Shown: positions 1-51,514 of the stretch, piece after piece
Position numbering within the stretch: the first letter of the stretch is position 1
Layout: each line of letters starts with the position of its first letter
From: an uncultured Candidatus Saccharibacteria bacterium
GTDB taxonomy: Bacteria; Patescibacteriota; Minisyncoccia; Phycocordibacterales; UBA9973
Length of the DNA stretch: 51,514 nucleotides
Assembly (NCBI GenBank): GCA_964356285.1
Contig: CAYHGI010000002.1
Coordinates: forward strand, 1 to 51,514
Direction of reading: 5' to 3'
The notes under the pieces: model-generated
Seen by the model: only the letters and a program-made list of their open reading frames with translations
What the model was told of the DNA's origin: nothing
Database searches by the model: none
Made by a program: the position numbers and the translations under genes

Positions 1-64
1 GAAAACTCGTTGAATTAAAACCAATACCAGCCGTTATTCTTAATGTTTATAAACGCATATTCAA

Positions 65-2248
65 ATGATTGAACTAAAAGATTACCAAAAACAAGCAGTA
101 GATAACCTTAGCAGGAAGGTAGAAAATTCCTTGCGTTCTTCGGAGAGCGAAATAGTAGTATTTCAAGCCCCTACTGGTTCAGGTAAAACAGTTATGGTCT
201 CTGCTCTTTTGAAAGAACTTATTAGCCGAAGAAAAGACGATAGAAAGTTTGCCTTTGTTTGGGTCTCGGTTCGTATGTTGCACAAGCAGAGCAAAGAAAA
301 ATTGGAGAGTTTTTATGAAGATGATAGGGCTATCAAATGTTCCTACTTTGATGATTTGGAAGACCGTAGAATTGGCGAAAACGAGGTTCTATTTATAAAT
401 TGGCACAGCATAAATAAAAAAGATATAAACCTTTTTGTTAAGGACAATGAGAAAGATAACAATTTAAGCAACATTATTAAAAATACGAAAGAAGAAGGGC
501 TCACTATAGTTTTAGTGATAGATGAAAGCCATCACACAGCAAACTCAGATAAGTCAAAAGAGCTTATTGAAATTATTAACCCGAAAATTACCTTAGAAGT
601 TTCTGCAACGCCTCACTTAACTGAGGGTGTGTCTGAAATAGAGAAAGTTCGTTTGGCAGATGTAAAAGCCGAAGAAATGATAAAGTCGGAAATTTTAGTA
701 AATCCTGAATTTCTAGATATTAAAATTGGTTCAAAAAGTGCTGATGAGATAGTGATAGAACAGGGCTTAAAAAAGAGAGAAGAACTATTGAAGATGTATA
801 AGAAAGAGGGTTCAAATGTAAACCCGCTTATGCTTATACAGCTTCCCGACAACAGAAGTAATTTGGTAAGTAAGAAGGAGGCAGTAGTAAAGATTTTAGA
901 GAAAAGAGGTATTACTGAAAAGAATGGCAAACTAGCTATATGGCTCTCGGAAGATAAATCGGACACCTTGCCCAACATTGAGAAGAACAACAATGAGGTT
1001 GAAGTCCTTGTCTTCAAGCAAGCCATCGCATTGGGCTGGGATTGCCCTAGAGCGTCCATATTGGCCATTTTCAGGGAGTCCAAGAGCTTTACCTTCACTA
1101 TTCAAACTATAGGCCGAATAATGCGTATGCCAGAGCTTAAATACTACCTAAAAGAACCTGACTTAAATCAGGGCTATGTCTTTACGAACTTACCAAACAT
1201 TGAAATTACCGAAGATTACGCTAAGGACTATTTAACTGTTTACGAAGCCAAACGAGACAATAAGTTATATAAAAACATTTCCTTGCCCTCAATTTATCTT
1301 AAACGCCAACGAGAAAGGACTCGTTTGTCAGGTGAGTTTGTTAAAACTTTCTTAACTCTAGCGGATAAGGAGAAAATAAAGAAATCAGTTAATCTTAAAC
1401 CCTCAAAAATAATAAATTCAATAATAGCCGAAGGTAAAATTGTAGATATAGATAAATCAGGTGAAATTGAACACAAGGGAGCAATAAAAATAACCCTAGA
1501 TGAAAAAGAGCTTCAAGAAAAGTTTGATACTTTCATTACTCAAAACTGCACTCCTTACGCACCTGCCGACTCAAGTGATAGATTGAAAACTGCAATTTAT
1601 CAATTTTTCAGTCAGGAATTTGATTTTGAAAAATATGACCCAGAGGTTCAAAAAATAGTTTTAGGAAAAGAAAATGCTCAGTTGTTTGTTAACACAATAA
1701 ATCTAGCTAAGGAAAAGTATAAAAAAGAAGTGGTTGAGAAACTAAGCGAGAAAAGAGAACTGCAAGATATGCCTAATTGGGAAGTGCCGATATTTACGAG
1801 TTATAACAGCAGGTATAAAAAAGAGGAACAAGCCCTTTCCATTATCAAGCCATTTTATACTGCAAAGCAGAGTGAGCCAGAAAAACAATTTATTGAGTTT
1901 CTAAATGCTTCTAAGAAAGTAAAATGGTGGTATAAAAATGGTGAAGCAGAAATAAAATTCTTTGCAATTTTAAGAGCTGATGACCGAGCTTTTTATCCTG
2001 ACTTTCTTATCCAATTCAAAGATGGAACTGTGGGTATTTTTGAGACAAAGAGTGGCTTTACGGCAGGTGAAGACGCTAAAGAACGAGCTGAGAGTTTGCA
2101 ACGATACATAAAGAAACAAAATAAATCTGGTAATAAACTAATTGGCGGTATAGCCGTCTATGTTAATGGAACTTGGAGATATAATGATAAAGAAAAATAC
2201 GATTATAATCCGAGTGATTTATCAAGCTGGAAAGTTCTTAGTTTATAA
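65..2248 (+). CDS. SF2 helicase-nuclease resembling a Type III restriction enzyme Res subunit
   Basis: 727-aa ORF. Helicase motif I 'APTGSGKT', motif II 'DESHH', motif VI-like 'QTIGRIMR'. C-terminal PD-(D/E)xK-like 'PDFLIQF..GIFETKSG'. A + strand frame ends with TAA at 16-18, so a truncated upstream partner gene is possible but cannot be assessed. Confidence 0.7.
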   Translation: MIELKDYQKQAVDNLSRKVENSLRSSESEIVVFQAPTGSGKTVMVSALLKELISRRKDDRKFAFVWVSVRMLHKQSKEKLESFYEDDRAIKCSYFDDLEDRRIGENEVLFINWHSINKKDINLFVKDNEKDNNLSNIIKNTKEEGLTIVLVIDESHHTANSDKSKELIEIINPKITLEVSATPHLTEGVSEIEKVRLADVKAEEMIKSEILVNPEFLDIKIGSKSADEIVIEQGLKKREELLKMYKKEGSNVNPLMLIQLPDNRSNLVSKKEAVVKILEKRGITEKNGKLAIWLSEDKSDTLPNIEKNNNEVEVLVFKQAIALGWDCPRASILAIFRESKSFTFTIQTIGRIMRMPELKYYLKEPDLNQGYVFTNLPNIEITEDYAKDYLTVYEAKRDNKLYKNISLPSIYLKRQRERTRLSGEFVKTFLTLADKEKIKKSVNLKPSKIINSIIAEGKIVDIDKSGEIEHKGAIKITLDEKELQEKFDTFITQNCTPYAPADSSDRLKTAIYQFFSQEFDFEKYDPEVQKIVLGKENAQLFVNTINLAKEKYKKEVVEKLSEKRELQDMPNWEVPIFTSYNSRYKKEEQALSIIKPFYTAKQSEPEKQFIEFLNASKKVKWWYKNGEAEIKFFAILRADDRAFYPDFLIQFKDGTVGIFETKSGFTAGEDAKERAESLQRYIKKQNKSGNKLIGGIAVYVNGTWRYNDKEKYDYNPSDLSSWKVLSL

Positions 2249-2300
2249 GGCCATAAAACAAGAGGTGGTTTCTCAAGCTATATCTTGGTATAATAATCGT

Positions 2301-2486
2301 ATGAAAACAGCTAAAGAAAAAAGTGTTAAATTAGACCTTACTCCTAAAGAGGTAGGATACTTATCGTCCCTAGTGGAAGCACAAGTTTCCAGATTATCAG
2401 TTCTAGACAAAAAGAACTTAGCAAAAAATCCTTTCAAAGAAGAATACAAAGTATTCAATAAATTGGGTGATATGCTTTCTTCTTAA
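2301..2486 (+). CDS. small hypothetical protein (61 aa)
   Basis: The track ORF 2160..2486 overlaps the helicase 3' end. The internal ATG at 2301 removes the overlap. No recognisable motif. Confidence 0.35.
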   Translation: MKTAKEKSVKLDLTPKEVGYLSSLVEAQVSRLSVLDKKNLAKNPFKEEYKVFNKLGDMLSS

Positions 2487-2494
2487 AGAAAGCT

Positions 2495-3160
2495 ATGTTT
2501 TTAATTTTGGACGAAAGTGAAGAACATCAAAAAATGGTTCTAGGTGGACTTCTTCTGTCAGAAAAGATTTTGCCAGATTTTGAAAAGGAGTTTGTAAAAC
2601 TTAGAATAAAGCATAAACTTTTTGGTGAAATAAAATGGCATAGAGTAGACCAATACCATAAAAGGTATTGCGAGTTTTTGGATTTATTTTTCAATGAAAA
2701 AGGTATTACATTTCACTCAATGTGCTATAGGAAAGGCGGTGTAGATAAATACAGAGCAGGATATGTTTTAATAAGAACTATTACTTGGAAAATGCAGAAT
2801 GCGGGTATAAACGAGCCATTATATGTTCTGTTTGATAATGATGGTAAATTGGGAGATACTGAAGCCAGAGAAATAGGTAAAATAGCAAAACAAGACAACA
2901 GATTTAAGCAAAAACTTGAATTTTGCAGTCAGGGGACATCTCATCTTTTAGGAGCTATGCAAATAGCTGATTTACTTACGGGTGCTGTTTGTTGCACCAT
3001 CAATACAGCTCAAATGTCTTCTGATAAGAAATATGTAAAAGATTATATAACTACTAAAAATAACAATGTGGATTTGGGCTGGGCGAGTGTATCGCTTCCT
3101 AAACTTAATGATTTGAAAATGCATTTTTTTGACCCTAATACTAAACCAGCATCTAAATAG
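2495..3160 (+). CDS. DUF3800-like protein
   Basis: N-terminal 'LILDESEE' and C-terminal 'MQIADLLTGAV' match the DUF3800 signature as I remember it (xDESG ... QxADllag). Confidence 0.6.
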   Translation: MFLILDESEEHQKMVLGGLLLSEKILPDFEKEFVKLRIKHKLFGEIKWHRVDQYHKRYCEFLDLFFNEKGITFHSMCYRKGGVDKYRAGYVLIRTITWKMQNAGINEPLYVLFDNDGKLGDTEAREIGKIAKQDNRFKQKLEFCSQGTSHLLGAMQIADLLTGAVCCTINTAQMSSDKKYVKDYITTKNNNVDLGWASVSLPKLNDLKMHFFDPNTKPASK

Positions 3161-3184
3161 GCCAAAACTTGAATTTTTTTCATT

Positions 3185-4870
3185 TTAATGAGAGAATACT
3201 TCAGTTCCTTTCATTTCTAAAGGTAGCCCGCTAAATTGCAGTTCGCTCTTAATTGCACGCCAATTCAGGGTTCTAAACGCATCCAATAGCGGGAGCATTC
3301 TTGGACTTTTGAGGTAGATTTCCTCAATTTGTCTTTTGTTTTTATACATTTTAAGAGGTTCTAACTTTTTATTTTCAGCAACTACGGCTTTTAATGGTAG
3401 TAGTGTGTTTTCTGTGTCAATTACTAGGTTTTTATTCATAATTGAGAGGTGCGAACCTAATCTTGATAATATGTCTTTTTTCTCAAATTCACCTTTTTCA
3501 AACTTGGCTTTAGCATCTCTAGCAAAAGCATAAACCTCGTCAGCTTTTTTCATAAAAGCATCAACATCCTTACCCGTCTTGTTAAAAATATTTTCCCAGT
3601 GTAATTTTTCTGTTGTTAATGGCTCTTTACGCATTTTAAATTCTTCCTCTGTTATTTCTTGATTGGCTCGCATATCAATTAACCCAGATAATTTTTTCAA
3701 ACATTCCCTATACGCCTTATTTTGTATATCAAGGATAGATTCGGTTGCTTGGGCTTGCTTGGCATTTTCTTGCATAGACCATTTCAAAGCAAAATCGTGC
3801 AACTCTGGCGGTATATTAAGAGAATCAATTTCTTTCATTATTTGCTTTTCTAGTTCTTTTTGCTCAACACCTTTTTGAGAGCAGTTTGGATTTTTGCGAT
3901 GCGTGCAATGATAATAAATATATCTATGAATGTTGCCATTTAATTGCCTCTTAACCTTTTCTTCTGCCGTGATGCCAGATTTGCACTCTCCGCACTCCAT
4001 AAGCCCCGTAAAAGCGAATGTGTGCGTCTTGGGGCGAGGTCTGCCTTTTCTTCCGAGTAATAATTGAATCTTGTCGTATTCTTCCGATTTCATTAAAGGT
4101 TTATATGTTCCCTTATACCAAATGCCACTTCCTCTCGGATATTCAAACATCCCATAATACATAGGGTTGGTAAAAAGATAATAAATTGTATTTCGGCTCA
4201 TCTTTTTTCCATTAGGCATTCTGAAGCCCCATTCTTTACTTACAATTTTCCAGATTTTTAGCGGAGTATAAAGTCCCGTAAGCATCATATCAACCATTTT
4301 ACGAATCAAATCAAATCTCTCTGGGTCTGGGTATATCTGTTTTCTGCCTCGTTCTTCATACTTATTATTTTTATAACCAACGGGAGCGGGGGCTGGATAC
4401 ATTCCTTTTTCCGCTTTCGTCTTTAACCCTCTTTTAACATCTTCACCCTTGTTGTCATTTTCTAGTTTCGCTTGGCTACAAAACAAGTTAAGCAAAAATT
4501 TATCATTGGGGATGTTGCGAAACATTTGGCTTGGGGTTCTAACTTCAAGTAATTTTCCCTCATCCATTAAATAAACCACCTTGCCTGTATCTATTGAATT
4601 TCTTGAAATTCGGCTTGCGTTCCAAACCAAAAGTCCGTTGGCAAAGCCACTATCAATTTTTTTAGTCAGTTCTGCAAATTTAGGTCTGCCGAGTTTTTTT
4701 GCTGAATGCGATTCTTCTATTATTTCAACTATTTTTAGTTTTTCTCTTTTGGCTACATCTTCAAGTTCCTTTCTCTGTGATTCAATAGATAAAACTTGCC
4801 TATCTTCTTGCTCGGAAGATTTACGGCAATAAATAATATATTTAGCTGGTTGTTTAGTTTTGTTTTCCAT
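3185..4870 (-). CDS. large serine recombinase (resolvase/invertase N-domain + recombinase domain + zinc ribbon)
   Basis: 561 aa. N-terminal 'YIIYCRKSSEQEDRQVLSIESQ' is the catalytic Ser motif. Cys cluster 'CGECKSG...YYHCTHRKNPNC'. Coiled-coil C-terminus. Confidence 0.85.
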   Translation of the reverse strand: MENKTKQPAKYIIYCRKSSEQEDRQVLSIESQRKELEDVAKREKLKIVEIIEESHSAKKLGRPKFAELTKKIDSGFANGLLVWNASRISRNSIDTGKVVYLMDEGKLLEVRTPSQMFRNIPNDKFLLNLFCSQAKLENDNKGEDVKRGLKTKAEKGMYPAPAPVGYKNNKYEERGRKQIYPDPERFDLIRKMVDMMLTGLYTPLKIWKIVSKEWGFRMPNGKKMSRNTIYYLFTNPMYYGMFEYPRGSGIWYKGTYKPLMKSEEYDKIQLLLGRKGRPRPKTHTFAFTGLMECGECKSGITAEEKVKRQLNGNIHRYIYYHCTHRKNPNCSQKGVEQKELEKQIMKEIDSLNIPPELHDFALKWSMQENAKQAQATESILDIQNKAYRECLKKLSGLIDMRANQEITEEEFKMRKEPLTTEKLHWENIFNKTGKDVDAFMKKADEVYAFARDAKAKFEKGEFEKKDILSRLGSHLSIMNKNLVIDTENTLLPLKAVVAENKKLEPLKMYKNKRQIEEIYLKSPRMLPLLDAFRTLNWRAIKSELQFSGLPLEMKGTEVFSH

Positions 4871-5171
4871 TAGTTTTTGCTTTACTCAAAAAACTATCAA
4901 ACTCCTTTTTATCAATACGAAACTCCTTGCCAAATTTATATGCCTTTAACTTCTTTGCTTCTATGTAGCGGTAAATCGTCATTATATTAACTCTTAACTT
5001 TTCTGCTAATTCTTTGGCTGTGTAAAATTCTCTTGTGGCTCGGTTTAGAGCTTCTATGGTTAATTTACCATAATCAATTTTTGATTTTTTTAAGTTAGGA
5101 TAGCTACCAAAAATAAATGTATTTTTATTTGATGCGGGTTTGGTGTTGTTCTTTTGTGATTGTTTATTCAT
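4854..5171 (-). CDS. excisionase/MerR-type helix-turn-helix DNA-binding protein
   Basis: 'YTAKELAEKLRVNIMTIYRYIEAKKLKAYKFGKEFRIDKKEFDSFL' is a typical excisionase-family HTH. It overlaps the serine recombinase start by 17 nt. Confidence 0.7.
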   Translation of the reverse strand: MNKQSQKNNTKPASNKNTFIFGSYPNLKKSKIDYGKLTIEALNRATREFYTAKELAEKLRVNIMTIYRYIEAKKLKAYKFGKEFRIDKKEFDSFLSKAKTNGKQN

Positions 5172-5221
5172 ATATCTATGATACTTTACTATTCTTTACA
5201 TAGCAAGTGGATAACTTTCAT

Positions 5222-6331
5222 CTATTTTTCCTTTAATAACTGCCTTGCTTCATCTAAACTAATAACCACCCTTACTTCTCTTTTTCTACCTTCAAAGTCA
5301 ATGTTTCTAATAATTTCTATCTGTCTTTTTTCTTCAATATGCCCATACCCATAAGAGCCGAAAGTAGTCCCAACATTTTCGTGTCCCATATTTTGGCTAT
5401 ATGCTTTTTCTTCTTCTTTTGTCATTGGAAATTTAGACATTTCTTTAATGACAAAATGTCTAAAAGTGTGCGGATGATAATATTGAATCCCGAATTGCTT
5501 AAATCTTTTTTCAAATATTTTTCTTAAAGATGTGGAGCTTTTAAGGAATTTTGCTTCAACCTCGCCAGTATTATAATAACTGATATTGTCCTTTCCGTTT
5601 TCTATTTTTGTGGCTGGAAAGATAGGGTCATTTGGCTGGAATTTCTTTTCTTTTTCCAAATAATCAAACCATTCAATAAAATAATTTAATGCTTCTTTAT
5701 ACCCGAAAGGAATTAAAACAGTGGTAATTTTTTTAGAAAATTTTGTTTCTACTCCCAATACTGGGTCTTGATAAATAACCAATTCTTTTTTATCAAAACT
5801 TCTCATTGGGAGCGTCCTAATCGCTGTTATTCTTGCTCCCGTTAAGAAAGCCAAAGCGAATAAAGCTCTATCCCTCATTTCAATCTCGGTCTTGCCTTTC
5901 AAGCCCTCAATGACCTTTTTTATTTCTTCCAATGTTGGATACTCCACATTCTTGGGTTGTGTGGCTTCCCGAACTTCCTTTCTTGTTAAATTAAGATAAT
6001 CAATAGCCGTCTGGTTGATTTTTGACTTATAGCCCGCCTGCTTGGAAAGCCAGTCAAAGAAAATTTTTAAATGCCTTAAATTATCGTTGCAATAGGAAAT
6101 GCTGATATTTTCTTTGGAGTTCTTTTTCTTTTTATTTTTTAACCAGTCCTTAAAATCTTTTGCTTTGGTCATATTAAAAGAGCCAAAGTCGGCTTTTTTT
6201 GTAAAATCTTCCCATAGCCAAATCGCTTTTTCAAAGCACTTAATCGTATCGTCTGAAAATCGCTTTGAGTTTTTAAGCCATTCGTAAAATCTTCTTTTTA
6301 GCAGTTCGTTCCTATAAATTATTGTTGTCAT
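5222..6331 (-). CDS. tyrosine recombinase / phage-type integrase
   Basis: 369 aa. 'LTGARITAIRTL' (Arg I), 'HPHTFRHF' (H-x-x-R) and 'GHENVGTTFGSYGY' (His/Tyr region). Confidence 0.85.
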   Translation of the reverse strand: MTTIIYRNELLKRRFYEWLKNSKRFSDDTIKCFEKAIWLWEDFTKKADFGSFNMTKAKDFKDWLKNKKKKNSKENISISYCNDNLRHLKIFFDWLSKQAGYKSKINQTAIDYLNLTRKEVREATQPKNVEYPTLEEIKKVIEGLKGKTEIEMRDRALFALAFLTGARITAIRTLPMRSFDKKELVIYQDPVLGVETKFSKKITTVLIPFGYKEALNYFIEWFDYLEKEKKFQPNDPIFPATKIENGKDNISYYNTGEVEAKFLKSSTSLRKIFEKRFKQFGIQYYHPHTFRHFVIKEMSKFPMTKEEEKAYSQNMGHENVGTTFGSYGYGHIEEKRQIEIIRNIDFEGRKREVRVVISLDEARQLLKEK

Positions 6332-6395
6332 ATTTTTACTTTTTATTGGCTAATAATGTTAAATGGGACATTTACGAGTAGTGATGAATAACCTA

Positions 6396-6794
6396 TTAAT
6401 CCTTTTGGCATACTCCTAAATATTTATATATTTCTGTCCCGCAAATCTCGCAAATGCCTGTTTTTTGAAGTTGCTCTCGGTTCTCTTTACCTATTCTTTT
6501 CCCAGTTTTGATAGTCCGTTCGCTTCCTATTTTAGACACAACTGCTTTATGGCATTTGAAACAAAAAAATTCATTTTCTTCAAGATGTGTTTTTTTCTTG
6601 GCTTTTCTTTTTATAATAAAATCTTTTAAATCTGCTCCAATTACCAAAGGACTTACGCTTTCTTCAATAACCCTTAATCCCTCATTCTTAATCCAACGAC
6701 TGCAAGTTTTTCTATCTGTGCCAAATAAAAATGCCATTTCAGTTATGTTGTAGCTTCTTCTTGTTTGGATTTTGTGAATATTATAATTTGACAT
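6396..6794 (-). CDS. hypothetical HTH + zinc-ribbon protein
   Basis: 132 aa. N-terminal HTH-like 'ITEMAFLFGTDRKTCSRWIKNEG'. Two CxxC pairs: 'CFKCH' and 'CEICG'. Confidence 0.5.
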   Translation of the reverse strand: MSNYNIHKIQTRRSYNITEMAFLFGTDRKTCSRWIKNEGLRVIEESVSPLVIGADLKDFIIKRKAKKKTHLEENEFFCFKCHKAVVSKIGSERTIKTGKRIGKENREQLQKTGICEICGTEIYKYLGVCQKD

Positions 6795-6835
6795 ACATTT
6801 TCATTATCATTTTTTGCTTCTTAACTCCTGTCATT

Positions 6836-6994
6836 TCAACCATTTTCAATAAAGCCCGAAGTGTTGCCATAAACGGCAGTATAAAGAGCCACAAGGTTGT
6901 TTGCTCGGCGTGTCGCTTCCTCGTCCGAGAGTTCTACGCCATAATTCTTGGCATAAAGTTTCTTGTATTCTTCTATGGCTTCTTTTGGCAACAT
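6836..6994 (-). CDS. small hypothetical protein (52 aa), below the ORF-track size cutoff
   Basis: My minus-strand translation: MLPKEAIEEYKKLYAKNYGVELSDEEATRRANNLVALYTAVYGNTSGFIENG. It fills the gap in the minus-strand gene string. An alternative in-frame ATG lies at 7006. The antisense + ORF 6731..7042 is probably spurious. Confidence 0.4.
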   Translation of the reverse strand: MLPKEAIEEYKKLYAKNYGVELSDEEATRRANNLVALYTAVYGNTSGFIENG

Positions 6995-6998
6995 AAAA

Positions 6999-7232
6999 TT
7001 ACGCATCTGTGTAGATGCGGTTTTTGCAAGTTTTCTGATTAGCGAATAGGGTTTGAGCTGGGAGGTTTATTTTGTCGTCCCAAAAGTCAGTAGACGATTG
7101 CTCAATGCCTTTCTCATACTTGAATATGAATTTGACCTTTTTAATGTTTGACTTATCAAGCTCAATTAACTTATACCCTATGGTTATGAGAGTAGATGCA
7201 AGATTTAAGTCGTATGTGCAATATGTTTTCAT
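6999..7232 (-). CDS. small hypothetical protein (possibly DUF5659-like)
   Basis: 77 aa. 'YDLNLASTLITIGYKLIELDKSNIKKVKFIF' resembles the DUF5659 pattern as I remember it. The family name is low confidence. Confidence 0.45.
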   Translation of the reverse strand: MKTYCTYDLNLASTLITIGYKLIELDKSNIKKVKFIFKYEKGIEQSSTDFWDDKINLPAQTLFANQKTCKNRIYTDA

Positions 7233-7391
7233 TTTAATTTTAACCCTTTTGGGGCTTATACCCTTTACGGACGAAAACTCTTTTGAAAAAAGAAAAAAAC
7301 CTTATTATTCAAAATAGGGTTGTTTTAAAAGGATTTTTAAGTTTTATATTTTTCGTTTATGGGCGAAAACTATAAACGAAAATTCGTTTTG

Positions 7392-8933
7392 TTAGCTGTC
7401 TGTCATTTCATCGTTGCCAAGAAACTTCTTAACTTTATTATATGATTTATTTTCTGTCATTTCATCAAAGATTTTTTCTGATTCAGATTTATCATCCGAA
7501 TTAAATTTTATATCTCTGTCCCGAAAATCATCCCTAAAGGTTTTTTCGGGTATCAGTTTTATTTTTATTTTATAATTTCTTTCCATATCGTTATATTCAA
7601 CGGGGTCATCTTTTATAGTCGGGAATAAAGCTATTAAGCTCTTGGAAAGGGTTTGTTTTTGCTTCAATTTCTTACCTTTTTCCTTTCCAGTTAAACTGTC
7701 TATCGGGAAAATACCTTTCAGGGTTGATAGTAAAAAAAGAAAATCCCAAGCATCATTAGCTTTTGTTTTTTCTTCCGTCTTTTTAACTCTTTTGTCAGCA
7801 AACCCCATTTTTTCATAATCAGATTCATGTTTTTTTCCTTTTATAATTACTTCAACATCAAATTTATTTTTAAATTTTAAAGTAATATCTTCCCAGCGAG
7901 TATTTGCAGGTATAGGAAAAAGTAAATCTTTTTTTAATACCCCTTGTCTTACTATTTCTTTTTTTGGTTCACTCTTGCTAGTTGTTTGTGGTTGTTTGTC
8001 CACTACCATTTTTCTAACGGAATCTGCTTTTTGGGATTTATAGTCATAGAGAATTTTGTAATACCTATGGAACTCTGGCAAAATCTTCATTTGAATTATT
8101 GTTGGATATTTCCAAAATTCATCAGAGGTCATAATCATCATTCCATAGGGAGCTTTTTGATAAATAATGTCTTTTATTTCTATCAGACCCTCTCTTTCCA
8201 TTCCCAAAGCCGTTTCCAAAAAATAGGTATGAAGTATTGTTTGCTTATCCCAGATTTGCGTGTAATCTAGCTTTAAGCTATTAGGGGGATAGCCCTTACC
8301 AAGTTCTTTTTGTATGGCTATTGAAAAATCTTCTTTTTGTCTCTGATAACTCAAAGAACGCTGGGTCTTGTAATATGACTTATTGGATATGTAATTTTCT
8401 AAAAAATTATCTACTCTTTCTGCCAAATTTAGTTCATCTCTCATAAAACTGTCTATTTTTTCCTCCAAAAATTTTCTTACTTTATCTAGGGAAAGCTTTA
8501 TTTCAAAAGAGAGGAATTTTTGGGTTATTTCTTGTTGTGCTAAACTTTGGAAACTTAAAACATCAAGTTCAATATCCAGTGCATTTATAAGTTTCTCGTA
8601 ATATCCTTTTCCCAAATTGCAGTGTTTATCTGCAAAAGGATTATGAGTATTAAAAGAACTACCGCCATCTCCCAAAGAAGCCACTTTTAGTTTCTCCAGT
8701 TTTGCTCCAAACTCTCTCCCTTTTCGTCTGTATTCGTTGATATATCCTTGTCCTAATTTGTAATTATCAAGTTTGAGCAGACCTTCTTTGGCTAGACCTA
8801 GCAGTTCCGTAATTGATAGATTAAAACTGTCAAAAAGGTTAGAGATATTGTGCGTTTTTTTATTTATCTCTTTTTCTTTTAAGAGCAAAATTTTAGCACT
8901 TTCAATTTTGTCGTGTAAGCTTGGGGCGTTCAT
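7392..8933 (-). CDS. hypothetical protein, 513 aa, no recognisable domain
   Basis: Long uninterrupted ORF that heads the minus-strand recombinase gene string. Lys/Glu-rich C-terminal half. Confidence 0.6.
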   Translation of the reverse strand: MNAPSLHDKIESAKILLLKEKEINKKTHNISNLFDSFNLSITELLGLAKEGLLKLDNYKLGQGYINEYRRKGREFGAKLEKLKVASLGDGGSSFNTHNPFADKHCNLGKGYYEKLINALDIELDVLSFQSLAQQEITQKFLSFEIKLSLDKVRKFLEEKIDSFMRDELNLAERVDNFLENYISNKSYYKTQRSLSYQRQKEDFSIAIQKELGKGYPPNSLKLDYTQIWDKQTILHTYFLETALGMEREGLIEIKDIIYQKAPYGMMIMTSDEFWKYPTIIQMKILPEFHRYYKILYDYKSQKADSVRKMVVDKQPQTTSKSEPKKEIVRQGVLKKDLLFPIPANTRWEDITLKFKNKFDVEVIIKGKKHESDYEKMGFADKRVKKTEEKTKANDAWDFLFLLSTLKGIFPIDSLTGKEKGKKLKQKQTLSKSLIALFPTIKDDPVEYNDMERNYKIKIKLIPEKTFRDDFRDRDIKFNSDDKSESEKIFDEMTENKSYNKVKKFLGNDEMTDS

Positions 8934-8999
8934 TGTAATTATAATTTATGCTTAAAACATAAGCATTTTAGCACTTTTTTCTCCAAAAATAAAGGATTG

Positions 9000-9008
9000 T
9001 GTTATACT
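9000..9008 (+). promoter_or_regulatory. extended -10 promoter element (TGtTATACT) for the R-M methyltransferase
   Basis: TG at 9000-9001, one spacer nucleotide, then TATACT at 9003-9008. This predicts a ~160-nt leader before the ATG at 9176. Confidence 0.4.
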
Positions 9009-9037
9009 CAAAGGGTTAGAAAAATAAAATATAAAAT

Positions 9038-9172
9038 CCACTGCTACATAGAGACGGGCATCCGTCTCCTAATCATGTAGCAGTGGTCGGTAGCTCGCAA
9101 GAGCTGTCGGACAGTCTTTGACTGTCGGGAGCAACGGATGCCTTTTTCTGTTGCTCTTAAAACCACTGCTAC
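9038..9172 (+). promoter_or_regulatory. highly structured 5' leader / candidate cis-regulatory RNA upstream of the methyltransferase
   Basis: A 12-bp stem 9038-9049/9075-9086 encloses a 7-bp hairpin 9051-9057/9062-9068. Further hairpins: 9092-9096/9101-9105, 9110-9116/9120-9126 and 9129-9135/9150-9156. A second copy of CCACTGCTACA at 9162-9172 abuts the ATG. GGCATCCGT (9058-9066) is complementary to ACGGATGCC (9134-9142). Confidence 0.5.
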
Positions 9173-9175
9173 AAA

Positions 9176-11017
9176 ATGAAATTACAATTACAATCGGTAG
9201 TTAAAACTACCACAAATAATTTTGATACTGAAAGCGAAAATCAGTCCATTTTTGAACGGAATATACAAAGAGGTGTTGAGGCGGGTATAGTATCTTTTAA
9301 CGAAGATAAATCAAGAATAACCTACGCTTGCTCACGAGCTTATACAACGGGTTTTAAGAACCCAGAGGAAAAAGTTAGAGCTTCGTATTTTTGTGAGCTT
9401 GTGCTTGATTATAATTACCCAAAAGAGAAGATGGATTTTGAGGTATTAGTCCCTCGCCGAACCCCAGAGGATAGGGCTGATATTGTTATTTATGAAGATG
9501 AAGAATTAAAAACCCCCTACTTGGTAGTTGAAACAAAAAAAGATGGTATAACCGATGCGGAGTTTAAGCAAGCCATTGAGCAGGCGTTTGGCAACGCTAA
9601 CAGCATACGAGCCAAGCTCGCCTCTGTTGTCGCAGGAACTACTAAAACAGCTTTTGATGTTGCAGGATTTAAACCTAGCGAACGAGCAAAAAATGTTATT
9701 TCAGATATTCCTAAAAAATACGGCAAAACTCCCAAATATAGATTTATAAAGGGCGAAGCAGACAAAGAGTTAAAAACAGTTTCAAGGGACGAACTTATAA
9801 GGGCTTTGGAAAAAGCCCACGATACCGTTTGGCAAGGTGGAAGATTTGACCCGACAGACGCCTTTGACGAAGTTTCAAAACTCTTATTTTGCAAATTGAA
9901 AGACGAAAAAAATACTACCAAAGGAGACCCGTATTCTTTCCAAATAGGCACTCACGAATTACCAGAGGAAGTTTATAAAAGAATAAACGGCATTTACCAG
10001 AAAGCAAAAAAGGAGGACGCCGAAGTTTTTAAGGATGATATAAAATTAGAGCCGAAAGTTGTTTATAATGTAGTTGAGCATTTACAAACACTGGCAATAA
10101 ACAAAATTGATTTAGATACTAAAGGGGTCGCCTTTGAGGTATTTATGACAGATTTTTTCAAAGGCAAAATGGGGCAATTTTTTACGCCTCGTCCTATCAT
10201 ACAATTTTGCGTTAAGATGATGAATCCAGAAAAAGGCGAGCTAGTATTAGACCCAGCTTGCGGGAGCGGAGGATTTTTACTCAACGCTTTGGATTTTGTT
10301 AGAGAATATGCGAGTAAAAATTATGACGAGCAGGAAGCCAGAGACCATTGGCACGGCTTTGCCAAAGATAATTTATATGGCATTGAAATAAATGACAAAA
10401 TCGCCAGAGTTTGCAAAATGAATATGATTATCCACGATGATGGACATACCAATGTTATTAGCACGGACGCATTGGAAAATTTTGAAGATATAGAAAAAAT
10501 ACATCCTAAATTTGAAAAAGACCATTTTGACTTAATCCTTACCAATCCGCCTTTTGGAGCAACCATAAAAAGAACTGAAAAAGATTACTTGGATAAATAC
10601 AAATTGGGAGAGGATAAACCAAATCAGAAAACAGAGATTTTGTTTATTGAGCGTTGTATTGGCTTTGTGAAGCCCAAAACGGGCAGGATAGCGATTGTTT
10701 TACCAGACGGCATACTAACTAACTCCTCTCTGCAAAATGTAAGAGATTTCATAATGGAGCGTTGCCAGATTTTGGGAGTTGTATCTCTGCCCCAATTTGC
10801 TTTTGCTCATTTTGGAGCTGGAGTAAAATCTTCTTTGGTATTTTTGAGGAGAAAGGGAGAAAACGAAAGCATAAAAGATTACCCGATATTTATGTCTATT
10901 GCCGAACATATAGGGTATGACGCAACAGGAAGAGCGGACGCTAAAAATGATTTGGACACGATTTTTGATGAGTATAATAATTTCTTAAAAAATCCTAAAA
11001 ATTATGCAGGCATCTGA
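9176..11017 (+). CDS. N6-adenine DNA methyltransferase with an N-terminal PD-(D/E)xK nuclease-like domain (HsdM-like, or RM subunit of a BcgI-like Type IIB system)
   Basis: 613 aa. SAM motif 'VLDPACGSGGFL' and catalytic 'LTNPPFG'. The N-terminal ~150 aa contain 'RADIVIY...YLVVETKK' (D...ExK). Confidence 0.85.
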   Translation: MKLQLQSVVKTTTNNFDTESENQSIFERNIQRGVEAGIVSFNEDKSRITYACSRAYTTGFKNPEEKVRASYFCELVLDYNYPKEKMDFEVLVPRRTPEDRADIVIYEDEELKTPYLVVETKKDGITDAEFKQAIEQAFGNANSIRAKLASVVAGTTKTAFDVAGFKPSERAKNVISDIPKKYGKTPKYRFIKGEADKELKTVSRDELIRALEKAHDTVWQGGRFDPTDAFDEVSKLLFCKLKDEKNTTKGDPYSFQIGTHELPEEVYKRINGIYQKAKKEDAEVFKDDIKLEPKVVYNVVEHLQTLAINKIDLDTKGVAFEVFMTDFFKGKMGQFFTPRPIIQFCVKMMNPEKGELVLDPACGSGGFLLNALDFVREYASKNYDEQEARDHWHGFAKDNLYGIEINDKIARVCKMNMIIHDDGHTNVISTDALENFEDIEKIHPKFEKDHFDLILTNPPFGATIKRTEKDYLDKYKLGEDKPNQKTEILFIERCIGFVKPKTGRIAIVLPDGILTNSSLQNVRDFIMERCQILGVVSLPQFAFAHFGAGVKSSLVFLRRKGENESIKDYPIFMSIAEHIGYDATGRADAKNDLDTIFDEYNNFLKNPKNYAGI

Positions 11018-12398
11018 TGTAAAAAATAAATGCTTTGTAGTTTGGAGCAATAAAGTTGAGGGTAGATTTGACCCTCATTTTTACAAACCAGATTTTTCAT
11101 TGTTAGAAAAAAAACTTAAAAAAATAAATCACTCAACTTTTGGTGATGTTATTAAGTTTTCAAACGAGATTTGGAACGGCAAGGATTTTTTTACAGAAAA
11201 ATTTCCCTACATAGAAATAAGCGAAATTGATATACATACTGGGGAGATAAAAGACATAATCTACTATGAAAAATCCGAAGCTCCCAGTCGTGCAAAAATG
11301 ATAGTAAGAAATAATGACATAATTGTTTCAACCACTAGACCCCATAGAGGAGCGATTGCTTTTATAGATAATTCAAAAGACGGCTTCATCGCCTCAACGG
11401 GTTTTGCCGTATTGAGAGATTTGAAAAATAAAGAAGTTGATAAAAATTATCTTTTTTATATTTTAAGAACTAGTTTCATATTAGACCAGATGTTGCAGAG
11501 AAGTAGCGGAGGCAATTATCCAGCAATAACAGCCGAAGAATTGAAGAAAATAATTATACCTCTTCCGCCGATAGAAACTCAAAATAAAATCGTTGAGATA
11601 ATGCAGTCGGCTTACGAGAAAAAAGCAAGCAAGGAACAGGAAGCAGAAAGTGTTTTTAATTCCATTGATGATTATATTTTAGGAGAATTAGGTATAAAAA
11701 TGCCACAGGCGAAAGATAAGGAATGTTTTAGTGTTAGTTCTCAAGAAATTGGTAGTGGTAGATTGGATTGTTATTATTACCAGCCAAAATTTAAGGAGGG
11801 AGAAAAATCTTTGAAAAAAGCGGATTGCAAGGTTGAACCCTTAAAAAATTACATTACAAAAATACATTATGGAGCGTCCCTTAAAAATATCTATGTTGAT
11901 GAGGGCATACCATTATTGAGAATACAAAACTTAAAACCAAACAGGATAGTTTTAGACGATGTGGTTATGGTTTCCGAAACGAGAAGAAAGGAATTAGGCA
12001 ACGCCTTTGTGAGTGAGGGCGACTTGCTTATTTCAAGAAGCGGAAGCGTTGGTATAGTTTCTGTTGTGCCAAAAGAAGCAGAGGGTTTTGCGTTTGGTTC
12101 TTTTATGATTAAGTTTTGTCTAAACGATAAAATAGATAAAGATTTTGTTTCTGTATGGCTTAATAATAAAATATCCCAGTTATTTATTAAACGAGAGAAA
12201 ATCGGGGCTATACAGGGCAATATAACGATTGAGACCATTGAGAACTTACAGATACCAACTCCACCATTAGCAACTCAAAAGAAATTGGCGGGAGAGGTTA
12301 AAGAACGATTAGCCCAAGTAAAAAAAATAAATGCAGAAGCCCAAGATGAAATTGAGAAGGCAAAATTTTTTGTTGAAAATTTAATAGTTAAAAAATAA
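11004..12398 (+). CDS. hsdS: restriction-modification specificity (S) subunit with two target-recognition domains
   Basis: 464 aa. Duplicated architecture with two conserved helical spacers: 'IPLPPIETQNKIVEIM' and 'IPTPPLATQKKLAGEV'. Overlaps the methyltransferase stop by 14 nt. Confidence 0.85.
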   Translation: MQASDVKNKCFVVWSNKVEGRFDPHFYKPDFSLLEKKLKKINHSTFGDVIKFSNEIWNGKDFFTEKFPYIEISEIDIHTGEIKDIIYYEKSEAPSRAKMIVRNNDIIVSTTRPHRGAIAFIDNSKDGFIASTGFAVLRDLKNKEVDKNYLFYILRTSFILDQMLQRSSGGNYPAITAEELKKIIIPLPPIETQNKIVEIMQSAYEKKASKEQEAESVFNSIDDYILGELGIKMPQAKDKECFSVSSQEIGSGRLDCYYYQPKFKEGEKSLKKADCKVEPLKNYITKIHYGASLKNIYVDEGIPLLRIQNLKPNRIVLDDVVMVSETRRKELGNAFVSEGDLLISRSGSVGIVSVVPKEAEGFAFGSFMIKFCLNDKIDKDFVSVWLNNKISQLFIKREKIGAIQGNITIETIENLQIPTPPLATQKKLAGEVKERLAQVKKINAEAQDEIEKAKFFVENLIVKK

Positions 12399-12404
12399 AA
12401 TAAG

Positions 12405-12890
12405 TTGAAAAAGCAACGAGAGATAATAACTGAAGATTTTGTCCAAAATAGTTTAATAAAGTATCTTAAAATTAACGGATGGAGTAAATCATTACAAAGT
12501 GCTGAATTGTGGGAACAAGGTGTAGACATAAAAGTTCGCAATAATAAGTTTGCAAGATATTGGCTTATTGAAGCTAAAGGTGACCCTTCTATAAAAGTAA
12601 AAAGTCCTGCGGGAAGTCAAAGCAGTAGTTTTAATTCTGCCGTTGGACAAATCATTACAAGGATGCACCGAAATGGCATACGAGGTTATAAGTATGGCTA
12701 TAAATATGGTGTTGCTTTTCCTATCTCTTTCAAAAAGATGGTATTAAGGAAAATACCTTTTGATGTTATGGATAAACTGAACCTTTATCTTTTTTTTGTA
12801 AATAATTTTGGTAATGTTGAAGAAATAGATTGGAAAAATTTGAGGGATATAATGAAGCTGAAAAAACAAAATATTTTATTGAAAATCTGA
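12405..12890 (+). CDS. hypothetical protein with a PD-(D/E)xK-like motif
   Basis: 161 aa with a TTG start. 'GVDIKV...YWLIEAKGD' fits D-(x)n-E-x-K. It starts 7 nt after the hsdS stop. Confidence 0.45.
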   Translation: MKKQREIITEDFVQNSLIKYLKINGWSKSLQSAELWEQGVDIKVRNNKFARYWLIEAKGDPSIKVKSPAGSQSSSFNSAVGQIITRMHRNGIRGYKYGYKYGVAFPISFKKMVLRKIPFDVMDKLNLYLFFVNNFGNVEEIDWKNLRDIMKLKKQNILLKI

Positions 12891-12925
12891 TAGCAGAAAA
12901 ATAAAAAATGTGATAGGGTAAGAAA

Positions 12926-13348
12926 ATGGCAAAATATGAGGATTTAAAAACGATTACGGATGCGAGATTGCAAACTATTCAAACCCTAATTGATGCAAAA
13001 GATTGGGATATGACAGCTTATATGATGGGTTGTGTCCTTGAATATGCACTGAAAGCGACAGCTTGCAAAACCCTTTCTTTGTCCAGTTATCCGCCAGTAA
13101 AATCTAAAAAAATTGAAACTTTTTTTAGAACTCACGAATTTGACTCATTATTGATAATCTCTGGTTTATTGGATATATTTGGTTCTGGGGGCAGTTTCTT
13201 TGGTAATTGGTCGGCTTTTACGCAGGAATACTTGGGTCAATGGACAGAAATAAGGTTTGAGGTAGGGGGTAAGTGGGATGAAATTAAAACTAATAGTGTG
13301 TATAATGAATTAAAGGTCTTAATTAGCGAAATCAAAAAAAGATGGTAG
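12926..13348 (+). CDS. HEPN-like domain protein
   Basis: 140 aa. 'GCVLEYALKATACK' and 'FFRTHEFDSLL' resemble the canonical HEPN helices (AvEkaLKAll ... rTHdLeeLl). Confidence 0.5.
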   Translation: MAKYEDLKTITDARLQTIQTLIDAKDWDMTAYMMGCVLEYALKATACKTLSLSSYPPVKSKKIETFFRTHEFDSLLIISGLLDIFGSGGSFFGNWSAFTQEYLGQWTEIRFEVGGKWDEIKTNSVYNELKVLISEIKKRW

Positions 13349-13701
13349 AAAAATTTAAAGAAATATTAAAAAAAATAGAGGAAGCAAAAGGAAAAGTAAT
13401 CTTATTTGCCATCATAAAAACGGATGATTTAAGTGATAAATGGTCTGTGATTTTTTCTGCTGATTGGGCAAAAACTGATAAGAGAGACGAAGTTTTTAAT
13501 TTTCTTGAAGATTTATTTAAAAAAACACTTACACAAGAAGAACATCAGTCAATAGCTAGAATAGGTATTTATATGAGAGATGATTATGTTGTAAAATCTC
13601 TTTTGGTGTTTAAAAAAGATTTTGTTATAAAAGAGGAAACAAAAGTTAATGGTTTTACAACACACGAGGGGTATATTATAGAATCAAATTCCAGTAATTA
13701 A
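13342..13701 (+). CDS. hypothetical protein translationally coupled to the HEPN-like gene
   Basis: 119 aa. Its start ATG overlaps the upstream stop (ATGGTAG). No nucleotidyltransferase (MNT) motif was seen. Confidence 0.5.
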   Translation: MVEKFKEILKKIEEAKGKVILFAIIKTDDLSDKWSVIFSADWAKTDKRDEVFNFLEDLFKKTLTQEEHQSIARIGIYMRDDYVVKSLLVFKKDFVIKEETKVNGFTTHEGYIIESNSSN

Positions 13702-13703
13702 AC

Positions 13704-13736
13704 AGCTAAACTATACCAAATTGCGGTTCTAGTATT
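13704..13736 (+). repeat. imperfect direct repeat, copy A (partner at 13899-13940)
   Basis: AGCTAAAC..CCAAAT(T)GCGGTTCTA(GT)ATTG. It begins directly after the stop codon at 13701. Confidence 0.6.
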
Positions 13737-13824
13737 GCCGTGATAGAATATAAAAATGTTAATTATGGGGACAAAAAGAAGAGGATAGATTTTTTAAACC
13801 ACTTTTGAGTGGTTGTATCTTCTT

Positions 13825-13896
13825 GCCCCTGTAAGTTAATGGATAGACTAACTTGGTTCTAACGAGAAAATAGAGGTTCAATTCCTCTCGGGGGCA
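13825..13896 (+). tRNA. tRNA-Arg (anticodon TCT)
   Basis: Folded by hand. Acceptor GCCCCTG/CGGGGGC (one T.G pair). D-arm AGTT/GACT with a GG loop. Anticodon stem CTTG/CGAG (A.A at the top), loop GTTCTAA. T-arm AGAGG-TTCAATT-CCTCT. Discriminator A. CCA is not encoded. Confidence 0.7.
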
Positions 13897-13898
13897 CT

Positions 13899-13940
13899 AG
13901 CTAAACGACTAAACTCCGCCAAATAGCGGTTCTAACATTG
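13899..13940 (+). repeat. imperfect direct repeat, copy B (partner at 13704-13736)
   Basis: AGCTAAAC(gactaaactccg)CCAAAT(A)GCGGTTCTA(AC)ATTG. It starts 3 nt after the tRNA 3' end. Confidence 0.6.
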
Positions 13941-13968
13941 TCCAAAGCCCAGAGCCAAAAACAAAAAA

Positions 13969-13997
13969 CTCATACTTTCGTATGGGCTTTTTGTTTT
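13969..13997. terminator. bidirectional intrinsic terminator downstream of the tRNA
   Basis: Stem CTCATAC/GTATGGG with loop TTTC. T-run CTTTTTGTTTT downstream and A-run AAAAACAAAAAA upstream. Confidence 0.6.
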
Positions 13998-14204
13998 ATG
14001 CTTCCAGACGAGCAAGTGAACTGCTTCACTTGCGGGTGGGCGATCGAATGACGGAATACGATTTTTACAAAAGTAAAAATCAATGAGTCGGTGCCCAGAC
14101 AAATTTTTTGCGACGGCAAAAAATTTAGTCGAGGGAGATACCTACCCCCGGCTTTTGATTTTTTAACGAAAAAATGTAACTCGTGACCGATTTCTATCCA
14201 GAAG

Positions 14205-14239
14205 CCTAAAAAACAAACCCGCCAGAGGCTGGCGGGTTT
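14205..14239 (-). terminator. minus-strand intrinsic terminator with no annotated gene upstream of it
   Basis: 11-bp stem AAACCCGCCAG/CTGGCGGGTTT (14215-14239). The A-run at 14205-14217 on the + strand becomes a T-run after the hairpin on the minus strand. Confidence 0.5.
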
Positions 14240-14503
14240 GGGGAGCTTATTGTAACTGTGGAGAATGTGCAGATAGCGCCTAAAGCGCTATCTGTAGAGC
14301 TTGCGGATGAATTCGAAGGGGGTTGGAAAAAATACCCTTGATATTTCTAATAGTTTTAGCGGCTGTGCTGTTTATGGAGATAAAAAATTTTTTCTGACTC
14401 TAGACTTTATAAAAAATTGTTTTATAAAAAGATTTCCACCAATTTTATAGAATTGTGCACTGCTAATGCACAGGTTATTCATACTTTTTGTGCACAGGGG
14501 CTA

Positions 14504-14533
14504 TTGACTTTTGATTATTTTTAGTGGGATAAT
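14504..14533 (+). promoter_or_regulatory. sigma70-like promoter TTGACT-18-GATAAT
   Basis: -35 at 14504-14509, -10 at 14528-14533. Two GTGCAC palindromes (14455-14460, 14490-14495) and a TGCACAGG direct repeat (14467-14474, 14491-14498) lie just upstream. Confidence 0.5.
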
Positions 14534-14742
14534 TATGTCAAGCTAATCCTTTAGGGAAACTCTAAAATATCTATGAATGTTGTTTCGTGTATTCGAGAAT
14601 TATGAATTCGGGTTAGAAACAAAAAATTATATAAAAGCAGTTATCCCTTCTAGAGGATAAGCTACACAAACCAATGCCCTTCGTTAAATACGGGGGCCTT
14701 TGGCGTTATTTTTTTTATGCTATAATTAAGAAATTATCACTT

Positions 14743-15258
14743 ATGGAAAAATTAAAATTCGGATTATTTTCAATTATTGTTTTAGCTCTGGTGGGGCTTC
14801 TTTTGTATTGGTCTATTGCCACCATCCAATCAGGCACTGAAAGTAAAACAAGCCAAGAAATAAAAACACTGGAAAAAGAAAATGAAAACTTAAAAAAAGA
14901 AATCAAGAATCTTGCTGAGGAACTTAATGTCGCGCAATCTGAGTTGGCAAAACTTGCGCCGGATGTAAAAAAAGAACCAGAAATAACTGTATATAAATAT
15001 CAGAGTTTAAAAGATGAATTACAAAAATTAATCAGCGACAATGTTTTTCTGAAAGAGAAATCTAGGGGTCCGAAAGTGGGCACAGTGCAAACATTTCTAA
15101 ATATTTACAATAATACTTCCAATAAAGCGGACAATGAATATGGCGCGGATACCAAAAAGAGAGTGGCGACTTTTCAAAAAGATTCGGGATTGAACGCGGA
15201 CGGGGAGGCGGGCAAAAACACTTTCAATAAAATGATTGAGTGGCTGAAAGAGCAATAG
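14743..15258 (+). CDS. membrane-anchored coiled-coil protein with a C-terminal peptidoglycan-binding domain
   Basis: Start moved to the ATG at 14743 (MEKLKFGLFSIIVLALVGLLL = TM helix). C-terminal 'GPKVGTVQTFL...YGADTKKRVATFQKDSGLNADGEAG' is PG_binding_1-like. TATAAT at 14721-14726. Confidence 0.7.
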   Translation: MEKLKFGLFSIIVLALVGLLLYWSIATIQSGTESKTSQEIKTLEKENENLKKEIKNLAEELNVAQSELAKLAPDVKKEPEITVYKYQSLKDELQKLISDNVFLKEKSRGPKVGTVQTFLNIYNNTSNKADNEYGADTKKRVATFQKDSGLNADGEAGKNTFNKMIEWLKEQ

Positions 15259-15291
15259 CCTTAGAAGAGCCAGAAGACTAATAGACATTTC

Positions 15292-15310
15292 GACTAGGTC
15301 TTGCCTAGTC
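15292..15310. terminator. hairpin between convergent genes
   Basis: GACTAGG-TCTTG-CCTAGTC (7-5-7). No clear T-run on either strand. Confidence 0.35.
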
Positions 15311-15313
15311 ATT

Positions 15314-16366
15314 CTAAAAAATCCGAGAAAAAAGAGAAAAAAGATTGATAAGCGGGGATAAGATATAATCAAACCATTTTGGCTTGTGGATTTTAGAATC
15401 AAATACAACGGAATCTTTTTTCCACTCCTTGATAATTTCTAAAAGCTTTGCGATCGCTTTTAAATCTTTAAAGAAAACGCCCACTTCAAAATTAAAATCA
15501 AAAGAAAAAAAATCCAGATTTTGCGACCCAACCATCGCTTCTTTTTTATCTATGATTATCGCTTTGGCGTGATTCATTTTTTCTTCCATGTAAAACTTAA
15601 TGCCTAGTTTTGAAAGCTTGTAGATATAAAAATAATTTACGCGATCCATAATGAAACCATGGTCAGTATTTTTCGGCACTAATATTTCCACATTCACCCC
15701 GCGCAAGACCGCCTGATGCAACATCGCCGAAAGCCAGCGCTTCGGCATAAAATACGGAGTAGTTAAAATAATGCTCTTTTGCGCCTTATGCAGATATTTT
15801 CGGTAAATTCTTTTGAAATGAAACTTTTCTCTAATGGGAGCATCATCCACTATCCAGGTATTTACTCTCGCTTTAGCAATCTTGTTATTTCTGTCAAGCA
15901 ATATGGGATCTCTGCCTCCGGCATTTGTATAGGACTTGATAAAAGACACAACCGTTTTTGCTACCAGGTTGCCCGTTATTCTGACCATTAAATCATTCCA
16001 AAATCTGGATTTTTGATGCAAATTGACGCCTCCAATAAACGCAATGCGTTCATCCACCACTAAAACCTTCCGATGCATTCGATGTAATAAATAAGAGAGA
16101 AAAAGCACTTCCACTCCCGCTTTTTTCAATTCAGAAATCGCGTTTTCGCTTAAGCCGGCACTCCCAAAAGGGTCCAGAATGATTTTAACCCATAAACCTT
16201 GTTTCGCTTTTTCTTTAAGCAGATGAAAAAAATCAAACTCTTCCATATCATCTTGGAAAATATACATCTCTAGATAAATGGATTTTTGAGCGTTGGAGAT
16301 GGCTTCAAACATAACTTTCCAAGCTTTTTCTGAATTAGTGAAAAACTTATAATTCATAATGAACAT
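15314..16366 (-). CDS. phospholipase D family protein / cardiolipin synthase-like
   Basis: Two HKD motifs: 'HRKVLVVDERIAFIGGVNL' and 'HAKAIIIDKKEAMVGSQNLD'. An alternative start lies at 16357. Confidence 0.8.
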   Translation of the reverse strand: MFIMNYKFFTNSEKAWKVMFEAISNAQKSIYLEMYIFQDDMEEFDFFHLLKEKAKQGLWVKIILDPFGSAGLSENAISELKKAGVEVLFLSYLLHRMHRKVLVVDERIAFIGGVNLHQKSRFWNDLMVRITGNLVAKTVVSFIKSYTNAGGRDPILLDRNNKIAKARVNTWIVDDAPIREKFHFKRIYRKYLHKAQKSIILTTPYFMPKRWLSAMLHQAVLRGVNVEILVPKNTDHGFIMDRVNYFYIYKLSKLGIKFYMEEKMNHAKAIIIDKKEAMVGSQNLDFFSFDFNFEVGVFFKDLKAIAKLLEIIKEWKKDSVVFDSKIHKPKWFDYILSPLINLFSLFSRIF

Positions 16367-16408
16367 TATACTCGGCAGTGGGACTTTAGTAAAAGCTCTA
16401 CTGCCGGG

Positions 16409-16438
16409 TTATACACGAGTTAACAAATGTGCTACAAT
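16409..16438 (+). promoter_or_regulatory. promoter TTATAC-18-TACAAT placed 6 nt before the ATG at 16445
   Basis: -35 at 16409-16414, -10 at 16433-16438. Confidence 0.4.
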
Positions 16439-16444
16439 GACGAT

Positions 16445-16567
16445 ATGGCAAAAAGAAGCACCACTCTTAGTCCGAAAAATAGATCCAGGCATTCCCACAA
16501 AACTAAAAAGCGATTAGCTATCAAGAAATTAATGCTGGAGAAAAAAGCTTTGCGCAAAAATTTTTAA
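16445..16567 (+). CDS. candidate 40-aa highly basic small protein (below the ORF-track cutoff)
   Basis: My translation: MAKRSTTLSPKNRSRHSHKTKKRLAIKKLMLEKKALRKNF. Leaderless-type promoter spacing. Followed by a 10-bp hairpin TTTTGTCCAA/TTGGACAAAA. Confidence 0.35.
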   Translation: MAKRSTTLSPKNRSRHSHKTKKRLAIKKLMLEKKALRKNF

Positions 16568-16608
16568 TGATTTTTGTCCAACACTCGGTATTGGACAAAA
16601 TGTAAATT

Positions 16609-17079
16609 GTGAAAAAAAATCCTTCAAAAAAACCCAAAAAGGTGGTAATGGTGAGCGGAGGATTTGACCCCGTGCATATAGGCCACGTGCGGATGTTTAA
16701 GGAAGCGAAAAAACTAGGTAATGAACTCGTGGTGGTTATTAATAATGATAATTGGCTACATTTTAAGAAAGGTTTTGCTTTTATGTCTGAAGCTGATAGG
16801 AAAGAAATTATAGAATCATTTGGGTCAGTTGACAGAGTGGTGCTTACTTCTCACGAACCAAATACAAATGACATCACAGTTTGTCGCGAGCTTGAGTTGC
16901 TCCGACCGCATATTTTTGCCAATGGAGGAGACCGCAAAGAAAATGTGCCGGTTCCAGAGTATGAAATTTGTAGACGTCTTGGTATTGAAATGGTTTTTAA
17001 TGTTGGTGGTGGTAAAGTTCGCAGTTCATCAGAATTAGTAAAGAAAGTATTAAAGAAAAAAGGTAAAAACAAAAAATAA
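16609..17079 (+). CDS. cytidylyltransferase-like nucleotidyltransferase (RfaE domain II / TagD-like)
   Basis: 'VSGGFDPVHIGHVRM' is the HxGH motif. GTG start as given by the track. Confidence 0.75.
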   Translation: MKKNPSKKPKKVVMVSGGFDPVHIGHVRMFKEAKKLGNELVVVINNDNWLHFKKGFAFMSEADRKEIIESFGSVDRVVLTSHEPNTNDITVCRELELLRPHIFANGGDRKENVPVPEYEICRRLGIEMVFNVGGGKVRSSSELVKKVLKKKGKNKK

Positions 17080-17080
17080 A

Positions 17081-18685
17081 ATGCTACCGAATCCTAAATT
17101 TTCTTCTCTTCGTTTTGGTACCAGCGGTATTCGCGCTCCAGTTGCAGATATGACCGATATGGAGTGTTATATCAATACTAGAGGATTTCTTCGATATCTT
17201 TTTTTCATAAAAGAAATTGAATCTGGTAGCCGCATCGCTATTGCCGGAGATTTGAGGTCCAGTACTCCGCGCATCATGAAAGCTGTCCATAAAGCTATAT
17301 CAGCCGCAGGGTGCAAGACCATTTATTGTGGTTTTTTACCTACTCCTACCCTAACCTATTATGCTTGGAAGAAGCATGTACCCGCCATAATGGTTACTGG
17401 TAGCCACATTCCTGAAGAACTAAATGGAATTAAATTTATTAAATCATCTGAAGAAGTACTGAAAAAAGATGAAAAAGATATACTATCGCATATTGCGATA
17501 GTTCGCGAAAAAGAATATTCAAAGAACGAATATGATTCACTTTTTGATTCTGATAGTGCTTTCAAACAATCCGTTGATTTACCCGACGCATTAGAAGAGA
17601 AAAAAGCTTTATTAGAGTTTCAAAAACGCTATACAAATATTTTTCCTCCTACCATATTAACCGGCAAAAAAATTGTTCTTTACGAACAATCTGCTGTTGG
17701 GCGTAGTCTTCTGAAAAATATTCTGATATCCCTCGGCGCAGAAGTGATTTGTTTTGGAAAGAGCGATAAATTCATTCCTATGGATACGGAGAAGATGCCC
17801 GATTCCGTAATAAATTTATTTAAGAAATTAGCGCAAGAGTTTCAGCCGTTTGCCATTGTTTCTACTGATGGGGATTCTGACCGTCCCGTGCTTGCTGACG
17901 AAAATGGATCTTTTCTTTCAGGAGATCTTCTCGGCACTCTCGTCTCTCTTTATCTTAAGCCCGATTTTGCTTCAATGCCGGTTACCTGCGACGATGCAGC
18001 TGTGGCTGTTCTGGAAAAATCACATATTAAAGTTGCCTTAACAAAAGTTGGTTCTCCGTATGTCATCGCTTCTATGAATGAAAATTTGGTTGAAAATCCG
18101 AATGCAAAAGTAGTCTCTTGGGAAAGAAACGGCGGCTATCTCTTGGGTAGTGATTTAATTGTGAATAATAAAGTGCTCAATTTACTTCCCACTCGCGATG
18201 CAATATTTCCTATTCTCATTGCTATTATTTTTAGTATAGAAGAAGGCGTTTCTTTGTCTGTTTTGATTGATTCTAAACTTCCTCACCGTTTTACTTTTTC
18301 CGATGCGATTAATAACAAAACCAAGGGTTGTGAATCTTATAGCATCAACCTTGGCAAAATCATTATAAACTCTTTTTCTCCAAAAGACTCCGGCGCAGTG
18401 AAACTGAGTTTTAGTTCAAAAAACATTAATCAAGAAGCAAGGAATATTAAATCACACTTAGAAAAATACTTTAATTCTACTTTAGGTTATTCCGAAATTG
18501 AATCGTTAGATTATCTTGATGGTATTCGTATTTCTTTTTCAGGCGGTGATATTGTGCATCTTCGTCCCTCGAGTAACGCTCCAGAATTTCGATTTTACGT
18601 TACCGCCGATACTAATGAGCGCAAGCACAAGCTTCTTGCCGACTGTTTTGTTATTATCCCTCTCATGATCTCTGATATTGTATAA
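17081..18685 (+). CDS. alpha-D-phosphohexomutase (phosphomannomutase/phosphoglucomutase family)
   Basis: Active-site serine loop 'VTGSHIP' and metal loop 'DGDSDRP'. 534 aa. Confidence 0.75.
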   Translation: MLPNPKFSSLRFGTSGIRAPVADMTDMECYINTRGFLRYLFFIKEIESGSRIAIAGDLRSSTPRIMKAVHKAISAAGCKTIYCGFLPTPTLTYYAWKKHVPAIMVTGSHIPEELNGIKFIKSSEEVLKKDEKDILSHIAIVREKEYSKNEYDSLFDSDSAFKQSVDLPDALEEKKALLEFQKRYTNIFPPTILTGKKIVLYEQSAVGRSLLKNILISLGAEVICFGKSDKFIPMDTEKMPDSVINLFKKLAQEFQPFAIVSTDGDSDRPVLADENGSFLSGDLLGTLVSLYLKPDFASMPVTCDDAAVAVLEKSHIKVALTKVGSPYVIASMNENLVENPNAKVVSWERNGGYLLGSDLIVNNKVLNLLPTRDAIFPILIAIIFSIEEGVSLSVLIDSKLPHRFTFSDAINNKTKGCESYSINLGKIIINSFSPKDSGAVKLSFSSKNINQEARNIKSHLEKYFNSTLGYSEIESLDYLDGIRISFSGGDIVHLRPSSNAPEFRFYVTADTNERKHKLLADCFVIIPLMISDIV

Positions 18686-18726
18686 TCCCGTTATTGGCTA
18701 AAAAGTTTTTTTGGTTGTATAATAAA

Positions 18727-19077
18727 ATGAGCATGAAAACCCTTGTTGTAAAAAAACCTTGGGGGCAATTTGACCAATTCACCCGAAGTGAAGTGACTAC
18801 GGTAAAGATTCTTTCAATTAACCCAAGTACTTATCTCAGTCTTCAATACCATAATCATCGAGATGAGTTTTGGCGTGTCATCTCCGGGCATCCAGTTTTA
18901 ACCATCGGCAAAAGGAAGATAAATGCAAATCCTGGAGATGAATTCGTGATTCCTAAAAAAGAGCTACATAGGATTGAAGCTGAAGCTGATCCTGTAGTTG
19001 TGCTCGAAATTTCTTATGATAACAATTTTGACGAAAACGACATCGTTAGATTAGAAGACAAATATGGCCGAACTTAA
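18727..19077 (+). CDS. mannose-6-phosphate isomerase type II C-terminal cupin-domain protein
   Basis: 'KPWGQFDQF...LSLQYHNHRDEFWRVISG...LHRIEA' is a cupin signature. ATG at 18727 is preferred over the TTG at 18694. Confidence 0.7.
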   Translation: MSMKTLVVKKPWGQFDQFTRSEVTTVKILSINPSTYLSLQYHNHRDEFWRVISGHPVLTIGKRKINANPGDEFVIPKKELHRIEAEADPVVVLEISYDNNFDENDIVRLEDKYGRT

Positions 19078-20248
19078 AAAGAAAAAAATAATAAAGTCAG
19101 GACGCTTAGATGGGTCAGGATCTCGAATCAAGAAATCTTTGATAAGAATTCAAAAAAATTCTAAGCGGGTAATTCATCGTACTCTTGCGGAAATTCAAAG
19201 AAGAAGGAGGGTAAAGCAAACCAGAAAAGTTACTGTTCTTGATTTAAAGAGATCAAGACATAATCCGATTATAGAGCCTACGCCCGAGCGATATTGGGAT
19301 TCGAAAGCCACGTTTAATCCAACTGCGTTTTACAAAGACGGTAAAGTACATATCATCTATCGGGCGATTGGGGAGTCTGATAATTCTGTTCTGGGATATG
19401 CAGAGAGCGATGACGGTTCGACTATCTCTCATAGATTCCCCATGCCTATTTATTTTCATTTCATGCGACAGAACAAAGATCGATTTTTGTCACCGATTTC
19501 TTACAGTTCGGGCGGAGGATGGGGCGGCGGTTGCGAAGATCCTAGGGTCACTCTTCTTGGAGACAAATTGTATATGATTTACACCGCTTTTGACGGATGG
19601 GGCTCCGTGCGCGTTGCTTTGACTTCCATCGGCTTGGATGATTTTATCGCTCGGCGTTTTGATTGGAAAAAACCGGTTCTAATTTCTCCACCCGGAGAGA
19701 TACATAAAAATTGGGTGCTTTTTCCGGAGAAAATTGGCGATAGGTACGCAATCTTACATAGCTTTGCCCCGAAAATCCTTGTTGAGTACTTTGACAGCTT
19801 GGATGAACTTGACGGGAAAAAATTTATAAAGAGTAATAACACCAGGCCCGTGGATCCAAGTCGGACCTGGGACAGCTGGTTCCGCGGAGTAGGTCCAAGT
19901 CCGATTAAAACCAAATATGGATGGCTGGTTATTTATCAGGCTATGGACTATCGCAATTCGGACAAATATAAACTTGGAGCCATGATTTTGGATATAAAGG
20001 ATCCAACTAAAATTTTATACCGTTCCAATCAGCCCATTCTCGAGCCGGATGAATGGTACGAAAATGAGGGTTTTAAATCCGGAGTGGTATATTCTTGCGG
20101 GGCAATCGTCAAGCAAGGTCAATTATTCGTTTATTACGGCGGGGCCGACAAAGTTTCTTGCGTAGCGACCGCTGATCTTGAAAAATTTTTAAAAGAGCTT
20201 ATTCATTCCAGCACTTCCAAACTAAAAAGTGAAAAGATTGAAAATTAA
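19064..20248 (+). CDS. GH130 family glycoside phosphorylase/hydrolase (beta-mannoside type) with a basic N-terminal extension
   Basis: 'RHNPIIEP', 'GCEDPRVT' and 'YYGGADK' motifs. ~60-aa Lys/Arg-rich N-terminus. Confidence 0.8.
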   Translation: MAELKKKKIIKSGRLDGSGSRIKKSLIRIQKNSKRVIHRTLAEIQRRRRVKQTRKVTVLDLKRSRHNPIIEPTPERYWDSKATFNPTAFYKDGKVHIIYRAIGESDNSVLGYAESDDGSTISHRFPMPIYFHFMRQNKDRFLSPISYSSGGGWGGGCEDPRVTLLGDKLYMIYTAFDGWGSVRVALTSIGLDDFIARRFDWKKPVLISPPGEIHKNWVLFPEKIGDRYAILHSFAPKILVEYFDSLDELDGKKFIKSNNTRPVDPSRTWDSWFRGVGPSPIKTKYGWLVIYQAMDYRNSDKYKLGAMILDIKDPTKILYRSNQPILEPDEWYENEGFKSGVVYSCGAIVKQGQLFVYYGGADKVSCVATADLEKFLKELIHSSTSKLKSEKIEN

Positions 20249-20253
20249 TTTAT

Positions 20254-20805
20254 ATGAAACTATTACGGAAAGTTAAGTCAATAGAAGTAAAAAGATGTTT
20301 CGTAATTTCAGACCTTGTAAAACAGAAGGATTTGCCTAAAGCAAAAAAAGTAATTTTATGGTTGCCAGAAGAAATGCTTGATTTAATAATCAAGGGAACA
20401 TTGATAAAACGCTTCAAAACTTATAATAAAATGCAATGGTATACTGGGATTGTTGAAACAAATGAAGTTGGGGTGTGGAAAAAAGCTGGTGGTTTGCCGC
20501 TGGCTTGGACCCGCGGTTCACTTCAAGAAACAGCGCATTTTGTCGAACAAATCCTTCAAAAAAATCCAAAAAAACTTTCTAAACGTTCTAGAACAGCCAT
20601 TCCCGGCATTTTAAAAAATTCTCTTTCTATAATTCAAAAAGAGAAATATTTATTTCCCATTATACTGCCAGGCGGCACTATGGGAAGAAAAGGTCTTAAA
20701 AAAATGAAAGGCGACATCGACGATGGTTGTATGCGTGCTATTGCGCTTGCGGTAAGTGGAAACAAAACAGTTAAAGCATATATTGGTAAGATAAATAAAA
20801 AATAA
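20254..20805 (+). CDS. hypothetical protein
   Basis: 183-aa ORF between the two GH130 genes. 'DIDDGCMRAIALA' is faintly ParB/Srx-like (DGxHR). Not assigned. Confidence 0.5.
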   Translation: MKLLRKVKSIEVKRCFVISDLVKQKDLPKAKKVILWLPEEMLDLIIKGTLIKRFKTYNKMQWYTGIVETNEVGVWKKAGGLPLAWTRGSLQETAHFVEQILQKNPKKLSKRSRTAIPGILKNSLSIIQKEKYLFPIILPGGTMGRKGLKKMKGDIDDGCMRAIALAVSGNKTVKAYIGKINKK

Positions 20806-20809
20806 TTTT

Positions 20810-22747
20810 ATGTTTGTTGTAAAAAGATCGCATCACAATCCAATTCTTGTTCCGGACAAAGACCATTACTGGGAAGCCTTTGCCACTTTTAATATGAGCG
20901 TGGTAAAAAAGGGCAAAATGTTTTACGGCGTTTATCGCGCTATATCCGCCGTGGATAAATTACGTACCCCAGAGAGGATTTCGATAATAGGTATCGGCCA
21001 AAGTAAAGATGGCAAAGATTTTGAAAAACGCGCGCCTTTTATCACACCGCAAGAAGAATGGGAAAAATACGGCTGTGAAGATCCCCGCATCACTTATTTT
21101 GAGGGAAATTATTATGTATTTTATACAGCGCTTTCAAGATATCCGTTTAAAGCGAGCGGGATCAAGGTTGCGGTTGCTGTTTCCAAAAATCTAAAAAAAA
21201 TAAAAGAGCGGCATTTGGTAACATCCTTCAATGCCAAAGCGATGACACTTTTTCCGGAGCGGATAAACGGAAAGGTAACCGTGATTTTATCGGTCAACAC
21301 AGACATGCCTCCTGCAAAAATTGCTATAGCGCAAGTGGATAATATAGAAGAGTTATGGAATCCTTCGTTTTGGGAAAAATGGTACAAAGAGATAGACCAA
21401 CATGTCATCGATCTGAAGAGATTTCCATATGATCACATCGAAGTCGGCGCTACGCCTGTAAAAACTTCTGAAGGCTATCTCCTCGTTTACTCTCATATTC
21501 AAAACTATTTTTCTTCTCCGGAAAATTTTAGTCGTATTTTTGGGGTCGAGGCGGTAATTTTAGATTTCAATAATCCGCTTAAAATTATCGGGCGCACCCG
21601 AGGTCCCTTGCTCGTTCCATCAGAATCGTACGAACTTCTGGGTCATGTTCCAGATGTTGTTTTTCCGACCGGCGCGATTATAAATAAAAACATTCTTACC
21701 GTATATTACGGGGCGACTGATATGACCGTGTGTATGGCTCACGTGAATCTGACGGATCTTATGGGCACGATACTTCCCCAGACCGATACTCGCTGGCATC
21801 TCAAGCGTTCTCTTCAAAATCCGATAATTACGCCCATCAAAACGCATGCCTGGGAAGCGAAAGCGACATTTAATCCGGCTGCTTTGCGTATAGGCAATAC
21901 GACGCATTTACTATACCGGACACTTTCCGACGACAATACTTCTTACATTGGTTATGCTTCAACCAAGGATGGCATTACCATAGACGAGAGATTGTCGGAG
22001 CCGGTATATGTTCCGAAAGAGGACTTTGAATTAAAAAAAGTTGCCGGAAGAAATTCGGGCTGTGAAGATCCTCGGCTGACTAAAATAGGGAAAGTTATTT
22101 ATATGTGCTATACGGCGTTTGACGGTGTTAATCGTCCGAAAGTTGCCATTACTTCCATAACCGAGAAAAATTTTCTTGAGAGAAAATGGAAATGGGAAAA
22201 ACCGGTTGTTATTACGCCACCCGATTTTGACGAAAAGGATGCTTGCATCTTTCCAGTCAAAGACAGGGGGGAGTATTTTATTTTGCATAGAGTGGGAGAT
22301 GAAATATGCGGAGATTATTTCAAAACTTTAAATTTCAAACTAGAAACCGTCAATAAATGTATTAATATCATAGGACCTCGAATAAACAGCTGGGACTCCG
22401 CGAAGGTTGGCATCTCGGCGCCGCCGATAAAAACAAAAAAGGGCTGGCTGCTCTTGTATCATGGAGTTTCCAAAAGCCATACCACTTATCGTATTGGAGC
22501 GATTCTGCTCGATCTAAAAGATCCGACGATAGTGATTTCCCGCACCGCTGATCCGATATTCGAGCCTAAAGAACCATACGAAAAAGTCGGGATCATTAAT
22601 AATGTTGTTTTTCCCTGCGGGATGACGGAAAAAGACGGACTGCTTTATATTTACTACGGCGGCGCCGACACGGTCGTCGGAGTGGCCACAATAGAACTGG
22701 AGGTTGTTTTGAAAGCTTTGACGAGAGATCTAAAAAAGAAAAAATAA
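20810..22747 (+). CDS. tandem (double) GH130 domain protein
   Basis: Two complete GH130 units: 'HHNPILVP...GCEDPRITY...YYGATD' and 'LQNPIITP...GCEDPRLTK...YYGGADT'. Confidence 0.8.
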   Translation: MFVVKRSHHNPILVPDKDHYWEAFATFNMSVVKKGKMFYGVYRAISAVDKLRTPERISIIGIGQSKDGKDFEKRAPFITPQEEWEKYGCEDPRITYFEGNYYVFYTALSRYPFKASGIKVAVAVSKNLKKIKERHLVTSFNAKAMTLFPERINGKVTVILSVNTDMPPAKIAIAQVDNIEELWNPSFWEKWYKEIDQHVIDLKRFPYDHIEVGATPVKTSEGYLLVYSHIQNYFSSPENFSRIFGVEAVILDFNNPLKIIGRTRGPLLVPSESYELLGHVPDVVFPTGAIINKNILTVYYGATDMTVCMAHVNLTDLMGTILPQTDTRWHLKRSLQNPIITPIKTHAWEAKATFNPAALRIGNTTHLLYRTLSDDNTSYIGYASTKDGITIDERLSEPVYVPKEDFELKKVAGRNSGCEDPRLTKIGKVIYMCYTAFDGVNRPKVAITSITEKNFLERKWKWEKPVVITPPDFDEKDACIFPVKDRGEYFILHRVGDEICGDYFKTLNFKLETVNKCINIIGPRINSWDSAKVGISAPPIKTKKGWLLLYHGVSKSHTTYRIGAILLDLKDPTIVISRTADPIFEPKEPYEKVGIINNVVFPCGMTEKDGLLYIYYGGADTVVGVATIELEVVLKALTRDLKKKK

Positions 22748-23104
22748 TTATATCTTAATTCCCAATCTTTCTAAATCCTCCTTGCCCCATATACCAGTCA
22801 GGGTATTTACGATGATTCCTCCCATGAATGATATTCTGGTTGAATTTTCTGATTCCGTTGTATCTTTTCTATATTTTTCTAGATCTTCTCGTGTAATTGA
22901 TCCCTTTGTGTAATTTTTTATTCTATACCACATCTTTGCATCTTTCTCATTTAAGTCATTCAAATCCATTGCGATCTCTCTTAGAATATTTTGTCGTTCG
23001 GCAATAAGTGCTGCTATTTCTGCACGAAAAGCTTTCATATCGATTGGTTTTTTGGCTTCAACATTGCCCGGTTGGGGCGACATATCCGGTGACATAGATT
23101 CCAT
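22748..23104 (-). CDS. hypothetical protein
   Basis: ORF trimmed to the ATG at 23104 (MESMSPDM...) so that it does not overlap the hpf start. Confidence 0.45.
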   Translation of the reverse strand: MESMSPDMSPQPGNVEAKKPIDMKAFRAEIAALIAERQNILREIAMDLNDLNEKDAKMWYRIKNYTKGSITREDLEKYRKDTTESENSTRISFMGGIIVNTLTGIWGKEDLERLGIKI

Positions 23105-23110
23105 TGTATA

Positions 23111-23119
23111 TGATATAAT
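23111..23119 (+). promoter_or_regulatory. extended -10 (TGaTATAAT) 6 nt before the hpf ATG
   Basis: TATAAT at 23114-23119, ATG at 23126. Confidence 0.45.
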
Positions 23120-23125
23120 AAACGT

Positions 23126-23524
23126 ATGCAAATAAATTTACAGGGTAAAAATATCGAGCTGACGGAGAATGTTAAGAATTATGTTTCTAAAAGAGTGACC
23201 AATTTAGGCAAATTGCTTTCCAGAATTGAGGAAGAGGGAGGGAAAGTGATGGTAAATATGGATTTGAGTAGATCCACCCAACACCACAAATCGGGCGAAA
23301 TTTTTCACGCGGATTGTTTAGTTAAAATAGACGGAAAAGAATTTTATTCCAGCGCCGACAAGGAGGATTTGTATCAAGCGATAGATACCATCAAAGATAG
23401 TCTTTACAATGAAATAAATAAAAACAAAGACCGTTCACAGACTCTCCTGTATCGCGGCGCTCGCAGTATCAAAAAAATGCTGAAAGGACTTTCTAAAAGG
23501 AATCCTTTCACTTCCAAATACTAA
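23126..23524 (+). CDS. hpf: ribosome hibernation promoting factor / RaiA family
   Basis: 'MQINLQGKNIELTENVKNYVSKRV' is a typical HPF N-terminus. The stop overlaps the convergent fmt stop (23521-23524). Confidence 0.8.
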   Translation: MQINLQGKNIELTENVKNYVSKRVTNLGKLLSRIEEEGGKVMVNMDLSRSTQHHKSGEIFHADCLVKIDGKEFYSSADKEDLYQAIDTIKDSLYNEINKNKDRSQTLLYRGARSIKKMLKGLSKRNPFTSKY

Positions 23525-24492
23525 TCTACGCTATAGCGTAGATTGAAATCTTTCCAGTCAATCTCTTTCTTGCTTTCTGGGAGGACTTTTTTGATTGCAA
23601 ACTGGTTGTTTGCAAGTTCTGCATCGGTGATAATGATTCTTTTTGTTTGAAACCCGCCTTCGCCAAGACTTCGTCGGGCAAGGAAAAAAGTTCTGGGCCA
23701 AGAGGCGTAAGCTCTGAATTTGTTGTAATTTTTTACAGCATTATCAGTTAAATCTATCAATCCATCTTCTTTTTTTATTTTCTTGCAGTAAGTGGCTTTT
23801 TTTTCATCTTGTTCTTCTCCCCCTGCGAAGGGGGAGTGGCCGAAGGCCGAGGGGGTCTGTAATAATTTCACCAAAAGATCCCCGCCTATTTTTACCAGAC
23901 GCTTGCGTAAGTCCGGTGTTTTTTCGTCTGGCAAAATGGAAACTTTTTCTTGCGCGATAATCGGTCCGGAATCCAATTCGAACTTCATTTTTTGAATAGT
24001 AACGCCTGTTTCACTATCGCCATTTAATATTGCCGATTCGACTGGCGAAGCTCCGCGATATTTGGGCAGGAGGGAATAATGGATATTGAGCGAACCCAGC
24101 TTCGGCATGTTCAGTATCTCTTCCGGTATTATTTTTCCGTAAGCGACAACCAAAAAGAAATCTGGAATATTTTGCTCACCACGAAAATTTTCTGCTGAAA
24201 ATTTTCTCTGTCCGTCGTCGCCACTCCTCCCAAGGGTTCTCAAAACATCCCAGATTTCTTTTTGGTCTAGTTTTTCTGGCTTCAGGCAAGGGATGCTGTT
24301 TTTTTCCGCAAAGAGAGAAGTCGGGGAGGCTTGCATGCGCATTCCTCTGCCTTTCTTAGCATCGGGAGATGTTACTATTAAAGACGGCAAAAATCCGTTT
24401 TTTTTCAAAATTTCAAGCGTTTCGCTTGCCACCTCTGGCGTTCCCCAAAATACAAAATTTATTTTATTCATAAAGCTTTCAGCTAAAAGCAA
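23521..24492 (-). CDS. fmt: methionyl-tRNA formyltransferase
   Basis: 'FWGTPEVASETL' and 'HYSLLPKYRGASPVESAI'. Contains extra segments (see findings). Confidence 0.85.
   Translation of the reverse strand: MLLAESFMNKINFVFWGTPEVASETLEILKKNGFLPSLIVTSPDAKKGRGMRMQASPTSLFAEKNSIPCLKPEKLDQKEIWDVLRTLGRSGDDGQRKFSAENFRGEQNIPDFFLVVAYGKIIPEEILNMPKLGSLNIHYSLLPKYRGASPVESAILNGDSETGVTIQKMKFELDSGPIIAQEKVSILPDEKTPDLRKRLVKIGGDLLVKLLQTPSAFGHSPFAGGEEQDEKKATYCKKIKKEDGLIDLTDNAVKNYNKFRAYASWPRTFFLARRSLGEGGFQTKRIIITDAELANNQFAIKKVLPESKKEIDWKDFNLRYSVD
23815..23860. repeat. GC-rich double-hairpin segment inside fmt
   Basis: CTCCCCC-TGCGAA-GGGGGAG (23817-23836) and GGCC-GAA-GGCC (23838-23848). Encodes 'TPSAFGHSPFAGGEE' on the minus strand. 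Confidence 0.55.
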
Positions 24493-24502
24493 AACCTATA
24501 AA

Positions 24503-25087
24503 CTATTTCTGCGGAACTTCCGCTTTTACATCTTTAGCATGATCAATGAAAAGTATGCCATCCAGATGGTCCGTTTCATGCTGGAAAATTTGCGCTAACA
24601 GTCCCGACGCGCCTCTAGTAAATTTTTTGCCGTTTTCATCATAAGCTATAACGGTTGCTTTGGTGGACCTAAAAGTTTTGCCATAAAGTGGGCGCACGGA
24701 AAGACAGCCTTCTGGCATCCATTCTTTTTCCCGGGAAAGTTTGGAGATTTTTGGATTTATGAAAATAAGATCTTTAATTTTTTCTTTTGTTTCGACTTTT
24801 CCCACAATATTATTTTCATTTAGTAATATTTCTTCTCTACCTTTGAATTTTTCTTCTCTTTTTTGGGAAAAATCTTTTGCAAATATTTTACCAGAGACAA
24901 TAAAAATGCGTAAAGAGTATCCAATTTGCGGCGCCGCGACGGCAACACCATCATCTTGACTTTTCAGCGCTTCAGACATTTCTTTCAATATCTTTTTTAT
25001 TTTAGTTGTTTTTATATCGCGCGCAGGCACTTCTTTCGCTATAGTTCGTAGCCTTTTTTCTTTTTTTTGCAAAATTTTTTTTAGCAT
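24503..25087 (-). CDS. def: peptide deformylase
   Basis: 'EGCLS' and 'QHETDHLDG' motifs. ~35-aa AT-rich extra loop (FSQKREEKFKGREEILLNENNIVGKVETKEK). Confidence 0.85.
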   Translation of the reverse strand: MLKKILQKKEKRLRTIAKEVPARDIKTTKIKKILKEMSEALKSQDDGVAVAAPQIGYSLRIFIVSGKIFAKDFSQKREEKFKGREEILLNENNIVGKVETKEKIKDLIFINPKISKLSREKEWMPEGCLSVRPLYGKTFRSTKATVIAYDENGKKFTRGASGLLAQIFQHETDHLDGILFIDHAKDVKAEVPQK

Positions 25088-25130
25088 TGTGTTTTAACAG
25101 TTCCTAGAACCCAATATCTAAAACCCGGTT

Positions 25131-26432
25131 CTACTTAAGTTCTTTTAGATATTCTAAAAGTTTCGGCAATTTTACTGTTTCTTGAGATCTGGTGCTCATA
25201 TCTCGCACTATGACGGCATTATCCAGCGCCTCTTTAACTCCAAAAATAAGCACATAAGGAATAGCCAGTTTCTCCGCAATTGCCAACTGAGAACCCAGGC
25301 TGTCTTTAGAAAGAGATTGGGCGATTGGTATATGCGCCTTACGAAGGATTTCAATGATATTTAAGCTTTTTAATTTTGCTTCCGAACCAAGTTGGATGAA
25401 ATAAATTTTTGGTTTTTTTAATATGCGAGGCGCAAGTTTTTTATACCAAGGCGCGGCGACGATTCTATCTACACCTATGGAAACTCCCACCGCCGGAACA
25501 TCTTTCTTGCCTCCAATTTGACGAGCTAAATAATCATAACGTCCGCCGCCCGCCAGAGCCATTGGCGCATCATTTTCCATCTCTCCCTGTCCTGTAATCT
25601 CAAAAACAGTGCGAGTATAATAGGAAAGTCCGCGCACTAAGTTTTTATTTATATTGTAAGCTATATTCATTTCTTCCAGATATTCCAATACTTCTTTGAA
25701 ATGTTTTTTGCAAGCAGGACAGAGAAAAGAAATCGAGTCCGGCGCGCTCTCATTTATTTCTTTTGTTTTTTCCTCTTTAGAGTCTAATATGCGAAGCGGA
25801 TTTATCTTCAAGCGTTCCCGGTCCACGCTTGGAAGTTGATTGATGTGTTTTTTATAATAACTTGTGAGTTCTTTGATGTATCCATTTCGACATTCTTTAT
25901 CGCCGATAGAATTAATGTCAATCGAGAGATTCTCCGCCCCTGCTTCTTCCAAGATGTTCATGCAAGTTTTAATTACTATCGCATCCATAATGCTTTTTTC
26001 ACTTCCTAATGCATCCACATCAAATTGCCAAAATTGTCGGTAACGTCCGCGCTGGGGTTTGTCGTGTCTAAAAACCGGACCAGAATGATAAAACATCACT
26101 GGCTGAGGCATTGTTTGCATTCCGTGTTCAATATAAGCGCGCATCAATGGCGCGGTGTGTTCTGGTCGAAGCGCTAAGTGGTCTCCACCTTTGGTTTTTA
26201 AAGTATACATTTCCTTATCTACGATATCTGTGCCTTTACCTATACTACTGGTAATAATTTCTTCTTGTTCCAGCATTGGAGTTTCAATCGGTTTAAAACC
26301 ATAATACACCGCCACCTCTTGCGCCTTTTCAAAAAAACCCTGGAAGGAATAATATTCTTCATTCATTAGGTCTCTCATTCCTTTTGGAGAGGTAATTTCT
26401 TGAGATCTATTCTTGATTGTTATTTTTTTCAT
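25131..26432 (-). CDS. hisS: histidine--tRNA ligase
   Basis: 'PKGMRDL' and 'FRHDKPQRGRYRQFWQFD'. Start set to the ATG at 26432 (MKKITIK...). Confidence 0.9.
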   Translation of the reverse strand: MKKITIKNRSQEITSPKGMRDLMNEEYYSFQGFFEKAQEVAVYYGFKPIETPMLEQEEIITSSIGKGTDIVDKEMYTLKTKGGDHLALRPEHTAPLMRAYIEHGMQTMPQPVMFYHSGPVFRHDKPQRGRYRQFWQFDVDALGSEKSIMDAIVIKTCMNILEEAGAENLSIDINSIGDKECRNGYIKELTSYYKKHINQLPSVDRERLKINPLRILDSKEEKTKEINESAPDSISFLCPACKKHFKEVLEYLEEMNIAYNINKNLVRGLSYYTRTVFEITGQGEMENDAPMALAGGGRYDYLARQIGGKKDVPAVGVSIGVDRIVAAPWYKKLAPRILKKPKIYFIQLGSEAKLKSLNIIEILRKAHIPIAQSLSKDSLGSQLAIAEKLAIPYVLIFGVKEALDNAVIVRDMSTRSQETVKLPKLLEYLKELK

Positions 26433-26446
26433 GCTTTTACTTTCAT

Positions 26447-27040
26447 TTATTCCTCCTGTTGATAATAACCAGGCCATATATCTACTAAATCATTTAATGG
26501 CCACAAATGTAAACGCAACAAGGCTCTTCCAGCCAAAAGATCTCTTTTGACCGCTCCCCAATATCTTGAATCGGAACTGCCGCTTCTATTATCACCCATT
26601 ACAAAATATTCATCTCCTTTTAATTCAAAATGGATAGTATTGCTAGAGATGTTTTTTACATAAGGTTCATTAAGTTTAAATCCATCTTTGTGTTTTTCGT
26701 TAGTTATGGTCACAACGCCACCTTTGATATCCACAGTTTCGTTTGGCAGACCGATGATTCTCTTGATAAAAAATTTTGTTGGATCCTTCGGATATTTAAA
26801 GATAACCACGTCATTTCTTTTTGGTTCACTTAGTCTGTAAGATATTTTGTCTATCATCAAATAATTTTTATCCTCAAAAGTCGGCACCATTGAAGCACCG
26901 GAAACTTGGAATGGCTGGATTATGAAAATACGAATAGGAACAACAATCGCTAACGCTATCAGCGCAAAACGCACCAGCTCCCAAAATGATTGCTTGGCAG
27001 ATTGTGGTTTTTCTTCCTCCTCGTTTATTTTGTCTTCCAT
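26447..27040 (-). CDS. lepB: signal peptidase I
   Basis: 'SGASMVPT' and 'GDNRSGSSDSRYWG'. Start set to the ATG at 27040. Confidence 0.85.
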   Translation of the reverse strand: MEDKINEEEEKPQSAKQSFWELVRFALIALAIVVPIRIFIIQPFQVSGASMVPTFEDKNYLMIDKISYRLSEPKRNDVVIFKYPKDPTKFFIKRIIGLPNETVDIKGGVVTITNEKHKDGFKLNEPYVKNISSNTIHFELKGDEYFVMGDNRSGSSDSRYWGAVKRDLLAGRALLRLHLWPLNDLVDIWPGYYQQEE

Positions 27041-27066
27041 CAATGTAAATATAACACAAAAAATTC

Positions 27067-27096
27067 TTGACAATGCGTAAGAGTTTGTTTTATAGT
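27067..27096 (+). promoter_or_regulatory. promoter TTGACA-18-TATAGT, 6 nt before the pth ATG
   Basis: -35 at 27067-27072, -10 at 27091-27096, ATG at 27103. Confidence 0.55.
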
Positions 27097-27102
27097 TTAA
27101 AA

Positions 27103-27648
27103 ATGAAACTAGTTGTTGGTTTAGGAAACCCGGGAAAAGAATATGAAAACACCAGACATAATACCGGGCGTATTCTAGTTGGCTTAATAGAGAAAAAATT
27201 GGAAGATAAAAAAATAAAATTCATCACTCTCGATACCTTTATGAACAATTCCGGCCCCGCCGTCGCTAAAGCTATGGCGAGCAAGAAAGCTTTAAAGGAT
27301 TTGATAGTGATCTATGATGACATTGATTTGCCTTTAGGCAGAATGAAAATTTCTTTCAATCGGTCTTCCGGCGGGCATAACGGCCTGAACTCCATAATTA
27401 AAGCCCTGAAAAGCGAAGAATTTTTGCGCATTCGCGTTGGTATCTCAGCAACCAAGAAATCCGCCCAAGGCGGACTGGCTGTTGCCAGAAAACCGAAAGG
27501 GGAGAAAGCGATAATCAATTTTATTTTAGGCGAATTCAAAAAACCGGAATTGGAAATTCTTAAAAAACTTTCTAAAAAAGTCGCCGAAGCGGTAGAAACT
27601 ATATATTCTGAAGGTTCAGGCAAAGCTATGAGTATGTTTAACAACTAA
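27103..27648 (+). CDS. pth: peptidyl-tRNA hydrolase
   Basis: 'MKLVVGLGNPGKEYENTRHNTG'. Confidence 0.9.
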   Translation: MKLVVGLGNPGKEYENTRHNTGRILVGLIEKKLEDKKIKFITLDTFMNNSGPAVAKAMASKKALKDLIVIYDDIDLPLGRMKISFNRSSGGHNGLNSIIKALKSEEFLRIRVGISATKKSAQGGLAVARKPKGEKAIINFILGEFKKPELEILKKLSKKVAEAVETIYSEGSGKAMSMFNN

Positions 27649-27698
27649 AAGCGATGTCCGCCCGCCTCTGGCGGGAGTTTGTATAATAACTAAAGATT

Positions 27699-27914
27699 CT
27701 ATCTCCCGTACTGTCTATCTCTTTCTCTTCTTTCTTCTTCCAACTCCGCAACTCTTCTTATGGCCTCTTTTGTAATACCTTTTTTCTTCAATTCCTCTCC
27801 TTCTTTCTGTAAATGAGATTCAACTTCTATTTTTTCATCATCACTAAGTTTTTCTTCTTTAAAATTTAAATCCAACTGTCCTCGCGAGAGTCTCTCTATT
27901 TTTGGTTGTCTCAT
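27699..27914 (-). CDS. small charged hypothetical protein (71 aa)
   Basis: ORF only. Glu/Lys/Arg-rich. Confidence 0.4.
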   Translation of the reverse strand: MRQPKIERLSRGQLDLNFKEEKLSDDEKIEVESHLQKEGEELKKKGITKEAIRRVAELEEERRERDRQYGR

Positions 27915-27940
27915 ATTTTTTAAAAAATTAACTAATAAAA

Positions 27941-30900
27941 TCAGACCTCTTTCACTGCTTCTATTATAATGCTCTTTTCGCCGCTACGCAAAGAGACTTT
28001 GCCGGAAAAGGCGATGCATTTTTCAGGAATAAGTATATCAATAGATTCTTTAAAGATGGAAGGGAAGCAGACTGCTTCGATAGATCCGGTCAAGTCTGAA
28101 ATTTTGAGGAAGGCCATTCGTTCGTTATTTTTGGTGATTACCTGCCTAGTAGTTTCTATGATTCCAGCAATTGTTATTTGTGCGCCGTTATGTATACTTG
28201 TTTTTATTTTTTTAATATTTATATCCCGACTTTCCAATTTGTCACGGATACGATCGAGTGGATGTCCGGAAATATAAAGTCCCAACAATTCTTTTTCCCA
28301 AAGCAGTTTTTCGGCCTGCGTTGCTTCCTTGGCGCTTTGTAGTTTGAAATCCGGAACTTTAATAGAAGTAGTTCCGCCAAAAAGAGAAATTTGATTTTCA
28401 TTTTGCCTGTTTATTTCGTGATTATATAGAAGCATCGCTTCCAAATTTGATAACATCACACCCCGATCGCCCCATTCATCCATACAGCCGGATTTAATTA
28501 AGGCTTCCATTGATTTTTTATTCAAATTTTTATGCTTGATTCTGTCCAAGAAGTCGGTAATTGATTTAAATTTCCCGTTTGTTTTTCGTTCACTAATTAT
28601 AGCGTCAGCAATATCTGTGCCAAGGTTTTTTATGGTATAAAGTCCAAATCTTATTTTTTCACTTTTATTTTTGTTGTTGATAATGGTGTCTTTAGCGTTT
28701 GGCAAGCAAGTAAATCCTCCATAGCTCTCATTAATGTGCGGAGGCAGAACCGAAATTTTCATATTTTTGCATTCCTCAATTACTTCTGAAATTTTTTCCA
28801 CATCGCCTGATTCAGCTGTTAAAATAGCAGCCATATATTCAACCGGATAATTTGCTTTCATATAGGCTGTCTGATAAGCGACCTTGCCGTAACTGGCCGC
28901 ATGCGCCTTATTAAATCCGTACGCCTGGAATGGCTCGAAGATTTTCCAAAGTTTTTCGGCGAATTCCGGCGTTTGGCCGTTGGCAATAATTCCCTTAGTG
29001 AATTTTTCTCTCTGAGCCGCCATCTCTGCTGGTATTTTCTTGCCTACCGCCTTGCGGAATTTGTCTGCTTCCTCCCAGTTGTAGCCAGCTAGCTCGATGG
29101 CGCAAAAAAGCAGGTCATCTTGATAAACAATCAGCCCATAGGATTCTCCCAAAAATTTTTTCATCCGCGGATCCAAATATTTCACTAATTCCGGATGATG
29201 TTTTCGTTTAATGTATTCAGGAATGGATTCCATCGGACCCGGGCGATAAAGAGCCACCATGGCATTGATGTCGTGAATGGAAGTGGGCTTCAATTCTTTT
29301 AAGTATCTGGTCATACCGGCGCCGTTCAATTGAAAAAGACCTTCGGTTTGTCCTTTGGCTAAAAGGGAAAAAGTTTTCTTGTCGTTCAATGGCACACGTT
29401 CTATGTCTATATCTACACCGTAAAATCTTTTCACCAAAGAAACTGCATCCGCTAAAATGGCCAAGTTTCTTATGCCCAAAAAATCGAATTTCAAAAGTCC
29501 CGCATCTTCCACGCTATACATGTCATATTGAGTGATGATTTTATTCTCGCCCTTAGGGTCATATTGTAGGGGAACATATTCGGTCAAGGGCAAGGGGCTC
29601 ATCACGACTCCGGCCGCATGCACCGAAATGTGCCTGACGCATCCTTCCAATTTTTTCGCCAAATCTATTATTTTTTTCGTGTCTTTTTCTTTCTCATACG
29701 CTTCTTTTAATTCCGGCACTATTTCCATGGCGTAATCTATGGTCATCGGAATGCCTTGCGAACCCATCGGAATCATTTTGGAAAGTCTATCACCAATAGT
29801 ATATGGATATCCTAGGGCGCGAGCGACATCCCGAACCGCGCCTCGTGCCATCATGGTGCCAAAAGTTCCTATCTGCGCCACTTTATCTTCTCCATATTTA
29901 TTTTTGACATACTCAATCATTTCATCTCGTCGGTTGTCGGCAAAATCCATATCGATATCCGGAGGTGAGGGACGGAACGGATTCAAGAATCTTTCAAAGG
30001 GCAATTTATATTCTAGGGGGTCAACATTGGTAATACCCAACAAATAAGTGACAAGTGAGCCTGCCACCGATCCTCGGATTGTTGTTAAAATTCCATTTTC
30101 TTTCGCGTGTCTTAAAAGATCCCCGACCACTAAAAAGTACGGGGCGTATCCTTTATCCTTGATGATTTTTAATTCATATTCCACTCGTTCTTTTATTTCC
30201 GGCGTTTCTTTTAGATGTAGCCTATCAAAGCCTTGACGAGTCAAAGCGCGTAATTCTTCGTCATAACTTTTTCCACTGGCAATTTTAAAATCGGGGAAAA
30301 CCCATTTTCCTAGTTCCAATTCCAGATTGCACATATCGGCTATTTTCATCGTGTTTTCCACTGCTTCCGGAATATCTTTAAACACTTCCAGCGCTTGTTT
30401 GGTGTCAATGAAGGAAAAATCATCATCCGAGAATTCAAATTTGGCCCCTTCTTTTGCATCCCCTTGAGTGTTAATTTGAAGCAAAGTATGATGGGCATCA
30501 TGATCATCACTGCATGGATAGTGCGAGTCTTGAGTAGCGACAACAGGAATGTTATGTTTTTTTGCAAGCTGGATGAGAGTTTCTCTAACATGCTTGTCAT
30601 TTTCCACCGATGGATGGCGCTGGATTTCTATAAAATAATTTTCTTTGCCAAAAATATCTTGATATTCACGGATAAGTTCATCTGCCTTTGCGGTGTCGTT
30701 TTTAAGTACAGTCTGAGATAATTCTCCGCCAAGACACCCAGAGAGAGCGATGATACCTTTTGAATGTTTCCGTAATATTTCTTTATCCATCCTCGGCTTA
30801 TAATAATATCCCTCCAAGTTTGCGATAGTCACCAGCTTGATTAAATTTTTATAACCTTCCAGATTTTTCGCAAGCAAAATGAGATGATAATAGCGTTTTG

Positions 30901-31153
30901 TACCTCCGGCTTCCGTTGTTCTATCTTTTCGGTTTCCGGCTGTCATGTAGGCCTCTACTCCGATGATGGGTTTTATACCGGCTTTTTTGGCCAGTTTATA
31001 AAATTCAATCGCACCGTACATATTGCCGTGGTCAGTGATAGCCATAGCCGGCATGTTGAATTTCTTCGCGAGATCAACCAAATCTTCCAGCTTTGAAAGC
31101 CCGTCTAGTAACGAATAATGACTATGCGTATGCAAATGTATAAATTGTGTCAT
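27941..31153 (-). CDS. dnaE: DNA polymerase III alpha subunit
   Basis: PHP motif '[15 protein letters not shown]'. Start set to the ATG at 31153 (MTQFIHLH...). Confidence 0.95.
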
Positions 31154-31247
31154 ATATGTCGTGAATGGGTGCCTGCCCCGTAGCCAGAGCAAAGCGATGT
31201 GGTACTGGGGTGAAGGTGTATGAATTTTACGTCTTTTTTAGTTTCGG

Positions 31248-31276
31248 TTGGCATTTTCATCATGATAGCATATAAT
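31248..31276 (+). promoter_or_regulatory. promoter TTGGCA-17-TATAAT, 6 nt before the gap ATG
   Basis: -35 at 31248-31253, -10 at 31271-31276, ATG at 31283. Confidence 0.55.
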
Positions 31277-31282
31277 TAAAGC

Positions 31283-32305
31283 ATGAGAAAAATCAAAGTC
31301 GGCATTAATGGTTTTGGCAGAATTGGGCGGGCTTTTTTGAAAGTAGCTTGGGAGAGGTCGGAGATTGAAATTATAGCAGTCAATGATTTAGGCAGTGTAG
31401 AAAACATGGCATACCTTTTGAAATATGACACAGTGTACCGAGAATGGAAGCATGAAGTGAAAGTAGCTGGGCAGGAAATAATCATTGACGGCAAAAAAAT
31501 AAAAGTGTTGGCAGAAAAAGAGCCAAATAAACTTCCATGGAAAGATTTGGGTGTGGATGTGGTAGTGGAATCAACCGGGCTTTTTGTGACTTATGATAAA
31601 GCAAAAGTACACCTCGATGCAGGCGCAAAAAAAGTTGTTATCTCTGCTCCGGCCAAGGAAGGGGACGGAAGCGTAATGGGGGAGACGATTTTAATGGGAG
31701 TCAATGAAGATAAATTTGGCACCTGTGATATTACTTCCAATGCTTCTTGCACTACCAACGCCGCTTCGCCCCTTATTGCGATTTTGGATGAAGCTCTTGG
31801 AATTGATAAGGCCATTTTGAATACAGTGCATGGATATACCGCCAGCCAGTCTATTGTAGATGGGCCAAACAAAAAGGATTTTCGCGAAGGCCGAGCCGCA
31901 GCGCAAAATATCGTGCCCTCTTCTACCGGTGCAGCCATTGCGGTTACCAAGGCGTTTACCAAATTGGAAGGACTTTTCGATGGAATTTCCGTGCGCGTGC
32001 CCGTTGTGGCCGGATCAATTGTAGATATAACTTTTATTTCCAAAAAAGCTACCAGTAAAGAAGAAGTAAATGAAATTCTCAAAAAAGCGGCCAAAGAAAA
32101 AAGATGGGAGGGGATTTTTAGCGTCACGGAAGAGGAATTAGTATCGTCTGATATATTAGGAAGTTCCTATGGATCTATCGCTGATCTCAAAATGACCCGG
32201 GTAGTCGGTGGCAACTTAATAAAAGTCATGGGCTGGTATGACAACGAAATGGGGTATACGTACACGCTGGTGGATCACGTAATTAAAACTGGGCAGACGA
32301 TATAA
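31283..32305 (+). CDS. gap: type I glyceraldehyde-3-phosphate dehydrogenase
   Basis: 'INGFGRIGR' and active site 'SNASCTTN'. Confidence 0.95.
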   Translation: MRKIKVGINGFGRIGRAFLKVAWERSEIEIIAVNDLGSVENMAYLLKYDTVYREWKHEVKVAGQEIIIDGKKIKVLAEKEPNKLPWKDLGVDVVVESTGLFVTYDKAKVHLDAGAKKVVISAPAKEGDGSVMGETILMGVNEDKFGTCDITSNASCTTNAASPLIAILDEALGIDKAILNTVHGYTASQSIVDGPNKKDFREGRAAAQNIVPSSTGAAIAVTKAFTKLEGLFDGISVRVPVVAGSIVDITFISKKATSKEEVNEILKKAAKEKRWEGIFSVTEEELVSSDILGSSYGSIADLKMTRVVGGNLIKVMGWYDNEMGYTYTLVDHVIKTGQTI

Positions 32306-32310
32306 ATAAA

Positions 32311-32523
32311 ATGCAAAAAAGATATTGGTTGCGAGGGGGTGTAGTTGGGGCTGTTTTTTATGCGATTTGTTTTTTAATAGCATATGCCTTTGAAACCCAG
32401 AATCCAAATTCTACGGCAAGTGGAATTGGATTACTTGTTGTAATGATATTTTCTTTGCCAGTTATTCCTGTAGGATTCTTTCTTGGCTGGCTTTACGGAA
32501 AAATTAAAAATAAAAATAGATAA
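32311..32523 (+). CDS. small membrane protein (70 aa, two predicted TM helices)
   Basis: Hydrophobic ORF directly after gap. Confidence 0.5.
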   Translation: MQKRYWLRGGVVGAVFYAICFLIAYAFETQNPNSTASGIGLLVVMIFSLPVIPVGFFLGWLYGKIKNKNR

Positions 32524-32524
32524 T

Positions 32525-32545
32525 GAGCAAGGGTAGTCCTTGCTC
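32525..32545. repeat. 21-nt perfect palindrome GAGCAAGG-GTAGT-CCTTGCTC, intergenic copy
   Basis: Identical to 45302-45322 and to the reverse complement of 41890-41910. It starts 2 nt after the stop at 32523. Confidence 0.9.
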
Positions 32546-32584
32546 AAGTAATAGGAAAACATCTGTAAAATGGTATAATGTGGT

Positions 32585-33133
32585 ATGCAAAATATTGACG
32601 AAATTAGCAAAGAACGAGCCATAAAACTTTTCGGCAGTCAAAAAATTGAAAGTTTTGAAATCGGCACTACCAAGGGTTTGCAACAAATTCACAAATACTT
32701 GTTTGAAGGGCTTTATGATTTCGCTGGACAAATGCGCGTAAAAGATATAAGCAAAAGCGGTTTTCGATTCACTTCTTTTTTATATCTGGTTGAAAGTTTA
32801 GCTAGAATCGGAGAAATGCCGGAAAGTACTTTTGAAGAAATTGTGGCCAAATATGTGGAAATGAATATCGCTCATCCGTTTATGGAAGGCAACGGCAGGG
32901 CTATGCGCATTTGGCTTGATTTGATTTTTAAAAAAAATCTCAAACAATGCGTTGATTGGGCCAAGATCGACAAAGCCAACTATTTGAACGCCATGCAGCG
33001 CAGTCCAGTGAACGACCTCGAGATTCGCGAGCTTTTACGCCTCGCCTTGACTGATAAAATTGATGACCGCGAAGTGTTTATCAAGGGCGTAGAGCGGTCG
33101 TATTATTATGAAGAAGAAGATTTTTATAAGTAG
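32585..33133 (+). CDS. fic: Fic family protein (AMPylase-type Fido domain)
   Basis: Canonical motif '[12 protein letters not shown]' (HxFx[D/E]GNGRxxR). Confidence 0.85.
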
Positions 33134-33142
33134 TATAAAAAT

Positions 33143-33622
33143 ATGAAAATTTTTATTGGAACAGATCATGCGGGGTATGTGTTAAAAGAACATCTAGTGC
33201 GTTGTTTGAAAGGAGAAGGATATGAAGTCATAGACAAAGGTGCTTACGAATATAACGAACAAGATGATTATCCTGATTTTGTTATTCCAGTGGCGCAAGA
33301 AGTTTCCAAAGATCCAGACAGAGCAAGAGGCATAATTCTCGGCGGCACCGGAGAAGGAGAAGCTATTGCCGCAAATAAATTTCCTCATGTTCGGGCGGTT
33401 GTTTTTTACGGTCATGCAAAACCTGTGGTAGATGATGAATCAAACATCATAGTCAGATCCAGACAGCACAACGATTCAAATATTCTGTCCCTCGGGGCGC
33501 GCTTTTTGACCGAGGATCAAATGATGGCGGCAGTAGATGAGTGGCTCAAAACCCCGTATTCCGGCTCTGAAAGGCATGTCCGCCGATTGGCAAAGATAGA
33601 TAAGATTAGCGAGCCAAAATAA
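33143..33622 (+). CDS. rpiB: ribose-5-phosphate isomerase B
   Basis: 'MKIFIGTDHAGYVLKEHL' and 'GTGEGEAIAANK'. Confidence 0.85.
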   Translation: MKIFIGTDHAGYVLKEHLVRCLKGEGYEVIDKGAYEYNEQDDYPDFVIPVAQEVSKDPDRARGIILGGTGEGEAIAANKFPHVRAVVFYGHAKPVVDDESNIIVRSRQHNDSNILSLGARFLTEDQMMAAVDEWLKTPYSGSERHVRRLAKIDKISEPK

Positions 33623-33631
33623 TTTGATTAA

Positions 33632-34432
33632 ATGGAACATAAATCCAAGGAATTGAAAATAGCGATAAAGGCGGCGCTGCAAGCAGGTAAAGTTCTGGAA
33701 AAACATCTTAAGACGGATATATTCAAAGGAATTAAAGACGATAAAAGCATCAGTGTCGTTGCTGACAGTGAATCTGAAGAAGTTATAAAAAAAATAATAT
33801 CTTCCGCTTTTCCCAAGCATTCTATTTTAGGTGAAGAAACGGGAATGACGGGTAGCGGAAGCGATTATGTCTGGCATATTGATCCAGTAGATGGGACAAG
33901 AAATTTTGCCCACGGTATTCCTTTTTTTGCTATCTCGGTCGCGCTTATTTATAAAAACGATTTGCAGGTTGGAGTGGTTTATAATCCCGCCACTCTTTCT
34001 CTTTTTTATGCAGAAAGAAATAAAGGGGCTTACCTGAATGACAAAAGGATTTTTGTATCAAAAGATGGTATAGAACGCAGTATGATTACGGCTTCCAGAG
34101 GAAAGGGTAAATCTGATGAAAAACTTTTTAGGGAATTAATGTATGATTTGCCGATGGGTGTAGTTGCTTCAGTTCGTGATTTTGGGTGTGTAGCTCTTGA
34201 CTTATCTTTCGTAGCCCAGGGAGCCATGGAGGCCAATATAAATCTTGGTTTGAGGAGTTATGATTTTGCCGCAGGCATTCTTATTGTCAAAGAAGCGGGT
34301 GGTAAAATAACCAAGCTAGATGGTAGTCCTTGGAGTTTTCCAGAGAATTATTTTATCGCTTCAAACGGTGTTTTCCATGATTTGCTTGTGGAAGAAGTTA
34401 AAAAACAAAAGGCAAAGTTAAATATGAATTAG
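33632..34432 (+). CDS. inositol monophosphatase family protein
   Basis: 'WHIDPVDGTRNF' and 'GEE' metal motifs. Confidence 0.8.
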   Translation: MEHKSKELKIAIKAALQAGKVLEKHLKTDIFKGIKDDKSISVVADSESEEVIKKIISSAFPKHSILGEETGMTGSGSDYVWHIDPVDGTRNFAHGIPFFAISVALIYKNDLQVGVVYNPATLSLFYAERNKGAYLNDKRIFVSKDGIERSMITASRGKGKSDEKLFRELMYDLPMGVVASVRDFGCVALDLSFVAQGAMEANINLGLRSYDFAAGILIVKEAGGKITKLDGSPWSFPENYFIASNGVFHDLLVEEVKKQKAKLNMN

Positions 34433-34436
34433 AAAT

Positions 34437-35135
34437 ATGAGCGAAATAATACCGGCAATTTTAGAAAAAAATTTTAATGAAATAAAAAACAAACTCACCG
34501 CTTTGCGTGAGCAAACAAAATGCGTGCATATAGATATCTGCGATGGCGTAGCGGTGCAAAGCCAGTCTTGGCCCTTTGCTTCCGGCGGGTTTGAAGATTT
34601 TGATTTCAGAAAAATTATAAACGAAGAAGAGGGTATGCCTTTTTGGCAGGATTTTGATTTTGAATTCGATCTGATGGTAGCGGATGCGGTGGAAAATTTT
34701 GATTTATATATGAAATTGGGCCCAAAGAGACTTATTTTTCACCCCAAGTTTGACCAAAATACAGAAGAATTCGAACATTTTTTAGAGGGATTAGATTTAT
34801 ATATCAGAGACAATGTGCAAATTGGAGTGGCTTTTTTACCGAGTGATGATCTCGTACTAGTATCAAAAATATCTCATAAAGTGGATTTCTTGCATTGCAT
34901 GGGTTCGGACAGGATTGGATTTCAAGGCGAAACTTTTTCCAATCAAGTTCTAGAAAACATAAAATTGCTCAAAAAAAATCTGCCCGGAATAGTGATATCC
35001 GTGGATATAGGCGTGAATCTGCAAAACGCCCAGAGTATTTTGGATGCCAGCGCGGACAGGATTACCGTAGGTTCCAGTATCTGGAAAAGCGCTGACCCGA
35101 TCGGCGCGCTCCAAACTTTCCAAAGTTTGGTATAA
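34437..35135 (+). CDS. divergent ribulose-phosphate 3-epimerase-like protein
   Basis: 'HIDICDG', 'DLMV', 'VDFLHCMGSDRIGFQGETF', 'ISVDIGVN' and 'ITVGSSIW' are collinear with Rpe motifs. Extra acidic insert. Confidence 0.6.
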   Translation: MSEIIPAILEKNFNEIKNKLTALREQTKCVHIDICDGVAVQSQSWPFASGGFEDFDFRKIINEEEGMPFWQDFDFEFDLMVADAVENFDLYMKLGPKRLIFHPKFDQNTEEFEHFLEGLDLYIRDNVQIGVAFLPSDDLVLVSKISHKVDFLHCMGSDRIGFQGETFSNQVLENIKLLKKNLPGIVISVDIGVNLQNAQSILDASADRITVGSSIWKSADPIGALQTFQSLV

Positions 35136-35157
35136 CCCGGTAGTAGAGCTTTTTTCT

Positions 35158-35186
35158 TTGATAAAAGTCTCACTACCGGGTATAAT
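35158..35186 (+). promoter_or_regulatory. promoter TTGATA-17-TATAAT, 7 nt before the tkt-N ATG
   Basis: -35 at 35158-35163, -10 at 35181-35186, ATG at 35194. Embedded in the inverted repeat 35135-35181. Confidence 0.55.
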
Positions 35187-35193
35187 AGTGATA

Positions 35194-36057
35194 ATGTTTT
35201 TATCTGACGAAAAAATTATAGATCTAGAAAAGAAAGTGAATGATATTCGTCAGTCTATTATTTCCATGTTGGTGGAAGCGGGAAGCGGACACACCGCCGG
35301 ACCGCTCGGGATGGCGGATGTTTTTACCCTTTTTTATTTTCACGTTTTAAAGCATGATCCGAAAAAGCCGGATTGGGAAGAGCGGGATAGGCTAGTGCTT
35401 AGCAACGGCCATATATGCCCGGTTCTCTATGCCACCATGGCGCACGCCGGGTATTTTCCGTTGGAAGAACTAAAAACTTTGCGCAAATTCGGTACTCGTT
35501 TGCAAGGACATCCGCACCGCGAATATCTGCCGTATGTGGAAACCTCCTCCGGACCGCTCGGTCTCGGGCTTTCACAGGCAATCGGCATGGCTCTAGCTGA
35601 CAGAATGGACGGCAAGGACAAAGACCGGTTCATTTATTGTTTTATGTCCGATGGAGAACAAGATGAAGGGAACTCATGGGAAGCTATCATGTTTGCCGGA
35701 AAAAATAAACTGCGAAATTTAATCGCGGTAGTGGATAGAAATAATATCCAGATAGATGGCTTCACGGAAAATGTTATGCCGCTTGAGCCTTTAGTCGACA
35801 AGTGGCGGGCGTTTAATTGGCACGTGATAGAAGTCGGGGGGCATGATTTTAAAGCTTTGAACGAAGCGGTGGAAGAAGCGCAGGCGGTTTACGAAAAACC
35901 AACAGTTATTATCGCGCACACGATTCCGGGTAAGGGAGTGAAAGAATTCGAAAGAGATTATAAATGGCATGGCAAGCCGCCAACAAAGGAAGAAGCTAAA
36001 ATGGCACTGGATGAGCTTCGCACTTTGGGCGGGAAAATTAAAAGCGAACATCAATAA
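35194..36057 (+). CDS. transketolase, N-terminal (PP-domain) subunit
   Basis: 'GSGHTAGPLGMADV' and 'SDGEQDEGNSWEA'. Start set to the ATG at 35194. Confidence 0.85.
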   Translation: MFLSDEKIIDLEKKVNDIRQSIISMLVEAGSGHTAGPLGMADVFTLFYFHVLKHDPKKPDWEERDRLVLSNGHICPVLYATMAHAGYFPLEELKTLRKFGTRLQGHPHREYLPYVETSSGPLGLGLSQAIGMALADRMDGKDKDRFIYCFMSDGEQDEGNSWEAIMFAGKNKLRNLIAVVDRNNIQIDGFTENVMPLEPLVDKWRAFNWHVIEVGGHDFKALNEAVEEAQAVYEKPTVIIAHTIPGKGVKEFERDYKWHGKPPTKEEAKMALDELRTLGGKIKSEHQ

Positions 36058-36079
36058 TAAGTACGCCTGCGACAATTTT

Positions 36080-37075
36080 ATGTTAAACCCAAAATTAAAA
36101 CTTAATCCGAAAATTTTCAACAACGATGTTGAGCAAGTGCCTATTCGAAAAGGTTTCGGCGAGGGGTTGGTTAAAGCAGGAGAGGAAAATTCACAGGTTG
36201 TTGCCCTTTGCGCGGACTTAACTGAAAGCACCCAGATGAATTTTTTCAAAGAAAAATTTCCGGAACGTTTTGTAGAGGTCGGGGTGGCGGAGCAAAATTT
36301 AGTTACCATCGCTTCCGGTATGGCGGCGATGGGCAAGATTCCTTTTTGTTCTTCGTACGCCATGTTCTCTCCAGGAAGAAACTGGGAACAGATAAGAACG
36401 ACTATCGCTTATAACGATCGGCCGGTAAAAATAGTCGGCTCGCATGCAGGTATTTCCGTCGGTCCAGATGGTGGAACACATCAGGCGCTGGAAGACATAG
36501 CCCTAATGCGGGTGATGCCAAACATGGATGTAATTTCTCCATGTGATGCCACAGAAGCCAGAAAAGCGACTTTGGCGCTGGCAAAAACAGGCAAGCCGGC
36601 ATATCTGCGTTTGGCCCGTGAAAAAACTCCCATTATTACTACCGAAGAAACTCCTTTTGCGCTCGGTAAAGCGGAAATTTACTGGATGCCGGATGTTGGG
36701 ATGGCGCAAGTGGGAATAATTGTTACAGGGGATCTGATGCATCGCGCCTTGCTGGCGGCGAAAGAGCTGGAGGCGGAAGGTATAAAAACAAAAGTTATGA
36801 ATCTGGCCACTATAAAACCGCTTGACGTAAATACTATTGTCGCTCTTGCCAAAGAAACTAAAAGGATTGTGACAGTTGAAGAGCACCAAATTATCGGGGG
36901 AATGGGTTCGGCTGCGGCAGAAGTTCTCGTTCAAAATTTTCCCGTGCCGATGGAATTTGTCGGAGTTCAGGATAAATTCGGTCAGTCCGGTACGCCGGAC
37001 GAGCTGGTGGAACATTATGGTATGGGCAAAAATGCTATCAAAGAAGCGGTAAAAAAAGTTTTAGATAGAAAATAG
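36080..37075 (+). CDS. transketolase, C-terminal (Pyr + C-domain) subunit
   Basis: 'FVEVGVAEQNLV' and 'GPDGGTHQALEDIALMR'. Start set to the ATG at 36080. Confidence 0.85.
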   Translation: MLNPKLKLNPKIFNNDVEQVPIRKGFGEGLVKAGEENSQVVALCADLTESTQMNFFKEKFPERFVEVGVAEQNLVTIASGMAAMGKIPFCSSYAMFSPGRNWEQIRTTIAYNDRPVKIVGSHAGISVGPDGGTHQALEDIALMRVMPNMDVISPCDATEARKATLALAKTGKPAYLRLAREKTPIITTEETPFALGKAEIYWMPDVGMAQVGIIVTGDLMHRALLAAKELEAEGIKTKVMNLATIKPLDVNTIVALAKETKRIVTVEEHQIIGGMGSAAAEVLVQNFPVPMEFVGVQDKFGQSGTPDELVEHYGMGKNAIKEAVKKVLDRK

Positions 37076-37084
37076 AAAATAGAA

Positions 37085-38335
37085 ATGAGAATTGGATCTA
37101 AAATAAGTTTATATACGGTGACTCTTTTGTTTCTTACGGTGTCACTTATTTATATTTTTCCGAATCAGTTAAAGTTCACTCTGTCAACAATTAAAGATGT
37201 TGGCAGTCAGCTTGCTTCCGTCATTCTGAGTCATAATTTTAAGACAGTTGCTCAAATTAAAAAAAACTATGAATTGGCGCTTCTTGATCCTACAAAGAAA
37301 GTTCGGATTCTCCTTGTACCGGGACATAACCCGGGTTATGGTGGAGCGGAATTCAAAAACGTCAAAGAACGTAATCTTACCGTAGAACTGGCGGAAGAGC
37401 TAAAGCAATTTTTTCAAAACGATGAACGTTACGATGTCCTTATTACAAGGAATAATATTGCTTGGCTACCTGAATTCGAAACATATTTCAAAGATCATAG
37501 AAATGAGATTAAGGAATGGAAAAAAGCTTCTCGGGAGGAATTTTCCTCTCTTGTGAATATCGGATCTGTTATCAGCTTTTCACCTACAGTATTCCACAAT
37601 AATGCTTCTTCCGAGGGGGCAGTCCAGCTGTACGGAATTACTAAATGGTCTAATGAAAATGACATAGATATTATTGTCCACATACATTTTAACGACAATC
37701 CTCGAACAAGGCCGAGTCTTCCAGGGGTCAATTCCGGATTCACGATCTATGTTCCAGCTGAACAGTATGGAAATAGCGTATCAACAAAGACTATTGCCAA
37801 TAATATTTTTAAACGTCTTGAGAAATATAATCCAGTAAGTAGTTTACCAGGGGAATCGGCCGGAATCGTTGATGAACTTGCGCTCATAGCCATCGGATCA
37901 AACAACACTTCGGATGCGGTCAGCATGCTTATAGAATACAGTTATATTTATGAACCGTGGCTACAAAATTCAGATGTCAAAAGTCTCATTATAAGAGAGA
38001 TGGCCTACGAAACATATCTAGGTTTTCAGGATTTTTTTAATCCGGCAGTAAGTTCAAACCAACAAAATGACACACTGGTGTTGCCTCATCTATGGGATAA
38101 AAATCTAACAGAGACAACCATAAGTTCTGCAGATGTATTTGCCCTGCAAACCGCTTTAATGATAGAGAGAGTATATCCGCCGCCGGGAAAGAGCAAAAAT
38201 GATTGTCCTCGGGATGGAAAAATTGGTCCCTGCACCCGCAGCGCCCTGCGAGCCTTTCAAGATAAGTATAAAATTCAAGAAGAACAAGGGAGGATAGGGA
38301 GTGAAACTCGCAGAATATTAAGTAAGAATTACTGA
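37085..38335 (+). CDS. N-acetylmuramoyl-L-alanine amidase (Amidase_3-like) with a C-terminal PG-binding-like domain
   Basis: N-terminal TM helix. 'LLVPGHNPGYGGAEF...ERNLT' and 'IIVHIHFND'. C-terminal 'CTRSALRAFQDKY'. Confidence 0.7.
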   Translation: MRIGSKISLYTVTLLFLTVSLIYIFPNQLKFTLSTIKDVGSQLASVILSHNFKTVAQIKKNYELALLDPTKKVRILLVPGHNPGYGGAEFKNVKERNLTVELAEELKQFFQNDERYDVLITRNNIAWLPEFETYFKDHRNEIKEWKKASREEFSSLVNIGSVISFSPTVFHNNASSEGAVQLYGITKWSNENDIDIIVHIHFNDNPRTRPSLPGVNSGFTIYVPAEQYGNSVSTKTIANNIFKRLEKYNPVSSLPGESAGIVDELALIAIGSNNTSDAVSMLIEYSYIYEPWLQNSDVKSLIIREMAYETYLGFQDFFNPAVSSNQQNDTLVLPHLWDKNLTETTISSADVFALQTALMIERVYPPPGKSKNDCPRDGKIGPCTRSALRAFQDKYKIQEEQGRIGSETRRILSKNY

Positions 38336-38338
38336 CTT

Positions 38339-39340
38339 TTATATTTTCCTTGCTTTATAATCTTCTGGCGCATTTTTAAGATATTCTTCAAGTTTTTCAC
38401 GTGTAAGGAGCCCTTTTTGCGCTCCAATTTCTTGAACTACGGACATGGCATTAATCGGTCCCCAAGCGAATGCCTCAAGGGGAGAAAGTCCTAGAGCAAG
38501 CGCGCAAGTGATGGTCGAAGAAAAAGCGTCTCCGGCGCCCGTGCGGTCGAGCGGCGGAGCTATGTCCGGATACATAGATATATGCCACAATTGTCCATCG
38601 GAAAATAGATAGGATCCCTTTGGTCCATTGCTGATGGTCACTATTTTAGGACCTAGGGCTTGTATTCCTTTAGCTAACGTCAAAATATCTTTACTTTTAA
38701 TATTTAAAATTATTTCGGCTTCTTCCACATTGCAGAAAAATATCTCGGCGCGGGCATAAATTTCTTTTAATTTTTCTGCGCCCAGTTTAATTTGAAAAGT
38801 CCCCGGTTGAAAAGCGAGCTTTGTTTCCGGATTATTTTTTAAGTGCTCTGCTATCTCCGAATGGTAAGAAAGAGAATTATTCGCCAATGAACTTAAATAT
38901 ATCCAAGGCACTTTTCCAAATTTTGGAAGTTTGTAGCTAAACTCAGTGTGTTTGATTAAAATCGTGCGGTCCTCATCGTACCAGAGGACGTAATGATAAT
39001 TTGTCGGTTTGTTTTTTTCTGTGGTCACATAATCAGTGAGCACTCTGTCTTTTTTCAGGCTTTGCAGACAGTCTTTGCCATGTTTGTCGTCTCCAATATT
39101 AGTGACAAGAGCGGAACGCAATCCGAGTTTAGCGGAGCAGACAGCCGCATTCGGACTGTTTCCCACGGCCGGCACCACGGTGACTGATTCATAAGGAACT
39201 TTATCTCCAAAACGCAGACAAAGTTCGCAAGCGTCAGAATCTATTTTACAATGTATGTGCGCGTCTTTTAATCTTATAAACGCGTCAATGACAATATCCC
39301 CAATGGCCAGAAAATCTATTTTTTTCTCTTGCTCACTCAT
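38339..39340 (-). CDS. PfkB family carbohydrate kinase
   Basis: 'DRTGAGDAFSS' motif. 333 aa. Confidence 0.8.
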   Translation of the reverse strand: MSEQEKKIDFLAIGDIVIDAFIRLKDAHIHCKIDSDACELCLRFGDKVPYESVTVVPAVGNSPNAAVCSAKLGLRSALVTNIGDDKHGKDCLQSLKKDRVLTDYVTTEKNKPTNYHYVLWYDEDRTILIKHTEFSYKLPKFGKVPWIYLSSLANNSLSYHSEIAEHLKNNPETKLAFQPGTFQIKLGAEKLKEIYARAEIFFCNVEEAEIILNIKSKDILTLAKGIQALGPKIVTISNGPKGSYLFSDGQLWHISMYPDIAPPLDRTGAGDAFSSTITCALALGLSPLEAFAWGPINAMSVVQEIGAQKGLLTREKLEEYLKNAPEDYKARKI

Positions 39341-39362
39341 GATACTATTATAACATGTATTT

Positions 39363-40841
39363 ATGTATAAAAAAGTAATTTTATTTTTTATAGGAATTAT
39401 TTTCTTTTTCGGGTTTAATTTAACGTATGCAAATTTGATTTTTACAGAGGTTATGTATTATCCATCTGATAGTGATACGACAGGAGAATGGGTAGAACTT
39501 TATAATAATGGTGGTAATAACATACTTATTAAATCAGACAAAGATTCTTATGGAACTAGTGCTTGGCGGTTTAAGAAAGGATTAACAACAGAGTATTACA
39601 TAAATAGTCCAGATTTTACGATAGGCGCCGGTGAATATGTTGTTTTGGCGGACAATTCTTCTTTGTTTGTTAATGTTTTATATAAAGTGATAGATTCTTC
39701 CGTTAGTTTAAGCAATACTAATGCCACGGATTTAGCAATTTTAGATGAAGCCAAAGCATCAGTAGCCACTTTGCAATATACTCCATCTGCTGATTCTCAA
39801 GATACGGGCAAATCTTTGCAACTCATAAATGGTTCTTTGGTTGCCGCCGCGCCGACGCCCGGGAAAGCGAATGGGAATGCAGTTTCTTCGCCTTCTGCTG
39901 ACGGAATTATCGGAGGCATAAGCGGGGGAGGCAGCGGTTCAAGCGTAGTTTTAGAAACAATCTCGAAAGCGCCAGAACCAAAAATCAGAACAAAAGTTAC
40001 AGCTCAAACGCTTGTTTTTGCAGGAATTCCAGTTGAGTTTCAGGCGAGCACCACGGGATATTCTAATGAACCGCTTTTTTCCGGCAAGTATTTTTGGAAT
40101 TTTGGCGATGGCGATTCAAGGGAAATAAAGATGAGCGATAATCAAAAATTTACCCACACCTATTTTTATCCCGGTGAATACAATGTTAACTTGGAATATT
40201 ATCTGAATTATTATTCTAATATTCCAGACGCAACAGATAAAATTATCATCAAAGTGGTGACAACCGATATCTTCATATCTAGAATAGGGGATGAAAAAGA
40301 CTTTTTCATAGAATTGTCCAACAATACTAATTATGACGCTGATATTTCAAACTGGGCTCTTTCAAGCGGTCTAAAAAATTTCACTTTTCCAAAGAATACC
40401 ATTATAAGCCCTAAAAAGAAAACGATTATTTCTCCCAATCTCACTCATTTTTCTATTCTGGATAAAGACACTTTGAAATTACTGACTCCGCAAGGAAAAA
40501 TAGTGTTTGACTACGGCGCTTCCATTATTCCTAAAATTCCGGCCAAAACTGCGGCAAAAAACACAACACCAGCGCTGGCGCCGATAACAAAATTGAACCT
40601 CACTCCAGAAATGCCGTTGGCACTACCAGCTGAAAATTCAGAAATTATGTTAGGGGATAATTTAGGCGCGCAGGCTTCGGCTGCGTCCAATGATCTGGTA
40701 AAAAACAGTTCCTTCCGCGCATACATTTTGACTATGATTTTAACCGTTTTAATCGGGGCCTCCGCCGGCGCGGTCTATTTTATTCGTCAAAAGAAAGGTA
40801 TTTTGAAAGCCAAAGATGATTTCAAGATACTGGATGAGTAA
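39363..40841 (+). CDS. secreted/anchored protein with lamin-tail domains and a PKD-like domain
   Basis: Signal/TM at the N-terminus. 'IFTEVMYYPSDSDTTGEWVELYNNG' is lamin-tail-like and 'FWNFGDGDS' is PKD-like. C-terminal TM anchor. Confidence 0.7.
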   Translation: MYKKVILFFIGIIFFFGFNLTYANLIFTEVMYYPSDSDTTGEWVELYNNGGNNILIKSDKDSYGTSAWRFKKGLTTEYYINSPDFTIGAGEYVVLADNSSLFVNVLYKVIDSSVSLSNTNATDLAILDEAKASVATLQYTPSADSQDTGKSLQLINGSLVAAAPTPGKANGNAVSSPSADGIIGGISGGGSGSSVVLETISKAPEPKIRTKVTAQTLVFAGIPVEFQASTTGYSNEPLFSGKYFWNFGDGDSREIKMSDNQKFTHTYFYPGEYNVNLEYYLNYYSNIPDATDKIIIKVVTTDIFISRIGDEKDFFIELSNNTNYDADISNWALSSGLKNFTFPKNTIISPKKKTIISPNLTHFSILDKDTLKLLTPQGKIVFDYGASIIPKIPAKTAAKNTTPALAPITKLNLTPEMPLALPAENSEIMLGDNLGAQASAASNDLVKNSSFRAYILTMILTVLIGASAGAVYFIRQKKGILKAKDDFKILDE

Positions 40842-40846
40842 ATCTA

Positions 40847-40855
40847 TGCTATATT
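40847..40855 (+). promoter_or_regulatory. extended -10 (TGcTATATT) 6 nt before the ychF ATG
   Basis: TATATT at 40850-40855, ATG at 40862. Confidence 0.4.
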
Positions 40856-40861
40856 ATTTTA

Positions 40862-41677
40862 ATGTTAAAAATCGGAATTGTCGGTCTGCCAAATGTCGGT
40901 AAATCAACGCTTTTTAACGCGCTAACCAAACAGAGCGTGCCGGCGGAAAATTATCCTTTTTGCACCATTGATCCATCGGTGGGCATTGTGCCCGTGCCGG
41001 ATCCGCGCCTCGCCAAGCTCTCCGAAATCAGTAAGTCTAAAAAAACCATACCGGCTATAGTTGAGTTTGTAGATATTGCGGGATTGGTCAAAGGAGCGAG
41101 TACAGGGGCCGGACTGGGAAATAAATTCTTGTCTCATATTCGCGAAGTGGACGCTATTCTTGAAGTGGTGCGTATTTTTGAAGACAAACAGATGATTCAT
41201 GTGCATGACAAAATAGATCCCCTTTTTGATATTGAAGTTATAAACATGGAACTTGCACTTGGGAATATAAAAAAGCCGACTTTGTATGTTTTAAATACTT
41301 CCGAGGCTGCCGAAAATGTTAAAAAAGATTTTATTTCTAAACTGCCTGGACCACATATTGCAGTTGATCCCATTTTTGGGACCGGCTTGGATAATCTGAT
41401 TAAGGCTAGCTATGATTTGCTGAATTTAATCACTTTTTTTACTACCGGTGAAGATGAGTCAAGAGCGTGGACGACGCGTCGGGACTCCACGGCACCAGTT
41501 GCAGGACGCGCTATCCATAACGATTTCAAAGAAAAATTTATTCGCGCGGAAGTGATTGCTTGGGACAAGCTTCTGGAAGCCGGTTCCTACGGCAGAGCCA
41601 GAGAAAGGGGCTGGGTGCGAACGGAAGGCAAGGAATATATTGTGAAAGATGGAGATGTTGTAGAATTTTTAATATGA
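40862..41677 (+). CDS. ychF: YchF-type GTPase/ATPase, compact form
   Basis: 'GIVGLPNVGKSTLFNALT', 'FCTIDP' and a C-terminal TGS-like 'GKEYIVKDGDVVEF'. 271 aa; my recollection is ~360 aa for canonical YchF. Confidence 0.85.
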   Translation: MLKIGIVGLPNVGKSTLFNALTKQSVPAENYPFCTIDPSVGIVPVPDPRLAKLSEISKSKKTIPAIVEFVDIAGLVKGASTGAGLGNKFLSHIREVDAILEVVRIFEDKQMIHVHDKIDPLFDIEVINMELALGNIKKPTLYVLNTSEAAENVKKDFISKLPGPHIAVDPIFGTGLDNLIKASYDLLNLITFFTTGEDESRAWTTRRDSTAPVAGRAIHNDFKEKFIRAEVIAWDKLLEAGSYGRARERGWVRTEGKEYIVKDGDVVEFLI

Positions 41678-42570
41678 TTAAAATTTTTTTTACGAAAGAT
41701 TGGGTGGATTATGAGCTTCTGGATACAGGCGAAGGGGAGAAGCTCGAGCGGTTCGGGCCATACACTTTTGTTCGGCCATATGAAGATGCTGTATGGAAAA
41801 AAATGTTGCCGGAAAGCGAGTGGGAAAAAGCCGACGGCAAATTTTGGAGTTCTAAGGTGGGTTCAAAAGCAGGCTGGAAAATGAAACATGAGCAAGGACT
41901 ACCCTTGCTCAAAAAATGGGAGATGCAGTATAAAGGCATCAAGTTTTTTGCTTCTCCGACCCCTTTTCGCCACCTTTCATTTTTCCCTGAGCAAGCGAGC
42001 CACTGGGACTTTATCGAGACCCAAATCAAGAAAGCTTATCGAAAGGACCGTCCTTTGCAATTCTTAAATCTTTTTGGCTATACCGGAGTGGCTAGCCTTT
42101 TTGCTTTGCGCGCTGGCGCCGAAGTTACGCATCTGGATGCTTCCAAACAAACTCTTGCTTGGGCAAAAGAAAATCAAAAACTAAATGCTGAGCTAGCTGA
42201 AGCACCGATGCGCGTGATTGAAGATGATGCTCTAAAATTTTTGGAACGGGAAGCCAAGAGAGGAAATAAATATGACGCTATTATTATGGACCCGCCGAAA
42301 TTCGGCCGGGGACCAAGGGGGGAGGTTTGGAAGATTGAAGAAATGCTGCCGAAACTTCTTGCTTGCGTGCGGAAAGTTTTAAGCGATAAACCACTTTTTG
42401 TTATTTTGACTTCATATAGCATAGACTCTTCCTCGCTTTCTTTGGGCTATGCGCTTGAAGAGATGATGAAAGACTTTAGTGGTAATACTGAAGCTGGAGA
42501 GTTGTGCGCATTAGAAAAGTCCAATAGTCGTGTTATTCCACTTGCCAACACGGCCGTTTGGAGTATATAA
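41674..42570 (+). CDS. class I SAM-dependent (rRNA large-subunit type) methyltransferase
   Basis: 'LNLFGYTGVASLFA' and 'YDAIIMDPPKFGRG'. The ATG overlaps the ychF stop (ATGA). Confidence 0.75.
   Translation: MIKIFFTKDWVDYELLDTGEGEKLERFGPYTFVRPYEDAVWKKMLPESEWEKADGKFWSSKVGSKAGWKMKHEQGLPLLKKWEMQYKGIKFFASPTPFRHLSFFPEQASHWDFIETQIKKAYRKDRPLQFLNLFGYTGVASLFALRAGAEVTHLDASKQTLAWAKENQKLNAELAEAPMRVIEDDALKFLEREAKRGNKYDAIIMDPPKFGRGPRGEVWKIEEMLPKLLACVRKVLSDKPLFVILTSYSIDSSSLSLGYALEEMMKDFSGNTEAGELCALEKSNSRVIPLANTAVWSI
41890..41910. repeat. 21-nt perfect palindrome (reverse-complement orientation) in-frame inside the methyltransferase CDS
   Basis: GAGCAAGGACTACCCTTGCTC encodes 'EQGLPLL'. Confidence 0.9.
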
Positions 42571-42577
42571 TAAATGT

Positions 42578-43507
42578 ATGGAAACACAAACAAATAAAAC
42601 AGGCGGCGCGAAAGATTTTTTTATAAATTTAGGCGCGATTGTCGGACTTTATACGTTGGTGGTGAGTTTAATTAATTTGCTTTTTACTGTTATAAACAAG
42701 GCTTATCCTCAAATTATGAACGGATACAACTATTTTGGAAGTAGCTCTATCAGCTGGCCTGTTGCCACCCTGATTATCTTCTTTCCAATTTTTATATTTC
42801 TGATGTGGCTGATGGAAAAAGAATACATAAGAGAACCAGAAATGAAAAACCATGGTATCCATAAATGGCTGACATACATAACTTTGTTTATCGCTGGCCT
42901 TGTTATCGCGGGGGATTTGATAACAGTTCTTTACTATTTTATTGATGGACAAGAATTAACCGCTGCTTTTCTTTTAAAAGTTCTAGTTTTACTTGTTGTT
43001 GTTTCTAGCGTATTTATTTATTTTGTTTCTGATCTCAGAAATAAATTGACAACAAAATCCAGAATATTTTGGAGAATTTACATGGGAGTTATTATTTTAG
43101 GATCTATCATTTGGGGATTTTCTGTCCTCGGTTCGCCTCAAACCCAAAGGTTGTATAAATATGATGAACAGAAAGTTAATGATTTAATGAATCTGAATAA
43201 TGAAGTTATAAATTTTTACTCAAATAAAGGAACCTTGCCGAAAACTATGGAAGAAATGGCTAGTGGAAATTATTATGTTGCTCCAGTGGATCCTCAAACA
43301 CAAAAACCATATGAGTATGAAAAGACAAATAACACAACATACAATCTTTGCGCAGAATTCAACAAAGCGTCAGATGGAACTGATGACTCAACCAGGCCAG
43401 TTTCTCCTTATGAATATACAACCTGGACCCATCCAGCTGGTAGATATTGTTTCTCGCAAACTATAAATCCAAATTTATACTCTAAACCGGCACCAATGAT
43501 AAGATAA
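42578..43507 (+). CDS. polytopic membrane protein (DUF5671-like N-terminal region)
   Basis: Start set to the ATG at 42578 (METQTNKTGGAKDFFINLGA...). Several TM helices. Soluble C-terminal domain. Confidence 0.6.
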   Translation: METQTNKTGGAKDFFINLGAIVGLYTLVVSLINLLFTVINKAYPQIMNGYNYFGSSSISWPVATLIIFFPIFIFLMWLMEKEYIREPEMKNHGIHKWLTYITLFIAGLVIAGDLITVLYYFIDGQELTAAFLLKVLVLLVVVSSVFIYFVSDLRNKLTTKSRIFWRIYMGVIILGSIIWGFSVLGSPQTQRLYKYDEQKVNDLMNLNNEVINFYSNKGTLPKTMEEMASGNYYVAPVDPQTQKPYEYEKTNNTTYNLCAEFNKASDGTDDSTRPVSPYEYTTWTHPAGRYCFSQTINPNLYSKPAPMIR

Positions 43508-43539
43508 ATGTCAAAGATGCCCTTTGATAAACAAAGAAT

Positions 43540-43567
43540 CACTTTGCATAAAAGTGTTTTTTTGTTT
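43540..43567 (+). terminator. weak intrinsic terminator
   Basis: CACTTT-GCATA-AAAGTG followed by TTTTTTTGTTT. Overlaps the -35 of the leuS promoter. Confidence 0.35.
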
Positions 43568-43572
43568 ATTAT
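43544..43572 (+). promoter_or_regulatory. promoter TTGCAT-17-TATTAT, 8 nt before the leuS ATG
   Basis: -35 at 43544-43549, -10 at 43567-43572, ATG at 43581. Confidence 0.45.
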
Positions 43573-43580
43573 GTCAATAT

Positions 43581-46500
43581 ATGCGAGAATACGACCATAA
43601 AAAAATTGAGAAAAAATGGCAGAATGAATGGAAGAAAAAAGGAACTTATCACGCAAAAAATTTCTCCAAAAAATCGAAATTTTACAGTTTGATCGAGTTT
43701 CCGTATCCTTCCGGTGACGGATTGCATGTCGGGCATATTCGCAGCAACACAGCGATGGATATAATTTCACGAAAACGAAGAATGGAAGGTTTTAATGTCC
43801 TCTATCCGATCGGCTGGGATGCTTTTGGTCTGCCGACGGAAAATTACGCCATCAAGACGGGTATCCATCCGATAAAAGTGACCAAAGATAATACCGACAT
43901 TTTTAGACGCCAGCTCAAAGCGATGGGTTTTTCTTTTGATTGGTCGCGGGAGATAAACACAACTGATCCGAAGTATTATAAGTGGACCCAGTGGATATTT
44001 TTGCAGTTTTTGAAAAAAGGCTTAGCTTATAAGGCTAAAATGACAATAAATTGGTGTCCAAAAGACAAGATCGGTCTGGCTAATGAAGAAGTAATTGATG
44101 GGAAATGCGAAAGATGCGGTACGGCAGTGGAAAAAAGAGAGAAAGAGCAATGGATGTTAGCCATCACTAAATATGCCGACAGGCTGTACAAAGATCTCGA
44201 CGATGTAGACTATCTGCCGCAGATAAAACTCGGGCAAAGGAATTGGATAGGAAAGAGCGAAGGAGCTCTAATAAATTTTCAATTATCAATTTCTAATTTT
44301 CAAAAAAATAAAATAGTTTCCGCTAGGAAAGTCCTAGCGGAGTATGTGGAGGTATTTACTACCCGTCCGGATACGATTTTCGGGGTAACTTTTCTTGCTG
44401 TTGCTCCTCTCGTTGCTAAAAAATTAACGGGCAAAGATTTCGGCATAAAAGTAGATATTGATCGAGAAAATAAAGAAAAAGTGGGTATAGATACCGGACT
44501 AAAAGCAAAAAATCCGGCAAACGGGGAGATGGTGCCTGTATTTGTGGTTAATTATGTATCTGCAGAATATGGCACCGGCGCAATTATGGGTGTGCCAGCG
44601 CATGACGAGCGGGATTTTGAGTTTGCTAAGAAATATGGGCTAGAAATAAAAAATGTTATTGAACCGGTATTTACTGATGAACCAAAAGCCGGAATACCTT
44701 TTATAGACAGGAATGCGATACATGCAATTTTGAAGCATTGGTCGGAAGAAAAGTATTTAGTCCTGCTTTGGAAAAAAGTTGACTGGGTTACATTTGTAAC
44801 AGGTGGGGTAGAAAGAGGAGAAAATCCATTACAGGCTGCCATAAGAGAAATTAAGGAAGAAACAGGATATTTAAACCTGAAGTTAAAAAAAGAATTGCCT
44901 GCATCTCATAGTAAATTTTATCATATTCCCAAAAAAGAGAATCGATTTGCTCATTTTTCCAATTTTTATTTCGAATTAGAAAACGGGCAACAAGAAGAAT
45001 TATCAGAAGATGAAAAAAGCAATCATGAATTAAAATGGGTTTCTCCGGATGAACTTGAAAAAATTATGAAAATTAAAGGGGCACTTCGGGACTGGAAAGT
45101 TTTAAGGGGTAAAGAAGAGGTTTATATAGGTGAAGGACTTTTAACTAATTCAAGCCAATTCGACGGTATGGATTCGGAAAAAGCTAAAAAAGAAATCACA
45201 AAGTTTGTCGGCGGAAAGGAAAAAGTAACTTTCAAGCTCCGTGACTGGATATTTTCCAGGCAGAGATATTGGGGCGAGCCGATACCAGTCGTGTATTGTC
45301 TGAGCAAGGGTAGTCCTTGCTCAAATACATGGGTGCCGGTGCCGGAAAAAGATTTGCCGGTGGAATTGCCCAAAGTTAAAAATTACCAGCCGACGGAAAG
45401 TGGGGAATCGCCACTGGCTAATATCTCAAAGTGGGTCAATGTTAAATGTCCGAAATGCAAAGGGCCAGCTAAAAGGGAAACTGATACCATGCCGAATTGG
45501 GCTGGCTCTAGTTGGTATTATCTGCGTTACACTGATCCTAAAAATAGTAAGGAGTTTGCCAGCAAGAAAAATTTGAAGTACTGGCTGACCTCACCCCGTC
45601 CCTCTCCCAAGGAGAGGGCTCCTTCCCTTTTGGGGAAGGCGGAGGAAGAGATGGGTGGGGTCGACTGGTACAACGGAGGCAATGAGCACACCACCTTGCA
45701 TCTTTTATATTCTCGTTTCTGGCATAAATTTTTATATGATTTGAAATTAGTACCGACTTCAGAGCCATATATGAAGCGCACTTCGCATGGGATGATTTTG
45801 GGCGAAGGAGGAGTCAAAATGTCAAAATCGCTTGGCAATGTTATTAATCCAGACGATATTGTGAAAACATACGGCGCAGACACACTTCGTATTTATGAAA
45901 TGTTTATGGGGCCCTTTGACCAATCTGTCGCTTGGTCCACAGAAAGTATTATTGGGGCGAGGAGGTTTATTGAACGTGTCTGGAATCTACAATATAAAAT
46001 CTCACCCCAGCCCTCTCCTTTCAAGAGAGAGGGAAGCCCTTTCTCCTTTCAGGGGAAGGCGGGGGATGAGGTTGAGAGGTTGATGCACCAAACGATAAAA
46101 AAAGCAACAGAGGACATTGAGGCGATGAAATTCAACACAGCCATTTCGACACTTATGATTTTTGTGAATGAAGTTGGTAAGCTTGATTCTATCTCACGAG
46201 ATGTTTATAAAAAATTCCTCAAACTTCTCTCGCCCTTTGCGCCACATATCGCGGAAGAATTATGGCAAAATTTAACCTCACCCCGACCCTCTCCAAAAGA
46301 GAGGGGGAAATTCAAGGTCTTCCCCTTTGGGGGAGGAGCGGAGGAAGTGAGAAGCATTCATCTTTCCAATTGGCCGAAGTGGGACGAAAGCCTGATTCAA
46401 GATGAAGAAATAAAAATTGCGGTGCAGGTAAACGGCAAAGTAAGGACGGAAATAATTATCCAGACAGACGAGCAGGAAGAAATTGTCAAACAAAAAGCTT

Positions 46501-46592
46501 TAAGAAACAAGACTATTATTAAATATATCGGGAATAAAATTCCCCTAAAAGCGATTTACGTGAAAAATAGACTTATCAACATAGTTATTTAG
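43581..46592 (+). CDS. leuS: leucine--tRNA ligase carrying multiple in-frame insertions, including a Nudix domain
   Basis: 'HVGH', 'TTRPDT', 'GTGAIMGVPAHDERDFEFA', 'RDWIFSRQRYWGEPIP' and 'KMSKS'. Start set to the ATG at 43581. 1003 aa. Confidence 0.9.
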   Translation: MREYDHKKIEKKWQNEWKKKGTYHAKNFSKKSKFYSLIEFPYPSGDGLHVGHIRSNTAMDIISRKRRMEGFNVLYPIGWDAFGLPTENYAIKTGIHPIKVTKDNTDIFRRQLKAMGFSFDWSREINTTDPKYYKWTQWIFLQFLKKGLAYKAKMTINWCPKDKIGLANEEVIDGKCERCGTAVEKREKEQWMLAITKYADRLYKDLDDVDYLPQIKLGQRNWIGKSEGALINFQLSISNFQKNKIVSARKVLAEYVEVFTTRPDTIFGVTFLAVAPLVAKKLTGKDFGIKVDIDRENKEKVGIDTGLKAKNPANGEMVPVFVVNYVSAEYGTGAIMGVPAHDERDFEFAKKYGLEIKNVIEPVFTDEPKAGIPFIDRNAIHAILKHWSEEKYLVLLWKKVDWVTFVTGGVERGENPLQAAIREIKEETGYLNLKLKKELPASHSKFYHIPKKENRFAHFSNFYFELENGQQEELSEDEKSNHELKWVSPDELEKIMKIKGALRDWKVLRGKEEVYIGEGLLTNSSQFDGMDSEKAKKEITKFVGGKEKVTFKLRDWIFSRQRYWGEPIPVVYCLSKGSPCSNTWVPVPEKDLPVELPKVKNYQPTESGESPLANISKWVNVKCPKCKGPAKRETDTMPNWAGSSWYYLRYTDPKNSKEFASKKNLKYWLTSPRPSPKERAPSLLGKAEEEMGGVDWYNGGNEHTTLHLLYSRFWHKFLYDLKLVPTSEPYMKRTSHGMILGEGGVKMSKSLGNVINPDDIVKTYGADTLRIYEMFMGPFDQSVAWSTESIIGARRFIERVWNLQYKISPQPSPFKREGSPFSFQGKAGDEVERLMHQTIKKATEDIEAMKFNTAISTLMIFVNEVGKLDSISRDVYKKFLKLLSPFAPHIAEELWQNLTSPRPSPKERGKFKVFPFGGGAEEVRSIHLSNWPKWDESLIQDEEIKIAVQVNGKVRTEIIIQTDEQEEIVKQKALRNKTIIKYIGNKIPLKAIYVKNRLINIVI
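44320..44340. repeat. 21-nt 8-5-8 palindrome CCGCTAGG-AAAGT-CCTAGCGG in-frame in leuS
   Basis: Same architecture and similar core (AGG-N5-CCT) as the GAGCAAGG palindrome. It lies in an extra segment before 'TTRPDT'. Confidence 0.7.
45302..45322. repeat. 21-nt perfect palindrome GAGCAAGG-GTAGT-CCTTGCTC in-frame in leuS
   Basis: Encodes part of 'CLSKGSPCSN'. Deleting the 21 nt leaves the frame intact (..C L N T W..). Confidence 0.9.
45588..45659 (+). repeat. 72-nt GC-rich palindromic element, copy 1, in-frame in leuS
   Basis: TCACCCCGTCCCTCTCC-CAA-GGAGAGGG...CCTTCCC-TTTT-GGGGAAGG...GGAGGAAG. Encodes TSPRPSPKERAPSLLGKAEEEMGG. Confidence 0.8.
46002..46073 (+). repeat. 72-nt GC-rich palindromic element, copy 2, in-frame in leuS
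   Basis: TCACCCCAGCCCTCTCC...GAGAGGG...GGGGAAGGCGGGGGATGAGG. Encodes SPQPSPFKREGSPFSFQGKAGDEV. Confidence 0.8.
46275..46346 (+). repeat. 72-nt GC-rich palindromic element, copy 3, in-frame in leuS
   Basis: ACCTCACCCCGACCCTCTCC-AAAA-GAGAGGG...CTTCCCC-TTTG-GGGGAGG..GCGGAGGAA. Encodes TSPRPSPKERGKFKVFPFGGGAEE. Confidence 0.8.
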
Positions 46593-46600
46593 TCTGGCAT

Positions 46601-46630
46601 TTGCATTTTTCCGTTTAGATATAGTACAAT
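46601..46630 (+). promoter_or_regulatory. promoter TTGCAT-18-TACAAT, 7 nt before the ATG at 46638
   Basis: -35 at 46601-46606, -10 at 46625-46630. Confidence 0.5.
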
Positions 46631-46637
46631 AAGCCTC

Positions 46638-48746
46638 ATGTATACAAATATATTTGACCGTCTTTCGTTTTTGTCGCTTTTTTTAATCATAATATTATTA
46701 CCGCTTTTCTTTTTGCCTTTCTCTAATATTCCGGTCGAAACTTCCAAAGGATTGCTTTTAGTGGCGGGATTGGCTGTTTGCGTTATTTGTTGGGGTCTGG
46801 CTCGTTTCTTTGACGGTAAAATGAGCTTTCCCAGATCCGCTTCTTTATTGGGAGCTGGGGGAGTTGTTTTAGCCTTTTTTCTTTCAGCCTTTTTCCTAAA
46901 AACTTCGCAAGTCTCTTTTTTTGGCACGATGTTTGATATTGGCACTTTTTGGTTTATTTTCGCCGGTTTTCTTTTGTTGCTTATGTCCGCTATTATTTTG
47001 CGGGATTCCAAAAAAGCCAAGATAGTTTTATTCGGAGCGGTGCTTTCCGGCGCGGTCGTTTTGATTTTTCAAATCGCTCGTTTATTTATACCCGAAATTT
47101 TATCCTTGGGAATTTTGGCTGGCAAGACGGATAATCTTTTGGGGTCTTGGAATGCGCTCGGAATTTTTGCCGGTTTTTCCGCTCTGATGTCGCTTTTGGT
47201 GGTTGAATTTTTTTTAACCACTCGAGTAGAAAAATTAATACTCCAGATATTGACCATTCTTTCGATGGTAGTAGTGGCGGCGGTGAATTTTCCGTTGGTT
47301 TGGGGACTGCTTGGAATTTCGTCTTTAATTATTTTTGTTTACAAAATTTCGATTACCTCTAAAGAAAAGACGACCGAAGGGACTGCGGCCGCCAAAAGCG
47401 AGAAAGTTTATTTTCCTGCGCTTTCTTTTACTATCATTATGATCACGCTTTTATTTTTTATCTCCGGAGACTTTATCGGAGGAATTTTGCCGAACAGTCT
47501 GGGACTGCAAAACACGGAAGTCAGTCCTTCTTTTACGGCCACCATGGGAGTTGTCAAATCAGTTCTTAAAGAGAATCCGATCCTTGGCATCGGTCCGAAC
47601 AAATTTGCGGAAGCTTGGGCAATGTACAAACCTCTGGCGATCAACTCGACTCCTTTTTGGGATGTATCTTTCAATTCAGGTTCAGGGTTACTGCCTACTT
47701 TTGCCGCCACGACCGGGTATTTTGGAATTCTAGCATGGCTTGCGTTTTTTATTTTATTCATAATGAATGGTGTCAGGTCAATTTTTTCCAGTGTTAGAAA
47801 CGGCATCAATTGGGAAGCAATAGCATTTTTTATATTGTCTTCTTACTTATTTGTTTCTTGTTTTTTCTATTCGGGAGGAGTAGCGTTATTTTTACTGGCT
47901 CTGGCCTTTGCCGGAGCGTTCATCGGGCTCTCTGCGTCTGAGCACCATAAAGGAGAAATTTTGATATCTTATCTAAATGACCATCGAAAAAGTTTTTTCT
48001 CCATATTATCTATTGTTCTCATCATCATTATTTCGGCCGCTGGCTCACTCAAATATGTAGAACGTCTTGTTTCTGTTTCTTATTTTGGAAAAGCGCTAAC
48101 CGCTCCGACTGTTCCAGAGGCGGAAGCTTCTATCGGCAGAGCTTTGACACTTTACGAAAATGATTTATATTTGCGCGCTTACGCCCAAATTTATCTTGTG
48201 AAATTAAATTCTCTAGCTGCCAAAGACGCCGCTGCTTTATCTGACGAAGATAAAGCACTTTTACAGTCGAGTTTGGATCAAGCGGTCAATGGCGCGCAAT
48301 TAGCGATATCCTATAATCCAAAAAATTATTTAAATTTTCAGGCGCTCGGTTCTGTCTATCAGAGGCTTGCTTCATTAGGCGTCAAGGATGCTTACGGTAA
48401 AGCAATTGAAGCTTTCACAACAGCCTTGACTCTTAATCCACTTAATCCGGGACTCAAACTGAACATGGCGAGTGTGTCTATGACCAATCAAAAAACAAAA
48501 GAAGCGAAAGATTATGCCAAAGCCGCGCTGGCTCTGAAAGCGGACTATCTAGACGCGTACGTGATTCTTTCCCAGATAGCCAAAAACGAAGGCGATAACT
48601 CAGCCGCGCTCTCTTACGCGCAAACAGCCCTTTCTCTTTCTCCAACGAACGCAGATTTGATAAAATTTGTTGATTCTATAAAAAATCCAACTGCCGCTTC
48701 GGCTCCAATAGCGCCAGCGCCAGCTTCCAACAAGCCTAAAAAATAG
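46638..48746 (+). CDS. polytopic membrane protein with C-terminal TPR repeats (O-antigen ligase/polymerase-like architecture)
   Basis: ~11 hydrophobic segments followed by TPR-like repeats (LYENDLYLRAYAQIYL..., AIEAFTTALTLNPLNP..., ALSYAQTALSLSPTN). Confidence 0.65.
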   Translation: MYTNIFDRLSFLSLFLIIILLPLFFLPFSNIPVETSKGLLLVAGLAVCVICWGLARFFDGKMSFPRSASLLGAGGVVLAFFLSAFFLKTSQVSFFGTMFDIGTFWFIFAGFLLLLMSAIILRDSKKAKIVLFGAVLSGAVVLIFQIARLFIPEILSLGILAGKTDNLLGSWNALGIFAGFSALMSLLVVEFFLTTRVEKLILQILTILSMVVVAAVNFPLVWGLLGISSLIIFVYKISITSKEKTTEGTAAAKSEKVYFPALSFTIIMITLLFFISGDFIGGILPNSLGLQNTEVSPSFTATMGVVKSVLKENPILGIGPNKFAEAWAMYKPLAINSTPFWDVSFNSGSGLLPTFAATTGYFGILAWLAFFILFIMNGVRSIFSSVRNGINWEAIAFFILSSYLFVSCFFYSGGVALFLLALAFAGAFIGLSASEHHKGEILISYLNDHRKSFFSILSIVLIIIISAAGSLKYVERLVSVSYFGKALTAPTVPEAEASIGRALTLYENDLYLRAYAQIYLVKLNSLAAKDAAALSDEDKALLQSSLDQAVNGAQLAISYNPKNYLNFQALGSVYQRLASLGVKDAYGKAIEAFTTALTLNPLNPGLKLNMASVSMTNQKTKEAKDYAKAALALKADYLDAYVILSQIAKNEGDNSAALSYAQTALSLSPTNADLIKFVDSIKNPTAASAPIAPAPASNKPKK

Positions 48747-48830
48747 ATCCCGTTAGAAGTTCAATAATGGATGAAAATAAAATAAAAATTATTTATGAAA
48801 GCTTCTAACGGGATAGATTTCTAACGGGAT
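48747..48830 (+). promoter_or_regulatory. 13-bp inverted repeat plus a duplicated right arm overlapping the murJ start codon
   Basis: ATCCCGTTAGAAG (48747-48759) pairs with CTTCTAACGGGAT (48802-48814). A second copy, TTTCTAACGGGAT (48818-48830), includes the AT of the ATG at 48829. Confidence 0.45.
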
Positions 48831-50571
48831 GGAGAAAATATTGAGAATTTTTAGCAAAGAATCTGTGAGCATAAATCAAGCAGCGCTTTTTTTGGGTTCT
48901 TTCACGATACTCTCTCAAGTTTTAGCGCTCTTTAGGGATCGCTCAATAGCTCATTTTATCGGCCCTTCATCGACACTCGACGCTTATTACGCGGCTTTTC
49001 GCGTGCCGGACCTTATTTTTATTTGCATCGCGTCTCTGGCTTCTATAACCGTACTTATTCCTTTTATTGTTGCCAGAATGCCTGCTCGCAATGCTGCGCA
49101 TAACATTACAGGCGGGGGGCCTGCCCGTCAATTAGCAGGCGAAAACAGTGAAAAAGTTACGGATGAAGCGCGAAAATATTTAAATGATATTTTTACCGTT
49201 TTTTTTCTGGTCATAACGGCCGTTTCTCTTGTTGCCTTCTTTCTGATGCCGTACTTGACGCCGGCTATCGCTCCCGGTTTTACTCCTCTTATGCAGTCAA
49301 AAGTAATCGAGCTTTCACGCATCATGTTATTATCGCCCATTTTAATGGGCCTTTCCAATCTTTTTGGGGCAGTGACTCAGCTTTTTCGGAGGTTTTTCGT
49401 TTATGCCTTAAGCCCGATTTTTTACAATATCGGAATTATCATCGGTGTCATATTTTTGTATCCAATTTTTGGAGTTTATGGGCTGGCTTTTGGCGTTGTT
49501 TTAGGGGCGCTTATGCATTTTGGAGTACAAACGTTTGCCTCCAGCGCTCTTGGATTTACGCCGAGATTTTCTTTGTCTGTTAATTTTTCGAACATAAAAA
49601 CTATTGTCCGGACATCGCTTCCGAGAACTCTCGGTTTAGCTTTTAACAATATCGCTCTTATTTCTATTATTGCTCTTGCTTCTTTTCTAAAAAGCGGGTC
49701 TATTTCAATTTTTAATCTTTCCTTCAGCCTTCAATCAGTGCCGCTTAATATCATTGGCATCTCTTACGCGGTAGCCGCTTTCCCAACTTTAGCCCAATCT
49801 TTTTCTCTTGGGAAAATAGATGAATTTAAAAATCATCTCCGGTCGGCCGCGCGGGCGATAATTTTTTGGTCTCTGCCAGTCACTTTTCTTTTTATCGTGC
49901 TTCGCGCGCAGATTGTGCGGGTAGTACTTGGTTCTGGAAGTTTTTCTTGGGACAATACCCGCCTAGTAGCGGCCTCACTGGCGATTTTTTCCGTTTCCGT
50001 CATTGCCCAGGGCATGATTGCTCTTTTGTCCCGTTCTTACTATGCGATGGGTAATACCAAGCGTCCGCTGATAGTTAATTTTTCTTGCTCCGTTTTAATT
50101 ATAATTTTGTCCTATATATTTATCCTTCTTTTTGAAAATGCGCCGGTCTTCCGCTATTTTATAGAGTCAATGCTCAAAGTAAGTGATATTTCCGGCACAG
50201 AAGTCCTTATGCTGCCACTCGCTTATTCCGTCGGTTCTATTTTAAATTTTATTTTACACTCCATTTTTGCGAAAAAAGACTTTATGCCAAACGAATCTTT
50301 TATTACTAAAACTTTTTTCCAAAGTCTCGGCGCTTCGTTTTTCTTGGGACTAGCGGCCTATATCAGCTTGAATATTTTCTCTCCTATTTTCGGCACAACT
50401 ACTTTCTGGGGAGTATTCTGGCAGGGTTTTATCTCCGGCATTATAGGCATAATAGCCGCTATTTTGGTGTTATATCTTTTGAAAAGCGAGGAGCTGAAAG
50501 ATATCGCCAAAGTTCTGCAAACTAAATTCTGGCGCGCAAAAGTTATCGCTCCATCCCAAGAAGGGCTTTGA
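48829..50571 (+). CDS. murJ: lipid II flippase MurJ (MviN family)
   Basis: N-terminal 'LALFRDRSIAHFIG...LDAYYAAFRVPDLIF'. ~14 TM segments. Confidence 0.85.
   Translation: MEKILRIFSKESVSINQAALFLGSFTILSQVLALFRDRSIAHFIGPSSTLDAYYAAFRVPDLIFICIASLASITVLIPFIVARMPARNAAHNITGGGPARQLAGENSEKVTDEARKYLNDIFTVFFLVITAVSLVAFFLMPYLTPAIAPGFTPLMQSKVIELSRIMLLSPILMGLSNLFGAVTQLFRRFFVYALSPIFYNIGIIIGVIFLYPIFGVYGLAFGVVLGALMHFGVQTFASSALGFTPRFSLSVNFSNIKTIVRTSLPRTLGLAFNNIALISIIALASFLKSGSISIFNLSFSLQSVPLNIIGISYAVAAFPTLAQSFSLGKIDEFKNHLRSAARAIIFWSLPVTFLFIVLRAQIVRVVLGSGSFSWDNTRLVAASLAIFSVSVIAQGMIALLSRSYYAMGNTKRPLIVNFSCSVLIIILSYIFILLFENAPVFRYFIESMLKVSDISGTEVLMLPLAYSVGSILNFILHSIFAKKDFMPNESFITKTFFQSLGASFFLGLAAYISLNIFSPIFGTTTFWGVFWQGFISGIIGIIAAILVLYLLKSEELKDIAKVLQTKFWRAKVIAPSQEGL
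49080..49140. repeat. GC-rich nested palindrome inside murJ
   Basis: Outer stem GCCTGCT/AGCAGGC and inner stem CAGGC-GGGGG-GCCTG. Encodes roughly 'PARNAAHNITGGGPARQLAG'. Confidence 0.5.
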
Positions 50572-50616
50572 AATACGGACTTTTCCTGGTAGAATAAAAA
50601 ATCGCCGAAAATATTT

Positions 50617-51514
50617 ATGCAACCTAAAAAAACCTCAACTTTAAGGCGTATTGCCTTTTTTTTTCGAAACAGCAAAAAAAAGATTTTTCTGCTATTCATC
50701 CTTATAGTTGCTTCCCAAGCAGCTAGTATTGCGGTTCCCTTCATCTCGAAAATTCTCATCGATTCACTCACAAATTTTATTAGAAACGGCGGAGTGTTTC
50801 CCGTAAATGTTTTGTTGTATGCTTCTCTAGGAATTTTAATTGTTACACTTTTTAGTAATATACTGCATTCTAATTACAATTATAATCTTTTCCAGATAGC
50901 AACTAAAATTGAAGATGAAGTAAAAAATAAAGCTTTTGGGAAATATATGTTGCTGCATTCTCTATTTCACCATGGCGCTTCAAGTGGTCAGATTATAGGA
51001 CGTATAGACCGTGGAGCAACTTCTATATTCAATATTCTCTATGACATAATTGGACAGAATTTTGTACCGCCAATCGTGATTTTTATCGGCGCATTTATTG
51101 CTCTCTTGTATTCAAACATATGGATCGCCTTAGCTGTTCTCATACCATTTCCTATTTACATATTGGCTACTCGCAGTATCGCAAATAAGATATATTTAAT
51201 TGAACAGCAGGCTAATGATGCATTTGAAGCTGTTTCGAAAGAGATGTATGATGTGGCCGGGAATATTCTTACCGTTAAGAAATTTTCTCAAGAAACGGTG
51301 GAGACTCAAAATAATAAAAAATTACTCTCGGATGCTCGCCAAGTCCAATACAGCGCGGAACGTCTATGGCAACGCGTTGAAAATATTCAATCAATAATAA
51401 CAACTACCGGTCGAGTGGCGATACTTGCTCTATCTGCATTTTTTGTTTTGAGAGGGACAGCTACTATTGGCCAGTTTGTTTTATATGTGACACTCCAAAA
51501 TATGGCTTATCAGC
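50617..51514 (+). CDS. ABC transporter permease/ATPase (MsbA-like exporter), 5' partial; runs off the window
   Basis: My translation from the ATG at 50617 is open to the end of the window (MQPKKTSTLRRIAFFFRNSKKKIFLLFILIVASQAASIAVPF...). It shows a six-TM ABC_membrane pattern. It is absent from the track because no stop codon is reached. Confidence 0.75.
   Translation, partial: MQPKKTSTLRRIAFFFRNSKKKIFLLFILIVASQAASIAVPFISKILIDSLTNFIRNGGVFPVNVLLYASLGILIVTLFSNILHSNYNYNLFQIATKIEDEVKNKAFGKYMLLHSLFHHGASSGQIIGRIDRGATSIFNILYDIIGQNFVPPIVIFIGAFIALLYSNIWIALAVLIPFPIYILATRSIANKIYLIEQQANDAFEAVSKEMYDVAGNILTVKKFSQETVETQNNKKLLSDARQVQYSAERLWQRVENIQSIITTTGRVAILALSAFFVLRGTATIGQFVLYVTLQNMAYQ

Follow-up and report, generated by a model that had tools for sequence, protein, structure and literature searches.

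A candidate bistable leader RNA preceding restriction-modification operons in a mobile-element family of Patescibacteria

A structured leader precedes a methyltransferase-first operon

On the plus strand of the window (the whole stretch of DNA analyzed, 51,514 nt), a type I-family methyltransferase gene and its specificity-subunit gene are preceded by a highly structured leader (Table 1). The plus strand of the leader folds at -70.9 kcal/mol (z = -9.8 against dinucleotide shuffles), and all five hairpins proposed in an earlier sequence-only reading were recovered (the X1:X' stem, the inner hairpin at 9051-9068, H1, H2 and H3). The extended -10 sequence to which that reading assigned the promoter is present at 9000-9008, and TGnTATAAT-like elements occupy the equivalent site in homologues, where an HTH_17 gene lies upstream and its stop codon overlaps them. 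However, a consensus promoter scan did not call TGTTATACT because a -35 element is absent, so the transcription start, placed near position 9016 and giving a leader of about 160 nt, stays inferred. The only minus-strand promoter-like site in 8700-9400 was at 8919-8890, inside the 5' end of a divergent open reading frame (7392-8933, minus strand) and oriented away from the leader, although weak reverse promoters could escape the scan.

Table 1. Positions of the leader elements and of the genes that follow them
Feature	Position	Strand	Basis or remark
Putative extended -10 promoter element, TGTTATACT	9000-9008	+	Sequence (inferred)
X1, upstream copy of the 11- to 12-mer, CCACTGCTACAT	9038-9049	+	Pairs with X' to form helix P1a
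Inner hairpin, GAGACGG-GCAU-CCGUCUC	9051-9068	+	Within the P1a loop; sequesters PKa
PKa, 5' strand of the long-range (pseudoknot) helix, GGCAUCCGU (DNA GGCATCCGT)	9057-9065	+	Complementary to 9134-9142
X', shared strand, ATGTAGCAGTGG	9075-9086	+	Partner is X1 or X2
H1, 9-bp hairpin with GCAA (GNRA) tetraloop	9088-9109	+	Fold and covariation
H2, 7-bp hairpin, loop UUU here and GNRA in homologues	9110-9126	+	Covariation
H3, 12-bp hairpin; 5' arm and loop hold PKb	9127-9158	+	Fold; base of H3 covaries
PKb, 3' strand of the long-range helix, ACGGAUGCC (DNA ACGGATGCC)	9134-9142	+	Complementary to PKa
U tract UUUUU, terminator-like tail	9143-9147	+	Sequence; directly 3' of PKb
X2, downstream copy, CCACTGCTACA	9163-9173	+	Ends 2 nt 5' of ATG; with X' forms helix P1b, closing a four-way junction
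Start codon and 19-codon N-terminal extension (MKLQLQSVVKTTTNNFDTE)	9176-9232	+	Homologue comparison
H4, hairpin within the open reading frame, GGUAG-UUAAAA-CUACC	9196-9211	+	Compensatory variants in homologues
Gene 1, N6 DNA methyltransferase, type I family, N-terminal HSDR_N_2 nuclease-like domain, 613 aa	9176-11017	+	Pfam, PADLOC
Gene 2, specificity (S) subunit, 14-nt overlap with the M gene	11004-12398	+	Pfam Methylase_S, PADLOC

The leader is organized around a repeat (X) whose 11-mer core, CCACTGCTACA, occurs exactly three times in the 51.5 kb: at 9038-9048 and 9163-9173 on the plus strand and, inverted, at 9076-9086. With up to one mismatch allowed, the three copies in the window compare with 0.2 expected by chance, and none of 100 shuffles gave three. 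The layout of copies described in the sequence-only reading was correct, with the third copy shifted from 9162-9172 to 9163-9173 and its distance from the ATG shortened from 3 to 2 nt. Likewise, the loop-loop complementarity that it proposed is real and covaries in homologues; its distal strand was placed correctly at 9134-9142, but the proximal strand lies at 9057-9065 rather than 9058-9066. The TGTCGG motif recurs as described but is not a separate feature; it is formed by the 3' arms of H1 and H2, each together with the G that follows. An A-rich run (9020-9037) lies directly 5' of X1. Since PKb is contained in the 5' arm and loop of H3, H3 and the long-range helix compete. Equivalents of the inner hairpin in other leaders are lineage specific (GCUC...GAGC). 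Compensatory variants of H4 (GGCAG/CUGCC, GGCAA/UUGCC, GGCGG/CCGCU and GUAGC-GAAA-GCUAC) were found in homologues, and its lack in three leaders (L169, L185 and L159) indicates that H4 is dispensable.

The leader is part of a mobile-element backbone

The leader is a backbone component in a family of Patescibacteria mobile elements, here carried by ultra-small groundwater bacteria, where it is always located 5' of the restriction-modification (R-M) methyltransferase gene that the element carries. The conserved backbone genes that accompany it encode DUF5659, HTH_17 and 65- to 77-aa open reading frames; about 850 homologues of the HTH_17 gene were identified. Three unrelated kinds of R-M system follow the leader (type I-family M plus S, type III mod plus res, and an N6_N4 methyltransferase-Mrr_cat fusion), and the leader is thus modular and portable between unrelated systems. 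Most homologues of the window methyltransferase have neither the leader nor the N-terminal extension; the extension is absent in most homologues of this methyltransferase, yet common to unrelated type III mod genes. An exhaustive profile search for the extension added only two fragments. Phage and plasmid collections gave no match; IMG/VR yielded one methyltransferase of 65% identity, with no tag/ORF-hairpin sequence and no relative of the HTH_17 gene, and a 15-nt pattern scan of viral contigs returned matches at chance level only.

The leader family is previously undescribed. The Rfam scan proposed in the sequence-only reading found no known family: across the whole window, Rfam 15 (4227 models, gathering threshold) identified only a tRNA-Arg at 13825-13896, and a permissive scan of 8800-9400 gave chance-level matches only (the best, on the minus strand, had E = 0.68 and scored 19 bits where the threshold is 50).

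Alternative pairings covary in homologous leaders

Sixteen further distinct homologous leaders were recovered, and the resulting 17 sequences, with alignments registered by hand to the structures, represent only about six independent lineages. The three-copy layout is kept in 15 of the 17, and all three copies change together. Six X types were distinguished, unrelated in sequence between lineages, and X has been swapped wholesale between otherwise similar leaders. Two leaders (L177 and L184) lack X2 entirely, in the same island context as the X2-bearing leader L183.

The conserved helices are compatible with two global folds. In fold A (open), X1 would pair with X', with or without the PKa:PKb helix, and the start region would be single stranded. 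In fold B (a closed cloverleaf), X':X2 would close a four-way junction of H1, H2 and H3, placing the 11 to 12 nt 5' of the AUG in a helix. Covariation was found in P1a (X1:X'), P1b (X':X2), the long-range GGCAUCCGU/ACGGAUGCC pairing, H1, H2 and H3, and was scored on a 10-sequence alignment as well as on the full set. In the 17-sequence alignment, 96.4% of cells were paired for the fold A helix set (34 of 41 pairs changed on both sides) and 96.0% for the fold B set (32 of 37), against 30 to 44% paired in slid controls; none of 500 shuffles reached the observed values. Positions 2 to 11 of P1a were Watson-Crick in 170 of 170 cells across the 17 leaders, with two to four pair types per position. 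Pairing was similarly high in P1b (96.6%; double changes in 10/12 pairs), the PKa:PKb helix (96.7%; both-side changes in 9/11 pairs), H1 (98.5%; 8/9, with G.U pairs present and no A.C) and H2 (100%; 7/9). RNAalifold independently returned fold B as the consensus (covariation term, -12.25). The sequence-only reading had proposed that the 3' strand of the first stem takes part in mutually exclusive pairings and that covariation be sought in homologous leaders; the search was run, and both alternative helices, as well as the pseudoknot, are kept by compensatory changes among the 17 distinct sequences.

Strand asymmetry points to a sense-strand RNA

Compensatory pairing in the homologues and asymmetry between the strands both support the earlier proposal that the leader works at the RNA level. 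H1 and H2 together contain 40 G.U and no A.C among 261 pairs, and GNRA loops are found on the plus (sense) strand only, which points to the sense-strand RNA as the structured molecule. Furthermore, a C-to-U change in X2 of L148 and the G.U ends of X1 in L002 leave pairing that survives only at the RNA level. A minus-strand RNA was also considered, as the X1:X' hairpin with a U run resembles a minus-strand terminator; it was ruled out by the G.U to A.C asymmetry, the plus-only GNRA loops and the weaker fold of the minus strand (-63.3 kcal/mol).

Several other roles for X were eliminated. An att site, or a target in trans inside the element, is ruled out by the lack of additional copies (≤1 mismatch) at any locus examined. 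Near-identical X sequences accompany different R-M types in two pairs of leaders (L005/L133 and L003/L143, spanning type I-family and type III systems), so X is not the recognition site of the enzyme. Nor is it the operator of the upstream HTH_17 protein, because L177 and L183 have identical HTH_17 proteins and unrelated X. In the window, no HTH gene adjoins the leader, and an arrangement of the C-protein/operator type, with repeats that covary with an adjacent HTH gene, was not found.

A proposed bistable gate on translation

None of the 43 genes in the window has a Shine-Dalgarno (SD) sequence, and several have TATAAT 6 to 8 nt before the ATG. Sequestration of an SD is consequently not applicable here, and a conserved GGGAG in H3 was ruled out as a distant SD since it varies with compensation in PKa. 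X2 ends 0 to 3 nt before the ATG in each of the 15 leaders in which it occurs.

The two folds are predicted to be near-isoenergetic: across 10 homologues E(B)-E(A) ranged from -5.4 to +2.2 kcal/mol on totals of -60 to -88, differences that lie within the error of the nearest-neighbor model and for which pseudoknot energies are approximations only. The minimum free energy structure was fold A in three of the homologues and fold B in seven, and the barrier to refolding was estimated at 8 to 15 kcal/mol. When transcript prefixes ending before X2 were folded, the X1:X' fold was predicted in nine of the 10.

We propose, with a probability of roughly 60%, that the core of the leader (9038-9175) acts in cis as a bistable gate controlling translation of the R-M operon. 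H1 and H2, capped by GNRA loops, are constant, and two other strands each have a choice of two conserved partners: X' can pair with X1 upstream or with X2 abutting the start codon, and the partners available to PKb are PKa, in the loop between X1 and X', and the 3' arm of H3. In a genome without SD sites, initiation must rely on an unstructured start region, so fold B should block initiation (OFF) and fold A should permit it (ON); in some lineages the AUG itself would also be paired in fold B. As X1 and X' are transcribed first, new transcripts should begin in fold A, from which they would pass to the near-isoenergetic fold B by strand displacement. This passage may limit or time synthesis of the R-M enzymes, and some factor may bias the balance between the two folds. 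A translational ON/OFF switch, as suggested in the sequence-only reading, is thus the best reading of a leader in which the alternative pairings covary and X2 lies next to the start codon wherever it is present.

Some leaders qualify this picture. The two without X2 indicate that the X':X2 gate is not indispensable, and in four leaders of lineage 2a the AUG is paired within a local hairpin whose loop contains X2, which complicates the ON/OFF assignment. It was further suggested that the switch could postpone nuclease and methylase expression when the system enters a new host, in place of a C protein. This was not supported: the leader precedes the whole operon, methyltransferase first, and therefore cannot by itself order M before R.

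Alternative explanations

The U tract suggests an output at the level of transcription. All 17 leaders have 6 to 7 U within the 9 nt after PKb, in both lineages despite their differing helix sequences, and because the tract always follows the long-range helix, premature termination has to be taken seriously as a co-mechanism. As a full account, the leader would be a transcription attenuator in which PKa:PKb and the U tract form an intrinsic terminator at which most transcripts would stop, some 30 nt short of the start codon, with the inner hairpin and/or X1:X' as the antiterminator. We regard this as possible, if on balance unlikely; H3 and X':X2 would then be relevant only after read-through, and attenuation may coexist with a translational gate. 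As in known intrinsic terminators and attenuators, a G/C-rich strand is followed by the U tract and an alternative hairpin (the inner hairpin in the window) overlaps the 5' strand; the helix covaries as described above and in lineage 2 reaches 11 to 14 bp, overlapping the 5' arm of H3. However, a compact short-loop hairpin was not found: the two strands are separated by 49 to 72 nt that enclose X', H1 and H2, far from a canonical terminator loop, and once X1:X' has formed the helix is a pseudoknot. A terminator scan made no plus-strand call. The inner hairpin that competes with the helix has just 4 bp in lineage 2, which would make termination nearly constitutive, and attenuation leaves the conservation, covariation and ATG adjacency of X2 unexplained.

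Alternatively, an island-encoded or host factor, or a small ligand such as S-adenosylmethionine (SAM), may stabilize one fold, with the two-state RNA serving as the expression platform of a riboswitch-like, protein-responsive or trans-RNA-responsive switch. Near-isoenergetic states separated by a modest barrier would leave the RNA ready to respond, the leader is accompanied by conserved but uncharacterized backbone genes (DUF5659, the 65- to 77-aa open reading frames and HTH_17), and a P1-like strand shared with the helix that sequesters the start site is the layout of translational riboswitches. We nevertheless consider such a switch unlikely. Conservation outside the helices is limited to the GNRA loops and the U tract, and the alignments show junctions of 0 to 1 nt but no aptamer core: conserved unpaired nucleotides and internal loops from which a pocket might be built are both lacking. 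The Rfam models without a match include the SAM classes. The methyltransferase is an unlikely autoregulator, since the same leader is shared by three unrelated methyltransferases.

A more speculative proposal is that X, an 11-mer of hypervariable sequence and strictly Watson-Crick pairing, is a programmable “address”, with leader RNAs (for example, prematurely terminated ones with X' exposed) acting in trans on X2, in the start region of full-length mRNAs that carry the same address. Although quite unlikely, such an arrangement would equip every element lineage with its own incompatibility-like RNA circuit for setting R-M expression or establishment, would shield related elements in the same cell from one another, and would turn the leader into a swappable, self-contained RNA cassette that controls toxic cargo.

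Fold B might also be a signal for processing or stability rather than an OFF state, either as a tRNA-like junction whose cleavage at the end of X2 would yield a leaderless mRNA or as a compact 5' domain that shields the mRNA from 5' decay. Leaderless genes may well be frequent in this genome, as the TATAAT sequences close to ATG codons and the lack of SD sites suggest; X2 ends 0 to 3 nt before the AUG, and the four-way junction of fold B is perfectly stacked, its closing stem being 11 to 12 bp long. Such a role is nonetheless distinctly improbable. ARAGORN and the Rfam tRNA and tmRNA models see nothing tRNA-like in the leader (the tRNA-Arg at 13825 is the only tRNA found), a cut after the discriminator base would destroy the AUG in leaders with 0-nt spacing (L003, L143 and L131), and neither the competing copy X1 nor the leaders without X2 are explained. 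Finally, an element acting at the DNA level (the recombinase or cruciform site raised in the sequence-only reading, operator repeats, an R-M enzyme target, a single-strand origin or an ssDNA promoter) is highly improbable: the strictly Watson-Crick X helices, in contrast to the G.U-rich H1 and H2, and the wholesale replacement of X would suit protein recognition or DNA-level homogenization, and integrase genes are nearby, but the strand asymmetry, the sense-only GNRA loops, the weaker minus-strand fold, the lack of further X copies and the independence of X from both R-M type and HTH_17 protein all disfavor it, no DNA model accounts for the fixed position of X2 at the ATG, and an Frpo-like ssDNA promoter would require folding of the template strand, and here the strand is the wrong one for that.

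Significance and relation to known systems

R-M systems are toxic when mis-expressed. If the proposed gate operates, R-M systems would have a new mode of regulation, a self-contained, multi-state leader RNA that moves with the backbone of a mobile element and is joined to whatever R-M operon the element acquires. The leader would also be a rare case of structured-RNA regulation in Patescibacteria (CPR), and it would bear on the control of initiation without SD pairing, as the genes here are devoid of SD sites and in many cases look leaderless. The layout is unusually clear-cut (an exact decoy copy of the start-adjacent sequence, competing perfect helices of equal length and a pseudoknot or terminator-like helix), which makes mutation-compensation tests easy, and the leader could be a template for engineered strand-displacement switches. 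To our knowledge, RNA-based control of such a kind has not been described for R-M systems.

The closest parallels lie elsewhere. In translational riboswitch platforms such as the add adenine riboswitch, a strand of the 5' helix alternatively pairs with the initiation region, and the ON and OFF folds have similar energies. The same three-strand competition is seen here, with X' pairing either with X1 or with the ATG-abutting X2 and both pairings covarying. In contrast to those riboswitches, the leader has no ligand core, Rfam family or SD, its competing duplexes are perfect, of equal length (11 to 12 bp) and hypervariable in sequence, and there is a second toggle on top of the first, PKb having PKa and the 3' arm of H3 as alternative partners. 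In the cloverleaf leader of the MS2 maturation gene and in hok mRNA, a long-distance helix hides the start, and an earlier local structure delays its closure so that only young transcripts are translated, a form of kinetic control; hok, like R-M systems, belongs to an addiction module. The leader is predicted to share this closed multi-hairpin form with an earlier competing structure, as the X':X2 cloverleaf lies beside the ATG and X1:X' is the fold of most shorter transcripts. The decoy here differs in being an exact second copy of the start-adjacent sequence, and there is neither an SD nor an evident antisense partner. In repZ of IncI-alpha and IncB plasmids, a pseudoknot contacts the region of the ribosome binding site and is blocked by an antisense RNA. 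That system and the leader both pair a far-upstream hairpin loop with the distal leader of a mobile-element gene; in the leader, the pairing involves the arm and loop of H3 with a U tract next to it, and no antisense RNA is evident.

Known controls of R-M systems comprise C proteins, HTH-fused methyltransferases, promoter methylation, antisense RNAs (EcoRI and Eco29kI) and a start-site hairpin (Cfr9I), and the review that lists them describes no riboswitch-like or multi-state leader, the words “riboswitch”, “leaderless” and “untranslated” having no occurrence in it (PMC12707154). The presumed purpose, restraint of R-M expression on a mobile element, is shared with the leader, for which the start-access hairpins and antisense RNAs are precedents. 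Those controls, however, target the endonuclease gene or promoters, whereas the leader stands before a methyltransferase-first operon and is portable between R-M types.

Leader anatomy and its conservation

Direct reading of positions 8700-9500 bore out the five-hairpin, three-copy anatomy proposed by the sequence-only reading upstream of the methyltransferase gene, with two of its positions corrected by one nucleotide (the third copy, X2, which ends 2 rather than 3 nt before the ATG, and PKa, the 5′ strand of the long-range helix). The repeated 11-mer, X, is present in three copies in 51.5 kb, one of them inverted (X′), where 0.2 would be expected (at least three copies in 0 of 100 shuffles). 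The leader RNA folds at −70.9 kcal/mol (z = −9.8) on the plus strand and −63.3 kcal/mol (z = −6.9) on the minus strand. The proposed Rfam comparison matched no family for the leader, permissive cut-offs included, and ARAGORN called nothing in it.

Features of the leader and neighboring genes
Feature	Position	Strand	Basis or remark
Promoter-like element TGTTATACT	9000-9008	+	direct sequence reading; A-rich run after
X1, CCACTGCTACAT	9038-9049	+	direct sequence reading
Inner hairpin	9051-9068	+	direct sequence reading
PKa, GGCATCCGT	9057-9065	+	direct sequence reading
X′, ATGTAGCAGTGG	9075-9086	+	direct sequence reading
H1 hairpin, GCAA loop	9088-9109	+	direct sequence reading
H2 hairpin	9110-9126	+	direct sequence reading
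H3 hairpin	9127-9158	+	direct sequence reading
X2, CCACTGCTACA	9163-9173	+	then AA, ATG at 9176
11-mer copies	9038-9048, 9076-9086, 9163-9173	+ / inverted / +	pattern search of window
N6 methyltransferase, type I family, N-terminal HSDR_N_2 nuclease-like domain	9176-11017	+	domain and defense-system annotation
S subunit, overlapping the methyltransferase gene	11004-12398	+	domain and defense-system annotation
tRNA-Arg	13825		ARAGORN
ORF starts with TATAAT-like hexamer, examples	18694, 23126, 31283, 32585, 39340 (−), 39363

Among 7879 methyltransferase homologues scored (the nearest from Patescibacteria), most are ~596 aa and have neither a 17-19-aa N-terminal extension nor an upstream gap (18 nt at locus L006); a few combine the extension with a 200-300-nt gap. 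Additional leaders came from pattern scans on the extension plus a peptide profile search, and still more from using the excisionase-like HTH_17 gene upstream (856 homologues) as an anchor, for a total of 17 distinct leaders. The leader of L129, a Hainich groundwater metagenome contig, is identical to that of the window over the stretch compared. The shared order is an optional 5′ hairpin domain (P0), A run, X1, PKa/inner hairpin, X′, H1, H2, H3 (containing PKb, the 3′ strand of the long-range helix, then a U tract), A-rich linker and X2, with 0-3 nt between X2 and AUG. In most other leaders P0 opens with CTAACCCTT (UUGCCUAACCC...); the window lacks P0 and carries the reverse complement of this motif, AAAGGGTTAG, at 9010-9019, which could be chance or a remnant of rearrangement.

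The six X types are unrelated between lineages (CCAYTGCKACA; ACKGTTCAGGT; the related pair ACTATCCCTAG/CCCATCCCTGA; CCAGTCACGG; CCCRACCAAGA; CGGATAAGGCA), and X1, X′ and X2 nonetheless change together. For alignment, sequences were split into structural segments and N-padded for register, and reassembly to the source sequence was verified. Across 17 sequences representing about six independent lineages, with register placed by hand, pairing reached 96.4% in the fold A set (X1:X′, PKa:PKb, H1, H2), where both sides had changed in 34 of 41 pairs, and 96.0% in the fold B set (X′:X2, H1, H2, H3), where this held for 32 of 37. When the partner was offset by 1-3 columns as a control, pairing was 30-44%, and the observed values were reached in 0 of 500 shuffles. 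Both alternative pairings of X′, which the sequence-only reading had proposed, thus covary, and the result is independent of gap placement because each helix consists of ungapped complementary strands in every sequence. RNAalifold on the 10-sequence alignment (A4) returned fold B unprompted. A hairpin inside the ORF (9196-9211) also covaries (GGCAG/CUGCC, GGUAG/CUACC, GGCAA/UUGCC, GGCGG/CCGCU; GUAGC-GAAA-GCUAC in L183/L177), with compensatory changes that alter amino acids; it is dispensable, since L169, L185 and L159 lack it. The leader is a real and conserved feature, and the structural claims for the family are strong.

Modular exchange and genomic setting

The 17 leaders precede three mutually unrelated kinds of restriction-modification (R-M) operon: a type I-family M+S pair (window, L002, L003, L005, L127, L131), a type III mod gene (L133, L143, L148, L149, L169, L177/L184, L183, L185), with res called downstream wherever the contig is long enough, and an N6_N4 MTase-Mrr_cat fusion (L159). 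The island backbone runs Toprim primase, DUF5659, large protein, HTH_17, leader, R-M operon. L177 and L183 share an identical HTH_17 protein (P0133) and the same downstream mod gene, and their leaders belong to different lineages (X2 is present in L183 and absent in L177); leaders have therefore been swapped as modules. The exchanged cassette runs from the HTH_17 stop codon to a conserved AAAAAAUUACAAUUACAAU just past the start codon. The N-terminal extension, M(P)KKLQLQSAVKSATxxFD(T/I)E (window 9176-9232; L133 3400-3460; L149, L183, L177), is conserved in nucleotides too and is joined in frame to methyltransferases of two unrelated families. Type III genes still show their native Met and an AAGG motif downstream of it (…KAKGRPMLQW), which places the cargo-exchange junction inside the ORF. 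A truncated leader at L173 (1795-2100) breaks within H1, beyond which lies unrelated DNA with ORFs on the minus strand; the sequence suggests an island that has been rearranged or has decayed.

The module at 9176-12398 comprises M (HSDR_N_2, PD-(D/E)xK-like) and S, with a separate HsdR absent from the island; it may restrict (BcgI-like) or methylate only. Upstream of the leader, the opposite strand encodes a 513-aa protein without known function, a DUF5659 protein, a small HTH protein and a tyrosine integrase; the 513-aa, DUF5659 and 132-aa proteins are distantly homologous to their island counterparts. Adjacent minus-strand genes at 3185-6331 encode a large serine recombinase (3185-4870), an excisionase-like HTH protein (4854-5171) and a tyrosine integrase (5222-6331), a trio suggesting that mobile elements are nested or arrayed in tandem to the left of the R-M island.

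Two folds and a proposed translational gate

X′ has two alternative partners (X1, X2), as does PKb (PKa, the 3′ arm of H3), and therefore two global folds arise. In the predicted fold A, X1:X′ (P1a) forms with or without the long-range helix, the two together making an H-type pseudoknot; the predicted fold B is a cloverleaf closed by X′:X2 (P1b). In lineage-2 leaders PKa and PKb can pair over 11-14 bp, a helix long enough to take in the 5′ arm of H3. When 10 homologues were folded under constraint, E(B)−E(A) ranged from −5.4 to +2.2 kcal/mol; the unconstrained minimum was A in 3 and B in 7. The direct-path refolding barrier was estimated at 8-15 kcal/mol, and X1:X′ was predicted to form in the transcript prefix ending before X2 in 9 of 10. 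A second, smaller three-copy toggle occurs in L003, L127, L131, L143, L159 and L177, where a 5′-end UGCC(U)AA and the start-codon AUGCC(U)AA are each complementary to AUGGCA just upstream of X1; in these lineages the second codon is CCN.

None of the 43 window genes has a Shine-Dalgarno (SD) motif, so its absence before 9176 is normal here, and several window ORFs carry a TATAAT-like hexamer 6-8 nt before the start codon. These starts suggest SD-independent, often leaderless translation in this Patescibacteria genome, to which the long structured leader before 9176 is the exception. Without SD motifs, initiation should need a single-stranded, A/U-rich start region. Nascent transcripts would be ON in fold A and could pass by strand displacement to fold B (OFF), in which the 11-12 nt directly before AUG would be held in the helix closing a four-way junction. 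The best-supported functional inference (probability about 0.6) is that the leader is a cis-acting bistable gate on translation initiation, which may keep down or time the production of a mobile element's potentially toxic R-M system; we infer the transcript ends, the ON-fold assignment, the kinetics and this purpose. The earlier suggestion that the leader delays nuclease relative to methylase is unsupported by the layout, because it precedes the whole methyltransferase-first operon.

Some leaders fit this gate less well. L177 and L184 lack X2, and the 3′ arm of H3 there overlaps a start-codon hairpin (GGGCAU/AUGCCC). In four lineage-2a leaders the AUG is paired within a local hairpin whose loop contains X2 (AGGCAU/AUGCCU, AUGGCAU/AUGCCAU, GCAUAG/CUAUGC, GCAUA/UAUGC), which blurs the ON/OFF assignment; AUGCC there can also pair with an upstream GGCA, an element of the small toggle (UGCC.../...GGCA.../AUGCC).

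Attenuation through premature termination is the main rival to the translational gate, or its partner mechanism, and a serious one: every one of the 17 leaders has 6-7 U within the 9 nt that directly follow PKb (window U tract, 9143-9147), and the G/C-rich PKb and U tract would form the 3′ half of an intrinsic terminator, its strands 49-72 nt apart. The X helices are strictly Watson-Crick (P1a, 170 of 170 cells; P1b, one G·U) against 15% G·U in H1/H2 pairs, and X is replaced wholesale, with 30-50% identity between leaders whose H1/H2 are 79-89% identical; balance selection on the competing helices, DNA-level homogenization or a specificity role in trans could account for both. The H1 and H2 pairs include 40 G·U and 0 A·C, and GNRA tetraloops occur on the plus strand only. 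The other proposal of the sequence-only reading, a DNA-level element, is disfavored by the strand asymmetry of the leader, by X tracking neither R-M type nor HTH_17 protein, by the lack of further X copies in any locus and by the fixed position of X2 relative to ATG.

Comparison with known systems

That mutually exclusive helices expose or bury a start site is an established principle, exemplified by riboswitch expression platforms, the MS2 maturation-gene cloverleaf, hok mRNA and IS10 fold-back inhibition; in IncI-alpha/IncB plasmids, repZ translation is under pseudoknot control. The leader shares its switching principle with riboswitch platforms, MS2, hok and IS10 fold-back, whereas its biological context is new. 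A 2025 review of R-M biology describes promoter methylation, HTH-fused methylases, C proteins, antisense RNAs and start-site hairpins, with no riboswitch-like or multi-state leader among them (PMC12707154). Our literature searches found nothing similar; with no Rfam match and no prior description in the literature searched, the leader is a new RNA family that uses a known switching principle.

Follow-up and report, generated by a model that had tools for sequence, protein, structure and literature searches.

Three small genes behind M and S genes in Patescibacteria: a predicted PD-(D/E)xK nuclease and a candidate HEPN toxin-antitoxin cassette that appear to be unrelated

Three small genes follow directly after hsdS in the stretch of DNA analyzed here, which is 51,514 nucleotides long and is referred to below as the window, and they raise the question of whether they constitute a single three-gene defense add-on to the restriction-modification (R-M) locus, as suggested in the initial annotation, or independent units. 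The open reading frames themselves are real, as originally held: the quoted peptides are present, all three genes lie on the plus strand, homologs are plentiful for each of them, and all three are under purifying selection as proteins. There is no HsdR gene near the upstream M and S genes (Table 1), and no terminator-like site was detected from S through to gene 3. The overlap ATGGTAG between genes 2 and 3 is also present where it was first reported and places the start codon of gene 3 inside the last codons (tryptophan and stop) of gene 2. The sequencing runs that contain this stretch are groundwater DNA metagenomes only, with no RNA runs among them.

Table 1. Features of the window that are discussed in the text
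Feature	Positions	Strand	Remarks
Large serine recombinase (561 aa)	3185-4870		In the window's island
M (HSDR_N_2 + N6_Mtase, 613 aa) and S (Methylase_S, two TRDs)	9176-12398	+	Carries gene 1 as an appended cistron
161-aa gene (gene 1)	12405-12890	+	TTG start, 6 nt past the hsdS stop
140-aa gene (gene 2), predicted toxin/RNase of the cassette	12926-13348	+	Divergent HEPN-T, PF05168-type
7-nt overlap of genes 2 and 3	13342-13348	+	ATGGTAG
119-aa gene (gene 3), predicted antidote	13342-13701	+	Undescribed family
Copy A (partial) of ~40-nt element	13704-13740	+	Recurs 3' of the cassette elsewhere
tRNA-Arg(tct)	13825-13897	+	Between copies A and B, 124 nt past gene 3
Copy B (full) of ~40-nt element	13899-13945	+	Directly after tRNA-Arg

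The 161-aa family is present in none of the 80 other loci that carry genes 2 and 3 (hereinafter the HEPN/partner pair or cassette), nor does the pair turn up in any of the 8 other contexts in which this family occurs; in one of the pair loci (L001), the gene that precedes the pair bears no relation to the 161-aa protein. Given that gene 1 and the pair never co-occur elsewhere, the three genes do not appear to form one module, and the proposed three-gene system was rejected because, apart from the window, the contexts of its parts do not overlap. We favor, with moderate confidence, the interpretation that two unrelated units lie side by side, namely a 161-aa nuclease module and a HEPN/partner cassette, and the adjacency of the cassette to an R-M-linked accessory nuclease in this genome is best read as chance.

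The 161-aa family comprises more than 314 homologous clusters with 70-97% identity and 50 invariant columns, the invariant residues including E10, D41, E56-x-K58, and Q82. The AF2 model of the protein (pLDDT 78) has an alpha-beta-beta-beta-alpha-beta core, in which D41 belongs to the strand of residues 40-46 and E56 to that of residues 52-57, K58 following immediately. The top Foldseek matches are the XisH structures 2okf and 2inb (probability 1.0, E-value 1.7e-3, TM-scores 0.49/0.59), followed by Cap4, MspJI, FokI, Kpn2I, and HamA. The protein thus possesses both defining features of the PD-(D/E)xK superfamily, the core and the D...(D/E)xK signature on strands 2 and 3, so that the original description of the protein as PD-(D/E)xK-like is borne out by the structure model, the fold search, and the alignment, in which the motif is intact. 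The XisH profile (PF08814) matched none of the 32 family members searched at E<=10, nothing meaningful was found in PADLOC, NCBIfam, or PHROGs, and profile searches of PDB sequences with all three families described here returned only noise. Purifying selection on the gene is seen in a pN of 0.07-0.22 vs. a saturated pS of 0.5-0.9. The 161-aa protein is probably a stand-alone PD-(D/E)xK nuclease of an unnamed XisH-like family and is predicted to be active.

In 7 of 9 independent contexts, the 161-aa gene closes a co-oriented operon for DNA-targeting defense, and these operons are of several kinds (Type I, Type III, M+S, and Type II/Shedu-like). The gene directly follows Type III res in two contexts (L013, L113) and Type I hsdR or the end of the Type I operon in three more (L015, L107, L111), with gaps of -4 to +7 nt separating it from the preceding Type III or Type I gene or, in the window, from the S gene; in one further context, it is located 60 nt past an operon encoding an EcoRI-methylase, GmrSD-HNH, and SduA_C. 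The context L109, with no R-M system within 7 kb of the gene, counts against the link to defense. In ultra-small groundwater bacteria of the Patescibacteria, the 161-aa gene would travel at the end of DNA-targeting defense operons, frequently with translational coupling. Because its sequence is near-constant while the adjoining R-M systems switch type, the protein may be an accessory DNase whose substrate is some generic DNA end or structure; it might, for instance, finish or process DNA engaged by the restriction enzyme. If the protein is viewed as a defense effector, conservation this strong is unusual.

Two other interpretations of the 161-aa gene have to be considered. XisH, the family of the nearest structures, is said, in work attributed to Ramaswamy and colleagues in 1997, to control, together with XisI, the large serine recombinase XisF, and by analogy the 161-aa protein could assist, in excision or in setting directionality, the large serine recombinase encoded by the mobile island that carries the R-M genes, rather than being a restriction partner. 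Large serine recombinases found 1-8 kb from the gene in three contexts (the window's island; L018/L115, at 1 kb; L111, at 2 kb) fit this analogy, and a DUF5659 gene in L113 is consistent with it as well. The one viral contig that carries the 161-aa gene is the same element as L018. An XisH-like role appears quite unlikely given the lack of any match to the XisH profile, the lack of an XisI-like neighbor in any of the contexts, and the lack of a recombinase within 7 kb in L013, L015, L107, L109, L113, and L116, whereas start-stop overlaps, seen with hsdR or with genes of res operons, favor membership in R-M operons. The very strong protein conservation against saturated synonymous sites, along with the assortment of defense systems upstream, would also be compatible with a conserved chromosomal housekeeping gene for repair that flanks a hotspot for defense cassettes. 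This scenario is very improbable: the downstream neighbors of the gene differ in each context, the family amounts to only about 300 clusters in a collection of 5.8 billion proteins and is therefore patchy rather than universal, repeated insertion would not easily yield the 1- to 4-nt overlaps with the preceding defense gene (L015, L107), and in the window, gene 1, the recombinase, and the M and S genes are all to one side of tRNA-Arg, with gene 1 apparently within the island. An accessory DNase of restriction operons is accordingly the interpretation that we retain for gene 1.

Taken alone, the 140-aa protein of the window matches PF05168 only below the Pfam cut-off (E-value 0.15, 12.7 bits, against a cut-off of 22 bits). 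At the level of the family, 39 of the 46 members match this model (best E-value 3.5e-9), as do 9 of 12 relatives in a smaller set, and HEPN_AbiV is matched by 5 of the 46; the only match in PADLOC, NCBIfam, and PHROGs is phrog_5737, of unknown function. Judged by sequence at the family level, the product of gene 2 is a divergent HEPN-T (PF05168) protein. The HEPN assignment made in the initial annotation is therefore upheld, but the peptide FRTHEFDSLL on which it partly relied is not a canonical Rx4-6H motif: the spacing of R68-x-H70 is wrong, and R68 is not conserved although H70 is. No histidine is found 4-6 residues past R110 in the family. What is conserved among the 46 sequences is E39, K43, and H70, all three invariant, R110, which is nearly so, and Y111, also nearly invariant but replaced by phenylalanine in the window protein. 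Many HEPN-T proteins lack the histidine of Rx4-6H, and an alternative site of the AF0298/AbiV type has been described that consists of Ex3[KR] and a second conserved histidine between helices 2 and 3 (PMC3710099). The family has Ex3[KR] in helix 2 and an alternative histidine N-terminal to the basic residue, so that E39-x3-K43, H70, and R110 match this alternative site. With such a site (Ex3K of helix 2, the histidine between helices 2 and 3, and the arginine), the HEPN protein may cleave RNA.

The 119-aa protein has no match in Pfam or NCBIfam at E<=1, nor any in PADLOC or PHROGs, yet its family numbers 849 clusters at 50% identity (E<=1e-3). Its AF2 model (pLDDT 87.7) retrieves MNT chains of HEPN-MNT complexes as the best PDB matches in Foldseek (7ae2_B, 7ae9_F/H/E/G, and 6m6v_A), but these matches are weak (E-values from 1.5e-2 to 0.2; TM-scores of 0.32-0.47), and generic alpha/beta structures such as the CzcD/MamM C-terminal domain and BolA score alike; a fold search of BFVD yielded nothing useful. 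The statement that this protein shows no MNT motif proved correct, given that there is no PF01909 match and that the GSX10DXD motif, which is required for MntA function (PMC7641770), is not present in the family: among 150 representatives, position 23 is alanine and positions 32-34 are D-K-W. The near-invariant residues are instead W34 (146 of 150), R73, N103, and G104. Accordingly, an active MNT antitoxin was rejected as the identity of this protein because the GS and DxD residues are absent. An antitoxin consisting of RNA alone, such as the one reported for AbiV, was likewise rejected, since gene 3 encodes a conserved protein on which purifying selection acts. The 119-aa protein has no DNA-binding domain through which it could regulate its own operon, no fusions to HEPN occur among the long family members, in which the extensions are octapeptide repeats, and none of the loci retrieved contains bona fide MNT genes that could serve as a reference for comparison.

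A profile scan of metagenomes yielded 80 loci of the pair, and in 77 of these the HEPN-like gene immediately precedes the partner gene; two of the three loci that lack it are cut by contig ends. The same order was observed in every testable locus of a further set. The suggestion that the 140-aa and 119-aa genes should be surveyed for co-occurrence thus led to a conserved, coupled pair. Most of the 77 other pair loci have the same 7-nt overlap, the conservation of which accounts for two invariant termini, the tryptophan that ends the HEPN protein and the MVE with which the partner begins. The distance matrices of the two proteins are correlated (r=0.66; Mantel test, 0/2000), their mean distances are 0.55 and 0.56, and pN/pS of the pair is 0.10-0.43. 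The genomic surroundings are extremely diverse: in 76 distinct loci, 150 neighboring ORFs match 145 different Pfam families, with tRNAs, integrases, and defense genes often alongside, and none of the viral contigs contains the pair. In its gene organization, the cassette conforms to the generic description of a toxin-antitoxin (TA) system, being small, co-oriented, coupled, and paired across varied contexts.

Compact, mobile, overlapping cassettes in unrelated contexts are typical of TA modules and, by analogy, the pair may be a mobile toxin-antitoxin or abortive-infection module in which the 119-aa protein would neutralize the HEPN protein by stoichiometric binding rather than by AMPylation. 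The main alternative is that the pair is not a TA system but derives from Class II HEPN/MNT modules as a non-toxic complex of two subunits, of which the HEPN protein would bind a ligand or RNA and the other would be regulatory or a pseudo-enzyme. Several features are compatible with such a complex, namely the missing Rx4-6H motif, the replacement of the near-invariant Y111 in the window protein, and the equal rates of divergence of the two proteins; furthermore, according to PMC3710099 and PMC7641770, catalysis may be missing from HEPN domains without the motif and Class II modules await testing, toxicity of Class II (PF05168) HEPN proteins never having been shown (PMC7641770). Given, however, the (near-)invariance of E39, K43, H70, and R110 in the proposed alternative RNase pattern and the TA-like organization and mobility of the cassette, we regard a non-toxic complex as unlikely. 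The initial annotation had further tied the HEPN gene to R-M in the manner of PrrC and RloC, such that the whole trio or the pair would provide backup abortive infection, with the R-M proteins restraining the module and blocked restriction releasing it. In the window, the trio is indeed contiguous and co-oriented with M and S, the region from S to the partner gene is free of terminator-like sites, and HEPN-T genes at times cluster with R-M operons (PMC3710099). Across the 76 loci, in contrast, the neighbors are unrelated, N6_N4_Mtase occurs only twice among them, Methylase_S and N6_Mtase are outside the 25 most common neighbor families, the pair is nowhere else joined by the 161-aa gene, and the 140-aa protein lacks the ABC-ATPase regulatory domain of PrrC and RloC. 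Because there is no conserved R-M linkage, PrrC-like dependence was rejected, and an add-on of this type, as well as its restraint by the R-M proteins, is extremely improbable. A mobile TA or abortive-infection cassette that is independent of R-M hence appears to be the preferable interpretation of genes 2 and 3.

Downstream of the cassette, a tRNA-Arg gene is located between two copies of a ~40-nt element (Table 1), relatives of which are found 20-110 nt past the partner stop codon in six other loci (L021, L040, L028, L022, L027, and L075). The element matches no Rfam family and is possibly a 3' cis or recombination site.

It is conceivable, if somewhat doubtful, that both modules represent undescribed classes, with the 119-aa family being an MNT-derived pseudo-enzyme antidote and the 161-aa protein a general restriction accessory. 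HEPN/MNT is regarded as the most abundant predicted TA family. Should the 119-aa protein be a binding-type antidote of a HEPN-T RNase, the cassette would constitute a new, widespread type of HEPN-based TA or abortive-infection system and would offer the first functional handle on Class II HEPN modules; it could reveal whether Class II HEPNs cleave RNA and what silences them if AMPylation does not. As for the 161-aa protein, if the proposed role is correct, this nuclease would serve mainly translocating restriction enzymes, those of Types I and III, in Patescibacteria and might process or degrade restricted DNA in lineages that may be devoid of RecBCD-type nucleases. It would be a rare case of a defense-linked gene that is near-invariant while the surrounding restriction systems change type, and this near-invariance points either to a shared step that follows restriction in ultra-small bacteria or to a cofactor of the mobile elements on which these systems reside. 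Neither the 161-aa nor the 119-aa family is represented by a database model, and thousands of Patescibacteria genes would be better annotated once these families are defined.

Comparison with known systems further delineates the two modules. The 161-aa protein resembles XisH (PF08814; 2okf, 2inb), the excision controlling factor of the Anabaena/Nostoc fdxN element, in being a stand-alone PD-(D/E)xK-fold protein of ~130-160 aa; the likeness is, however, structural only, without a sequence match to the XisH model or an XisI partner, and the 161-aa gene is linked to R-M and defense operons rather than to a developmental excision element. The cassette shares with PrrC and RloC of Type I R-M loci the location of a predicted HEPN-type RNase next to hsd genes in the window, whereas the 140-aa product is a single-domain protein that has neither the ABC-ATPase nor Rx4-6H, and its gene is not consistently associated with R-M across the 76 loci. 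The cassette HEPNs also resemble AF0298-like HEPN-T proteins and AbiV (Anantharaman et al., 2013; PMC3710099): in both cases, the histidine of Rx4-6H is lost and the basic residue is kept, there is a conserved histidine between helices 2 and 3 along with Ex3[KR], and 5 of the 46 cassette HEPNs touch HEPN_AbiV. Lactococcal AbiV, however, is reported to be neutralized by an RNA, the abiV2 transcript (bioRxiv 10.1101/2024.05.05.592566), unlike the cassette, whose partner gene encodes a protein that is conserved and evolves under purifying selection.

The type VII system HepT/MntA (Class I; Shewanella SO_3166/SO_3165, Aphanizomenon, 6m6v, 7ae2) likewise combines a HEPN protein with a small alpha/beta protein and is the likely analog for the way the cassette may work, as an RNase plus a neutralizer. 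Unlike HepT, the cassette HEPN lacks RX4HXY (as defined in PMC7641770), with phenylalanine at Y111 in the window, and because neither this motif nor, in the partner, the catalytic carboxylates are present, neutralization would not be expected to proceed by AMPylation. The Class II HEPN/MNT modules (PF05168 HEPN and PF01909 MNT), predicted by Makarova and Koonin and named by Yao et al. (2020; PMC7641770), have in common with the cassette two small adjacent genes, a PF05168-type HEPN without RX4HXY, mobility, and a TA-like size, and MNT antitoxin chains are the best, albeit weak, PDB matches of the partner. The cassette differs from these modules in that its partner has no PF01909 match and carries A23 and D32-K33-W34 in place of GSX10DXD, that the HEPN gene comes first and overlaps the partner gene by 7 nt, and that the partner has a conserved set of its own, W34, R73, N103, and G104.

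Three ORFs in the same orientation lie immediately 3' of the specificity (S) gene in the window (Table): gene 1, encoding a nuclease-like protein, gene 2, encoding a HEPN-like protein, and gene 3, encoding its partner, the last two overlapping by 7 nt (ATGGTAG). The peptides quoted in the initial annotation are all found in these predicted ORFs, and the overlap is present as described. We favor, with moderate confidence, the view that the region combines two independent modules: a predicted XisH-like accessory nuclease linked to restriction-modification (R-M) systems (gene 1) and a putative mobile HEPN-T/partner cassette that resembles a toxin-antitoxin system (genes 2 and 3). The observation, the fold assignments and the non-MNT partner of the initial annotation stand, whereas the proposed three-gene add-on and PrrC-like coupling to R-M are not supported.

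Table. Coordinates and genomic contexts of the features discussed (spacing, distance between the gene 1 homologue and the preceding gene)
Feature	Locus	Position	Strand	Spacing	Remarks
M and S genes	window	9176-12398	+		613-aa methyltransferase (HSDR_N_2 + N6_Mtase), then Methylase_S with two TRDs; upstream of gene 1
Promoter-like match	window	12373-12401			shortly before TTG start of gene 1
Gene 1	window	12405-12890	+	+6 nt	161 aa; TTG start; after S stop
Gene 2	window	12926-13348	+		140 aa
Gene 2 residue 111	window	13256-13258			Phe, also in closest relative P0002; Tyr (R-Y pair) in >90% of family
Promoter-like match	window	13278-13306			within gene 2 3' end, shortly before gene 3 start
Gene 3	window	13342-13701	+		119 aa
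~40-nt element, truncated	window	13704-13740			after cassette
tRNA-Arg(tct)	window	13825-13897			downstream of gene 3
~40-nt element, full	window	13899-13945			after tRNA-Arg
~40-nt element	L021	2225-2280
~40-nt element	L040	3385-3440
~40-nt element	L028	~3420-3480
~40-nt element	L022	~6480-6540
~40-nt element	L027	~670-720
~40-nt element	L075	~3450-3510
Gene 1 homologue	L013			+3 nt	after Type III mod / OLD-like / res
OLD-family region	L013	854-6997			OLD gene (AAA_15 + TOPRIM) between Type III mod and res; 151-aa nuclease gene next
Gene 1 homologue	L113			+4 nt	after Type III-like methylase / res
Gene 1 homologue	L107			1-nt overlap	after Type I hsdR
Gene 1 homologue	L111			+7 nt	after truncated ORF, HsdR C-terminus (EcoEI_R_C, E 2e-26)
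Gene 1 homologue	L015			4-nt overlap	ends Type I operon (S, Bro-N, HsdR, YgjP-like, RadC)
Gene 1 homologue	L116-L121			+60 nt	after HTH / EcoRI-methylase / GmrSD_N-HNH / SduA_C operon
Defense operon	L116	3378-6940			HTH (C-protein-like), EcoRI-type methylase, GmrSD_N+HNH, SduA_C (Shedu-like) nuclease; small conserved nuclease gene last
Gene 1 homologue	L018 (= viral-labelled L115)			n/a	convergent with gene adjoining large serine recombinase + Type I system
Gene 1 homologue	L109			n/a	alone; Shedu-like gene 0.8 kb off
Partner without upstream HEPN	L081	437-1031			only such testable locus; 78-aa integrase-N-terminal-like fragment + tRNA-Gly instead
Cassette in defense-type island	L009	6448-15425			directly after tyrosine integrase; KAP NTPase, DUF4145, SLFN_AlbA_2 proteins

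At its N terminus, the methyltransferase has a nuclease-like HSDR_N_2 domain (E 1.4e-13). Only the S subunit comes after it, with no HsdR translocase nearby; the best NCBIfam matches, MAD2 and MAD5, are far under their cut-offs. Given the tyrosine integrase and large serine recombinase encoded on the minus strand further upstream, the region is a mobile island. The stretch was detected in groundwater DNA metagenomes only. The promoter-like matches are a mere lead for separate transcription because their total in the region (22) is not above the shuffle expectation (17.0, sd 4.5).

Gene 1 matches no model in Pfam, PADLOC, NCBIfam or PHROGs, and we found no paper describing the family. Its homologues form more than 314 clusters (70-97% identity), and those that are named are hypothetical proteins of Nomurabacteria, Gracilibacteria, Paceibacterota and other Patescibacteria; as homologues start with MKKxREIITEDF, the TTG start is supported. 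An alignment of 32 members contains 50 invariant columns, and E10, D41, E56, K58 and Q82, the classic PD-(D/E)xK constellation, are invariant. The AlphaFold model (pLDDT 78, pTM 0.77) has an alpha-beta-beta-beta-alpha-beta core, with the XisH structures 2okf and 2inb as top PDB matches (prob 1.0, E 1.7e-3, TM 0.49/0.59), followed by Cap4, MspJI, FokI, Kpn2I, tRNA-splicing endonuclease and HamA, all of the restriction-endonuclease fold; motif and fold together bear out the original PD-(D/E)xK-like call. Among eight independent copies, pS is 0.5-0.9 (saturated) and pN 0.07-0.22; these values mark the gene as old and strongly constrained by purifying selection, not as one that spread recently.

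Gene 1 was surveyed in nine independent contexts, the window included. The genes 3' of it differ in each, which indicates that it is appended on the 3' side of several types of DNA-targeting defense operon. Its sequence is almost constant while the adjoining operon types vary, so that the product would act on a generic DNA end or structure, or together with a conserved host partner, rather than with a specific R-M subunit. An excision cofactor similar to XisH is an alternative worth keeping alive, given the resemblance to XisH and the serine recombinases in three of the contexts.

Word-based searches recovered few clusters (gene 2, 12; gene 3, 18), on shared contigs, and an exhaustive profile search expanded the partner family to 849 clusters at 50% identity (E<=1e-3; 184 at E<=1e-10). 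The HEPN-like gene is immediately 5' of the partner in every testable locus of a first set and in 77 of the 80 metagenome loci fetched with the partner-family alignment, mostly with the identical 7-nt overlap. This overlap accounts for why gene 2 invariably ends in W and gene 3 invariably starts with MVE. Of the three exceptions, two are truncated by the contig end, and at the third, L081, the cassette may have been rearranged or have decayed. The pairwise distances of both proteins are correlated (r=0.66; Mantel 0 of 2000; 63 distinct pairs), and pN/pS is 0.10-0.43 for both genes, with pS near-saturated. DNA homology between cassettes extends from ~45 nt 5' of the HEPN start to just past the partner stop, and several cassettes adjoin tRNA genes or integrases. 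Genome matches are to Patescibacteria without exception, none of the cassettes is in a viral contig, and the literature yielded no paper on this family.

The neighborhoods thus uphold the coupled gene 2/gene 3 unit, but not the addition of gene 1, whose family is present in none of the 80 pair loci. The 150 nearest neighbor ORFs of the pair (76 distinct loci) match 145 different Pfam families, the commonest being ResIII (6, some apparently UvrB or DEAD-type helicases), with N6_N4_Mtase and Resolvase found twice each. Given this diversity, there is no conserved R-M link, contrary to the PrrC-like coupling proposed initially, and the presence of the pair beside R-M genes in the window is best explained by the two sharing an island. 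About 7 of 74 distinct cassettes, vs ~1.4 expected by chance, have a ~40-nt element (consensus ...TGCGGTTCTAACATCGTCCA..GCCCaCAGCaA; no Rfam match) after the partner gene; this element may serve the cassette as an att-type or 3' cis site.

The window gene 2 protein alone is sub-threshold against PF05168 (E 0.15); this model matches 9 of 12 close relatives and 39 of the 46 members of an extended set (best E 3.5e-9), five of which also touch HEPN_AbiV. At the family level, assignment to HEPN-T thus appears sound by sequence comparison. E39, K43, C47, Y55, P56, F67, H70 and G80 are invariant among the 46 sequences, and R110, Y111, W95, S96 and W140 nearly so. The HEPN call therefore holds, but not through the quoted 'FRTHEF': R68 varies within the family and there is no His 4-6 residues after R110, so the canonical Rx4-6H is absent. 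PDB profile searches with the family were empty.

Gene 3 has no family match in Pfam, NCBIfam, PADLOC or PHROGs. Its confidently predicted model (pLDDT 87.7; alpha1, beta1, short turn, beta2, alpha2, alpha3, beta3, alpha4, beta4) best matches 7ae2_B, 7ae9 and 6m6v_A, which are MNT antitoxins in complex with HEPN, but weakly (E 1.5e-2 to 0.2, TM 0.32-0.47) and about as well as generic alpha/beta domains. The positions equivalent to GSX10DXD are A23 and D32-K33-W34, with just 7 residues in between, and W34, R73, N103 and G104 are nearly invariant (150 representatives). Judging from these residues, gene 3 would not be an MNT by any defining feature, as originally proposed; it could be a degenerate derivative of an MNT that is no longer active, or a small alpha/beta protein of unrelated origin, and AMPylation-based neutralization is not expected under either identity. 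The Phe at position 111 of the window gene 2 also counts against it. Five distant family members (P0237, P0298, P0277, P0256, P0259) carry C-terminal 'INPxYNxT' octapeptide-repeat arrays followed by a beta-rich tail, and P0255 has a SEC-C zinc motif at its end; the C-terminal extensions contain no Pfam domain and no HEPN fusion was found among the extended members.

Among known systems, XisH is similar to gene 1 in predicted structure, but no XisH match appears at the sequence level (32 members, E<=10), where only faint Mrr_cat and NOV_C matches are found. AF0298-like HEPN-T and AbiV have Ex3[KR] in helix 2, keep the basic residue of Rx4-6H and possess, between helices 2 and 3, another His that is strongly conserved and might provide an alternative RNase site (Anantharaman et al., PMC3710099), exactly the layout of the gene 2 family; HEPN-T genes occasionally cluster with R-M operons (PMC3710099). 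MntA needs GSX10DXD to AMPylate and neutralize HepT, the MNT of Class II (PF05168) modules retains this motif too, and the conserved Tyr of Class II HEPN proteins is a possible AMPylation site (Yao et al., PMC7641770); unlike both kinds of MNT, gene 3 of the window lacks the motif. Lactococcal AbiV is reportedly silenced by RNA (bioRxiv 10.1101/2024.05.05.592566), whereas gene 3 is clearly a protein under selection.

What the first reader, a model, noticed from the sequence alone, without database searches (positions are those of the whole stretch)
44670..45120. Nudix hydrolase domain inserted in-frame inside leucyl-tRNA synthetase
About 150 extra residues sit between two conserved LeuRS blocks: '[32 protein letters not shown]' and 'GEGLLTNSSQFDGMDSEKAKKEI...RDWIFSRQRYWG'. 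As I recall E. coli LeuRS, these blocks are only ~20 aa apart. The insert contains a perfect Nudix box, GGVERGENPLQAAIREIKEETGY (nt 44802-44867), which fits G-x5-E-x7-R-E-U-x-E-E-x-G-U exactly. The LeuRS frame continues on both sides, so this is a domain insertion near the C-terminal part of the CP1/editing region, not a gene fusion at an end. I do not know of a Nudix-in-LeuRS architecture. As inference: aminoacyl-tRNA synthetases generate Ap4A-type dinucleotides, and Nudix enzymes hydrolyse such compounds. A built-in hydrolase for aaRS side products or a nucleotide-linked regulatory role is therefore conceivable.
Basis: partly seen in the sequence, partly recalled or inferred. Interest (0 to 1): 0.85.

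Follow-up and report, generated by a model that had tools for sequence, protein, structure and literature searches.

The report
Nudix hydrolase domain inside leucyl-tRNA synthetase
The leucyl-tRNA synthetase gene in this window really does carry a complete Nudix hydrolase domain spliced into its proofreading domain, but this is a common and so far unstudied feature of Parcubacteria (CPR) rather than a one-off, and its substrate is unknown.

Summary
The 1003-aa LeuRS (nt 43581-46592) has 149 residues (aa 363-511, nt 44667-45113) where T. thermophilus and Aquifex LeuRS have 7-9. The segment matches Pfam NUDIX (E 6.7e-16), has a canonical Nudix box, and models as a Nudix fold (pLDDT 96.6).

It is not an assembly artefact and not unique. 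The same insert at the same site occurs in 74 of the best 80 species-level genome hits. Nearly all of the 120 closest full-length LeuRS carry it, as do 107 of the 150 closest protein clusters. All come from the Parcubacteria group, and some are already in NCBI/UniRef.

The core catalytic glutamates of the Nudix box and the LeuRS synthetic and editing motifs are conserved, so both activities are probably live. Some relatives carry 2-3 Nudix copies at three different LeuRS sites. Others add Ser_hydrolase, DUF559, HAD or nucleotidyltransferase-like domains, reaching 1722 aa.

The closest characterised Nudix enzymes are ApnA hydrolases and RppH, but only weakly, so the substrate is unresolved. I found no paper describing the architecture. 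My verdict is a real, conserved and uncharacterised variant of known parts, of moderate interest.

In passing: three copies of a palindromic mini-element are inserted in frame in the same gene.

The parts
43581..46592 (+). leuS gene, 1003 aa plus stop: bacterial-type leucyl-tRNA synthetase carrying the insert
   Evidence: TIGR00396 leuS_bact 892.8 bits, cut-off 548.4. E 1.9e-185 to T. thermophilus LeuRS 1h3n. ORF listed.
43725..43736 (+). HIGH motif (HVGH, aa 49-52) of the synthetic active site
   Evidence: H49, G51 and H52 are invariant in the alignment of 45 full-length homologues.
44241..44666 (+). N-terminal part of the CP1 editing domain (aa 221-362). It includes the threonine-rich TTRPDT (aa 260-265, nt 44358-44375) and HDERD (aa 341-345, nt 44601-44615) editing-site motifs.
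   Evidence: PF13603 matches aa 220-364 at profile positions 1-144 of 185. T260, T261 and T265 are at least 90% conserved; H341, D342, R344 and D345 are invariant.
44667..45113 (+). Inserted Nudix hydrolase domain (aa 363-511)
   Evidence: PF00293 E 6.7e-16. It replaces a 7-9-residue loop of solved LeuRS structures. AlphaFold2 pLDDT 96.6, pTM 0.90. Foldseek probability 1.0 to many Nudix structures.
44802..44870 (+). Nudix box GGVERGENPLQAAIREIKEETGY (aa 408-430)
   Evidence: Fits Gx5Ex7REUxEExGU. G408, G409, E423, E427 and G429 are invariant and E426 is kept in 43 of 45 homologues. It is the only such match in the window.
45114..45260 (+). C-terminal part of CP1 and return to the catalytic core (aa 512-560, up to RDWIFSRQRYWG)
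   Evidence: Aligns to Tth LeuRS 374-426. L553 to G565 is largely invariant.
45816..45830 (+). KMSKS motif (aa 746-750)
   Evidence: K746, S748, K749 and S750 are invariant.
46077..46484 (+). Anticodon-binding domain (aa 833-968)
   Evidence: PF08264 E 2.3e-23.
45588..45650 (+). Palindromic mini-element copy 1, in frame (side finding, not part of the Nudix insert)
   Evidence: Repeat families D1/D2. Absent from more than 70% of homologues. pLDDT below 50 at aa 657-692.
45999..46070 (+). Palindromic mini-element copy 2, in frame
   Evidence: pLDDT below 50 at aa 811-827.
46275..46347 (+). Palindromic mini-element copy 3, in frame
   Evidence: pLDDT below 50 at aa 907-921.

Best explanation
The gene encodes a working bacterial-type LeuRS. 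Its CP1 editing domain carries, in a surface loop about 17 residues after the editing-site aspartate, a complete and probably catalytically active single-domain Nudix pyrophosphohydrolase.

The insertion is old. It is inherited across many candidate phyla of the Parcubacteria group and kept by purifying selection. The protein is therefore a bifunctional enzyme, not an accident.

The most likely job of the Nudix module is to hydrolyse a nucleotide with a polyphosphate chain close to where LeuRS does adenylate chemistry. My first choice of substrate is dinucleoside polyphosphates (Ap4A/ApnA), made when enzyme-bound aminoacyl-adenylate reacts with ATP, or related Np4-type species.

Shown: the architecture, its fold, its conservation, its specificity to LeuRS, and its recurrence.
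Inferred: catalytic activity (about 0.75), functional coupling to LeuRS (about 0.6), and the ApnA-type substrate (about 0.35).
For: Architecture and integrity of LeuRS. HIGH, KMSKS and the editing motifs are conserved.

Fold: pLDDT is 96.6 for the domain alone. It stays at 89-95 within the full-length model.

Selection: core box residues G408, G409, E423, E427 and G429 are invariant and E426 is kept in 43 of 45 full-length homologues, although the insert as a whole is only 44% identical pairwise, against 80% for the catalytic core. The same box is conserved in 22 more distant LeuRS fragments at 37-52% identity, inserted at the same point.

Not a chimera: 73 of the best 80 species-level genome loci have both LeuRS flanks around the Nudix. 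One more is cut by a contig end. A syntenic 274-kb contig from another study has it too.

Specific to LeuRS and recurrent: of the 150 closest 50%-identity clusters, 107 are LeuRS-embedded, 39 are stand-alone and 4 are other proteins; none showed any other synthetase. Variants carry 2-3 Nudix copies at three different LeuRS sites.

Substrate lead: the best profile hit in the PDB is Lupinus Ap4A hydrolase (1.8e-7). It is followed by AvrM14, NUDT12, NudB, Dcp2 and Aquifex Ap4A hydrolase. Foldseek's top 50 includes many ApnA hydrolases (Aquifex, Thermus Ndx1, C. elegans, human, Chlamydia CT771, Rv2985, Plasmodium) and RppH. The best NCBIfam Nudix hits are RppH models. An aromatic pair (F446, Y447) lies 16-17 residues after the box, which fits the ApnA-hydrolase rule of Dunn et al. 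1999 as I remember it. That is a lead, not a test.
Against: No subfamily-level assignment is possible. The RppH and other NCBIfam equivalog models score 16-30 bits against cut-offs of about 95-475. PDB sequence hits are weak (E 1e-4 to 1e-7), and Foldseek E-values are nearly flat across Nudix enzymes of different specificity such as NudB, NudI and MutT1.

From general knowledge, LeuRS is not among the strongest Ap4A producers.

Stand-alone homologues at about 50% identity exist. One sits in a cluster of generic house-cleaning hydrolases, so the activity need not be linked to LeuRS.

A sizeable subgroup of the family has a non-canonical box (GQT...A[A/M]E..[E/Q]E). This occurs in 8-10 of the 45 close homologues and may mean altered or lost catalysis in those members.

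No coordinates were available, so I could not measure the distance from the Nudix site to the synthetic or editing sites. The full-length pTM is only 0.65.
Confidence: 0.45

Rival explanations
1. Passenger fusion. The Nudix domain is an ordinary house-cleaning enzyme that became lodged in a permissive loop of an essential, constitutively expressed protein in tiny CPR genomes. It works independently of LeuRS, and the fusion only provides expression.
For: Stand-alone homologues of about 160 aa at 49-53% identity exist. One lies among four Nudix genes plus Ham1, HAD, His_Phos, 2H and Ser_hydrolase genes. The same LeuRS hot spots also hold unrelated domains: DUF559/REase-like, Ser_hydrolase, HAD and nucleotidyltransferase-like. 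This window's LeuRS even tolerates three in-frame mini-elements, so the loops are simply permissive.
Against: The family is overwhelmingly tied to LeuRS and to no other large protein (107 of 150 clusters). It recurs at three sites and in 2-3 copies. It is retained across many candidate phyla.
Confidence: 0.25
2. RNA-directed function. The Nudix module acts on tRNA-Leu or another RNA held by LeuRS. One option is RppH/Dcp2-like removal of a 5' pyrophosphate or a nucleotide cap. Another is removal of a nucleotide-derived modification at the acceptor end. It would be part of an end-repair toolkit built around CP1.
For: RppH models are the best NCBIfam Nudix hits. RppH, Dcp2, AvrM14 and NUDT12, all RNA-decapping enzymes, are among the closest PDB matches. 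All insertion sites are in or next to CP1, which receives the tRNA 3' end according to established LeuRS structural biology. Co-inserted domains in relatives (HAD, nucleotidyltransferase-like, endonuclease-like, serine hydrolase) resemble nucleic-acid end-processing modules.
Against: No direct evidence exists. Scores to the RppH models are far below their cut-offs. Mature tRNA has a 5' monophosphate. The similarity to RNA-acting Nudix enzymes is no greater than to small-molecule ones.
Confidence: 0.15
3. Non-catalytic role. The Nudix fold serves as a structural, tRNA-binding or ligand-sensing (regulatory) module, perhaps compensating for the missing leucine-specific domain.
For: This LeuRS lacks the leucine-specific domain. 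A subgroup of the family has lost the box arginine and sometimes one glutamate. The insert evolves faster than the rest of the enzyme.
Against: In this protein the box is fully canonical. The metal-binding glutamates are invariant or nearly so across 45 close and 22 distant homologues.
Confidence: 0.1
4. Artefact. The insert results from an assembly chimera, or the gene is a pseudogene.
For: The GC content of the insert is somewhat lower (0.31-0.40) than that of the rest of the gene (0.38-0.46).
Against: The frame is open throughout. The same junctions are seen in 73 of the best 80 species-level genome loci from many studies. They are also seen in more than 100 full-length proteins. The closest, L002, is 83% identical across the insert.
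Confidence: 0.01

Closest known systems
Canonical bacterial LeuRS (T. thermophilus 1H3N/2BYT, E. coli 4AQ7, Aquifex alpha-beta LeuRS)
   Same: It has the same class Ia core, HIGH and KMSKS motifs, a CP1 editing domain with the threonine-rich and aspartate motifs, and the anticodon-binding and C-terminal domains. E is 1.9e-185 to 1h3n.
   Different: 149 residues sit where these enzymes have 7-9. The leucine-specific domain (Tth 579-637) is missing. There are three further lineage-specific loop insertions.
Single-domain Nudix (di)nucleoside-polyphosphate hydrolases and RppH (Lupinus and Aquifex Ap4A hydrolases, Thermus Ndx1, human NUDT2, E. coli RppH)
   Same: It shares the Nudix fold (TM about 0.65-0.73), a canonical box, the small size with no extra domain, an RNA(V/I)-type first strand and an aromatic pair after the box.
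   Different: Identity is only 15-24%. No equivalog model reaches its cut-off. The domain is embedded in another enzyme instead of standing alone. The substrate is untested.
Stand-alone homologues of the insert (P0001-P0003, about 160 aa)
   Same: They are 49-53% identical over the whole domain, including the N-terminal PFVERNA strand.
   Different: They are free-standing. Their box lacks the arginine (A/M-E instead of R-E) and has GQ for GE. One lies in a house-cleaning gene cluster, not near leuS.
Other synthetases with an added enzymatic domain, e.g. IleRS with a GNAT domain (NCBIfam NF040702)
   Same: A class Ia synthetase carries an extra small-molecule-modifying enzyme domain. The NF040702 model appears in the hit list.
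   Different: The added domain family is different, and I did not examine where the GNAT domain sits in IleRS. Here the domain is inserted inside CP1 and can be multiplied.

Membership tests
Bacterial-type leucyl-tRNA synthetase (TIGR00396) | Whole-protein score above the curated equivalog cut-off | tested here: met
   892.8 bits against 548.4
Bacterial-type leucyl-tRNA synthetase (TIGR00396) | HIGH and KMSKS class I signature motifs | tested here: met
   HVGH at aa 49-52 and KMSKS at aa 746-750. They are conserved in 45 homologues.
Bacterial-type leucyl-tRNA synthetase (TIGR00396) | CP1 editing domain with the threonine-rich motif and the conserved aspartate | tested here: met
   PF13603 E 1.7e-47. 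TTRPDT is at aa 260-265. D342 and D345 are invariant.
Bacterial-type leucyl-tRNA synthetase (TIGR00396) | Leucylation and editing activity | not testable with these tools
   Needs enzyme assays.
Nudix hydrolase superfamily (PF00293) | Domain score above the Pfam gathering threshold | tested here: met
   59 bits against 21.1, E 6.7e-16
Nudix hydrolase superfamily (PF00293) | Nudix box Gx5Ex7REUxEExGU | tested here: met
   GGVERGENPLQAAIREIKEETGY at aa 408-430. The core residues are conserved.
Nudix hydrolase superfamily (PF00293) | Alpha/beta/alpha Nudix fold | tested here: met
   Model pLDDT 96.6. 550 PDB matches at E <= 0.001; all 50 listed are Nudix structures, TMq 0.53-0.73.
Nudix hydrolase superfamily (PF00293) | Metal-dependent pyrophosphohydrolase activity | not testable with these tools
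   Needs assays.
RppH RNA pyrophosphohydrolase (NF001936 and relatives) | Score above the equivalog cut-off | tested here: not met
   30.1 bits against 118. The other RppH models score 16-26 bits against 116-259.
Ap4A/ApnA hydrolase subfamily | Specific sequence relationship to characterised ApnA hydrolases, stronger than to other Nudix enzymes | tested here: inconclusive
   It is the best PDB profile hit, but the match is weak (1f3y, 1.8e-7). It is not separated from NudB, NUDT12 or Dcp2.
Ap4A/ApnA hydrolase subfamily | Tyrosine 16-18 residues downstream of the box (Dunn et al. 1999, recalled from memory) | tested here: met
   Y447 lies 17 residues after Y430. F446 is at least 90% conserved. 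The rule is a recollection and is weak evidence.
CoA-type Nudix (NuCoA motif) | LLTxR[SA]x3Rx3Gx3FPGG upstream of the box (recalled from memory) | tested here: not met
   The upstream sequence is LVLLWKKVDWVTFVTGG. There is no match.

The most novel reading that the evidence does not exclude
Parcubacterial LeuRS may be a scaffold that has repeatedly recruited small hydrolases and nucleic-acid enzymes around its CP1 domain. These include Nudix (1-3 copies), RBBP9/YdeN-type serine hydrolase, HAD, nucleotidyltransferase-like and DUF559 endonuclease-like domains.

Together they would form a previously unrecognised quality-control or repair module. One possibility is that it acts on the acceptor end of tRNA-Leu, for example by removing toxin-installed nucleotide-derived modifications. 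Another is that it acts on leucyl-adenylate-mimicking antibiotics.

On this reading the Nudix in this window is the core, most widespread component of that module.
Probability: 0.1. Interest if true: 0.85.

Novelty: new variant of a known kind. Interest (0 to 1): 0.55.

Why it matters
Synthetases are among the most conserved enzymes. Large catalytic domains inserted inside their proofreading domain are, to my knowledge, uncommon in bacteria. Here one is retained across many candidate phyla of organisms with minimal genomes, which argues that it pays its way.

If the Nudix module removes ApnA-type by-products or processes RNA ends at the synthetase, that would be a new form of built-in housekeeping or quality control in translation. 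It would also give a direct experimental handle on alarmone or cap metabolism in uncultured CPR bacteria.

The wider pattern is LeuRS of up to 1722 aa carrying three Nudix, a serine hydrolase and a HAD domain. It is a natural experiment in which loops of CP1 tolerate whole-domain insertions, which is useful for protein engineering.

For genome annotation, these proteins are currently named inconsistently: 'NUDIX domain-containing protein', 'class I tRNA ligase family protein' or 'hypothetical'.

Tried and rejected
- Assembly chimera or pseudogene: rejected on orthologue evidence.
- Literature: seven full-text searches, two of them followed by reading the hit papers, gave no description of the architecture. 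The hits were coincidental co-mentions.
- Subfamily assignment by NCBIfam, by sequence and profile search of the PDB, and by fold search: none discriminates a substrate.
- Searching genomes with the insert alignment failed because it has no sufficiently conserved 7-10-column stretch. The single sequence worked.
- HAD neighbour of the stand-alone Nudix against the HAD insert of P0373: no similarity. In contrast, the Ser_hydrolase neighbour is homologous to the LeuRS-inserted one.
- CoA-type Nudix: rejected because the NuCoA motif is absent.
- Aminoacyl-adenylate hydrolysis by the Nudix (pre-transfer editing): considered and set aside. As far as I know, Nudix enzymes cleave NDP-X rather than acyl-phosphate anhydrides; that chemistry is attributed to HIT-family enzymes.
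- Rfam search of the leuS region for the mini-elements: nothing meaningful.
- The full-length AlphaFold2 model returns no coordinates, so inter-domain geometry could not be read.
Full report

Yes. The long + strand ORF 43524-46592 most likely starts at the ATG at 43581. It is a bacterial-type LeuRS: TIGR00396 scores 892.8 bits against a cut-off of 548.4, and E is 1.9e-185 to PDB 1h3n.

Pfam places a NUDIX domain (PF00293, E 6.7e-16, 59 bits, cut-off 21.1) at aa 394-507. It lies between two stretches of the LeuRS editing-domain model PF13603. Residue-level alignments to solved structures fix the boundaries. Window aa 362 pairs with Thermus 364 and aa 512 with Thermus 374. In Aquifex the gap runs from 167 to 175. 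So about 149 residues (aa 363-511, nt 44667-45113) replace a loop of 7-9 residues.

The Nudix box GGVERGENPLQAAIREIKEETGY is aa 408-430 (nt 44802-44870). It is the only such match in six frames of the window.

**2. Is it an artefact?**

No. GC content dips modestly in the insert, to 0.31-0.40 against 0.38-0.46 for the rest of the gene. The architecture, however, is reproduced in independent assemblies.
- A syntenic 274-kb ENA contig carries a frameshift-fragmented LeuRS whose fragment holds PF13603 plus PF00293. It has the same upstream methyltransferase and downstream MurJ.
- A scan of one genome per GTDB species found at least 341 stretches encoding relatives of the insert. I tested the best 80 loci for LeuRS flanks. 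In 73 the Nudix lies between both flanks on the same strand, 1 is cut by a contig end, and 6 are stand-alone genes.
- The nearest locus is Ca. Nomurabacteria RIFCSPHIGHO2_02_FULL_35_13, at 83% identity over the insert.

**3. How common is it?**

Very common, but within one clade.
- Nearly all of the 120 best full-length LeuRS relatives (46-69% identity) carry PF00293 in precomputed annotation. Several are in NCBI nr/UniRef under names such as 'Leucyl-tRNA synthetase [Ca. Nomurabacteria GW2011_GWA2_43_15]' or 'class I tRNA ligase family protein'.
- A search with the junction region found about 50 further LeuRS fragments with PF13603 plus PF00293.
- An exhaustive HMMER search of 1.84 billion cluster representatives with the insert alone found 622 clusters at E <= 0.001.
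- Of the best 150 clusters, 107 are embedded in LeuRS, 39 are stand-alone proteins of at most 260 aa, and 4 are other proteins. None showed any other synthetase.
- Named sources include Nomurabacteria, Paceibacterota, Moranbacteria, Kaiserbacteria, Uhrbacteria, Magasanikbacteria, Zambryskibacteria and Liptonbacteria. The two I checked, Nomurabacteria and Uhrbacteria, belong to the Parcubacteria group of Patescibacteria.
- It is not universal: some close Nomurabacteria LeuRS lack it (P0351, P0380).

**4. Is it under selection and likely active?**

In an alignment of 45 full-length homologues the insert is the fastest-evolving folded part. Mean pairwise identity is 0.44, against 0.80 for the catalytic core and 0.62 for the editing domain. 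The Nudix box core is nevertheless fixed:
- G408, G409, E423, E427 and G429 are invariant.
- E426 is kept in 43 of 45, R422 in 36 of 45, and E414 in 35 of 45, with Q in the rest.

The same holds in 22 more distant fragments (37-52% identity), all inserted at the identical point. Outside the box, R377, W397, K398, K451, N454, R455, E478, H482 and W486 are conserved. A basic set of this kind would suit a phosphate chain, but that is my inference.

The domain models as a Nudix fold with pLDDT 96.6 and pTM 0.90. It stays at 89-95 within the full-length model, whose mean pLDDT is 78.4 and pTM 0.65.

The LeuRS motifs are also conserved: HIGH, KMSKS, the TTRPDT threonine-rich motif and D342/D345 of the editing site. 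Both halves therefore look functional.

**5. What kind of Nudix is it?**

This is unresolved.
- NCBIfam gives only sub-threshold hits, the best to RppH models (30 bits against a cut-off of 118), then NudB, NudE and MutT.
- A profile of the insert family against PDB sequences puts Lupinus Ap4A hydrolase first (1.8e-7). Next come the decapping effector AvrM14, NUDT12, NudB, Dcp2 and Aquifex Ap4A hydrolase.
- Foldseek's top 50 is rich in ApnA hydrolases and RppH but also holds NudB, NudI and MutT1. The E-values are nearly flat, from 4e-8 to 2e-6.
- The first strand (ERNAI) resembles the YR(P/R)NVG strand of RppH and plant Ap4A hydrolases. An aromatic pair lies 16-17 residues after the box. Both rest on my recollection and are leads only.
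- The NuCoA motif is absent.

**6. The wider pattern**

Relatives show that CP1 and its borders are insertion hot spots.
- Some LeuRS carry two or three Nudix domains. Two sit between the first Rossmann half and CP1, one at this window's site, and in others one lies downstream of CP1. Most have intact boxes.
- Others carry a Ser_hydrolase (PF06821) at two different sites, seen in 9 of the 80 genome loci.
- Still others carry DUF559/REase-like, HAD or aminoglycoside-nucleotidyltransferase-like domains. One protein of 1722 aa has three Nudix domains, an alpha/beta hydrolase and a HAD domain.
- The stand-alone homologue P0003 lies in a cluster of house-cleaning hydrolases. It sits one gene away from a Ser_hydrolase that is 38% identical (E 2e-16) to the one inserted in LeuRS.

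This cuts both ways. It shows that the inserted domains come from a pool of small free-standing hydrolases, which favours the 'passenger' reading. It also shows that the same two families were recruited to LeuRS repeatedly, and to no other protein, which favours functional coupling.

**7. Mechanism**

I commit to the following. This is a bifunctional enzyme in which an active Nudix pyrophosphohydrolase sits on the surface of CP1. It most probably removes dinucleoside polyphosphates or related polyphosphate nucleotides produced by adenylate chemistry.

My confidence in each step is:
- the architecture: at least 0.95;
- catalysis: about 0.75;
- coupling to LeuRS: about 0.6;
- an ApnA-type substrate: about 0.35.

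The rivals are an independent passenger enzyme (0.25), an RNA or tRNA-end-directed activity (0.15), a non-catalytic module (0.1) and an artefact (0.01).

**8. Comparison with what is known, and novelty**

Both parts belong to well-known families, and the membership tests for LeuRS and for the Nudix superfamily are met. Membership in RppH is tested and not met. Membership in the ApnA subfamily is inconclusive.

The combination exists in public databases in hundreds of sequences. I found no paper that describes or tests it. I therefore rate it a new variant of a known kind. Interest is 0.55.

**9. Side finding**

The same gene holds three in-frame copies of a GC-rich, double-hairpin element of 63-73 nt (CTCACCCC-NN-CCCTCTCC-loop-GAGAGGG...).
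- They encode SPRPSPKER-type peptides that most homologues lack.
- Close relatives have, lack or differ in these insertions at the same sites.
- The three regions are predicted disordered.
- The 16-base core recurs, almost always followed by its complementary arm, in at least 120 metagenomic contigs. Most are high-GC and some hold several copies.
- There is no Rfam family and no literature match.

Noticed in passing
window 45588-45650, 45999-46070, 46275-46347 (+): Three copies of a GC-rich, double-hairpin mini-element of about 63-73 nt are inserted in frame in leuS. They encode SPRPSPKER.../SPQPSPFKRE... peptides. They are absent from most homologues, variable among close relatives at the same sites, and predicted disordered. 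The pattern resembles the in-frame palindromic elements of Rickettsia (RPEs). No further copy occurs elsewhere in the 51.5-kb window.
   Followed up: partly
It is almost always followed by the complementary GGAGAGGG arm. Most contigs are high-GC (median 0.63), and some hold 3-5 copies. This looks like a very widespread cross-phylum palindromic repeat. No Rfam family or paper was found.
   Followed up: partly
P0125, P0126, P0144, P0166, P0264, P0333, P0373, P0378 (LeuRS relatives): Parcubacterial LeuRS variants carry 2-3 Nudix domains at three sites. Others add Ser_hydrolase, DUF559/REase-like, HAD or aminoglycoside-nucleotidyltransferase-like insertions, reaching 1722 aa.
   Followed up: partly
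L082:1713-12375: The stand-alone homologue of the insert (P0003) lies in a cluster of small hydrolases: 4 Nudix, Ham1, GDPD, 2H, HAD, His_Phos and Ser_hydrolase. The Ser_hydrolase there is homologous (38% identity, E 2e-16) to the one inserted in LeuRS P0166.
   Followed up: partly
window 45801-45818 (aa 741-746 of LeuRS): This LeuRS lacks the leucine-specific domain. Window aa 741 aligns to Thermus 579 and aa 746 to Thermus 637.
   Followed up: no
Nudix box column, alignment A2; P0001-P0003, P0135, P0141, P0145, P0157 and others: A subgroup of the family, both stand-alone and LeuRS-embedded, has a non-canonical box, GGIEEGQT..A[A/M]E..[E/Q]ETGY. It has lost the arginine and sometimes one glutamate. 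Multi-Nudix LeuRS often combine one canonical and one variant copy.
   Followed up: partly
L001:5426-8263: The orthologous LeuRS-Nudix gene on a 274-kb ENA contig is split into four called genes. This probably reflects frameshift errors of a long-read assembly rather than a real split.
   Followed up: no
P0005 (935-nt contig): This fragment begins with the Nudix box region (75% identical to the window). It then continues into an unrelated segment of about 120 aa before a DSEKAKK motif like that of LeuRS. It could be another domain nested in the insert, or a frameshift or chimera.
   Followed up: no
window 43527-43569: A 19-nt inverted repeat (89% complementary, 5-nt loop) lies immediately upstream of the leuS start codon. 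It could be the terminator of the upstream DUF5671 gene or a regulatory hairpin.
   Followed up: no
window 65-2248, 3185-4870, 9176-12398: The left part of the window encodes a ResIII/DEAD helicase, a large serine recombinase and an N6-adenine methylase with an HsdR-N-type domain. This is a likely restriction-modification or mobile region.
   Followed up: no

Follow-up and report, generated by a model that had tools for sequence, protein, structure and literature searches.

The leucyl-tRNA synthetase gene (leuS) described here very probably carries three variously decayed copies of a non-autonomous palindromic repeat of ~72–80 bp, lying in frame and translated as loops. These copies belong to a dispersed repeat family and share a biased orientation and reading frame with its other in-gene members; most LeuRS orthologues lack them. 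The elements are not a CPR-specific invention, since their left module is pan-bacterial.

Three Repeat Copies in One Reading Frame of leuS

In the window, the 51,514-nt stretch of DNA analyzed as a whole, the core TCACCCCNNCCCTCTCC has exactly three matches, at 45591, 46002, and 46278, always on the plus strand and always within leuS, against a chance expectation of 0.01 (Table 1). A profile HMM trained solely on metagenomic copies, and independent of the window, detects all three copies. Folding predicts two hairpins inside an outer stem for each, with visible hairpin decay in copies 1 and 3. The original prediction had described three 72-nt, GC-rich elements with the same orientation and frame. 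The repeat is real, with a refined length of 75–79 nt rather than exactly 72; GC content is 64%, 58%, and 58% in copies 1, 2, and 3 versus 39% in the remainder of leuS; and the common plus-strand frame reads (T/I)SP(R/Q)PSP...GKA/GGA..E(E/V). Predicted junction-spanning peptides for the inserts are YWLTSPRPSPK, ISPQPSPFK, and VFPFGGGAEEVR.

Table 1. Coordinates of leuS, its repeat copies, and a related variant in the window
Feature	Position	Strand	Remarks
leuS, leucyl-tRNA synthetase, 1003 aa, with NUDIX insertion; host gene	43581..46592	+	Homologues are Paceibacteria/Nomurabacteria LeuRS
Element copy 1, right half decayed; flanked by KYW and VDWYNGGNEH; peptide LTSPRPSPKERAPSLLGKAEEEMGG	45587..45662	+	nhmmer E = 2e-10
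Copy 1 left triplex module: Y1 CCTCACCCC, GT, Y2 CCCTCTCC, CAA, R GGAGAGGG	45588..45618	+	Matches pan-bacterial motif
Copy 1 second hairpin, CCTTCCC-TTTTG-GGGAAGG	45621..45639	+	
Element copy 2, nearest to family consensus; right end GGGGAAGGCGGGGGATGAGGTT; peptide ISPQPSPFKREGSPFSFQGKAGDEV	45999..46073	+	nhmmer E = 4e-19
Element copy 3, decayed; peptide TSPRPSPKERGKFKVFPFGGGAEEVR	46274..46352	+	nhmmer E = 2e-8
Related triplex-motif variant CTCCCCCT-GCGA-AGGGGGAG-T-GGCCGAAGGCC-GAGGGGG, in frame in fmt (minus strand)	23815..23862	+	

Copy 1 splits a conserved motif, as had been proposed: at the DNA level, insert-free orthologues read KYW-TP-VDWYNGGNEH, and the LeuRS of Mycoplasma and Thermus reads (W)LPVD.YIGG.EH at this site, with no insert. 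Copy 2 occupies a variable linker ahead of ERLMHQT, and copy 3 lies at the boundary between the anticodon-binding and C-terminal domains (ELWQNL/SIHLS). Mapping onto structure, a check suggested at the outset, places the inserts in coil or low-confidence segments or linkers of an AlphaFold model whose mediocre quality (mean pLDDT 71) restricts its use to this placement. An identical LeuRS protein is already on record from Hainich groundwater contigs. A longer leuS ORF from a TTG start has no exact record and was set aside; the gene's true start codon is the ATG at 43581.

Occupied and Empty Sites Among LeuRS Orthologues

In a 66-sequence LeuRS alignment, most orthologues show gaps or short peptides of unrelated sequence at the three insert sites. 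The copy 1 site is empty (KYW-TP-VDWY) in P0008, P0043, and P0044; the copy 2 site and its right junction are shared with P0039, P0043, and L160; and the copy 3 site in P0039, P0043, and P0044 holds triplex-motif elements of other sequence. Across the orthologues, the same few loops contain many unrelated palindromic peptides. Homologous segments were sought in the distant LeuRS of E. coli, Thermus, and Mycoplasma and are absent there. The expectation that the inserts would be lineage-specific thus stands insofar as most orthologues lack them, but a few related Nomurabacteria orthologues also have the element at these sites.

A neighbor-joining tree of the 66 sequences is star-like and poorly resolved, and orthologues with occupied sites do not group together in it, a pattern that fits one ancient insertion as well as repeated site-specific insertion. 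A search for a target-site duplication at the element flanks, and for a clean pair of empty and filled alleles in close relatives, found neither. Site 1 is no simple insertion, because TP is replaced there by L...GG. One candidate empty-site allele (P0127, 970 aa, in the P0043 cluster) proved to be merely N-terminally truncated.

A Dispersed Family That Keeps the Reading Frame

A scan of metagenomes places the two-hairpin family at 75 distinct sites on low-GC contigs that resemble Nomurabacteria. The copies were chosen by an intact 22-mer, which skews the sample toward young or conserved copies. The family consensus is AACCTCACCCC-AA-CCCTCTCC-TGAA-AGGAGAGGG-(GGAATTY)AGC-YCCTTCCCC-TTTC-AGGGGAAGG-C-GGGGGATGAGGTT, with terminal inverted repeats of ~11 nt (ACCTCACCCC / GGGGaTGAGGT) around the two hairpins and lengths of ~72 and ~79 nt. 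Near-identical sequences of ~75 nt with defined ends recur in unrelated genes and organisms. Long ORFs span 39 of the 75 unique sites; about half of the sites are in frame in housekeeping genes and about half are intergenic. At least 16 colonized housekeeping protein families are confirmed by Pfam, with hosts including PurL, NusA, trigger factor, UvrA, UvrB (two sites), UvrC, CCA-adding enzyme, RNase R, Pol I, Dus, TGT, PurN-PurD, DHFR, LepA, and LeuRS. The linker of one PurN-PurD fusion is itself a repeat copy. Insertion sites are loops or linkers, and also positions just ahead of conserved motifs.

In-gene copies show a strong bias: 37 of 39 have the orientation of the gene (37:2, versus ~56% expected; P = 9e-8 counting copies and ~8e-4 by hand calculation on roughly 21 independent sites). 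The right half of every plus copy reads QGKAGDEV, although a second frame is also open, and at most two in-gene copies possibly break the frame. Y1, Y2, and R covary three ways—CCG in 45 copies, TTA in 19, mixed states nearly absent—and the mirror third strand is retained in variants with other stems.

Further copies, whose existence the original prediction had left to be checked, occur in lepA of the same organism (L001), as a variant in fmt, and many times over in relatives. The fmt variant encodes the peptide QTPSAFGHSPFAGGEEQ, and its GGCCGAAGGCC-loop subtype is also present in L023 and in the lepA of L124; a net insertion in fmt is uncertain, the product being only 4 aa longer than C. burnetii Fmt. 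Some of the fmt coding sequence is also repeated within the gene in inverted orientation. A protein search with a concatenated peptide query was useful but insensitive, giving only five matches. IMG/VR viral contigs lack the CPR-specific right-half 22-mer, so no phage vector was found for the CPR subfamily; 28 of these contigs contain the generic left module.

The Left Module Is a BoxC/PIT/TMECO Triplex Motif

The left module of the element, with the layout CCTCACCCC-NN-CCCTCTCC-loop-GGAGAGGG, is the intrastrand-triplex motif known as BoxC/PIT/TMECO. It is found at at least 120 loci across many phyla, exact over 23 specified bases. Whether these pan-bacterial copies are spanned by ORFs was followed up in low-GC cases only, spanning being uninformative in GC-rich genomes because spurious long ORFs are common there. 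The strict TMECO consensus, 5'-CCCTCNCCC N3-6 GGGNGAGGG N3 GGGNGAGGG-3', has no match on either strand of the window; the relaxed form CCCTCTC N4-11 GAGAGGG N1-5 GGGGTGAG matches all three leuS copies on the minus strand.

A class II triplex pairs a C-rich with a G-rich stem and adds a third, G-rich strand in mirror arrangement, giving G.G-C, A.A-T, or T.A-T triads. Under the ITxF definition of the G/C-rich class II (stems of 6–15 nt, loops of 1–6 nt, one mismatch allowed), the minus-strand left module of copy 1 qualifies with 8/8 Watson–Crick pairs and 8/8 purine-motif triads, and copy 3 with 7/8 pairs and 8/8 triads; copy 2 is accommodated solely with an enlarged first loop. The covariation is consistent with DNA triplex formation by the elements. 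As in BoxC-type inverted pairs, copy 1 and the family consensus each have an outer stem (ACCTCACCCC / GGGGTGAGGT-like) around two hairpins, and this composite-palindrome architecture also occurs in other phyla (L030, L082, L023, L094).

In E. coli, TMECO elements are reported as always intergenic, and their origin is unexplained (PMC4666352). TMECO oligonucleotides formed the triplex in vitro, but Holder et al. (2015, PMC4666352) detected none that was stable in vivo; the elements showed no promoter or terminator activity, their loci were unstable in E. coli, and no link to a mobile element was apparent (PMC4666352).

Triplex Modules Flank DUF559 Endonuclease Genes

DUF559 (PF04480) is a YcjD-like, Vsr-fold putative PD-(D/E)XK endonuclease of ~110 aa, in a clade that contains a homing endonuclease. 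Triplex-type hairpins lie on both sides of 12 of the 17 DUF559 domains at examined loci, versus 3.8% of null windows, and triplex modules flank 9 of 10 independently sampled DUF559 genes (tblastn, plasmid records), with stems that vary by lineage. In Gastranaerophilales PriA, an in-frame DUF559 sits between inverted triplex modules. The end of E. coli ycjD falls within such a hairpin, and TMECO no. 9 lies ~170 nt downstream.

LeuRS itself provides further cases. All 13 DUF559-bearing orthologues have NPSPALPEGEGE / ALSFGEGLGGV flanks, and fused remnants occupy this site in orthologues without the DUF559 ORF; at this hot spot before VFTTRPDT ("site 0"), full, degenerate, and empty states are all present. 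The window contains no DUF559 gene, and no DUF559 ORF was found at leuS sites 1–3 among the orthologues examined.

Because DUF559 genes are bracketed by triplex modules, the repeats may be MITE-like DUF559 derivatives. We consider it possible, at slightly less than an even chance, that they are cognate termini or MITE-like deletion derivatives of DUF559-encoding selfish units. The small size of the ~110-aa protein for a transposase counts against a mobilizer role. Somewhat more tentative is the general form of this proposal: that a pan-bacterial class of DUF559 selfish elements, translatable in frame inside essential genes, has BoxC/PIT/TMECO repeats as its cognate ends and MITE-like derivatives.

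Proposed Origin and Competing Explanations

The repeat combines its left end, first hairpin, and mirror third strand into a BoxC/PIT/TMECO-type triplex motif, and the family has multiplied in Nomurabacteria/Paceibacteria-like genomes, where many insertions fall in genes because these genomes are ~93% coding. In the proposed scheme, a DUF559 nuclease would recognize the hairpin or triplex ends and drive copying, by homing-like break repair or by a REP/RAYT-like route. Surviving copies keep the frame, lack a stop, and encode hydrophilic Pro/Ser/Gly/Glu-rich peptides (TSPQPSPERRG...FPFQGKAGDEV) in loops or interdomain linkers; given the kept frame and the loop or linker position, the copies are probably read through and translated as extra, tolerated loops, as RPEs are.

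An unlikely alternative is that the elements are retained for a nucleic-acid structure rather than tolerated as junk, either in DNA, as a triplex or hairpin to which a host factor binds, or in mRNA, as a structure or SD-like AAGGAG site pacing translation at domain boundaries. The strong orientation bias relative to the gene, the covariation preserving triplex geometry, and the position at linkers and right before conserved motifs would suit such a function. Orthologous copies are also 83% identical versus 72% in flanking coding DNA (24 of 25 pairs), a comparison biased by copy selection and given no weight here; the unbiased leuS comparison gives little excess conservation. Against a structural role, about half of the copies are intergenic, and many copies flank a DUF559 gene; copies 1 and 3 have decayed hairpins; most LeuRS orthologues dispense with the elements; and a promoter and terminator scan of the local region found nothing above shuffles. 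TMECO likewise showed neither such activity nor a triplex in vivo (PMC4666352).

Far less probable is de novo formation of the palindromes at fragile hot spots through fold-back or template-switch replication errors instead of mobile-element copying. The repeated occurrence of unrelated palindromic peptides within a small set of LeuRS loops, the inverted duplication within fmt, and the instability of TMECO loci in E. coli (PMC4666352) are compatible with it, but the family's shared ends and consensus, its near-identical copies in unrelated genes and organisms, and the exact conservation of the pan-bacterial module across phyla argue for copying. Removal of the segments as mini-introns or intein-like sequences, leaving a LeuRS protein without them, appears the least probable of all. 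It would accommodate the interruption of conserved motifs and the strong RNA folding; yet splicing would make frame and stops irrelevant, and 39 in-gene copies keep the frame against at most two that may break it, and of the two frames open in the right half a single one is ever used. An Rfam scan of the region at permissive thresholds returned chance-level matches only, with no intron or ribozyme family, and ~25 aa is far below intein size.

Implications

The family extends selfish DNA within coding genes, best documented in Rickettsia, to Patescibacteria with a different class of repeat. The finding matters for annotation, for variation in protein length, and for the origin of new loops and linkers. 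GC-rich, low-complexity "SPxPSP...GEG" peptides in CPR proteins are repeat-derived and may mislead alignments and structure predictions. The family would also tie BoxC/TMECO, well studied but unexplained, to a concrete candidate enzyme of a very widespread domain (YcjD in E. coli), so that a 30-year-old question becomes testable by simple biochemistry and genetics. If the DUF559 proposal is correct, that domain gains a function; the repeats' cross-phylum conservation, their locus instability, and, through a homing-like process, their recurrence at the same conserved gene sites would be explained; and the in-gene life of DUF559 units and their solo remnants would be especially visible in gene-dense Patescibacteria.

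Comparison with Known Repeat Systems

Rickettsia palindromic elements (RPEs; Ogata et al. 2000; PMC10969869), to which the repeats had been likened, are also palindromic, in frame in unrelated housekeeping genes with a conserved encoded peptide, apparently compatible with the protein fold, and found in small, gene-dense genomes. The leuS elements match them in their in-frame, dispersed behavior across many unrelated genes, but no kinship in sequence is expected; their left half is BoxC/PIT/TMECO. RPEs measure ~100–150 bp (~150 bp in a review) and are confined to Rickettsia (PMC10969869); the leuS elements differ in size (~75 bp), GC-rich triplex-type composition, host clade, and pan-bacterial core. 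The literature searched describes no such elements for Patescibacteria, in agreement with the initial impression for CPR genomes.

REP/RAYT systems (REPtrons) and MITEs likewise comprise short, palindromic, non-autonomous repeats with terminal inverted repeats, a small nuclease gene between inverted cognate repeats, and solo elements that resemble internal-deletion derivatives. The family shares terminal inverted repeats, small size, and dispersed copies (75 unique sites) with MITEs; its flanks show no evident target-site duplication, and DUF559 genes share the element termini. The REPtron or MITE gene encodes an HUH Y1 or DDE transposase, whereas the gene flanked by triplex modules is no RAYT but PF04480 DUF559, with a PD-(D/E)XK, Vsr fold; and REPs are extragenic, whereas about half of the triplex-motif family lies in coding sequence. 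Vsr-like homing endonuclease genes (I-Bth0305I) share the nuclease superfamily clade with DUF559 and, like it, are inserted at recurrent conserved positions within essential genes of patchily distributed lineages. The DUF559 insert, unlike them, is simply translated and not framed by an intron or intein, and its endonuclease activity and homing are putative.

BoxC/PIT/TMECO elements (Bachellier; Hoyne & Maher 2000; PMC4666352) are closest in structure, with the same C-rich stem, G-rich stem, and mirror third strand of the GGGAGAGGG / GGGTGAGGG type, frequent inverted pairs, high conservation across phyla, and GC-rich islands. TMECO has 9-nt stems and a 3-nt second loop, the leuS elements 8-nt stems and a 2–3-nt loop. 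TMECO is reported as always intergenic in E. coli and without a mobile-element link, whereas the Patescibacteria family is a two-hairpin unit of ~75 nt, in frame in about half of its copies and associated with DUF559.

Probably Translated Repeat Copies in leuS

The original prediction placed three GC-rich, in-frame palindromic segments within leuS (encoded LeuRS, 1003 aa; real start at 43581; an identical protein is on record from Hainich groundwater contigs). The segments themselves held up: a 17-nt core, TCACCCCNNCCCTCTCC, has three matches in the 51.5-kb window, all on the plus strand of leuS (chance expectation 0.01); their GC content is 58–64% vs. 39% for leuS; all share one reading frame; and each folds into two hairpins inside a closing outer stem. 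Their boundaries were refined from 45588–45659, 46002–46073, and 46275–46346 to those in the table.

Repeat and palindrome features of the window
Feature	Position	Strand	Location	Remark
Element copy 1	45587–45662	+	leuS, site 1	Refined boundaries
Element copy 2	45999–46073	+	leuS, site 2	Refined boundaries
Element copy 3	46274–46352	+	leuS, site 3	Refined boundaries
Second palindrome family, TGAGCAAGG-N5-CCTTGCTCA	45301–45323		leuS	
Second palindrome family	41889–41911		rsmD-like gene	
Second palindrome family	32524–32546		Intergenic	
Perfect 10-bp hairpin, TCCGCTAGGA-AAG-TCCTAGCGGA	44319–44341		leuS	Encodes SARKVLAE
In-frame inverted repeat	24149–24266	−	fmt (23521–24492)	26-nt arms, 92% complementary; 66-nt spacer

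The inserts also proved lineage-specific: in a 66-sequence LeuRS alignment they are missing from most orthologues, which have gaps or short unrelated peptides at the three sites. The best homologues are all Paceibacteria/Nomurabacteria LeuRS with a NUDIX insert. At the DNA level, site 1 is empty (KYW-TP-VDWY) in orthologues P0008, P0043, and P0044, and holds a shortened version of the window's element in P0039, a diverged two-hairpin version in P0119, and a different palindrome in P0003. At site 2, the window, P0039, P0043, and locus L160 share both the element and its right junction; site 3 has triplex-type elements with differing stem sequences in four lineages. Aligned to solved LeuRS, site 1 immediately precedes the PVD.YIGG.EH strand, site 2 is a variable linker before the LH.T.KK helix, and site 3 separates the anticodon-binding domain from the C-terminal one; an AlphaFold model of modest quality renders all three as coil or low-confidence segments. 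The sequence evidence gives good support to reading the three segments as copies of a MITE-like repeat of the triplex-motif class that are in decay and probably translated.

The NUDIX domain, common to all listed homologues, follows the editing domain (window about 44800–45150; aa about 405–520), and some orthologues, up to 1722 aa long, also contain alpha/beta-hydrolase or DUF559/MTES_1575 inserts.

A Dispersed Family

Copies beyond leuS, which the original prediction had anticipated, were found in the same organism and in metagenomes. A metagenome scan with the element's right-end 22-mer returned 96 copies at 91 low-GC loci (median 41% GC), representing 75 unique sites, and an HMM built from metagenomic copies matches window copies 1, 2, and 3 (E = 2e-10, 4e-19, and 2e-8, respectively) and two decayed copies in the same organism's lepA, just outside the window. 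The family consensus is well defined, with terminal inverted repeats of ~11 nt and length classes of about 72 and 79 nt. In the P0039 organism, lepA has two copies of this two-hairpin element and an LTD/PKD protein also contains it; further hosts located by a peptide search are DHFR (two orthologues), NusA, and a PurL-like protein. Pfam-confirmed hosts are PurL, NusA, trigger factor, UvrA, UvrB (two sites), UvrC, CCA-adding enzyme, RNase R, Pol I, Dus, TGT, a PurN-PurD fusion, DHFR, LepA, and LeuRS.

Long ORFs span 39 of the 75 unique sites, the remainder being intergenic or at gene ends. Since genomes carrying the family are about 93% coding, intergenic DNA holds far more than its share of the copies, as expected if selection purges most in-gene insertions.

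Individual loci add further observations. All four copies on metagenomic contig Ga0209542_10004482 fall within genes for nucleotide-excision repair: two in uvrB and one each in uvrA and uvrC, the last within the GIY-YIG hairpin before YIGKA. At L211:8211–9908 the element sits exactly at the PurN-PurD fusion junction (aa 186–210), where an intergenic repeat may have become a gene-fusing linker. Two loci share a site in a small ORF that has an in-frame TGA in L156 and is open in L162 after a 1-nt difference; either the gene has become a pseudogene in L156 or the ORF does not represent a real gene.

Possible Selection on Peptide and Fold

Among in-gene copies, the frame is kept in 39 and possibly broken in at most two. 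Of these 39, 37 point the same way as their gene, whereas the count of open frames predicts about 56% (P = 9e-8 by copies; by hand calculation, about 8e-4 for roughly 21 independent sites). The right half reads QGKAGDEV in all plus-oriented copies, though an Arg-rich RGRRGMR frame is open too; the left half uses one or the other of two frames, and spacer length restores the phase. Selection on the encoded peptide would account for this pattern, which argues against the alternative that the element is removed at the RNA level.

Comparison with the literature identifies the left module as the BoxC/PIT/TMECO intrastrand-triplex motif. The strict TMECO consensus has no match in the window; a relaxed form matches all three leuS copies on the minus strand, and the copy 1 module makes 8/8 Watson–Crick pairs and 8/8 canonical purine-motif triads. 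Two subfamilies differ by coordinated change at one position each of the Y1 third strand, Y2 pyrimidine arm, and R purine arm (C/C/G in 45 copies, T/T/A in 19), probably one evolutionary event. The mirror third strand is also kept in independent variants (leuS site 3 and fmt). Orthologous copies are 83% identical vs. 72% for flanking coding DNA, a comparison biased by copy selection.

Scanned over one genome per species, the left-module pattern occurs at no fewer than 120 loci (at least 134 copies); the matches listed include Proteobacteria, Verrucomicrobia, Chloroflexi, Planctomycetes, Cyanobacteria, Acidobacteria, and others, and a mirrored partner frequently follows downstream. In-frame triplex modules occur in HsdR, an MmeI-like enzyme, PriA, UDP-galactopyranose mutase, and a radical-SAM protein of low-GC genomes from other phyla, and fmt in the window has an in-frame variant. 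The generic module is also present in 28 IMG/VR viral contigs (GC 0.37–0.65); the Patescibacteria-specific right half has no match among IMG/VR viral contigs.

Association with DUF559

The PriA of Gastranaerophilales contains an in-frame DUF559 domain (PF04480, a YcjD-like Vsr-fold endonuclease domain) bracketed by triplex modules, CCCTCACCCC-AA-CCCTCTCCC-GCAA-GGGGAGAGGG and CCCTCTCCCC-TTGC-GGGAGAGGG-CA-GGGTGAGGGG. A jackhmmer search over 1.87 Mb of collected loci yielded 21 DUF559 ORFs, none in the window; Pfam confirmed PF04480 in 8/8 tested. Triplex modules flank these genes, with the stem subtype matching on either side of each. For 17 domains away from contig ends, strict homopurine/homopyrimidine hairpins lay within 150 nt on both sides in 12, vs. 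3.8% of null windows from the same loci.

Three further samples were picked independently of the motif. DUF559-bearing LeuRS orthologues have NPSPALPEGEGE and ALSFGEGLGGV flanks in 13/13, and those without the ORF retain fused remnants at that site; the P0119 solo element joins the left flank's Y1-Y2 to the right flank's R-TTT-R'. In a tblastn sample of plasmid or chromid records, modules with lineage-specific stems adjoin 9/10 DUF559 genes (flanked genes come from Sinorhizobium, Neisseria, Synechocystis, Sphingobium, Azospirillum, Picosynechococcus, Deinococcus, Pseudanabaena, and Sphingomonas). The stop codon of E. coli K-12 ycjD, itself a DUF559 gene, lies within the loop of such a hairpin, with TMECO no. 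9 of Holder's table about 170 nt downstream (chance expectation about 0.005, a hand estimate).

A DF...E(L/V)DG..H motif, in our reading the catalytic-type signature of this nuclease fold, is kept in the in-frame DUF559 versions. Among members of the Vsr/DUF559 clade is a homing endonuclease, and 3hrl is the nearest solved structure. From the strong genomic association we infer that DUF559 may mobilize triplex-motif repeats; candidate routes would be homing-like repair or a transposition-like process.

Several intergenic copies (L139, L157, L161, L182, L184, and L207) lie next to a neighboring gene's promoter-like flank, the conserved TTGCAAAA-N-TAGAAT, and several of the loci have a DUF559 gene that begins about 20–30 nt from the element's other end, after a TATAAT box. 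Just upstream of K-12 ycjD (L249, 4760–4810) lies CACCTCATTCTGACAA...TTGTCAGAATGAGGTG, a perfect palindrome with ends similar to the element termini ACCTCA/TGAGGT; the ycjD 3′ end is partly duplicated between the gene and TMECO no. 9.

Other Palindromes in the Window

The fmt inverted-repeat arms encode DQKEIWDVL and QNIPDFFLV in a region 21 aa longer than C. burnetii Fmt; the sequence suggests that native coding DNA was duplicated by fold-back. The leuS copy of the second palindrome family lies between both Cys of a CxxC knuckle, where other orthologues have other odd inserts. The SARKVLAE hairpin occupies a LeuRS hot spot before VFTTRPDT that in other orthologues holds a DUF559 and triplex-motif unit or its remnants.

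Relation to Known Repeats

TMECO has 3610 copies in 262 proteobacterial genomes, is reported as always intergenic in E. coli, forms a triplex stable in vitro and not detectable in vivo, lacks promoter or terminator activity, and has no mobile-element link, with locus instability associated (Holder et al. 2015, PMC4666352). Enterobacter sp. 638 has 100 CCCTCTCCC..GGGAGAGGG repeats. In the literature searched, we found no report linking DUF559 or YcjD to these repeats, nor of the motif class combined with RPE-like behavior in Patescibacteria; the triplex motif class and RPE-like behavior are each known.

Follow-up and report, generated by a model that had tools for sequence, protein, structure and literature searches.

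REPs (repetitive extragenic palindromes) spread through bacterial genomes with the help of a transposase of their own, the RAYT (REP-associated tyrosine transposase), which is typically encoded by a single-copy, vertically inherited gene. To our knowledge, these REP/RAYT systems have been studied almost entirely in Proteobacteria. The REPIN of Bertels and Rainey, in which two inverted REPs form a larger hairpin, reportedly constitutes the replicating unit. In the GTAG- and CGTC-tagged superfamilies of REPs a conserved tetranucleotide lies at one end of the stem-loop, and intragenic REPs have been documented in other bacteria (Di Nocera et al. 2013, PMC3733652). Our literature search found no prior description of a RAYT or a REPIN in Patescibacteria, Parcubacteria or CPR. 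Here we describe three copies of a 23-nt palindrome in a 51.5-kb stretch of DNA (the window) and propose, from sequence comparison with relatives, that they are REP-type repeats and the candidate cognate hairpin substrate of a RAYT (Y1/HUH) carried by this Paceibacteria lineage. We give this reading a probability of roughly 85%.

The repeat unit and its sites in the window

A first-pass annotation of the window had pointed out an identical 21-mer, GAGCAAGGGTAGTCCTTGCTC, described as having an 8-bp stem and located in leuS, in a SAM methyltransferase gene and in an intergenic region. Our search allowing up to 3 mismatches confirmed both the identity and the contexts, as it returned exactly three matches, all of them perfect (32525-32545, + strand; 41890-41910, - strand; 45302-45322, + strand), and no degenerate copy with 1-3 mismatches in the window. 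None was found in 100 dinucleotide shuffles of the window (chance expectation 0). The three copies share one further base at either end of the 21-mer, which brings the stem to 9 bp: the full unit is a perfect palindrome of 23 nt, TGAGCAAGG-GTAGT-CCTTGCTCA, with a 5-nt loop and the general form TGAGCAAGG-N5-CCTTGCTCA. When folded as single-stranded DNA it reaches -9.2 kcal/mol (z = -6.1). The three copies are as follows.

32524..32546, + strand: copy 1, TGAGCAAGG-GTAGT-CCTTGCTCA, intergenic
41889..41911, - strand: copy 2, in-frame in an RlmI-like SAM methyltransferase gene (41671-42570, + strand)
45301..45323, + strand: copy 3, in-frame in leuS (43581-46592, + strand), loop GTAGT

Copy 1 lies between an ORF for a small membrane protein (32311-32523), whose TAA stop it follows by 1 nt, and a Fic-family gene (32585-33133) that starts 38 nt past the end of the repeat. 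In copy 2 the loop has the + strand sequence ACTAC, and the encoded peptide, H-EQGLPLL-K, falls between GWK and KWEM in a variable surface loop of the RlmI-like methyltransferase (PF10672/PF03602). Copy 3 encodes L-SKGSPCS in the first Cys pair of the LeuS zinc-knuckle region ('VVYC-LSKGSPCS-NTWVPVP'), where the second Cys of the CxxC motif is encoded by the TGC of the repeat itself. The copies are isolated singlets that lie kilobases apart, at a density of ~1 per 17 kb (3 copies in 51.5 kb), and with two of the three being intragenic they depart from the predominantly extragenic location of classical REPs. Six independently assembled contigs from the same population (99.7-100% identical) hold the same intragenic copies, which rules out an assembly artefact.

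Distribution and an associated transposase gene in relatives

Allowing any 5-nt loop between the exact arms, we found the palindrome in at least 119 stretches of GTDB genomes. Almost all of these come from Patescibacteria, and the only ~10 from outside the CPR match the ~9 expected by chance. In relatives, 58 of 138 copies are inside open frames that span 120 codons or more; five copies were found within 11 kb in one case (L123), and up to seven per assembly among the matches listed. Other loops than GTAGT include GGAGT, GGAAC, CGAAA and TTCGA, and loops are identical in 83% of comparisons within assemblies (87/105) vs 10% between assemblies (866/8940). Neither direct repeats nor conserved bases were found next to the 23 nt in 62 oriented copies, which is consistent with Y1 transposition. 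GTAG is confined to the loop, where only some genomes have it, and a GTAG/CGTC tag at the hairpin foot is absent. Tandem or inverted pairs were seen only near some RAYT loci (L098), and the window copies do not form REPINs.

Clustering of the flanks revealed a gene of ~220-225 aa in related Paceibacteria, with the palindrome 0-50 nt from both of its ends. The gene is flanked on two sides in nine independent genomes and on one side in three more, and a homologue is present in 17 of the 119 palindrome-selected 8-kb loci, vs ~1% expected for a single-copy gene. The protein matches Pfam Y1_Tnp (PF01797; 35.4 bits, GA 23), and its sole NCBIfam match is REP_Tyr_transpos (NF047646; E 8.6e-10), with a score of 38.7 bits that lies below the equivalog cut-off of 80 and points to a putative divergent RAYT subfamily. 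The HUH and catalytic Tyr motifs are invariant, as are YHxYxRG, CxMPNHFH and SYxHLNP. A PDB search with the single RAYT sequence gave no match and a profile search gave weak ones (2xm3, E 0.044; 4er8, E 0.37). An AF2 model built from database homologues, of moderate confidence (pLDDT 69), has 4er8_A as its top and sole significant Foldseek match (E 1.7e-4, probability 1.0), an entry titled 'REP associated tyrosine transposase bound to a REP hairpin' that holds the E. coli RAYT–REP complex; IS608 and ISDra2 TnpA are the next matches.

The arms of the repeat covary with the RAYT lineage. Paralogues at 27-36% identity are bracketed by CAGCGGT-N3-ACCGCTG or by TTGTGCATAC-N3-GTATGCACAA, and RAYTs retrieved by protein identifier alone have REP-like hairpins upstream with the covaried arms TGAGCGAGG/CCTCGCTCA, CAGCAAGG/CCTTGCTG and TTGCTAGG/CCTAGCAA. 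One relative (L200) has more than one repeat-transposase pair. In L200 and three others (L011, L096, L202) the gene adjoins rpoD, indicating a single-copy, vertically inherited gene. Overall, the RAYT-linked palindrome is dispersed through the genome in relatives, different RAYT lineages have different palindromes, and the 'master' loop is particular to each genome. Both suggestions of the first-pass annotation, a tiny hairpin element and a recognition site, thereby gain support, with the palindrome probably serving a RAYT-type tyrosine transposase as its cognate repeat. No RAYT gene was found in the 51.5-kb window by tblastn and profile search, nor in the six contigs of the same population. 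The window copies would therefore be served in trans by a RAYT elsewhere in the genome, or be relics.

Spread and persistence of the intragenic copies

Judging from E. coli TnpA-REP and the TnpA of IS200/IS605, we propose that the DNA folds into the hairpin where it is single-stranded, for instance at replication forks, that a RAYT dimer would bind the hairpin and would cut and rejoin the DNA via its HUH/Tyr site, and that copies would be placed elsewhere without target-site duplication. Since these genomes are almost entirely coding, many copies would land within genes, and would survive only in stop-free reading frames and where a protein loop can accommodate additional residues. Frame 1 always gives TGA, and TAG arises when GTAGT is read with T in codon position 3. 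Such a constraint on frame and loop would lead unrelated palindromic elements to pile up at the same LeuS and methyltransferase loops in other genomes, and the same protein loops do carry different perfect palindromes, or REP families, across genomes.

The repeat was initially held to add 21 nt, exactly seven codons, the removal of which gives VVYCLNTWVPVP. This does not hold for the 23-nt unit: LeuS orthologues lacking the repeat read C-x-x-C-G-[W/I/M]-VPV, so that the net difference in leuS is +18 nt, and the methyltransferase has a net +12 nt when compared with the usual loop of 7 residues. These net length changes count against a clean 23-nt insertion. Clean insertion was also tested by aligning 120 orthologues of the methyltransferase and 120 fragments of LeuS, and a simple 7-codon indel was not found. 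The repeat replaced some local codons instead of adding a clean heptapeptide. Nor does the proposal of a recent spread agree with the leuS and methyltransferase copies, which are found at orthologous positions in relatives with flanks only 68-80% identical and with 18 of 18 arm bases unchanged, and are therefore old. In a neighbour-joining tree of the methyltransferase with its loop states, repeat-bearing sequences are scattered, among 75-85%-identical proteins for which gains and losses are too poorly resolved to count.

Old yet perfect orthologous copies, with loops that track the genome, are poorly explained by simple copy-and-paste. We therefore raise, tentatively and as a rather unlikely addition, that the intragenic copies are actively kept, either because a resident RAYT re-templates the sites to the current master sequence or because the hairpin is selected for a host function, with one copy exapted as LeuS coding sequence that supplies the second zinc-knuckle Cys. 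Active maintenance would fit the 18 perfect arm bases amid 20-30% flank divergence, the loops that follow the genome and not the site, and the occurrence of different REP families in one protein loop across genomes.

The last of these observations also speaks for local intramolecular template switching (quasi-palindrome correction), which would make and perfect palindromes at permissive sites with no transposase, the RAYT being incidental. The stems are strictly Watson-Crick, the arms at the second methyltransferase hotspot change by paired substitutions (TCTGCGGAAGC/GCTTCCGCAGA to TCTGCGGAAGT/ACTTCCGCAGA to TCTGTGAAGGA/TCCTTCACAGA), and some palindromes take in pre-existing flank bases (TGT in the leuS palindrome of L156). 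However, template switching accounts neither for identical 23-mers at unrelated sites of one genome and the same arms across many genera, nor for the presence of the palindrome on both sides of the RAYT gene, and we judge it improbable as a full explanation, while it may well provide maintenance on top of RAYT-driven spread.

An element that acts at the RNA level, such as a terminator, an RNase site or a stabilising hairpin selected in transcripts, would agree with the stable fold, with the many copies in relatives at or just past ORF 3' ends and with the effect of REPs elsewhere on mRNA stability (PMC3733652). Against it, the sense transcripts of the window contain both loop orientations (ACTAC in the methyltransferase, GTAGT in leuS), and in the terminator scan copy 1 lacked a T tract on the coding strand, its sole terminator-like match being on the gene-less strand. 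The Rfam search found tRNA-Arg alone and no match to the repeat, and the arms are sequence-invariant within the family, not merely paired. We consider such a primary role quite improbable, though the hairpins may have a secondary effect on RNA.

DNA-uptake signals such as Neisseria DUS and Haemophilus USS have a density of ~1 per kb and are accompanied by many near-consensus variants, and single motifs are sufficient. A comparable motif in naturally competent Patescibacteria, built up in place by biased uptake and recombination into lineage 'dialects', could produce orthologous conserved sites with genome-specific variants, also in coding regions, and would suit the MSKGTFD palindrome family at the methyltransferase loop, whose length equals that of the empty loop, as if it had arisen by substitution and not by insertion. 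The window density is far below that of DUS/USS, however, and the repeat is always a whole hairpin, with the single-arm 8-mer barely enriched in the window (4 seen vs ~1.2 expected). These single-arm counts, together with the lack of degenerate copies and the strong, specific association with a flanked Y1 transposase, make the uptake reading very unlikely, and we dropped it.

A binding site for a dimeric host DNA-binding protein (an operator, a parS-like site or a nucleoid site), unrelated to transposition, would have the perfect dyad, the arms conserved across genera and the clustering of copies in some loci (L055, L098); yet these clusters are the RAYT loci themselves, the arms follow the RAYT lineage and no regulator gene is consistently nearby, rendering this extremely unlikely. 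Finally, protein-level selection for an ancestral heptapeptide, a possibility considered in the first-pass annotation, is in keeping with SKGSPCS being retained in three LeuS orthologues but is refuted, as the same DNA reads EQGLPLL in the methyltransferase and SKGSPCS in LeuS, one copy is intergenic, the orthologous methyltransferase site alternates between EQGLPLL and EQGESLL (LP to ES) with identical arms, and synonymous positions have stayed fixed next to flanks that have diverged by 20-30%.

Significance and comparison with known systems

If the palindromes are indeed REPs, the range of REP/RAYT systems extends to the ultra-reduced genomes of Patescibacteria. Systems of this kind and intragenic REPs are already known, and the unusual part is the presence of in-frame REPs inside essential genes of tiny groundwater bacteria. 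Extreme streamlining would thus be compatible with a transposase-repeat pair, with repeats residing in essential genes where intergenic space is scarce. For annotation, REPs would explain odd insertions of 4-12 residues (EQGLPLL, EQGESLL, SKGSPCS, SKDYPCS) in CPR proteins, and some CPR contig breaks are probably also due to them. Conserved orthologous copies with genome-specific loops further offer a tractable data set on the homogenisation of REP populations.

The dRS3/NTS repeats of Neisseria with SsnA (PMC11893778) present an analogous architecture, in which a many-copy hairpin of ~20-30 nt flanks a gene whose product recognises the repeat in its single-stranded DNA form. SsnA is a GIY-YIG protein, whereas the gene associated here is Y1/HUH and no GIY-YIG gene was seen beside the CPR repeats, and we rejected this candidate. 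The IS200/IS605 family (IS608, ISDra2) probably shares the catalytic fold, according to the secondary Foldseek and PDB matches, and by analogy may share the recognition of a subterminal single-stranded hairpin; target-site duplication is absent in both. In contrast to these multi-copy elements with distinct left and right ends and often tnpB, the CPR gene is single-copy and syntenic, has the same palindrome on both flanks, and it is the palindrome alone that is dispersed.

Intragenic REPs and Rickettsia palindromic elements (RPE-4/RPE-6, RPE-1; PMC3733652) resemble the CPR repeat in placing palindromes in-frame in coding genes, including housekeeping genes, and in surface loops that tolerate the element, and different elements occupy the same orthologue site, as for intragenic REPs in recB of Xanthomonas. 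Unlike RPE-1, which spans 100-150 bp and has no known transposase, the CPR unit measures 23 nt and has a putative cognate RAYT in relatives.

The REP/RAYT systems, or REPtrons, of Proteobacteria (E. coli REP/TnpA-REP, PDB 4ER8; Pseudomonas REPINs) have in common with the present system a dispersed short hairpin repeat, a Y1/HUH transposase gene with copies of its repeat on both sides (here in relatives), cognate repeat-transposase pairs that can exceed one per genome (L200), a genome-specific master sequence, a syntenic and apparently vertically inherited transposase, and the absence of target duplication. The CPR repeat differs in being perfectly palindromic (9-bp stem, 5-nt loop) and in having no GTAG/CGTC tag at the hairpin foot, in that its copies are singlets, unlike the doublets of Pseudomonas REPINs, and in the large share of copies that lie in-frame within genes. 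Its transposase is larger (~225 aa, against 165 aa in E. coli) and scores below the NCBIfam equivalog cut-off, and its host is an ultra-small CPR genome.

A dispersed palindrome with genome-specific loops

The identical 21-mer that the first-pass annotation placed at 32525 (+), 41890 (-) and 45302 (+) was confirmed at all three loci, and a search of the window allowing up to three mismatches returned these loci only and none in shuffled sequence. Its 5-nt loop stands, but the 8-bp stem does not, as the flanks give a 23-nt unit with a 9-bp stem common to all three copies, TGAGCAAGG-GTAGT-CCTTGCTCA (hereafter REP), with a folding energy of -9.2 kcal/mol as single-stranded DNA.

REP copies in the window
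32524-32546 (+), copy 1, one base past the stop codon of a small ORF, ending 38 nt before a Fic-family gene
41889-41911 (-), copy 2, inside the RlmI-like SAM methyltransferase gene (41671-42570, +)
45301-45323 (+), copy 3, inside leuS (43581-46592, +)

The intragenic copies are also found in six independently assembled contigs of the same Hainich groundwater population (99.7-100% identity to the window). Neither tblastn nor a profile search of all six frames found a gene for a REP-associated tyrosine transposase (RAYT) in the window; the three copies are therefore dispersed REPs, with the transposase, if still present, elsewhere in the genome.

A scan for the arms around any 5-nt loop, with each GTDB species represented by one genome, gave at least 119 stretches with at least ~140 copies. 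Among the matches listed, nearly all are in Paceibacteria-type Patescibacteria (Nomura-, Kaiser-, Adler- and Zambryskibacteria, 'Paceibacterota', Minisyncoccia), while ~10, each with a unique loop, fall in unrelated phyla, where ~9 are expected by chance. The loops are genome-specific, being the same in 87/105 copy pairs within one assembly and in 866/8940 between assemblies (matches listed). Beyond the 23 nt the listed copies show no conserved base, nor are they flanked by direct repeats.

Several other short elements were observed in the window. The arm 8-mer TGAGCAAG/CTTGCTCA occurs in isolation four times (9327-9334, 36130-36137, 39328-39335 and 41988-41995; ~1.2 expected), once 78 nt downstream of REP copy 2; these could be chance or decayed half-sites. 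The ~550-nt, apparently non-coding region 13900-14460, which follows tRNA-Arg(TCT) (13825-13897), contains six or more separate perfect hairpins (9-12-bp stems) and matches nothing in Rfam at gathering thresholds. It may represent either a structured RNA that lacks annotation or stacked terminators. The 24-nt AAAAGCTCTACTGCCGGGTTATAC at 16391-16414 has a 96% reverse-complement match at 35130-35153, also intergenic, with the related ACTACCGGGTATAAT at 35172, and could be a promoter or operator motif common to the sites.

The associated transposase

Clustering the translated flanks of all listed REP copies grouped 27 sites into one large cluster, which corresponds to a gene of ~220-245 aa with the palindrome at each end, 0-50 nt from the start and stop codons. 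Among loci of other genomes, both gene ends carry the palindrome in L010/L123, L011, L106, L096, L084, L055, L002, L104 and L056, and a single flank does in L086, L046 (cut by the contig end) and L049. A homologue is present in 17 of the 119 listed palindrome-selected 8-kb loci, against ~1% expected for a single-copy gene.

The product scores above the gathering threshold for Pfam Y1_Tnp (IS200-like transposase), and its sole NCBIfam match, under the equivalog cut-off, is 'REP-associated tyrosine transposase' (E 8.6e-10). YHxYxRG, CxMPNHFH (HUH) and SYxHLNP (catalytic Tyr) are invariant in the alignment. Foldseek comparison of an AlphaFold2 model of a database homologue (pLDDT 69, pTM 0.71) with the PDB gave one significant match, 4er8_A (E 1.7e-4, probability 1.00), the E. 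coli RAYT bound to its REP hairpin, followed by IS608 TnpA and ISDra2 TnpA. At least 723 proteins belong to the family, all annotated PF01797 or 'transposase', in Nomurabacteria and Paceibacterota. The gene adjoins rpoD in L011, L096, L200 and L202, which indicates that it is syntenic, single-copy and vertically inherited, as is described for RAYTs, unlike insertion sequences. Three RAYT genes contain their own REP in frame (L055, 853; L013, 7793; L049, one mismatch), and REPs inside RAYT genes of relatives are translated RREQGETLLKK or RHEQGSTLLE.

RAYT paralogues with 27-36% identity have other palindromes on both flanks. In an unbiased reverse test, three RAYT homologues were fetched by protein identity alone, and all three have a REP-like hairpin with changed arms ~50 nt upstream of the start codon; the arms covaried in L204 and L202 and are imperfect in L200.

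Palindromes at divergent RAYTs
CAGCGGT-N3-ACCGCTG, both flanks of distant paralogues (L166/167/170, L035, L165)
TTGTGCATAC-N3-GTATGCACAA, both flanks of a distant paralogue (L033)
TGAGCGAGG/CCTCGCTCA, upstream hairpin, including a G·T intermediate copy (L204)
CAGCAAGG/CCTTGCTG, upstream hairpin (L202)
TCAGCAAGG/CCTTGCTTA, upstream hairpin (L200)
TTGCTAGG-tcttg-CCTAGCAA, bracketing a second RAYT (L200)

Copies within leuS and the methyltransferase gene

The identity of the copies had been taken to suggest recent spread; however, both coding copies are old, occupying the same positions in relatives with 68-79.7% flank identity. The leuS REP is shared with L093 (flanks 79.7% identical to those in the window, REP 23/23) and L021 (flanks 74.7%, REP 22/23), the lone change being a synonymous loop base. 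The methyltransferase site is common to seven relatives with 68-76% identical flanks and 18/18 identical arm bases; on the coding strand its loop is ACTAC in three genomes (window, L123, L177) and GGAGT in five (L029, L085, L126, L127, L129), turning the peptide EQGLPLL into EQGESLL. Since the arms are identical across diverged flanks while the peptide is altered, conservation operates at the level of DNA, not of protein.

Comparison with relatives that lack the element also rules out a clean seven-codon insert, as the net gain in leuS is 18 nt: the canonical C-x-x-C-G-[W/I/M]-VPV becomes C-L-SKGSPCS-NT-W-VPV in the window, with the second cysteine encoded by the REP's own TGC. The methyltransferase loop, commonly 7 residues (MEKKITE, FDKKITD), has 11-12 with the REP. 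Of the six ways to read the GTAGT family (two orientations, three frames each), only three are stop-free, and the two coding copies use two of these. In other genomes, the same methyltransferase loop carries different perfect palindromes in another reading frame.

Palindromes in the methyltransferase loop of other genomes
TGTCAAAG(G)-N3-5-(C)CTTTGACA, translated MSKGTFD
TGTCAAGG-N5-CCTTGACA
GTGTGCAAAGT-tcg-ACTTTGCACAC

A second methyltransferase hotspot lies ~140 nt downstream (window ~42020-42070, loop IKKAYRKDRPLQF; loci L120-L188), where relatives carry many different hairpins of 21 to ~100 nt (e.g., TCTGCGGAAGC-aag-GCTTCCGCAGA), with paired substitutions keeping the stems perfect as the peptide varies; in the window itself just a 6-bp remnant is seen, AAAGGA-ccg-TCCTTT. 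Unrelated insertions occupy the LeuS zinc-knuckle C-x-x-C loop of other CPR genomes (L156, L125/L133, L127, L143; proteins P0123, P0126, P0218), and that of L156 is a perfect 21-nt palindrome, TGTAGACGT-cgg-ACGTCTACA, which also adds 18 nt and whose stem reuses the Cys codon TGT. This pattern fits many independent insertions filtered by protein tolerance, and REP-for-REP replacement, or arm-to-arm correction by template switching, may also be involved; the methyltransferase tree is too poorly resolved for counting gain and loss events.

LeuS has further unusual features. A NUDIX hydrolase domain (residues ~394-507; PF00293, 59 bits, motif GGVERGENPLQAAIREIKEETGY) is inserted directly after a truncated editing (CP1) domain matching only profile positions 1-144 of 185, an architecture also called in the same-population contigs; a Nudix domain in the editing region of an aminoacyl-tRNA synthetase is unusual. 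The gene also holds three in-frame copies (45586-45663, 45998-46073, 46276-46345) of a GC-rich composite palindromic element of ~70-78 nt, in which an outer stem CCTCACCCC...GGGGTGGGG surrounds two inner hairpins (e.g., CCCTCTCC-caa-GGAGAGGG). This element (RNA folding -32 to -46 kcal/mol, translated 'TSPRPSPKER...') represents an RPE/MITE-like family that differs from the 23-nt REP, and similar cores are present in relatives' loci. Many LeuS matches in this area (P0121-P0240) are predicted genes of 130-260 aa located on long contigs, which points to frequent splitting or miscalling of leuS in metagenome annotation; palindromic inserts adding stops or frameshifts may be the cause.

Alternative readings and known systems

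Genome dialects and conservation at orthologous sites would match a DNA-uptake signal, but this reading is at odds with the low density, the lack of degenerate copies, the motif's constant occurrence as a hairpin and the transposase association. A role purely at the RNA level does not fit either, since both orientations occur in sense transcripts with invariant arm sequence, there is no Rfam match, and the sole terminator-like match lies on a gene-less strand. A protein-level motif is refuted by conservation of the same DNA while the peptide changes (EQGLPLL/EQGESLL), and local template switching, which may help to keep stems perfect, cannot yield the same 23-mer at unrelated sites. Taken together, the palindrome, the flanked transposase, their cognate pairing and the rpoD synteny define a REP/RAYT system (REPtron).

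Descriptions of REP/RAYT systems already exist, as do those of intragenic REPs, among them Rickettsia RPE-4 and RPE-6 (PMC3733652). Unlike known REPs, the CPR repeat lacks the GTAG/CGTC tag and a large share of its copies is intragenic; instead of a REPIN doublet it forms a single perfect palindrome, its transposase is longer and divergent, and its host is a CPR bacterium. As the system is of a known kind, differs in these respects, and no paper in the literature searched links a RAYT or REPIN with Patescibacteria, we conclude that it is a new CPR instance of a described system.
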